Of a stretch of 25,768 nt of DNA, positions 1 to 25,768 are shown piece by piece. The DNA lies in IMG/VR virus record IMGVR_UViG_3300031334_000014, positions 1 to 25,768 of that record; one strand, given 5' to 3'. This stretch comes from a virus (taxonomy: Duplodnaviria; Caudoviricetes). Every line of letters begins with the position of its first letter. Positions within the stretch are counted from its first letter, which is position 1. The notes beneath the pieces are model-generated. The model was not told the origin of the DNA and made no database searches. It saw nothing but the letters and a program-made list of their open reading frames with translations. The position numbers were made by a program, and so were the translations under genes.

Positions 1-71
1 GAGGCCTTAGCCGCTTGATATAAGGCGTCCATCTTTGCCGACGCGATGAGCTTGTTTGCTTCGTGGTTCAT
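1..71 (-). CDS. Partial hypothetical protein (5' end; runs off window)
   Basis: Minus-strand ATG at 71 preceded by GGAAGGA; reads MNHEANKLIASAKMDALYQAAKA with no stop before the window edge. Confidence 0.5.
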   Translation of the reverse strand, partial: MNHEANKLIASAKMDALYQAAKA

Positions 72-95
72 GGGTTGGTTCCTTCCATGCGAAAC

Positions 96-113
96 GACCC
101 CGCTTGCGGGGCC
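96..113 (-). promoter_or_regulatory. GC-rich hairpin (possible terminator or leader structure)
   Basis: CCCCGC-AA-GCGGGG stem followed on the minus strand by TCGTTT, in an intergenic gap. Confidence 0.35.
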
Positions 114-136
114 TGTGGGTTGAATTTTCGTGTGGT

Positions 137-265
137 TTATCGGGCGTTTTTCATGGCATAGAACGCGACCAGCCAAGCCATTGCCATCAGTGCGCCCTGC
201 TCAAATGCCGCGCGCTCTAGGGCGGCGCAGGCTTCGGGGTAATCATCGTAGATGGTGCGTGTCAC
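137..265 (-). CDS. Small hypothetical protein, 42 aa (not in ORF track)
   Basis: GTG start overlaps the upstream stop (GTGA); reads VTRTIYDDYPEACAALERAAFEQGALMAMAWLVAFYAMKNAR, with a hydrophobic C-terminus. Confidence 0.5.
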   Translation of the reverse strand: MTRTIYDDYPEACAALERAAFEQGALMAMAWLVAFYAMKNAR

Positions 266-633
266 GCCCTTGCCCATATCTTAAACATCAGATCAGTGCC
301 GCCAGTATTGAGCGGATCGACCCCGTATATCTGATAATCGACGCCCTGAATAGCGATCTTATCCGATAGCGCCGGGACCACATCGCCAACGCTTGCGGTG
401 ATCTTGGTATCGGTCGCCTTGATCGCCGTGTCCGCGCGTTCGCGTTCGCTGAAACTGCCGAGAATGACTGTGAAGTCGTAGGTCAAGGGCGGCCCGTAGA
501 CGGGCTTGTTGTCTGGCCCGGTATTGGCGCCCTTGCGTTTGATGACGCCGATCAACGGGCCGTCCCCAACGGCTGCGCCCGCCTGGGCTAGTGCAGCGGC
601 AATCTGCGCCGCGATGTCAGAACCGGCGCTCAT
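262..633 (-). CDS. Head-closure / head-tail joining protein
   Basis: 123 aa, beta-rich C-terminus (DKIAIQGVDYQIYGVDP...KIWAR); directly after the adaptor gene with an ATGA-type overlap. Confidence 0.6.
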   Translation of the reverse strand: MSAGSDIAAQIAAALAQAGAAVGDGPLIGVIKRKGANTGPDNKPVYGPPLTYDFTVILGSFSERERADTAIKATDTKITASVGDVVPALSDKIAIQGVDYQIYGVDPLNTGGTDLMFKIWARA

Positions 634-1022
634 ACTTTATAGGCTCCGATGTAGGTCCGCATATATCGGCGCAACAGAGCATCAATGACTGTGCTGACCG
701 GGGTCGCCGCCGCCGCACCTTGCAGTCCACTATCGCGCAACGTCCACTGGATCGCGTCAACTTTGGTCAACGCTTTTTGCTGATCTGGCGTAAATGTCTG
801 CGACCAAAAGCCAGGCGTTGCTAGCTCAAGTGTTGCCGCTTCATACACAGCATCATCAACCCCGTCGCTTGTCGCACCATAGGGGGACATAAAGTAATTC
901 ACATAGCTGCGTGTGACGTGCCTTTGCCCGCGCACCAATGCCGACGCGCTGGCGGCATCATCCGCAACCGTATCGCCAGCGGCGGTGGCGTATGCAATCC
1001 ATCCGGCGATAGTTGCGGTCAT
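630..1022 (-). CDS. Head-tail adaptor (DnaT-like family seen after siphovirus capsid genes)
   Basis: 130 aa; AY...ALVRG..HV, 'V..AVYEAA', 'KVDAI', 'VIDALLRRY' pattern; position downstream of the capsid gene. Confidence 0.6.
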   Translation of the reverse strand: MTATIAGWIAYATAAGDTVADDAASASALVRGQRHVTRSYVNYFMSPYGATSDGVDDAVYEAATLELATPGFWSQTFTPDQQKALTKVDAIQWTLRDSGLQGAAAATPVSTVIDALLRRYMRTYIGAYKV

Positions 1023-1255
1023 TATTTCGACTTCGGCGCTGGTCCGCCAGGCATCTGTGGCGCGCCCTCGTTTACGGCGCCATCTGCAGGGTTGACGATC
1101 ATTGTCTTCGCTTGCTTTGGCTTGGCTTTGATGATGCGCGCCTTTCCGACCAAAGCGGCGGGCAGTGTGTCGCCAGTAATATCGATCACTTCACCAACAC
1201 CAACTTCATTACCAGCGGCGTTAAAGACGCCTTTTTCTGTAATTTCCGCTTTCAT
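1022..1255 (-). CDS. Small virion-module hypothetical protein
   Basis: 77 aa, AAGGA RBS, TAATG coupling to the next gene; typical small gene after the capsid gene. Confidence 0.7.
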   Translation of the reverse strand: MKAEITEKGVFNAAGNEVGVGEVIDITGDTLPAALVGKARIIKAKPKQAKTMIVNPADGAVNEGAPQMPGGPAPKSK

Positions 1256-1285
1256 GGCTATTTCCTTTGCTTGGTTAATCTTAGT

Positions 1286-1310
1286 AAAGGGGCCAGCAAT
1301 GCCAGCCCCT
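1286..1310 (-). terminator. Putative intrinsic terminator after the major capsid gene
   Basis: Minus strand GGGGCTGGC-ATT-GCTGGCCCC followed by TTT, about 10 nt after the capsid stop. Confidence 0.6.
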
Positions 1311-1318
1311 CAAGAAGA

Positions 1319-2314
1319 TTAGGCAAGTGTCGAGTGCGCCACGCCGCAGTTGTCTTCTGCGTCGAACTTGATTTCAACAGCAGCGGCCATCATCACCGAA
1401 AAGTTGTAATCGTCCTCGGGGTTTGCGCGAAACTGCGCGCGGGTGGTCATTGGCATACTGTTCAGCACTTGAATGACCTCACGGCGCTTCACAACGGCGA
1501 TGATCTCACCAGCGGCGATGCTGTCGGCAGGGATGACCTGGCCGAGGTTCGCAATTTCCAAAACACGTTGGGCGATTGTCTTGTCGCCGTTCGCTTTGAA
1601 GTCGGTTGAGTTGGCATAGAACCAATCATCAAAGTTGACGTAGAGCGTCGCGGGCACCTTGAAGTTCTTCGCGTGCAGCAGCTTGAGAGTTGCTACGACG
1701 TTTGCAACCCACTCGGCACCCGTGGCCGTGATAAGCGCCTGCGCAGTCGTGCGGGTGGAGCGCTTGGGGTGCGTGCGCAGTCCGTAAGATTGCTCCCCGT
1801 TAACTTCGATTCCGGCGTAGCCATTCAGAACAGCGCTTTCGGCCTTTTCGGCAATTTTGCGCTGGCTGTTGGCTCGACCTGCGGCGTCCAGATTGAACCC
1901 CTCAGTGCGAGCCGCCTCGACCTGCCGCCAGCCGTAGCTAAACGAGCTGTCAATGATCGGGATTGGCGTTCCGTGGTAGGCATAGACCGGCTGATCTGTG
2001 CGCGCCTTGGACCTGCCGTCAAGAGACACGTTGACATTGCCGCTGTCGCTGATCGTCTGGAAGTGGTGGACCAGCTTCCCGATTGCCATTGGCATCGAAA
2101 GCGTTGCCGCCAGATCATTGAACACGGGCTGCAGGTCACGCTGAATCTCAACCCCTTCGCGGTCCCATGCGCCCCAGACATCCTTGGGCAGCGGGGCGGC
2201 GTTGCCGACCATCGCATCACTGCCAATAGAAGCGGCAAGCGCCACCTGCGAGGCGTTCCAGTTGCGACGGTTCGCAAGAACCGCACGCTGTTGTTCACTT
2301 GTATACAATAGCAT
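1319..2314 (-). CDS. Major capsid protein (HK97 fold, linocin/encapsulin-like family)
   Basis: 331 aa; PIPIIDSSFSYGWR and NG...YGLRTHP motifs; AAGGAG RBS; follows the decoration and protease genes. Confidence 0.85.
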   Translation of the reverse strand: MLLYTSEQQRAVLANRRNWNASQVALAASIGSDAMVGNAAPLPKDVWGAWDREGVEIQRDLQPVFNDLAATLSMPMAIGKLVHHFQTISDSGNVNVSLDGRSKARTDQPVYAYHGTPIPIIDSSFSYGWRQVEAARTEGFNLDAAGRANSQRKIAEKAESAVLNGYAGIEVNGEQSYGLRTHPKRSTRTTAQALITATGAEWVANVVATLKLLHAKNFKVPATLYVNFDDWFYANSTDFKANGDKTIAQRVLEIANLGQVIPADSIAAGEIIAVVKRREVIQVLNSMPMTTRAQFRANPEDDYNFSVMMAAAVEIKFDAEDNCGVAHSTLA

Positions 2315-2326
2315 TGTTTGCGCTCC

Positions 2327-2773
2327 TTACGATGCGGCTGTGACGAAGTTGTTGGCGATGCGAACGTCGGCAAGGGTGCCTGCCGAATATGCGCCTGGCA
2401 CGTCGTCGAAGGTTGCGAAAACCCGCTCCGATACGCCCGATGCGATGAGGCGGCCATCCGCGCCGATAGTCAGGTTCGCGCCTTTTGCGTACGTCGCATT
2501 GGCAAGGCGCACTTGGTAGATCTCACCGACGCGAGGGCGAAAAGCGACGCCCGTATCTTCATCGGCATACGCCGTTGCGACAGACTGCTCAAAGAAATTT
2601 CGGTTCGACAAAATGAGCAGATCGCCTTCAATGTCTGCCGCTGTTGCCATGGTGAATTCTGTGGCGCTCTCAGTCACCAATATCCCCGGAAGGTATGCCC
2701 CCGCGACTTTTTTGTCGGAAACAGATTCAGCTTCGGAATTAACCGGGCCGCGATAAATGACGTTGCCTGCCAT
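2327..2773 (-). CDS. Head decoration / capsid cement protein
   Basis: 148 aa beta-rich protein (YLPG, GA.LTI.ADGRL) between protease and capsid genes. Confidence 0.65.
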   Translation of the reverse strand: MAGNVIYRGPVNSEAESVSDKKVAGAYLPGILVTESATEFTMATAADIEGDLLILSNRNFFEQSVATAYADEDTGVAFRPRVGEIYQVRLANATYAKGANLTIGADGRLIASGVSERVFATFDDVPGAYSAGTLADVRIANNFVTAAS

Positions 2774-2775
2774 GA

Positions 2776-3888
2776 TTATGCCACCTTCATGTTTGTGTTG
2801 AGGTCCACGTCCGCGAACTCGTCAGCGGGCGCGTCACCAAGCGCGGCGTTGAGGTTTGTTGCAGTTCCCGGCTTGGCTTTTTCGGCCAGCTTACGGGCTG
2901 CGTTAATTGTCAGCTCACCGGCGGACTCAGCGTCAAGAATGTTGGCCTTGACGATTGCGGCAACATAGCCTGCAAGCTCGGCTTCATCCTTGGCCTTGGC
3001 GTTGGCTGTCATTTCGACCTGTGCGTCGATCAGCGGCTTCATTGCCTCTGCCATTGCGTTCTTCAGGTCTTCTTTCGTGACTGCTGTTTCGGTCAGGGCG
3101 TTCACCTTGCCGGACAGCGCGTCGAACTGTTCCTTGTCCATGTTCAAATCCCTTTCATGGGGTTGTTGTGGTTCCCGCGCTGGCGAGAACGCCTCTAGTA
3201 GTGCGGTTTTCATTCGATTAAGCATCGGCACACGTTCGCGCCGCTCCATCGCTCGGGCTAAGTGGTCAACCGCCCAATCCAATTCCCGATCGCTGTCTTC
3301 CAGCGTCGAGTTTATTACGTCGATATGCTCACCCTTGGCATTCACCATCATGCCAACGCCCTGATCTGGGGTGGCCGCGCCTTCCTCATTCAAGAGGATC
3401 GCGTCGTGGTCGAAATACATATTGCGGGCGATGTGTTCATGGTCTTCCCCGTCCGGGCTGTCCAGGCTGCACAGAAGGCCCGTGGACGTGTGGACGGGCT
3501 TACCTGCGTTGATAGCCTCTATCACTGCCTTGCCGTTGGGGCTCTGGCTCGCGACCTCCACGTCGATAATCTTGTCGATCAGAACGCGGCCATTCTCGCG
3601 GCGCACGTTGATATTGTGCGCGCCGATGTAGGAAATGGCGAGGCCGTCCGGGTGAGAGGCCGATACAAAATCGCCGTTGACCCTTGGGTGTCCAAATGGG
3701 GCCAGCGTATCGTTTAGGGTCATAAACCCCTTTTCGATTTCGTCAGCCGGATATTTGATTTTGTTCATAATGATGCCGTCGGGCAGCGTTGCCGACGGAA
3801 CAATGATAACGTCCCGCCCGTTGCGCTTTTCATGGCGGATAGCGGCCATGTTCGCCGCCGTGGTGACATTTACGCGTACTTGCTTCAT
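2776..3888 (-). CDS. Prohead protease / scaffold protein
   Basis: N-terminal P.GHP, STG and FDHDAILLNEEGAATP motifs; alanine-rich helical C-terminal half; an internal Met (GAAAGGGA..MDKEQF) could start a separate scaffold product. Confidence 0.75.
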   Translation of the reverse strand: MKQVRVNVTTAANMAAIRHEKRNGRDVIIVPSATLPDGIIMNKIKYPADEIEKGFMTLNDTLAPFGHPRVNGDFVSASHPDGLAISYIGAHNINVRRENGRVLIDKIIDVEVASQSPNGKAVIEAINAGKPVHTSTGLLCSLDSPDGEDHEHIARNMYFDHDAILLNEEGAATPDQGVGMMVNAKGEHIDVINSTLEDSDRELDWAVDHLARAMERRERVPMLNRMKTALLEAFSPAREPQQPHERDLNMDKEQFDALSGKVNALTETAVTKEDLKNAMAEAMKPLIDAQVEMTANAKAKDEAELAGYVAAIVKANILDAESAGELTINAARKLAEKAKPGTATNLNAALGDAPADEFADVDLNTNMKVA

Positions 3889-5183
3889 ATCTCATCATCC
3901 TCAATTTGATCCGGGCCGTCGCCTTCGTGGCCCGTGACCATGCGGATTTCGCCGACGGTATAAACCGGCTCGGCGGCCATCTTGGCGTTAGTGTCCGCCA
4001 TCTTGTTGGCCAGATCGGCCTTTTCGGACGCGGTGTTTTCGGTCAGGTCTGACCATTCGATATGCCAGTCGCGCTCGGGCAGGATGCCGAACTGTTCCAG
4101 TCGGTTGATGAAAACGTGCAGTGTGGGAATGACGGTGCCAGATCGGCGTGCCATGTTTGTTTTCGACCAAGTGTTGTTGTCTTCGGTGCTGGCGCGCTCG
4201 CCCGTCTGCGATCCGACCAGAACCTTGGCGGGGATGGGGATGGATGCCGCAAAGCCCATCAGCGAAACGGCATGGAAGTGCTCAGGCGACGGCATAGTGA
4301 CTGCTACTGTGCCGACTTTCATGCCCTGCAGAAGCATGGAACTGTCAAAGCCCTTGTTAAATTCGTCCGCAGTCTCGCCAATCTTATCGGCGACTTCGGT
4401 TAGATCGACTCCCATTGAATCTGCCATTGCCTGCAACTGGGCGTCTTTATCAATTTCAAACGTCAGGCCGCGCTTGGCGTTTTTCCAAAAGCCCTCGCCG
4501 CCAGCGCCACTGATTTTTTGCAGGTCGAGCAGATCGTTGTACCCTGCCTCAAGCGCGCTGTCGGGATGAACGGTGCCGTCTTCTGACCAAACGATAACGC
4601 GGTCGGGGTGAACCTCAAAAGAGCGGTTTTTGTTTACGTCGTTGCCTACTGCCGCCTCGTTGAAGCTGAACATCTTGGGCTGACCGTAGTCCACCGAAAG
4701 CTCGTCGGTATCCCACGATGAAACTTCCAGCTGTCCAGCCCATGCCGGGATGATTTCGACTAGGCCGTCTAGGCCGCCCCCGACGCGATCCACAGGCTCT
4801 TTGAACCGCTTGCTGTCAGCGAGGCGCAGAATGATACCGGAATAGCCGCCGACCAGTGACCGGCGGTCAGCATCCGCAACGCGCTGCCAGATGCGCAAGT
4901 CATCAAACCGCTGCCGGATTTCCATTTCAAGAGGCGTTTCATTCGCCTCTTTGGTTTCCCAAATTTGCGGGTTGTCCTGCCATGTTTTCAAAACGGTTTG
5001 GTTGATGCCCGCTTTGGCAAGCCCGTTGCGTTTATACATGCGGTGGAAGTGCTCAAACACCAGCGTGGTGGGATATCCGTAGTCTGCATAGTGGTCGTGC
5101 TTGGCGCTGCCGTAGTAGCCCGGGAACATTTTTGACAAGCTGCGTTGCGTCGCGTTGGCGATGATATCCTTGGGGTTCATCAT
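3885..5183 (-). CDS. Portal protein (DUF1073-type, T1-like)
   Basis: 432 aa directly after TerL; YKRNGLA, VHPDRV, GGGEGFWKNA and GSQTGERAS.ED motifs. Confidence 0.85.
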   Translation of the reverse strand: MMNPKDIIANATQRSLSKMFPGYYGSAKHDHYADYGYPTTLVFEHFHRMYKRNGLAKAGINQTVLKTWQDNPQIWETKEANETPLEMEIRQRFDDLRIWQRVADADRRSLVGGYSGIILRLADSKRFKEPVDRVGGGLDGLVEIIPAWAGQLEVSSWDTDELSVDYGQPKMFSFNEAAVGNDVNKNRSFEVHPDRVIVWSEDGTVHPDSALEAGYNDLLDLQKISGAGGEGFWKNAKRGLTFEIDKDAQLQAMADSMGVDLTEVADKIGETADEFNKGFDSSMLLQGMKVGTVAVTMPSPEHFHAVSLMGFAASIPIPAKVLVGSQTGERASTEDNNTWSKTNMARRSGTVIPTLHVFINRLEQFGILPERDWHIEWSDLTENTASEKADLANKMADTNAKMAAEPVYTVGEIRMVTGHEGDGPDQIEDDEI

Positions 5184-6574
5184 CTGTGCCTACTCTTTAG
5201 CAACATTGCGGTTTGCGGTGGTGTCTCTGCCAATTCCGAAAACGCGCGCGACGCGGCGTCCACTTGGTCTTTCCACTTCCCAACGGGAAACGTGGTGATC
5301 TCGTCAAGAAACGCTTTGTTCCAGTCGCCGCTAACCAGATAGACATTGCCGCCCTCGGCCTGCGCAGATAGCCCCTCGGCCCGCGTTGCCTTTTCGCCAG
5401 TCTCCGTCGACGCCCGGTAATTGTGCGGCGCGATCTGCTTTATCAGGTGCTGCGCCCATGACTTGCCCGCGCTGCCGGGGTCTTGAGGTATTGAGCCGCG
5501 AACGCCGGGGTGCTCCGCCGCGTCCTGCCCTGCCGTGTTGACTATCAGCCGCTCAACCCCCGCGCCCGTTACCTGAGCGCGTGTGGCGTCTGCTATGAAG
5601 TAACGCCCATCATGTGACCGGCCCATCAGGATGCCCGCCGTATAGGCGCTGTCGCGGCCCTCTGAACCGGCTAAATCCCAGCCCCGTACCCATCGGCACC
5701 CGGCTGGTGCTGCTGGCACGATACTGAACCAATCGCGCTGGAACATTGCCCCGCCGCGCGGCACCGGATCTTGCATGTACTGCCCAGCAAAGACGTATCT
5801 GCTGGCGTGTTCTTGGCGTTGCAACATTTCAATCGGAAACTGTTCAGGCCAGAATGATTGTTCATCCTCGGTCAGCGCCGGGATTTTGAGATGCTCCCAT
5901 TCCTCGCCGTTGCCGCCAGCTAGGAGCCACCCACTCAGGTCTTCCTCATGTAGCCGCTGCATGATTACGATGATCGGCGTGTCCGGCGTGTTGCTTCGGC
6001 TTTCCATGGTCATCTGAAACCAGTCGATCACGTTTTGCCGCATTACTTCTGACGTTGCTTCGCCGGACTTGTGCGGATCGTCGATCAGGATGCACCCACC
6101 GAACCCGTCGCGCATCTTACCCGCGCCGTATCCGGTGATGGTGCCGTCCGCGCCGGTTGCGTAAAACACGCCGCCCGCGCTGGTTCTAAATTCATCCTTT
6201 GCGGTGCTGTCACCCTTTAGCTTCACCCACGGGAACGCCTCGGCATAGGCTTCGGACTGCATCAGCGCCCTGACGGCATAGGTGTTGGCCGATGCGAGCC
6301 GCTTGGAATAGCTGGCGTGGATGAATTCGCTATCGGGGAACAGCCCGCCAGCCCATGCCATGAAGTTCTTGACCGCTAGTTCAGTCTTGCCGGATCGCGG
6401 CGGCACGTTGATAATCAGGCGCTTCGTTCGCCCCAGCAAAACCCGCTCCAGCGCATCGCAGATTAAATCCTGATGCCAGTTCAGCTTTAGCTCTACCCTG
6501 CGCGTCTCGCGGAACATGATGCGCGTGAAGTCCAGTAAGCCGCACCGGACGTCGGCAATTTCATTCGGGGTCAC
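5180..6574 (-). CDS. terL: Terminase large subunit
   Basis: Walker A INVPPRSGKT, Walker B ILIDDP, IMQRLH.EDL, RNase H-like WDLA and DQVDA motifs. Confidence 0.95.
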   Translation of the reverse strand: MTPNEIADVRCGLLDFTRIMFRETRRVELKLNWHQDLICDALERVLLGRTKRLIINVPPRSGKTELAVKNFMAWAGGLFPDSEFIHASYSKRLASANTYAVRALMQSEAYAEAFPWVKLKGDSTAKDEFRTSAGGVFYATGADGTITGYGAGKMRDGFGGCILIDDPHKSGEATSEVMRQNVIDWFQMTMESRSNTPDTPIIVIMQRLHEEDLSGWLLAGGNGEEWEHLKIPALTEDEQSFWPEQFPIEMLQRQEHASRYVFAGQYMQDPVPRGGAMFQRDWFSIVPAAPAGCRWVRGWDLAGSEGRDSAYTAGILMGRSHDGRYFIADATRAQVTGAGVERLIVNTAGQDAAEHPGVRGSIPQDPGSAGKSWAQHLIKQIAPHNYRASTETGEKATRAEGLSAQAEGGNVYLVSGDWNKAFLDEITTFPVGKWKDQVDAASRAFSELAETPPQTAMLLKSRHR

Positions 6575-6953
6575 AGTGCTTGCGGTTCATCGCGGCCAGT
6601 GCCGCGTCCTGCGCTGGCCCGGCGGGTGACATGCTGTTGTCTTCCGAGACGTGGTTGAGGTTGCTCGTCTCGCGCCATCCGCCGCGCGTCTTGAGCCAGA
6701 ATATAGCAGCTGTGGCGCTGCGCGGGTTGTCCGCGTTGGTTGCCTGCTTGTAAAGCGTTTCGGCAACCTTGGCGTTAGCTTTAGCCGTCGCGGTATCCAG
6801 CTCGTCGCGATAGTGCTTGGCCAGCGTCTTGCGGTCGATGCCGACAACCTTGGCGATGTCCTCTTGCGGGATGCCGTAGGCGCTCATGGATTCAACCATT
6901 TTGCGTTGCTGTGGCGTTGGCTCGTGTTTATGCGTTGCGGCTTGCTTTGCCAT
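6561..6953 (-). CDS. terS: Terminase small subunit
   Basis: Start re-called at ATG 6953 (TAATG overlap); HTH (GIPQEDIAKVVGIDRKTLAKHY) and AAIFWLKTRGGWRE motif; immediately upstream of TerL. Confidence 0.85.
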   Translation of the reverse strand: MAKQAATHKHEPTPQQRKMVESMSAYGIPQEDIAKVVGIDRKTLAKHYRDELDTATAKANAKVAETLYKQATNADNPRSATAAIFWLKTRGGWRETSNLNHVSEDNSMSPAGPAQDAALAAMNRKHCDPE

Positions 6954-8008
6954 TATGCCGCTCCAAGCCACTGAGTGCAGACGGCCCGCGCCACGACTTC
7001 GGTCATTTTGGGCGGGACGCTCATTCCGATCATGTATTTGCCGATCTTGTCCGATTTGGCTTGGTAGTCGTCCGGGAATGATCCGAGACGCTTCCATTCG
7101 CGGTAAGTTAAGGTTCGGCATTCTGACCAGTGTGTGTACAGCGACGGGGAGCTGCTAAGCGTGTTACTCGGTTTAATGTCGTTTATTTTGTATTGGTTAA
7201 AACAAGAATTTCGACTTTCTGTTTTTTTCAAAAAAACAGAGTAACTTTCACCTTTGACCGTGTGGGGCCAACACTTTTTATCGTTGGGAGCAGGTGCTGT
7301 ATGGTTAATTTCCACATCCGTCAATTCCTGCACATCCGCGCAAGCCTCGCCCGCGCTAATCCAGCGATGCTTCGGCGCAAGCTGCAACGGCGGCACGTCA
7401 ATGTCATTCCGAACGGCGCAGAAAAACACTCGCTCGCGCCGTTGTGGCACACCGCAGTCAGCGGCGTTGATAAGAAACAGTTGCGGCCTGTATCCAATTT
7501 CACGAAACCGGGCCATGATTAGCTTAGTGTATCCCTTGGCGTTTCCGAGGATCATACCTTTTACGTTTTCAGCGATTGCGACCTTCGGCTTGAGGTGTTC
7601 CACAAGGTCGAGATAGTCAAAGAACAGATCGCTCAAAACTTGCTTGGCTTGCCCTTCGCGGAAATGCTTATCCTTACCCCACGCCTTTTCCCGGCTGCCT
7701 GCCATGCTGAACGTTGAACACGGCGGGGATCCGTCTAGAATATCCAGATCAAACAACTCTGGCGGCAAGTCTTTCGTGATTAGGTCGCCAATCGGGCAAA
7801 GAAAGTAATGCTTAGGATTCAGGTTGCGCTGATAATGCCACGCCATTTCAGGATCAATGTCATTTGCAGCAACGATTTCACAACCGGCAATCTTATAGCC
7901 CATGCTTGACCCGCCGCCGCAAGCGAATGTTGACATCACTTTGATGCCATTGCTCGGGACATTGCTTAGATCAGCCAGCGACCATGCGCAGTCCGGTTTA
8001 GTCGTCAT
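6953..8008 (-). CDS. C5 cytosine DNA methyltransferase
   Basis: Motif I FACGGG, IV GSPPC, VI ENVKG, VIII PQRRERVFF, IX R.LT.RE..RL.SFP, X GMSVPP; start re-called at ATG 8008. Confidence 0.93.
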   Translation of the reverse strand: MTTKPDCAWSLADLSNVPSNGIKVMSTFACGGGSSMGYKIAGCEIVAANDIDPEMAWHYQRNLNPKHYFLCPIGDLITKDLPPELFDLDILDGSPPCSTFSMAGSREKAWGKDKHFREGQAKQVLSDLFFDYLDLVEHLKPKVAIAENVKGMILGNAKGYTKLIMARFREIGYRPQLFLINAADCGVPQRRERVFFCAVRNDIDVPPLQLAPKHRWISAGEACADVQELTDVEINHTAPAPNDKKCWPHTVKGESYSVFLKKTESRNSCFNQYKINDIKPSNTLSSSPSLYTHWSECRTLTYREWKRLGSFPDDYQAKSDKIGKYMIGMSVPPKMTEVVARAVCTQWLGAA

Positions 8009-8531
8009 ATTCAAAACCGCACTTGGGGCAAGTGTGGTCCATTGCGTAAGCGTCTGGATCAATTTCTTTTGAACTGCTATCAGGGGCGTCCATGCTTGGC
8101 TCTAAGAACAACGCAGCCATTTCCTCAACGTCAAAACCCGTCAGGCTCAAGTCAAAGTCCAGATCGCCCAAATCCTGCAATTCGATCTTCAGCAGGTCGT
8201 TGTCCCAGCCCGCATTCAGCGCCAGCTTGTTATCAGCGATGATGTAGGCTTTCTTTTGCGCTTCGGTCCAGCCCTCGGCGATCATGCAGGGCACATCTTT
8301 GATGCCCAGCTTTTGCGCTGCCAGGATGCGTCCGTGGCCTGCGATCAACCCGCCGTCTGCCTCGATCAGCACCGGGACCGTCCATCCCCATTCCTTGATA
8401 GATGCCGCAATCTGCGAAACCTGCTCGTCGCTGTGCGTGCGGCTGTTTCGTGCATACGGAATGAGGTCGGCAACCTTGCGGCGCTCGACGTTATCCGCTG
8501 GCCATGCCTTTTCTAGTGGGGAAGTCGCCAA
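7998..8531 (-). CDS. ParB/Srx N-terminal domain protein with C-terminal CPxC zinc ribbon
   Basis: LIPYARNSRTHS...IAASIKEWGW..P, IAGHGR, IADNKL motifs; HTCPKCG at the C-terminus; probable TTG start at 8531 after AGGTGA (start uncertain). Confidence 0.85.
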   Translation of the reverse strand: MATSPLEKAWPADNVERRKVADLIPYARNSRTHSDEQVSQIAASIKEWGWTVPVLIEADGGLIAGHGRILAAQKLGIKDVPCMIAEGWTEAQKKAYIIADNKLALNAGWDNDLLKIELQDLGDLDFDLSLTGFDVEEMAALFLEPSMDAPDSSSKEIDPDAYAMDHTCPKCGFEYDD

Positions 8532-8569
8532 TGGATCACCTGTATATATGTGGGGCTTCTTCTTCACCC

Positions 8570-9000
8570 GGAGTGTGTCCCGCCTAACGCTTTCGCGCCG
8601 GTCCACCAGATCTACCCCACGCCGGGCATGCCTCGGAATTAGGAAAGCCCGCCGTCGCGTGATGCGGGGCGGGATGTGTTGAGTGCACTTGATGTAGACT
8701 GATGGACTTCATTACCAGCAATTGCGAGCCTGTGCCGCGCTCAGGAGGTGATGCTGTGGGATCATCTAGGGCCGGGTATCCCACTGGATTACCAATGCCA
8801 GCCTTTTCTGCATCACCGCCAAAGGGCAGTTTAACGTCAGCGCGCTAATGCCTTACTTGCCCGCATTAGTGGGCCAATAGTAACCCGCCGCGAGGCGCAT
8901 CGTTGAGAGGCGGGGCGGGTGTTGTTTTCGGAGTTAGCGGGCTTTCCCCACCTTGGGCACATTGGTTTAGCCTCGAACTTTATAACTGGTGAGTTACAAA
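8570..9000 (-). ncRNA. Candidate structured late-operon leader / ncRNA
   Basis: About 450 nt with no credible ORF, several nested stems and repeated blocks (see findings); family not recognised. Confidence 0.4.
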
Positions 9001-9009
9001 TCGTGTACG

Positions 9010-9043
9010 ATTATCACGTAACGCAAATAATCTACTGTGTCAA
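9010..9043 (-). promoter_or_regulatory. Possible late promoter
   Basis: Minus-strand TTGACA at 9043-9038; the -10 is non-canonical (TACGTG at 17 nt, GATAAT at 21 nt). Confidence 0.35.
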
Positions 9044-9228
9044 GCGGCCTGAGCGTCCCTAACCATCATAGCAATGCAGTGAGCCGCTATCGGGTTTACA
9101 GGAACGTCGCCAGCCTCCCACCTCCGTATGGTGCGCCCCCCGTTGATACCCATTCCCCAAGTTTCGGCCAGGGCGGCGCAGGAGCAGCCCAGCGATTGCC
9201 GAGCTGCTTTAAATTCTTGTCGGGTCAT
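9040..9228 (-). CDS. Small XRE-type HTH regulator (Aca-like)
   Basis: MTRQEFKAARQSLG...LAETWG...RTIRRWEAG..PV is an HTH_3-type pattern; start re-called at ATG 9228 (ATGA coupling). Confidence 0.8.
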   Translation of the reverse strand: MTRQEFKAARQSLGCSCAALAETWGMGINGGRTIRRWEAGDVPVNPIAAHCIAMMVRDAQAA

Positions 9229-9374
9229 GCGTTGGTTTCGTCTGTCCACCAGTCTGTATTTTCCCAAACTTTAATAAATTCGGCTTCATTTTCTACTGCA
9301 TCAGCAATTCGGTCAGCCTCTTTATTGCTGATGTCAAACCGGCCTGCGATGTCGTTAATTTCTGAAGTGTTCAT
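9225..9374 (-). CDS. 49-aa acidic hypothetical protein (not in ORF track)
   Basis: MNTSEINDIAGRFDISNKEADRIADAVENEAEFIKVWENTDWWTDETNA; AAAGGGA RBS; ATGA overlap with the HTH gene; has its own promoter. Confidence 0.75.
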   Translation of the reverse strand: MNTSEINDIAGRFDISNKEADRIADAVENEAEFIKVWENTDWWTDETNA

Positions 9375-9413
9375 TTTTTTCCCTTTGTGGTGGGCTTCAT
9401 TGCCCCTGAATAT

Positions 9414-9442
9414 ACATTAGGGCATTACGCCCTATCACGCAA
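9414..9442 (-). promoter_or_regulatory. Sigma70-type promoter with palindromic operator
   Basis: TTGCGT-N17-TAATGT; inverted repeat TAGGGC-N5-GCCCTA at 9418-9434 fills the spacer. Confidence 0.7.
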
Positions 9443-9466
9443 CACCTAATTTGCACTCCCCCGCAA

Positions 9467-10069
9467 TTATCTCACCATAGCCACGGCCAGCCGATCAAGC
9501 GCCGCCCGTAAATGCGCCATGCCTTGGGACAGGTTCTCACGCTGGTATTGCTTGAGGTGCGCGACTGTCCTGCCCTCACCTACCACCGCCGCCAGAATCG
9601 CCCTGTCGCTCTCGATGATGTGCTTGGACACGGCGAGATAGTCAGACATGCGGTCGATCTGGATGTCAATGTGAGCATCTGGCTTAGACGTGCTGTCAAC
9701 GCGGGTTGCGGCATAGTCGGTCCCCTTGCTGCGTTGCGTTGCCGTCCAAGCGTCCCTTAGAGCCTCGCCAGCCGTAAAGCCTGCGTCGCTGATCCGGCCA
9801 AGTCGATGATAAGTTTCCAGCATATCAACGCGCCGCACGCCCTTCACCCCGTTGGGATTGACGCGCTCACCCGTGTCTGGATCAACATCGCCGCGGGCCT
9901 CAGATACCAGACCAACGCGGTTTGCCTGCCCGGTTGCGCCTTGATCCCACCTTGGCTTGGCCAACGACACATCGCCGCGCTTCTGGGCCTTGATGCAAGT
10001 TCCGTGCTTGAGGCGCATTTTTGACTTTGCGTCTGCCCACTGGGCGGCGGACTCGATTGCTTTGCTCAT
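9467..10069 (-). CDS. Putative late-gene activator/antiterminator (DUF6456 / GafZ-like)
   Basis: LE.YH..GRIS...F.AGE.LR..W motif and a sigma region-4-like C-terminus (LRAALDRLA); Q-like position before the packaging operon; GGAGG RBS. Confidence 0.6.
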   Translation of the reverse strand: MSKAIESAAQWADAKSKMRLKHGTCIKAQKRGDVSLAKPRWDQGATGQANRVGLVSEARGDVDPDTGERVNPNGVKGVRRVDMLETYHRLGRISDAGFTAGEALRDAWTATQRSKGTDYAATRVDSTSKPDAHIDIQIDRMSDYLAVSKHIIESDRAILAAVVGEGRTVAHLKQYQRENLSQGMAHLRAALDRLAVAMVR

Positions 10070-10272
10070 GTTGGCCTCCTTCGCTTGATTTTAGCCCCGC
10101 CACGGGGCTTGATGCTCAATTCGCCGACCAGTGCGCGGTAGGCGTCCAATTCGATCCCCTGCGCGTAGTTTCGATGCCTGTATGCGCTGATGGTTTCGCA
10201 TTGCGCATTGTTCGCCCGCTCCAGTAGGTCGATGCGGTCCATCAGGCGGCGGGTGTTGGGATCAATGTTCAC
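10066..10272 (-). CDS. Hypothetical protein
   Basis: 68 aa, overlaps both neighbours in a coupled chain. Confidence 0.6.
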   Translation of the reverse strand: MNIDPNTRRLMDRIDLLERANNAQCETISAYRHRNYAQGIELDAYRALVGELSIKPRGGAKIKRRRPT

Positions 10273-10402
10273 TGTATCGCACCTTCATCGCTTCCCTGAC
10301 TGCCGCCGCTGGTATTCCTGCCGCCGCCATCTGCGCCGGTGTATCGCCGCGGTGGATCGCAGCGCGGGCCAGCGCTACTTGCGCTTGCTGTTCGGGGGTC
10401 AT
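10262..10402 (-). CDS. Small hypothetical protein (46 aa)
   Basis: Start re-called at ATG 10402 (ATGA overlap, GGGGTGGGG upstream); MTPEQQAQVALARAAI... Confidence 0.55.
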   Translation of the reverse strand: MTPEQQAQVALARAAIHRGDTPAQMAAAGIPAAAVREAMKVRYSEH

Positions 10403-10725
10403 GCCCCACCCCTGACGCTGCGAAACTCCAGATTGTCGGCGGCCTTGATTGACCGATGGATCTGGCAGTGGGCTCGGCAAACATTTTCCTCGTTTCTAAC
10501 CCGCTGCATATGCGCCGCCGCGCCGTGTACGATGGTGCTGTGGTCACGGTAGCCGTAGTGCGCGGCGATGGCTGGGTAGCTGGCGGGTGTCAGGTCGCGG
10601 CAAAGCGCGTATGCCATCTGTCGAGGGTGCGCGAATGCTCTCTCGCGGCAATGGCCGGTTAGGTCTAGCGGGTGCAGCTTGTAATGCTCGGCAACAGCTT
10701 GTGTGATGTCGGCTAGGTGGATCAT
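10399..10725 (-). CDS. Stand-alone DnaA domain IV (Bac_DnaA_C-like) HTH protein
   Basis: I..AVAEHY.L...DL.G..R.R..A.PRQMA..LCR.LT..SYP.IA..YG.RDHSTIVHG closely follows the DnaA C-terminal signature. Confidence 0.85.
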   Translation of the reverse strand: MIHLADITQAVAEHYKLHPLDLTGHCRERAFAHPRQMAYALCRDLTPASYPAIAAHYGYRDHSTIVHGAAAHMQRVRNEENVCRAHCQIHRSIKAADNLEFRSVRGGA

Positions 10726-11081
10726 TCTACCACCACCCAGATCGCTGCGTGGCTCGGACCCGAGTATTCCGCCCTCCCGCGATTTTGCAGGCGATACAGC
10801 GCCTCCGCTACCATCGTGCGGCTCATACCGCCCATCTCGCGGTGCAAGCCAACTATACCAATCGGCCCGTGGTGGCGCAGTGCGGCGAACACCAATTCGT
10901 TCTTGGCGTCGGCATCGCTGGTGTCGCGCAGTGATACCTCCTTGGGGCCGATGCAGCCTGTGGACCGCTTGCCTGCGCCGGGTAGTCCGGGGATCTGCTC
11001 ACCGGCGGCGTTGACGTATCCGTGGATCATAATGCTTTCGAGCCATTGGCCTTCTGCCTGGCTGTATGCTGGGAGGGTCAT
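10722..11081 (-). CDS. Hypothetical protein with a winged-helix-like C-terminus
   Basis: Start re-called at ATG 11081 (GGAG RBS, ATGA overlap); C-terminal VFAALR...MSRTMVAEALYRLQNRGRA. Confidence 0.6.
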   Translation of the reverse strand: MTLPAYSQAEGQWLESIMIHGYVNAAGEQIPGLPGAGKRSTGCIGPKEVSLRDTSDADAKNELVFAALRHHGPIGIVGLHREMGGMSRTMVAEALYRLQNRGRAEYSGPSHAAIWVVVE

Positions 11082-11272
11082 GCCTTGCTCCTGCGGATCT
11101 TCATCGCGTTGCGCTTGACGTTGCTCATTGAGAACGCCTGCTGGCATCCCTCGTTGCGCCGCACGCGCCAGTGATGCTCACCGCGCCAGCTGTCGTCGGT
11201 CAGGTCGATAACGGTTTCAGGTGTCGGGTGCCGTGCAGCCTTGCGGCCCAGAATATCGGATTCATTTGTCAT
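11078..11272 (-). CDS. Hypothetical protein
   Basis: 64 aa with ATGA overlaps at both ends. Confidence 0.55.
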   Translation of the reverse strand: MTNESDILGRKAARHPTPETVIDLTDDSWRGEHHWRVRRNEGCQQAFSMSNVKRNAMKIRRSKA

Positions 11273-12285
11273 GCGATGCCCCCCGCGAACAGGTCTGCGC
11301 CGTGCTGTGCGGCATCCTGCAAGTTCATATCCGCCTGCGCCGCATACTCGGCCTTGAGTTCAAACCCAATATATTTGCGCCGCTGTTTTAGCGCCTCATA
11401 ACCAGTCGATCCAATGCCGTTGAATGGGTCCATCACCACATCGCCGGGGCGGGTGTATAGGCGAAGGCACCGGCGGATAACGTCAAGCTGCAATGGGCAA
11501 ACGTGCTTCTCGTCGTTTGCGCCCTTCGCCTTTCGGAAATTGCGCAGAACATTGCCCTGCTGAATGTTCATCCATACAGGGCTGGCTAGTGCCTGCCATT
11601 CGTCAATGGTAAATTCCGCCTCTTTGACCAGTTCGGCTAAAACATCATCGGGCGGCACGCCAGCGCAAAGGCCTTCGCGAGATAATTCTTCCAGCCACTC
11701 GCGCGCAATCTTTATTGGATTATCATTCTTCCACTTTCCGCCTCCGAGATTGCTCGTATGCTCTATGGGCCTATCGTTCACTGCATTCTTGCGGAAAAAC
11801 AGCATGTAGTCAGGCATCCCCACGCGGTTCATGCTGCTATCCTTGCATATTGTCTTGTGAAGCAGGCCCAGCGCCTTGGTGCGCTGCATCTCTACTACGG
11901 GGTCTTTCCAGATCGTTGCGCGACCATGATAGATCAGTCCCGCCGCCGTGTGCGCGCGGATTAGGTCGCCTGAGAAGTCTTGCAGCCCAATAGCCCCATC
12001 GCGGCCTTTGCGCATGGGTAAGTCTGTGCAGTGAACGCATGCAATGCGACCGGGGCGCAGAACGCGCGTCAACGATTCTGCAAAAAATTTATATTGATTA
12101 ATGAATTTCTCGCCAGTTCCGGCGTTGCCAAGATCGCGTTCGCTGTCGCTGTAAACAAACAGATCCCCGAACGGCGGGGAAAAGATAGAACAATCAACGC
12201 TGTTTTCCGGCATGGCATACATGCCTTCGATGCAATCGCTATTGTGCAACGCCCATCCGTCGCCCTGATATTCTGGCTGTTTCAT
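11269..12285 (-). CDS. Beta-class amino DNA methyltransferase (N4-C/N6-A)
   Basis: Motif IV FSPPF precedes motif I DPFNGIGSTG and GFELK; start at ATG 12285 overlaps the helicase stop. Confidence 0.9.
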   Translation of the reverse strand: MKQPEYQGDGWALHNSDCIEGMYAMPENSVDCSIFSPPFGDLFVYSDSERDLGNAGTGEKFINQYKFFAESLTRVLRPGRIACVHCTDLPMRKGRDGAIGLQDFSGDLIRAHTAAGLIYHGRATIWKDPVVEMQRTKALGLLHKTICKDSSMNRVGMPDYMLFFRKNAVNDRPIEHTSNLGGGKWKNDNPIKIAREWLEELSREGLCAGVPPDDVLAELVKEAEFTIDEWQALASPVWMNIQQGNVLRNFRKAKGANDEKHVCPLQLDVIRRCLRLYTRPGDVVMDPFNGIGSTGYEALKQRRKYIGFELKAEYAAQADMNLQDAAQHGADLFAGGIA

Positions 12286-13667
12286 GCCACTTCTCCCTTG
12301 ATCCATTCTGGAAACGCCAACTCTAGCGGTCGATCATATTTGACGTTTGCTGATGCGGTTGATTGCGCGCGCTTCATTGCATCACTCATGCGGCGCTTCA
12401 TTTCTTCGTGCTTCTCGGCCTTGCCGTGAACAGCCCGCCAAATAGCGGCCTCTGTGTCCGCAATTACAATATCATTTCGCACTTGCTGCGTTTGTCCGAA
12501 ACGATGCGATCTGCGCACGGCCTGATAGTGCTGTTCATATGAAAAGCTGATGCTGGCAAATACCGCGTGCGCGCAGTGTTGCCAGTTGACGCCAAAACCG
12601 GCCAGCTTCGGCTTGGTCACAATCGCCCGATACTCGCCATCGGCAAAGCCCAGTAGGCGGCGCTCCTTTTCTTCTGGCCTTTGATCTCCGCGCACCTCTA
12701 CCGCACCATCAATCATACTCGTGAGAAGCGCGCTTTCGTCGTTTGTCTCGCACCATATAGTCACCGGATCGCCGTGATTTGCCAATTGTGCGGCGCGTTC
12801 AACTCGCTGCAATAGCGTCAGCTTTTTCTCCTTATGAAAGCTAGTGGCGCTCAATTCAGGGATGCGAAACAGCATATCCTGTTCTGCATCTTGGCTACGA
12901 TCCGCTTCGACCTGGTGCAGCTTGCGGTCGATCTCCGGCAGGACATATCCGGTATCATCGCCTCCTAGATCACTGGGGAGTGTGGCGCATCGGCTCCAGC
13001 TTGCAACCCATGACCAGAAGTCATCAGTCGCGTGACCTTTCAGCCTCCAGTCCTGGCTTGCCGTGCTGGTGTCGTTGATAAACCACTTGGATAGCATTTC
13101 CTGCTGGCGCATGACGCCCAGAAATTCAGCGTGGTTGCCAAGTTCCATATGATCGTTAGGGCTAGGCGTAGCTGTCGCGGCTAGCTTGAAATGCACGTCC
13201 TTAAATGCGTCCATAAGCATGTTGCGAGTGCGCCCTGCAAATGATTTAAGAATGCTGCTTTCATCCAAGACGATGCCCCCGAACGATGACGGGTCTAGCT
13301 TTGGAAGCCGCTCATAGTTTGCTACCATGATCCCATCGCCAACTTCTGACTGCTCGCGGATTTGGCGAGCGTCGATGCCAAACTTCTGCCCTTCGCGGAT
13401 CATCTGCCCGGCCACGGCAAGCGGCGTCAATATCAAAACAGGCTTGCCGGTTTCCTCGGATACCTGCCGCGCCCACTCCAATTCGCAAAGGCTCTTGCCA
13501 AGGCCAGTGTCGAGAAAATGCGCGGCCTTGCCAGCGTCAAGCGCAAATTCAACCGCCTTGGTTTGGTGTAGCTTCATCTTGCCATTCATGGGCATAGGCG
13601 CCATGCCAAACTTTTGATCGACTGCGGCCTTTCCTGCTATGAAATCTCGGTATTCTTGAATGCTCAT
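12282..13667 (-). CDS. SNF2-like SF2 helicase/ATPase
   Basis: DTGLGKS, LDESS, TATPSPN, GFGVNWQ and QAVRRSHRFGQ motifs; start re-called at ATG 13667 (AGGAG). Confidence 0.9.
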   Translation of the reverse strand: MSIQEYRDFIAGKAAVDQKFGMAPMPMNGKMKLHQTKAVEFALDAGKAAHFLDTGLGKSLCELEWARQVSEETGKPVLILTPLAVAGQMIREGQKFGIDARQIREQSEVGDGIMVANYERLPKLDPSSFGGIVLDESSILKSFAGRTRNMLMDAFKDVHFKLAATATPSPNDHMELGNHAEFLGVMRQQEMLSKWFINDTSTASQDWRLKGHATDDFWSWVASWSRCATLPSDLGGDDTGYVLPEIDRKLHQVEADRSQDAEQDMLFRIPELSATSFHKEKKLTLLQRVERAAQLANHGDPVTIWCETNDESALLTSMIDGAVEVRGDQRPEEKERRLLGFADGEYRAIVTKPKLAGFGVNWQHCAHAVFASISFSYEQHYQAVRRSHRFGQTQQVRNDIVIADTEAAIWRAVHGKAEKHEEMKRRMSDAMKRAQSTASANVKYDRPLELAFPEWIKGEVA

Positions 13668-13782
13668 TGTTTTGCTCCTGTCCCCATGGGTTGTTGGTGC
13701 GCGGCGGTGCAGGGGGAGAGGCTGCATGTTCGTGGATCAGACTAGCCGCGCATTGGTAGGTTTGCCGATTTATCAGCAGTGG

Positions 13783-14034
13783 TCAAGCGATACGTCTAAT
13801 TGTAGCCAGCAATGGCGCAGGTGCTTGGCGTGTTTGAAACACCGCGTCACCCTTGCATCTACCAACAAGACTTCGCAGGCGTTGCAGCGGCATCTCTCTT
13901 CCTGATGCGTCAAGAAACGCCTCAACATTAAAAAAATCTCCTACCTCGATTTTACTTAACACCGCAGCCACAGCGCTGATGGACGTGTAGGGGCGATGGT
14001 TTGGGTGGAAGTGCTTTGTCGGGTCGATAATCAT
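13783..14034 (-). CDS. Hypothetical protein (possible small DNA-binding protein)
   Basis: Start re-called at ATG 14034 after AAAGGA; upstream TTGACG-N17-TATTTA promoter-like sequence. Confidence 0.6.
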   Translation of the reverse strand: MIIDPTKHFHPNHRPYTSISAVAAVLSKIEVGDFFNVEAFLDASGREMPLQRLRSLVGRCKGDAVFQTRQAPAPLLATIRRIA

Positions 14035-14099
14035 GGGCATTCCTTTCGCTGATATAATATTTATATTAAATATCACAAGATAGAAACAACGTCAAGATA

Positions 14100-14446
14100 A
14101 AAAATACTTACTGGCGTGAATCAAGGGTTTTTAAGATCAATAATGCCTAGCAACTATGCATATTAGCTACTATCCGTCTAAGTCTTTGATTTGTATTACA
14201 AATAACCGATATACATATACAGTATACACTACTGTGAATTTAATTTCAAAAAATTGTCTCTTAGATGGTCTCTTAAAAAAAGAGTAAGGGGGGGGGGTCT
14301 TGCGCTAATCATCAAGTCAAAAAAAACCCCCATTCTGAAAAAACAGAAGGGGGGGGGGGTAAAATCTGCTATCCGTTTTTAATTAATGTTTTCAGGGGGT
14401 TGGAGCGGATAGTCATGTTATCGGCTGCTGCTATCTGCTATCCGTT
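14100..14446. other. Putative phage replication origin
   Basis: AT-rich non-coding block next to the primase 3' end; CTATCCG repeats; IHF-consensus match (AATCAAAGACTTA, minus, 14179-14191); two poly-G tracts. Confidence 0.6.
14364..14446. repeat. Iteron-like repeats
   Basis: ATCTGCTATCCGTT at 14364-14377 and 14433-14446; inverted core CGGATAG at 14406-14412; another CTATCCG at 14170-14176. Confidence 0.65.
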
Positions 14447-16741
14447 CAGGCTGTAAAGCGTTGTTTTATGCCCATTCTTAGCCGAAACGTGTTGCTTAGA
14501 CACTAGGCCCTTTTCCACCATCTGCGCAAGCGTCTTATCCACATCTGGGCGTCGATGGCTGCGCAAGCGGTTATATATCACGCCTACAGTTTCGCCCGTT
14601 TCGCCTTTTCCCACCGCAATAATGTTGGCAATGCGCGCGGCCAGCGCAAGTTTTGGCGCATCCTTCTGCCGGTCGTTTGCCACGACAAGCCGCATCTTGT
14701 CTTCGACGTCGCGCTTTATGAGCGCATAAGCCCAACGAACGTGCTCAGAGGTGCGCAAGCCGCTTGGGACGGCCAGCACCAATGAAACCTTACTTACCAG
14801 CTCGTAAGCCCCCAGCCAGAGCGCCTCAAGCCCTGTCTGCCCCTTGTGCGATACCGCTTGATCCTCAAACCACTCAAGCGCCGCGTCCAGCATGTCCAGC
14901 GCGTCGTCAGCGGTGGGAACCTTCCGGCGCTTACCATAATACTCAACACGCGCCGCCGCGCTCATGTCGTACTCACCGGCCATGTATATTTGGGCCAAGG
15001 CGTTCTGCATTTTGTCGCTCATGTCCGCCTTGCGAAACCGGCGCTTAGATCTTGGGGCAGTGTCCCGCTCGTTGAATATCAGCGCGCGCCCAATAAAGCC
15101 GTTTGTTGCGCTGTTAAAATCTACAAGCTCGTCAAACGTTACCGGCGTTGTATAGCCGATCAAAGAAAGGAACGGACGCTCCAGCCCGTTGTCCAGATTG
15201 TCCATTGCGTGCGTTACTGCCAACAATCGGTTTTCGTCTCCGTGTCGAGGCGTGTTTTCATCCATGCGCTTTTGTATCTGCGCCGACTCCTTAGATAGGA
15301 TCGCGCGTATATCCTCCTTCATATCTCCAGTCAAAAGCATAAACCCGTCAGCCTTGGAGTACGCGGACATCAGCATCCCGATAACGCCGTCAAGGTATGC
15401 AGCGCCGCCCTTGGCCTGAGCGTTTTTAATCTTTTGCAAAAATATCCCGATTTCATCCACAATATAAAAAGCCGCTTGATGCCGGACTAGGTTACGGGTG
15501 ATTTCCTGTTCCGATTTGATGGCACCATGGGTTGCCGGGGCGATTCCCGCCGCGCGGTGGATCTCCGCCTGCGCCTGCTGAACCGCTTCCTTGCCTGTCC
15601 TGGACCCGGCCACGCAAAACATAAATGTGTTGCAGGTCACGCCGTCCTTATCATCGGTGTAGCGCAGCCCGGCAACATTGCCTAAGCCAGACAAGGCGGC
15701 AGCAACGGCAAGGTTTTCGCGCGGCCTGCGCGACTGCCCCTCGATCCAGCGCGCAAGCTCGCCGGTGAACCCCGGCGGCGCCTTTAGGTCAACGCCGGAT
15801 ATATCAAATGGCAAACCGTCTGCCCGTTGCTGAACTTCTTCATATTCAGGAAAAGACGCCGTTTCATCCGGCGTAAATTCTACTGGCATTTTCCATCCGC
15901 CCTGCTCGGCATAATGAATAAGCGTGCCGATTGTGACGGGGTTTGCAGACCGGCCAAAGCTGTGCCAGTGGCTATCAAGGCCTTGGCCTTTGCTTGGGTA
16001 CTTAGTGCCATTTTGCGACCACGCGTCCCAAGCATCAAACGCGGTGCCGTCGCTGGCCTCGTGCATTGCCATGCCGCACCTGATCCATGTCTCATAATCG
16101 CAGTCAGGATCAATATGGGCCAGCATTTCCGCAAGATCTTTGTGTGACACGTCAACGGCTCGGCCTTCATATTCGGCCCTGTGCCTTTCGGGTTTGCGCA
16201 AGAGATCCACCAGCGCCGCCGGGGCTTCCTCAATGTCGTCTGGCGTTCCGTGCCAAGTGTATTTTTTGCCAGTCGCATGAATAGACCCCGGGCCGATTAC
16301 ATAGCCGCTGGATTTGAAGTCGCAGCCGGGATAATCAGCATGGTGTGATACCAGCGCCACACCTTCTGGCGCGCGGAAATACAGGTGGCGAGATCCGCCT
16401 CCGCTGCCTGTTTCAACAATCAACCCCGCGCCGGATATTTCAGGGATGGCCTCCACCAGCTTGGCAAAGCTGTCCACGCCGCCATTGCGCGCGTCAACGT
16501 CCACCACGATTAGGCTGTTGCACAGGACGCCATATCCGGTAGCGAACTGGTCACTGTCAGCCATTGCGTCAATCTGCTCTTCGGACCAGTGCGGTGTGTG
16601 CTGCCAGTTAGATATGCGCGGATGTTTCATCAGCGAGGCTGGCGGGCAATGCTCCCATCCGCAAGCGCAAGCGCCGTTTTTATCCGCACCATAGATACCG
16701 AAAACGCGCAGCCCACACTCCCAGAATTTGCGGTATATCAT
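14438..16741 (-). CDS. Primase/replication protein: Prim-Pol + PriCT-2 + C-terminal P-loop domain (T1-like)
   Basis: KHP, VVDVD, TGSGGG.RHLYF (AEP Prim-Pol); IDPD.DYE.WI..GMA.H (PriCT-2); AGSRTGKE and DEIG in the C-terminal domain; winged-helix-like end. Confidence 0.9.
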   Translation of the reverse strand: MIYRKFWECGLRVFGIYGADKNGACACGWEHCPPASLMKHPRISNWQHTPHWSEEQIDAMADSDQFATGYGVLCNSLIVVDVDARNGGVDSFAKLVEAIPEISGAGLIVETGSGGGSRHLYFRAPEGVALVSHHADYPGCDFKSSGYVIGPGSIHATGKKYTWHGTPDDIEEAPAALVDLLRKPERHRAEYEGRAVDVSHKDLAEMLAHIDPDCDYETWIRCGMAMHEASDGTAFDAWDAWSQNGTKYPSKGQGLDSHWHSFGRSANPVTIGTLIHYAEQGGWKMPVEFTPDETASFPEYEEVQQRADGLPFDISGVDLKAPPGFTGELARWIEGQSRRPRENLAVAAALSGLGNVAGLRYTDDKDGVTCNTFMFCVAGSRTGKEAVQQAQAEIHRAAGIAPATHGAIKSEQEITRNLVRHQAAFYIVDEIGIFLQKIKNAQAKGGAAYLDGVIGMLMSAYSKADGFMLLTGDMKEDIRAILSKESAQIQKRMDENTPRHGDENRLLAVTHAMDNLDNGLERPFLSLIGYTTPVTFDELVDFNSATNGFIGRALIFNERDTAPRSKRRFRKADMSDKMQNALAQIYMAGEYDMSAAARVEYYGKRRKVPTADDALDMLDAALEWFEDQAVSHKGQTGLEALWLGAYELVSKVSLVLAVPSGLRTSEHVRWAYALIKRDVEDKMRLVVANDRQKDAPKLALAARIANIIAVGKGETGETVGVIYNRLRSHRRPDVDKTLAQMVEKGLVSKQHVSAKNGHKTTLYSLNG

Positions 16742-16920
16742 GGCGCAGAGCCTCCCGGCGCGCTGAGATACTCGGTCAGCTTTCGCATGGTTTCCCAGGA
16801 CGGGTTGGTCGTTTTTCCACTGCGCAAATGCGCAATCGTGTTGCGGTGTATGCCAGTGGCATCGGCTACTGCGTCAATGCGGCGATCCTGAAGCGCACCA
16901 CGAATTTGCTCTGGTGTCAT
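16738..16920 (-). CDS. Cro/XRE-family HTH regulator
   Basis: VADATGIHRNTIAHLRSGKTTNPSWET..KL..YL; AAGGA RBS; coupled to the primase gene. Confidence 0.85.
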   Translation of the reverse strand: MTPEQIRGALQDRRIDAVADATGIHRNTIAHLRSGKTTNPSWETMRKLTEYLSAPGGSAP

Positions 16921-16948
16921 TGCTGTTTTCCTTACCTGTAAATTCTAT

Positions 16949-16981
16949 TTGACAATGCGCTAATGCACGGTGTAATGTCAA
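16949..16981. promoter_or_regulatory. Overlapping divergent promoters
   Basis: Plus TTGACA(16949)-N18-TAATGT; minus TTGACA(16981)-N18-CATTGT; lies between the two divergent operons. Confidence 0.65.
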
Positions 16982-17041
16982 GAGGCAGGTTGTAGAGCGT
17001 GACCCTGCCACGCAAGGCCAATGAGCCGAAAGGAACTGATT

Positions 17042-17863
17042 ATGAGCTTGATGGAAACCGTCAGCACACCGCAGGATCGACCAGTGATGGTGACGATTTG
17101 CGGCGATAGCGGACTGGGGAAAACGTCTCTAGCCGCGACATTCCCAAAACCTATTTTCATTCGGGCAGAAGACGGGATGCAGTCAATCCCCGCCGCGCAC
17201 CGACCTGACGCGTTTCCGGTTGTGCATGATGTAGACGGTCTGTGGGCCCAGCTAAAAGCCGTTATTCACGAGCCGCACGAGTATAAAACTTTGGTTGTGG
17301 ATAGCGTCACCGCACTTGAGCGCCTTTTTGGCGAAGACGTGCTGCGAAAAGACGGCAAGGCCAAGTCACTGAATCAAGCGAACGGCGGCTATGGTGCAGG
17401 ATTTGCGGCGGTCGGCACGATGCACCGGCGTGTCTTGAAGGCGGCGCAGCTATGCGTTGAAAAGCGCGAAATGCACGTTGTCTTTGTTGCACACGCCGAT
17501 ACCGAAACAATGAAATCCCCAGATGTTGATGATTACATGCGATATTCTCTGCGTCTGAATCAAAAGTATAGCATCGCGCCTTATGTGGACGATGTGGATA
17601 TTGTCGGGTTCCTGCGCCTTGAGACGTTCCTGCGCGGCGAAGACGGCGACCGGAAAAAAGCCATCAGCAGCGGGGATCGTGAACTGATTACTCACGCGAC
17701 CGCAACGGCTGTGAGCAAAAACCGCTTTGGCATAACTGATCCGCTGCCTGTAACGGCGGGAATCAACCCGCTGCGTGGCCTTGTGCCGGGCTTTGGCAAG
17801 GCAAGGAGAACAGAAGTACCCGCAAAAGATGAAGCGGCAACCGAAGAAAAGGAAACAGCATGA
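17042..17863 (+). CDS. AAA_24 / Sak4-like ATPase (recombination)
   Basis: GDSGLGKTS, YKTLVVDS, FVAH, AVSKNRF motifs; start re-called at ATG 17042 after AAGGA. Confidence 0.85.
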   Translation: MSLMETVSTPQDRPVMVTICGDSGLGKTSLAATFPKPIFIRAEDGMQSIPAAHRPDAFPVVHDVDGLWAQLKAVIHEPHEYKTLVVDSVTALERLFGEDVLRKDGKAKSLNQANGGYGAGFAAVGTMHRRVLKAAQLCVEKREMHVVFVAHADTETMKSPDVDDYMRYSLRLNQKYSIAPYVDDVDIVGFLRLETFLRGEDGDRKKAISSGDRELITHATATAVSKNRFGITDPLPVTAGINPLRGLVPGFGKARRTEVPAKDEAATEEKETA

Positions 17864-18441
17864 GCTTTTGGGATTTAGGAGACGGGTCTAGCGCCGCAGA
17901 CAACCCCGATAAGGAATACGAAATCCCCGGCGGCGGTGATATGACGCCGATTCCCGGCGGGTCAAGCGTTCTAGCATTGATCGACGAGGCTAAGTGGGAT
18001 CAGCGCAACGAGGCAGAATACATCAATCTGCGCTGGTCAATCATGGCGCCGGATGAATACAAAAACCGCAAGGTGTTTCAAAAGCTGTGGGTGACTGACG
18101 ACGATCCAAACGCCAAAGACGCTGACAAGGCTGCTAAGAAGCGCGACAAGGCGAAGCGTATGCTGGCGGCGATTGATGCCAACGCGGGCGGGAAGTTGGG
18201 CAAGAAAGGCGAAATGCCGACCGACGATAGCCTTACAATGTGCCTGACAAACAAGCCGATGATTATTTCTCTGCAAGTCTGGTCCATGCCGGACCGTGAA
18301 CAACCTGGCGAAAAGATCGAAGGAAATTGGGTTTCGGCAGTAGCGCCAAAATCAAAAGGCGTTGATGTGAAGGCCGCGCCCGCGCCAAAGCCGAAAGCGG
18401 CGCCGCTTGCTGGTGATCTTGACGACGAAATTCCTTTCTAA
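17860..18441 (+). CDS. Single-stranded DNA-binding protein (DUF669-like)
   Basis: Acidic DDEIPF C-terminal tail, EYKNRKVFQKL motif; between the AAA ATPase and the exonuclease. Confidence 0.8.
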   Translation: MSFWDLGDGSSAADNPDKEYEIPGGGDMTPIPGGSSVLALIDEAKWDQRNEAEYINLRWSIMAPDEYKNRKVFQKLWVTDDDPNAKDADKAAKKRDKAKRMLAAIDANAGGKLGKKGEMPTDDSLTMCLTNKPMIISLQVWSMPDREQPGEKIEGNWVSAVAPKSKGVDVKAAPAPKPKAAPLAGDLDDEIPF

Positions 18442-18448
18442 ACAAGCC

Positions 18449-18474
18449 AACGGCGGGGTTAGCGCCCCGCCGTT
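18449..18474 (+). terminator. Perfect 10-bp hairpin after ssb (weak terminator or processing site)
   Basis: AACGGCGGGG-TTAGCG-CCCCGCCGTT with only a short U tract. Confidence 0.5.
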
Positions 18475-18502
18475 CACACCGCAAACACATGAGGGGATAG
18501 AC

Positions 18503-19366
18503 ATGGAACAGCGTAGCAAGGAATGGTTTGAGGCGCGTCGAGCAAAAATTACTGCAAGCGCTGTTGGCGGGATACTTGGCAACAGCCCATATCAAAAGCG
18601 GGCCGACGTGCTGCGCCGCATGGTGCGCGAATATCACCGCGCCGAATCAGAATTTAGCGGAAACATAGCAACCGAATACGGCACCCGAAACGAAGATGGC
18701 GCGCTGGTCGAGTTTGAAATGGAAACCGGACTGACTGTTCAGGCGGTTGGATTTATCACACGCGAGGATTGGGCGGGATGCAGCCCGGACGGCTTGTTGA
18801 GCGACCACGCGGGGCTTGAGATTAAATGCCCATTCGGCAAGCGTAAGGATGAAACGCCAGCGTTCAAAACGCTGCGCGAGCAGCCCCACTACTACGATCA
18901 AGTGCAGTTTTCGCTTTGGGTGACCGACCGCATGGCGTGGTTGTTTTATCAATGGGCGCCCGGCGGGGCCGTACTGGAAACGGTATCTGTCGATCGGGCA
19001 TGGCAAGACGAAAACCTGCCGAAGCTACGCCAGTTCTATGCTGAGTATCTGGACGCGGTAAAGGTGCCGGACGACTACCTTGAGCCGCTGCGCGTTGAGG
19101 TTGATACGTTTGAGGCGCAGCGCATTGTTGCTGAATACGACCAGCTTAGTGAGGCGATTGACAACGCCACGTCGCGCAAGAAAGAACTGCTGGCAGAAAT
19201 GGTGCGCCTAGCGGGTGATCGAGACGCAATCTTTGGTGGGCGCAAGCTCACGCTAGTAAAGCGCGTCGGATCCGTGTCCTATGCCAAGGCCATTGCCAAA
19301 TATGCGCCCGGTGCGGATCTTGAGCCGTTTCGCGGAAAGGCAAGCGAGGGGTGGAAGTTGTCGTGA
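18503..19366 (+). CDS. YqaJ / lambda-exonuclease family nuclease
   Basis: QRS.EW...R...ITAS, G..NE, SPDG, LEIKCP, YY.QVQ motifs; start re-called at ATG 18503 (GAGGGG). Confidence 0.92.
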   Translation: MEQRSKEWFEARRAKITASAVGGILGNSPYQKRADVLRRMVREYHRAESEFSGNIATEYGTRNEDGALVEFEMETGLTVQAVGFITREDWAGCSPDGLLSDHAGLEIKCPFGKRKDETPAFKTLREQPHYYDQVQFSLWVTDRMAWLFYQWAPGGAVLETVSVDRAWQDENLPKLRQFYAEYLDAVKVPDDYLEPLRVEVDTFEAQRIVAEYDQLSEAIDNATSRKKELLAEMVRLAGDRDAIFGGRKLTLVKRVGSVSYAKAIAKYAPGADLEPFRGKASEGWKLS

Positions 19367-19905
19367 TGGGAACCGTTCTGTATCGGGCGTTTAGCGCCGA
19401 AAATGAATTATTGTATGTCGGGATATCTTTGCGGGGTGCGCAAAGAATGAAAGAACACGAAAAACTTTCGGGTTGGTTCAGCGATGTTTCCCGCGTTGAT
19501 CTTGAATGGTTTGAAACAAGGCAATCAGCTTTAGTCGCAGAGCGTGAAGCAATAATTGCCGATGGCCCGATATACAACACGCACCACAACGGGAAGAAAT
19601 CAAACCATGAAACTCAGTCGGATGATTTTGAAAAAGACGAGATATCGTTTGACGTGTCCGGCGAGATGGTTGGGTTTAGCAGGCAGAAACTAAGGCCTCT
19701 ATACAAGCTATCTGAAGTCGCTGACCTTCTTTCAGTCAGCACACAAACGGTAAGAGACTGGATCAACAATGGTTCAATAGGGTTCATTGAGTTGTCAAGC
19801 CATTGGCGTCATGTGCGAGGTCACGAGGAAAAAAGGAAGGTCGTGGATTATAGAATATCAGGTTGGCAGATACTTGATTTCATAGACAGCTTGGGAGGGC
19901 GATAA
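19366..19905 (+). CDS. GIY-YIG-like nuclease domain fused to an excisionase/MerR-like HTH
   Basis: LYR...LLYVGIS....R..EH...E..AI....P.YN, then LY.L.EVADLL.VS..TVR.WI..G.I; TGATG coupling. Confidence 0.75.
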   Translation: MGTVLYRAFSAENELLYVGISLRGAQRMKEHEKLSGWFSDVSRVDLEWFETRQSALVAEREAIIADGPIYNTHHNGKKSNHETQSDDFEKDEISFDVSGEMVGFSRQKLRPLYKLSEVADLLSVSTQTVRDWINNGSIGFIELSSHWRHVRGHEEKRKVVDYRISGWQILDFIDSLGGR

Positions 19906-19906
19906 T

Positions 19907-21718
19907 ATGAAACTACGCCCGTATCAGCAGACCGCCCATGATGCCGCCGTTCGATATATGGGGTTGAGCACTGATCCGTTTTGCATCGTGGCGGCAACCG
20001 GAGCGGGGAAAAGCCTCATTATCGCCGCACTGGCTGACACAATCCACGCCAAGACAGGCAAGCGGATATTGTGCCTAGCGCCCAGCGCGGAGCTGGTGGT
20101 TCAGAACGCTGAGAAGTTTTTGGCAACGGGCAGCCCCGCCAGCATTTACAGCGCCAGCGCTGGGGGGCGATGCTTGCGCCATAAGGTTGTTTTCGCCAGC
20201 CCGCTGACGGTTAAAAACCGCATCAGCGCGTTTCAAAAGCACGGTGATAATGGGTATGCTCTGATTTTCCTGGATGAATGCCATCAGATCACGCCGACAA
20301 TCAAAGGTATAATTGAGGCAATCCGCATGGCAAACCCAAACGTGCGAGTGTGCGGCCTGACTGCCACGCCATACCGGCTGGGCGGTGGGTATATTTTTGC
20401 CAAGTGGCCGGACGGGAAAGCTAACGGCGAAAAGTCTTGCCGCACACCATACTTTACACAATGCGTTGATGAAATCGGCGCGCGCGCGCTGATAGATATG
20501 GGTTATCTAACGCCTCCGGTTATCGGCAAAATCAACGCCGATGGATACGACACCGGCGGGCTTGTGGCAAATCGCATGGGCAATTTTGACGCAGCCGCGG
20601 TGGATCAGGCATATCACGGCCACGGGCGGAAAACGGCTGCCATTGTGGCTGATATTGTGGCGCAATCGCGCAACCGCGCCGGGGTGCTTATTTTCGCCGC
20701 GACAGTGCAACACGCGCATGAGGTTATGGCGAGCCTGCCGCCTGAGTATTCCGCCATTGTAACGGGCGAAACGCCGCGCCGTGAGCGTGAACGGATGCTG
20801 CGTGACTTCAAGGCGCGCAAGCTGAAATACATGGTCAACGTATCGGTTTTGACTGTCGGGTTTGACGCCCCTCATGTTGATGTGGTGGCGATCCTGCGAA
20901 AGACGGAGAGCGTTGGTTTACTACAGCAGATCGTCGGGCGCGGCCTTCGCCTTGATGGCGGAAAGGACGATTGCTTGGTCCTCGATTACACTACCAATCT
21001 TGACGACCACTGCCCCGACGGTGATTTGTTTTCGCCAGTTATTCGTGCCGGTGTTGCGCCAAAAGAAGGCGGCGATGTTGAAGTGATATGCCCGGAATGC
21101 GGGACCATAAATGAGGTCAGCATGAATGGCGAATACGAGGACTACGAACATGACGAGGCCGGGTATATTCTGGACCTTGAAGGCGAACAAGTGCAGTCTG
21201 AACATGGCCCCATTGCCATGCACTACGGGCGGCGCTGCATGGGCCTTACGCCAGTAGGCGCACAAGGAAAGCACGAGAGGTGCGATTATCGCTGGACCAG
21301 CAAGGAATGCCCACACTGCGAAGCGCCGAACGATATTGCGGCGCGATATTGCGCCGAGTGCAAAGGGGAAATCGTCGATCCGAATGAAAAGCTTCATGCG
21401 GACTTCAAGGCGCTAAAGCGAGATCCGACCAAACCCCAAACGGATGATGTTGTGCGCATGGAGTGCGTGCCAGGCGTGTCTCGCGCTGGCAACAAAACAA
21501 TGCGAGTGGAGTTTGTCACTAAGTGGCGGCAGTTCACAATATGGCTCATGCCAGATGGAACGCACACCCGCGCTATGCGTGATTGGCGCATGTTTGCGGA
21601 TGCAACGAATGACGGTGAAGCCTCGCCGCGCACCGTGTCATATTCCAAGGATGCGGAAAGCGGGTTTTTCAGAGTGCTAGGGTATGATCGCGCGCCAGAT
21701 ATGGAGCCGGAAACATGA
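19907..21718 (+). CDS. SF2 DEAH-type helicase with zinc-finger C-terminus (RadD/YejH-, T1-like)
   Basis: LRPYQ, ATGAGKS, DECH, TATP, LTVGFD.P, QIVGRGLR; several CxxC pairs. Confidence 0.92.
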   Translation: MKLRPYQQTAHDAAVRYMGLSTDPFCIVAATGAGKSLIIAALADTIHAKTGKRILCLAPSAELVVQNAEKFLATGSPASIYSASAGGRCLRHKVVFASPLTVKNRISAFQKHGDNGYALIFLDECHQITPTIKGIIEAIRMANPNVRVCGLTATPYRLGGGYIFAKWPDGKANGEKSCRTPYFTQCVDEIGARALIDMGYLTPPVIGKINADGYDTGGLVANRMGNFDAAAVDQAYHGHGRKTAAIVADIVAQSRNRAGVLIFAATVQHAHEVMASLPPEYSAIVTGETPRRERERMLRDFKARKLKYMVNVSVLTVGFDAPHVDVVAILRKTESVGLLQQIVGRGLRLDGGKDDCLVLDYTTNLDDHCPDGDLFSPVIRAGVAPKEGGDVEVICPECGTINEVSMNGEYEDYEHDEAGYILDLEGEQVQSEHGPIAMHYGRRCMGLTPVGAQGKHERCDYRWTSKECPHCEAPNDIAARYCAECKGEIVDPNEKLHADFKALKRDPTKPQTDDVVRMECVPGVSRAGNKTMRVEFVTKWRQFTIWLMPDGTHTRAMRDWRMFADATNDGEASPRTVSYSKDAESGFFRVLGYDRAPDMEPET

Positions 21719-22146
21719 AATTTGGCCAAGCAGAAACGGCTGGGATTTTGATCTATGGTGACAGACTATATCGCGGGAAGTGCGCAGTCGAAAGCATGGA
21801 GCAGGTGACGCTTTTTAACTGGCTGCGCCGCGAATACCCGGAAACTCTGGGCGCTCTTGCCGTTCATCCCCGCAATGAGGGGCAGCTTAGGGGCGGTCAG
21901 TTCCATGCGATGCAGAAGGTTAAGGCTGAGGGAATGACGCCGGGGGCCAGTGATATTATTATACCGGGCGCGCCAGCGTTTGTTTGTGAAGTGAAGCGGC
22001 GCGACCACACAAAAAGCGCATGGCAGGATGGGCAGATTGACTATCTGCGGGCATCGGCGCGGGCTGGATGCTTTGTCTGCATTGCCTTGGGGCATGAGGC
22101 GGCGAAGCAGGCAGTGCAAGACTGGCTGGCGCTCCATGTGGCCTGA
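21715..22146 (+). CDS. VRR-NUC / PD-(D/E)XK nuclease (putative resolvase)
   Basis: E..EQ, H.RNEG, K.EG..PG.SD, EVK, Q..YL motifs. Confidence 0.85.
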   Translation: MKFGQAETAGILIYGDRLYRGKCAVESMEQVTLFNWLRREYPETLGALAVHPRNEGQLRGGQFHAMQKVKAEGMTPGASDIIIPGAPAFVCEVKRRDHTKSAWQDGQIDYLRASARAGCFVCIALGHEAAKQAVQDWLALHVA

Positions 22147-22378
22147 TAGCGTGGCCCGCCCATCAAAGCAGCTTGAAGATGTTTTGCGCGGCGCTGTGCG
22201 AATGAAAGACGCGCCAGAGGCCGTTCAGAGCTGGGCAAGATTTGCGATATATCAGGGCGCGAACGAAGTCCTAGCTATTGATGGTAAGGGAAACCGGCGA
22301 AACGCTATTGCAAAAGCCCCCGCAAGCATCCGGCCTTACCTTGAGTCAGAAATTTTAAGGCTGCATCGTATGAAATAA
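22136..22378 (+). CDS. Hypothetical protein
   Basis: Open frame filling the gap after the nuclease gene; start uncertain. Confidence 0.6.
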   Translation: MWPDSVARPSKQLEDVLRGAVRMKDAPEAVQSWARFAIYQGANEVLAIDGKGNRRNAIAKAPASIRPYLESEILRLHRMK

Positions 22379-22381
22379 CAC

Positions 22382-22411
22382 TTGACCGTGCGCCCGCGCA
22401 TATGCCATTGT
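22382..22411 (+). promoter_or_regulatory. Putative promoter for the accessory gene cluster
   Basis: TTGACC-N18-CATTGT, the same layout as the leftward promoter at 16981. Confidence 0.5.
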
Positions 22412-22443
22412 TTATTTAACGAACCGCAACTCGGAGAAAACCA

Positions 22444-22797
22444 ATGAACATAGCCAAACCCCTCACCGCCCTAATCGCCATCGCTGCCCTTGCTGGATGC
22501 GCCTCGCAGCCTGACCAGATTGCCGCCTCATATGTCAGCCCTACCGCTTATCAGGGCATGTCGTGCGGAACGCTGAACGCCGAGGCACAGCGGGTCAATG
22601 CCCAGCTAGTGCAGACTACCGGGCAGCAGCAGACAGCCGCGAACAGTGACGTAGCAATGACTGCCGTAGCGCTTGTTCTGTTCTGGCCAGCCGCGTTTTT
22701 CATCGCCGGTCAAGATAGCTCTGCCGAATTGGCGCGCCTCAAGGGTGAAGCCAAGGGCATCCAGGCCGCTGCGATCCGCGCCGGGTGCAAGGCATGA
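22444..22797 (+). CDS. Lipoprotein, unknown function
   Basis: Lipobox LAGC, YVSP..Y...SC..L motif, hydrophobic LVLFWPAAFFI segment; GGAGA RBS. Confidence 0.85.
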   Translation: MNIAKPLTALIAIAALAGCASQPDQIAASYVSPTAYQGMSCGTLNAEAQRVNAQLVQTTGQQQTAANSDVAMTAVALVLFWPAAFFIAGQDSSAELARLKGEAKGIQAAAIRAGCKA

Positions 22798-22997
22798 CCA
22801 AAATAGACACCGACGATCTGCAGCGGATGATCCTGCTGCTCGACGCGGCAGACGAGGCACTTACCGCCGCCGCCGATCTGGAAAAGCGCAACGAGGCCGG
22901 GAAGCCATTGCGATCCATCACTGCGCAAGAGCGCGCTAAGGCAACGCGCAGGTTTGTCGCCAAAATGGCGTCAAAATACAACGTCTCAGTCGATTAA
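22794..22997 (+). CDS. Hypothetical protein
   Basis: ATGA overlap start (MTKIDTDDL...). Confidence 0.6.
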   Translation: MTKIDTDDLQRMILLLDAADEALTAAADLEKRNEAGKPLRSITAQERAKATRRFVAKMASKYNVSVD

Positions 22998-23008
22998 GGA
23001 GCACCACC

Positions 23009-23338
23009 ATGACCCACCTCATCACCGCCCCGTATTTCCAGACCGTTGCCGACAACGGCGCCCTGGGCCTCGCCAACGCCTGCGACCCTGCCACATTCAT
23101 CACCGCTTGCGATGCGCTGGCTGCATGCATGCACGAGGGCCTGGAAGCGTTTGTTTGGCAAATCCACCCGCCCACAGCCACCCAAGCGCCCATGGCGTTC
23201 GACGTGACAGCCACCGCGACCGCATATGTCCGGTTCTGGAATAAAGGCGCACCGATCACGCCCGAGGAACGCGCCGAAACCATCAGTGACCCCACCGACA
23301 GCGCATATGACACGCGCAAAGAGGAGTACGCGGCATGA
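23009..23338 (+). CDS. Hypothetical protein
   Basis: Strong AAGGAG RBS, 109 aa. Confidence 0.7.
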   Translation: MTHLITAPYFQTVADNGALGLANACDPATFITACDALAACMHEGLEAFVWQIHPPTATQAPMAFDVTATATAYVRFWNKGAPITPEERAETISDPTDSAYDTRKEEYAA

Positions 23339-23703
23339 TTGGCCCCGAACTCATCAACCTCATCCACTGCACGGGCCATGTGTCCGACGAGTGGCGGCAG
23401 AACTTTCACAAGTCGGGCGCAGATGGCGTGGACTACGTGCGCAAGGATTTGCACGACGCCCTGCGCTCTTCACAATCCTACACATACATCGGCGAAGACG
23501 GAAAGCCCCGGCAGGCCCGTGACATGGAGGACGAAATTGACGCCCTACGCGCTGCTTTGAAAAAAGGAGTAAGGGTTCTTGATCGAATCGAAGAGCTGAA
23601 CTTATTGCAGACCGACGAAAATGGTCACAGATGGTGCAACTCTGACTTAATTGGTCAAGAAGTCATGGCCGCCCGCGCCGCCTTAGCGGAAGATGCAGCA
23701 TGA
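23335..23703 (+). CDS. Hypothetical protein
   Basis: GAGGAG RBS, ATGA overlap; YVRKDL and ARAAL motifs typical of variable phage early genes. Confidence 0.7.
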   Translation: MIGPELINLIHCTGHVSDEWRQNFHKSGADGVDYVRKDLHDALRSSQSYTYIGEDGKPRQARDMEDEIDALRAALKKGVRVLDRIEELNLLQTDENGHRWCNSDLIGQEVMAARAALAEDAA

Positions 23704-24080
23704 GCGCGCCCAAGGTTAAGCCGCTGGTGTGGGTTCACGGTATAGTTGATTTGTCAAAGCCCCAGCCCGGAATGAGATACGTAGCTTGCTCAACGTCTCC
23801 TAGTCCTGCTTGGACTTGGTGGCTTAAAGGCGAGGAACACACAAGGGCCGTTTTCCTAAGCGAAGCTGAGTGTAAAGCCGCCGCGCAAGCCGATTACGAG
23901 CGCCGCATACTTGACGCGCTGGAGCCAGGCACCGAAGCCGACGCCCTGCGCGCTGAGGTGAAGCGGCTGAGGGAGGCGTTAAAATTTTACGCTCCTATTG
24001 AAATTGCTGGTGTTAAGTATGCAGGCGGAGACGACGCAGGATGGCGCGCCACCGCCGCCCTAGCGGATGCCACCCAATGA
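23700..24080 (+). CDS. Hypothetical protein
   Basis: VKPLVW...KAAAQADYERRILDAL motif typical of alphaproteobacterial phage early proteins; ATGA overlap. Confidence 0.7.
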   Translation: MSAPKVKPLVWVHGIVDLSKPQPGMRYVACSTSPSPAWTWWLKGEEHTRAVFLSEAECKAAAQADYERRILDALEPGTEADALRAEVKRLREALKFYAPIEIAGVKYAGGDDAGWRATAALADATQ

Positions 24081-24280
24081 CCCGCAAACAGCCCCTCGAC
24101 TACGACGTCAGCCCCCTCACATACCTTGAGCATCAAGCGCGCCGGGGCGGCCCTTGGCGCCATCCCGCCAAACCGCCCGGATGGCAGCGGCGGCCCAGCC
24201 TAATCAGCGCCGCGTTCGTTTGGGCCGGGATCGTCGCGGCGGCGGTATGCATCTTGCTCGGCTGGTGGGCGTGGTGGTGA
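24077..24280 (+). CDS. Small membrane protein
   Basis: Start re-called at ATG 24077; C-terminal hydrophobic helix (AAFVWAGIVAAAVCILLGWWAWW). Confidence 0.6.
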   Translation: MTRKQPLDYDVSPLTYLEHQARRGGPWRHPAKPPGWQRRPSLISAAFVWAGIVAAAVCILLGWWAWW

Positions 24281-24390
24281 TTGCCGACCTTTCCCGCGCC
24301 CGCGTCACGTTTCAGCAGCGCACAATCCTGATGATACTGGAGGAAAAACCAACGGCCCGATGTGCAAACACCGAGGCGCTAGACGCACCC

Positions 24391-24708
24391 TCACCCCACC
24401 TCACCCGGCGACATACGCGGCCCCGGCCTGTTGATTTTATTCTGCGGCACGGGGTCGCTCAGCCTGCCGCGGGCTTTGTGCGGCATGGCAACTGAGGCGC
24501 AACGCGTCGGTGTGGTCTGGATTACTGCCCAATGACCGCCGGTGCTCAGAAATAGCTCGACCATGTTACCCGCGTCATCCAAGCCCCATGAATGCAACGC
24601 AAGGCCATGCTCAACCTTTAGGTATGCGGCGAGGTGGTCGCGCTTGTAGCACTCAGCGGCGGCAGGACACGCCAAAAGGACCGCCAGAGCGGTTGCAATC
24701 ATTTTCAT
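24391..24708 (-). CDS. Secreted hypothetical protein
   Basis: Signal peptide (MKMIATALAVLLACPAAA); C..R...L...G.....GL...G...E.F....G.W....T.P...C pattern; AAGGA RBS. Confidence 0.75.
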   Translation of the reverse strand: MKMIATALAVLLACPAAAECYKRDHLAAYLKVEHGLALHSWGLDDAGNMVELFLSTGGHWAVIQTTPTRCASVAMPHKARGRLSDPVPQNKINRPGPRMSPGEVG

Positions 24709-24722
24709 GTGGATTTCCTTGC

Positions 24723-24974
24723 TTAGATGCCAGCCTCAGCGGTGCGCCAAATGTCATCAATCGCCGTAATCTTGCCGTTGGCCGCATCCAGCGCTTCAAC
24801 GTGATCGGACAGTATCACCCCCAGATCGCCCAACGTTTCAGCCTGCCGATCCGGCACCGCGACCGGGGTGCGCAATTCGGTTGGCAGGTCCGGCAGCACG
24901 TTGCGGTATTCAATCGTTGCTGGACCGCAGGATGCGATTGAGCAGCACGCGAAAATCATCAGGCAAGGGCGCAT
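24723..24974 (-). CDS. o-spanin (Rz1-like lipoprotein)
   Basis: Lipobox-like IAS-C, Pro-rich segment then AL..AN.K helix; overlaps the 3' end of the i-spanin in another frame. Confidence 0.75.
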   Translation of the reverse strand: MRPCLMIFACCSIASCGPATIEYRNVLPDLPTELRTPVAVPDRQAETLGDLGVILSDHVEALDAANGKITAIDDIWRTAEAGI

Positions 24975-25230
24975 CGAAGTCTCCTTTGCGAAAGCTGTCT
25001 TTTACCCGCTCATATTGGGCGGCCCTGGCGCGCTGGCGGGCCACCTCGGATTGGGCCACGGTGGCAGCAAGCCGGGCCTGCGCGCGGGCATCCTCTAGCG
25101 CCGCCGCAGAGCGCGTCAAGCGGGCGTTGTCGTCGCGTAGGTTGCCGATGGTGCTGGACTGCCACCACAGCCCCCCAGCAAGCGCCAGGAACGCCGCGAG
25201 GATGCCTCCAGCCAGATAGGCGCGGATCAC
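24910..25230 (-). CDS. i-spanin (Rz-like)
   Basis: N-terminal TM helix, coiled coil, C-terminal PLPDD; directly after the endolysin. Confidence 0.75.
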   Translation of the reverse strand: MIRAYLAGGILAAFLALAGGLWWQSSTIGNLRDDNARLTRSAAALEDARAQARLAATVAQSEVARQRARAAQYERVKDSFRKGDFDAPLPDDFRVLLNRILRSSND

Positions 25231-25760
25231 GTCAGCCCCACCATGCAGAGCCGCGTTTCATTAGCCCGGCGATTGACCAGCCCGCGCACAATTCTGCCTC
25301 CGGATTTATTCCACCAGCCGAGCGCTGCGCAGCCGCCCGCGATGTCGCCAGCGTTCAGCCGCCGAGTTGCCGTTGATTTGCCAATGCCATAGATCCCAGC
25401 GTTGTATGCCAGCGACACATAGGCCGCGTCACGCTCTGGCGTCAGGCGCAAATCCCGTGTCTCCCGCGTAAAGTATCCATGCAGCCCGTCCCGAAACTGC
25501 CCGAGCCCGCGCTCCAGCATGGCCGAGCATTGCGCATCGGTGTATGTGTCGCCCTGCCCTACGCCACGCGTCTCGCCATAGCAGACAGTCCACACAGCAG
25601 GGCTGGCGATGGTGTCGAGATAGGCGGTGTTTTTCTTGCCCTCCCATTTTGCCACCAACGGCACAAGGACACGCATGGTCGCCGCCTCTGTGGTGTTTGC
25701 AATCGGCGCGGGAGGCGCAGCGGCACAGACAAAGATCGCGCATAGGAATGACTTAATCAT
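25227..25760 (-). CDS. Endolysin, GH24 phage lysozyme
   Basis: WEG....AYLD.......WTVCYGET catalytic E-D-T, SLAYNAG, W.K.GG....GL..RR..E...C. Confidence 0.93.
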   Translation of the reverse strand: MIKSFLCAIFVCAAAPPAPIANTTEAATMRVLVPLVAKWEGKKNTAYLDTIASPAVWTVCYGETRGVGQGDTYTDAQCSAMLERGLGQFRDGLHGYFTRETRDLRLTPERDAAYVSLAYNAGIYGIGKSTATRRLNAGDIAGGCAALGWWNKSGGRIVRGLVNRRANETRLCMVGLT

Positions 25761-25768
25761 CGGGCGAT

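Follow-up and report, generated by a model that had tools for sequence, protein, structure and literature searches.

The question raised by this locus is whether a short segment between two backbone genes of a tailed phage is a self-contained counter-defence cassette, in which a small variable gene is controlled by the HTH protein encoded behind it, and what the 49-aa product of that gene might do. The window, i.e. the whole 25,768-nt stretch of viral DNA analysed (positions 1 to 25,768 of IMG/VR record IMGVR_UViG_3300031334_000014), belongs to the genome of a tailed phage and contains ORFs resembling those for capsid, portal, terminase, replication and lysis proteins, these labels being read from the ORF-list translations. 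An initial annotation made from the sequence had described an acr-aca-like insert with its own promoter, and had proposed the peptide as a candidate anti-CRISPR (Acr) or DNA-mimicking anti-defence protein.

An insertion present in some phages and absent from close relatives

The cassette lies on the minus strand, flanked by a 200-aa gene and the leader of the packaging genes, and comprises or adjoins the following elements:

9467..10069, minus strand: upstream 200-aa backbone gene of the PHROGs family phrog_21451, left border of the insert
9044..9474, minus strand: 431-nt insertion (moron cassette), replacing 4 nt of the empty allele
9437..9442, minus strand: predicted -35 box TTGCGT
9418..9434, no strand assigned: predicted operator TAGGGC-N5-GCCCTA, with the family core GGNC-N5-GNCC
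9414..9419, minus strand: predicted -10 box TAATGT, which overlaps the end of the operator
9392..9405, minus strand: leader hairpin GGGC-AATGAA-GCCC at the predicted mRNA 5' end, 17 nt before the start codon, which folds in the predicted leader
9380..9384, minus strand: Shine-Dalgarno-like AGGGA
9225..9374, minus strand: acidic cargo protein of 49 aa, belonging to a conserved orphan family (motif FDIS-x2-EA-x-RI...EF-x3-W-x4-WW)
9040..9228, minus strand: 62-aa XRE-type HTH protein, coupled to the cargo by ATGA (phrog_14076, E 3e-6)
9038..9043, minus strand: TTGACA box belonging to the phage backbone, which overlaps the HTH stop codon, marks the right border of the insert and may serve as a downstream promoter

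The upstream gene (10069-9467), initially labelled a late activator, has no Pfam match, and PHROGs assigns it only to phrog_21451, a family without known function. Seven viral loci encode this protein, and the DNA downstream of it was read in six of them (L330 ends at the gene). In L332 and L333, whose upstream proteins are 99% and 97% identical to that of the window, the gene is followed directly by the TTGACA box, which is thus common to empty and filled alleles, whereas L329 and L331 carry the same cassette as the window. The final codons of the upstream gene differ between filled and empty alleles. In L334 (upstream protein 73% identical), the same promoter and hairpin precede an unrelated 83-aa cargo and a related HTH, and L335 (64%) holds an unrelated insert in the same slot. 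The ~400-bp insert, first placed at 9040..9445, is therefore a true indel of slightly greater length, 9044-9474. Phage morons are self-contained accessory inserts, and this segment, self-contained and absent from close relatives, has their defining property. The 49-aa ORF had also been described as AT-richer than its flanks. This holds (GC 0.42), and within the cassette it applies to the cargo alone, the HTH gene having a GC of 0.60 and the window as a whole 0.56; because of the difference between the two genes, their base composition suggests that they are of separate origin.

Two further features of the neighbourhood were observed. A hairpin in the downstream leader (8883-8919, minus strand) gives a sub-threshold Rfam match to the abiF RNA (28.8 bits against a cut-off of 37, E 0.007), and L332 and L333 contain a stretch resembling it. 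The segment 8606-6953 (minus strand), which separates the leader from the terminase genes, encodes a ParB-like protein and a C5 DNA methyltransferase; this pair is missing from L331, L332 and L333, where a different small gene precedes the terminase, and the region would thus form a second variable slot.

The hosts of the cassette-bearing phages are probably roseobacter-type Alphaproteobacteria, because the HTH genome loci include Roseobacter, Pelagibaca and Rhodobacterales records and the one cultured phage in which the module was found infects Paracoccus.

Promoter, operator and hairpin form a module linked to the HTH

The promoter TTGCGT-N17-TAATGT (9442-9437 and 9419-9414) and the palindrome filling its spacer (9434-9418) are present as initially described. 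Within the window alone they are no better than chance: a consensus promoter scan did not flag the pair, and the window contains 12 perfect 6-N5-6 repeats. We regard the cis elements as real because they are conserved in related loci. A DNA pattern consisting only of CCTA, a gap and the hairpin matched at least 121 stretches in viral contigs (about 190 estimated), of which 113 distinct ones were listed. Among these 113, a -35-type TTG or TTTA starts at the corresponding place in 81, an RBS-like site occurs in 82 and both occur in 72, neither element being part of the pattern. A palindrome with 4 or more of its 6 pairs intact is found in 51 of the 72 listed matches with both elements versus 3 of the 41 others. 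Where at least 1400 nt of downstream DNA was available, a related HTH follows in 32 of 38 full modules and in none of 30 other listed matches.

The same linkage is seen from the protein side. The HTH-selected set comprised 87 of 101 HTH loci (3 duplicate or incomplete and 11 distant loci were excluded) and 75 after removal of repeats. The hairpin, with up to 2 mismatches, lies within 2 kb upstream in 66 of these 75, or 65 if a chance match outside the module (L196) is set aside, compared with 1 of 75 in the reverse-strand control. Three of the loci without it have less than 500 nt upstream, and some of the others seem to use an unstructured leader. The module has a constant order, i.e. -35 box, GGNC-N5-GNCC operator, -10 box, hairpin and, about 20 nt further, the start codon. 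Operator and hairpin thus travel with the HTH in front of a variable slot, which bears out the acr-aca-like layout initially proposed. A relaxed pattern run over 401 host-family genomes was uninformative, its matches being no more frequent than those of the reversed control. Several full modules occur in one genome in L147 (3 copies), L131-L133 (one contig) and G324 (7 copies on 5 short contigs), which suggests that one repressor controls several operons there.

In 60 distinct promoter-proximal modules the operator core is near-invariant (G3 in 59, G4 in 60, C6 in 59 and G12 in 58), while its centre varies freely; the terminal CCTA was demanded by the search script and is no evidence of conservation. 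Complementary bases occupy positions 5 and 13 in 34 of 60 modules versus 23.2 after shuffling, which ignores kinship. Paracoccus phage Pkon1 has a perfect operator palindrome in which both inner arms are changed, a compensated variant. A conserved inverted repeat within the core promoter, as expected of Aca-controlled operons, is therefore present. In a distant HTH clade (L039, L045, L089, L090, L096), the same hairpin stem accompanies an operator with a 6-nt centre.

The hairpin (9405-9392) had already been noticed in the 5'-UTR of the window. It is unchanged in 50 of the 60 promoter-proximal modules, its asymmetric loop AATGAA being retained, near-invariantly, in 50 of 60, and the distance from its end to the ATG is 16-23 nt for 58 of 68 copies. 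A conserved hairpin thus stands between the predicted start site and the ribosome-binding site, as in RNA control of the Aca1/Aca2 type. Among 86 copies in protein-selected loci, only four stem changes were found, all of them C to T at one position; they keep a sense-strand G.U pair and are not independent events. Two-sided covariation was not detected among the 86 copies, in which the stem is almost invariant. In a tree of 32 HTHs, the clade of the window has the loop AATGAA in 19 of 19 members, and at least two more distant clades have the same stem with related loops; relatives share labels, so this is no proof of co-evolution. The stem is common to at least three divergent HTH clades.

Nine further hairpin copies have no detected promoter, two being at contig ends and seven before internal genes. 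These internal copies (L166, L169, L184, L194, L203, L204, L238) lie in intergenic DNA upstream of the HTH, and each is preceded by another GC-rich hairpin, whose loop is of the GCAUAA or UUCG type, and by a C-rich linker. In L260, L303 and L305, this additional hairpin occurs by itself in front of peptide genes. A uORF opened by the ATG of the hairpin loop was considered and rejected: in the window this short frame runs up to the start of the cargo, yet the frame is not constant over 68 copies. An Rfam search with the hairpin gave no match. The 14-mer, searched as DNA, RNA and reverse complement, was found in no paper by full-text search, the motif logos of PMC13551039 being images, so that overlap with them is possible, and literature searches returned nothing on this cassette family. 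We conclude that the family is real, bears an unusually exact sequence tag and is apparently undescribed, its architecture being known in kind.

The HTH is related to Aca-type regulators

The initially predicted small XRE-type HTH gene (9228-9040) overlaps the peptide ORF by ATGA, an arrangement consistent with translational coupling, and like an Aca gene it ends an operon of small variable genes. The best PDB matches of the family profile are Aca3 (E 3e-5) and Aca2 (E 9e-5), followed by YdiL and 7xi5; no chain named Aca1 was among the matches, and with a narrower profile only Aca3 remained below 0.001. Against the Aca2 family model (Pfam PF08965, Aca2_YdiL), the HTH scored 14.4 bits, below the cut-off of 23.8, and with 62 aa it is shorter than the roughly 120 aa of that family. 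It also fell below every NCBIfam cut-off, with a weak match to the MqsA family (19.7 versus 61.8 bits). A tblastn search of cultured phages with the HTH and the peptide found nothing, a plasmid search recovered two distant HTHs, and ESM Atlas placed the protein among generic viral HTH clusters. By these tests the HTH appears to be a relative of Aca-type regulators outside the curated Aca families. It is likely, by analogy, the autorepressor of the cassette, and we would call the system Aca-like rather than an Aca system. For repression acting on both DNA and RNA, Aca2 serves as the model.

The cargo slot is highly variable

The pattern-selected loci encode at least 93 distinct cargo proteins in at least 75 clusters, with a median length of 79 aa and 54 of 93 net acidic; these numbers derive from automated gene calls, some proteins being cut at locus ends. 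The 65 HTH-selected loci, which overlap with this set, contain 95 cargo ORFs in 62 clusters, one of them an HTH remnant. The fixed partner gene of a type II toxin-antitoxin system, the case that would have told against the proposed cassette, was thus not found: one HTH family accompanies 62 cargo clusters, and because the cargo is so variable a fixed toxin-antitoxin pair is excluded. In L092 (1700-1890), only three codons of cargo are left in front of an intact HTH; the slot has been emptied.

For annotation, 99 proteins were compared with Pfam and PHROGs, 104 more with Pfam (35 of 39 new cargo proteins, 61 of 158 ORFs at peptide loci and 8 HTHs) and 132 with NCBIfam. Pfam, PHROGs and NCBIfam contain Acr models. 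None of these searches, which covered a sample of loci, matched an Acr family among cargo or neighbours, and no other named anti-defence family was found among the cargo scanned. Acr families are narrow, and misses in such libraries are weak evidence. The expectation that the slot upstream of HTH homologues holds varied small genes was thus borne out, while the known Acrs also expected there did not appear in the scanned sets.

Most cargo remained without annotation. Matches were obtained to Mom (L043), a DNA methyltransferase (L077), DUF4942 with a methyltransferase (L032), a TAGT glycosyltransferase (L182), LPD29 (L194, L238), DUF6011 and pentapeptide repeats, so that the annotatable cargo appears to be mostly of DNA-modification or conflict type. 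According to PMC13551039, Mom and LPD29 also occur in Aca operons. Unannotated proteins of 50-62 aa that share a hydrophobic C-terminal tail recur in L234 (2837-2998), L235 (2852-3001), L236 (2837-2998), L237 (2819-3001) and L336 (1536-1724), which are the prophage (L234-L237) and Pkon1 members of the cassette family. They are candidate membrane-anchored exclusion factors.

The 49-aa peptide is a conserved orphan protein

The ORF initially described as missed by the ORF track is confirmed at 9374-9225, with 13 D/E, 4 K/R and 3 W. It has 15 close matches (self included), and the family extends to 56 rows at E<=0.001 among 50%-identity representatives, the weakest being a doubtful repeat protein. 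The pN/pS ratio against 20 homologues is 0.15-0.50, with pS near saturation; the gene is real, conserved and under purifying selection. The peptide also forms the N-terminal part of 98-185-aa proteins. Across 41 aligned members, F13, I15, E19, R22, I23, F33, W37, W42 and W43 are conserved at 90% or more.

The AlphaFold2 model, built from 14 sequences, has helices at 3-12, 17-26, 30-38 and 44-47 (mean pLDDT 79.6), i.e. a predicted small helical bundle. The conserved aromatics and arginine would fit a surface that binds protein better than mimicry of DNA. The peptide had no family match and no PDB sequence match, and fold searches of the model gave nothing at E<=0.001 in PDB or BFVD. In a wide fold search, UBA-like three-helix bundles ranked first (Z 6.2, rmsd 2.0, 48 residues aligned), and the EF-Ts N-terminus reached Z 6.0; such scores lie below the level at which they would mean more than a common arrangement. 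Mimicry of HU, which came first in the Foldseek search at E 2.8, was considered and discarded, since the peptide profile reached no more than 7.5 bits against the HU/IHF proteins of two genomes. ESM Atlas gave no usable match.

Among 66 peptide loci taken (53 distinct), an HTH lies downstream in 13 of the 35 with enough DNA and the hairpin upstream in 12 of 39, two of these being chance-like. Other homologues stand behind different promoters or in runs of early genes, with other regulators or none; the peptide moves independently of the HTH regulator. In L289, L295 and L307, it follows a different promoter and an A/C-rich leader without hairpin, another palindrome being present in L289 and L295. 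In L325 (2441-4018), the homologue is followed by HTH proteins of 130 and 117 aa (weak YdaS and VC1465 matches) and an acidic 120-aa orphan.

Proposed mechanism and alternative explanations

We propose, with a probability of roughly one half, that the HTH represses the inserted two-gene cassette at both the DNA and the RNA level, and that the cargo binds a host protein and thereby blunts a non-CRISPR defence. What is established is the insertion, the conserved cis module and its linkage to the HTH, the variability of the cargo and the purifying selection on the peptide. In the hypothetical scenario built on this, (i) host RNA polymerase would fire the promoter when the DNA enters the cell, producing a burst of cargo and coupled HTH; (ii) an HTH dimer would then bind GGNC-N5-GNCC between the -35 and -10 boxes and switch transcription off; (iii) the HTH might also bind the 5' hairpin and block ribosome loading about 20 nt downstream; (iv) the helical bundle of the peptide may bind a host defence protein stoichiometrically via R22 and W37/W42/W43. 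By analogy with Aca1 and Aca2, we consider the burst and the subsequent shut-off very probable. The RNA-level brake is weaker, its odds being a little above even, and the binding of a defence protein by the peptide is the most tentative step, with somewhat less than an even chance. A general anti-defence role of the peptide is plausible, and a non-CRISPR component is a more likely target than a Cas protein; a CRISPR component as target seems very improbable.

The hairpin need not be an RNA bound by the HTH, because two-sided covariation was not found, its stem GGGC/GCCC is the operator half-site with a 6-nt spacer, and it is shared among at least three HTH clades. It might instead be a second DNA operator past the start site, a reading to which the 6-nt-spacer operator of one HTH clade lends support, or a 5'-stabilising or gene-shuffling element, as the internal copies behind a second GC-rich hairpin recall repeated intergenic units. 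Repression would then act on DNA only, and either cargo function could go with it. This is quite possible, at distinctly less than even odds: the loop is asymmetric and near-invariant while the operator centre varies freely, all four stem changes (not independent) keep the sense-strand G.U pair, and the distance to the start codon is fixed. The main rival to our proposal keeps the same autoregulated cassette but sees in it a general moron slot, the peptide serving host takeover, lysogen fitness or superinfection exclusion. The hydrophobic-tail protein of the prophage copies and Pkon1 looks more like an envelope moron, many peptide homologues sit amid ordinary early genes without the HTH, and most cargo is unannotated; the annotatable cargo, however, leans to DNA modification and LPD29, and a turnover as extreme as 62 clusters in 95 ORFs would be in keeping with an arms race without proving one. 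We consider this rival possible, if the less favoured choice.

The two functions originally suggested for the peptide fared less well. That it is a true anti-CRISPR, with the HTH as a new Aca, would fit the layout and spacing of acr-aca1, the small acidic product and the presence of cas1 in 23 of the 121 genomes searched from the probable host family (that of the Roseobacter genome behind L233), and the narrowness of Acr families weakens the force of library misses. Yet no cargo or neighbour scanned in the three libraries matched an Acr family, and 98 of the 121 genomes searched lack cas1, so we rate this reading as highly unlikely. That the peptide is an acidic DNA mimic acting like Ocr or Ard is suggested by the 13 D/E against 4 K/R in 49 residues, but is improbable: the conserved positions are F, I, R and W rather than an acid array, with E19 as the sole acid conserved at 90% or more in 41 homologues, close homologues are less acidic than the window peptide, and net acidity is common among the cargo anyway (54 of 93). 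A toxin-antitoxin pair with an HTH antitoxin, in MqsA- or HigA-like order, would agree with the coupled two-gene layout and the MqsA-family match, itself far below its cut-off; it is barely credible for an HTH that accompanies 62 unrelated cargo clusters and in L092 none, and for a peptide found with other regulators or none.

In practical terms, the 14-nt hairpin and the operator provide an exact DNA handle for candidate counter-defence genes of marine alphaproteobacterial phages that needs no Acr as bait; the module search yielded more than 70 full modules and at least 60-75 cargo clusters. Should the 62-residue HTH recognise operator and hairpin alike, it would be a very small model of dual DNA and RNA recognition, and direct tests are possible in the cultured phage Pkon1, which carries the module. 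If the cargo is unrelated to defence, the acr-aca architecture would be a general moron-control device, which would limit Acr mining by guilt by association. The widest version of our proposal, an undescribed Aca-like regulon of roseobacter-type phages in which several HTH clades read one invariant 14-nt hairpin on RNA and a related operator on DNA, and in which well over 60 orphan families tagged by the hairpin, the helical WW-motif peptide included, inhibit defences of marine Alphaproteobacteria, is speculative, and we hold it to be unlikely at that breadth.

Comparison with known systems

The closest counterpart in layout is acrIF1-aca1 of Pseudomonas phage JBD30. PMC13551039 and PMC9410881 give a 17-bp TAGG...CCTA repeat between the -35 and -10 boxes and ending in the -10 box; the Aca1 probe in PMC9410881 (TTGCG, a 17-bp TAGG-N9-CCTA repeat and TAAT) has the same spacing as the cassette. 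In Aca1 operons, according to PMC13551039, a hairpin directly follows the predicted start site and ends about 20 nt before the first gene, a small cargo precedes the HTH, and extra motifs stand before internal genes and neighbouring operons, comparable to the seven promoterless internal hairpin copies described here. The cassette differs in its inner operator bases, in the lack of Acr cargo among the loci scanned, in its 4-bp hairpin stem with a fixed 6-nt loop and in its probable roseobacter-type hosts. In PMC13551039, RNA motifs are given for Aca1, Aca2, Aca10 and Aca12, with RNA binding demonstrated for Aca1, whereas for Aca10 and Aca12 the purified proteins failed to bind the motifs predicted for them, a result that counts against the RNA-level brake proposed here. 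The Aca7, Aca11, Aca10 and Aca2 repeats printed in PMC12658196 and PMC9410881 differ from the cassette operator.

Aca2 (DUF1870, Aca2_YdiL) and Aca3 are the nearest solved relatives of the HTH profile. The cassette HTH is nevertheless much shorter than the Aca2 model (62 aa against 118 profile positions) and scores below its cut-off, and the repeat and hairpin of Aca2, as given for the probe in PMC9410881, differ in sequence from those of the cassette. With phage morons, the cassette shares its own promoter, AT-rich cargo and presence or absence between near-identical phages, and the unrelated insert of L335 occupies the same slot; unlike them, it comes with a regulator of its own and with an operator and a hairpin found throughout the family. 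A further relative is p72-p71 of Paracoccus phage vB_PkoS_Pkon1 (MK291442), annotated only as a hypothetical protein and an XRE regulator, with an identical hairpin, a palindromic operator in the promoter spacer and a small cargo coupled to the XRE gene. Its HTH clade and cargo are different and it is inserted in the lysis region, but with these shared elements Pkon1 is a cultured member of the cassette family.
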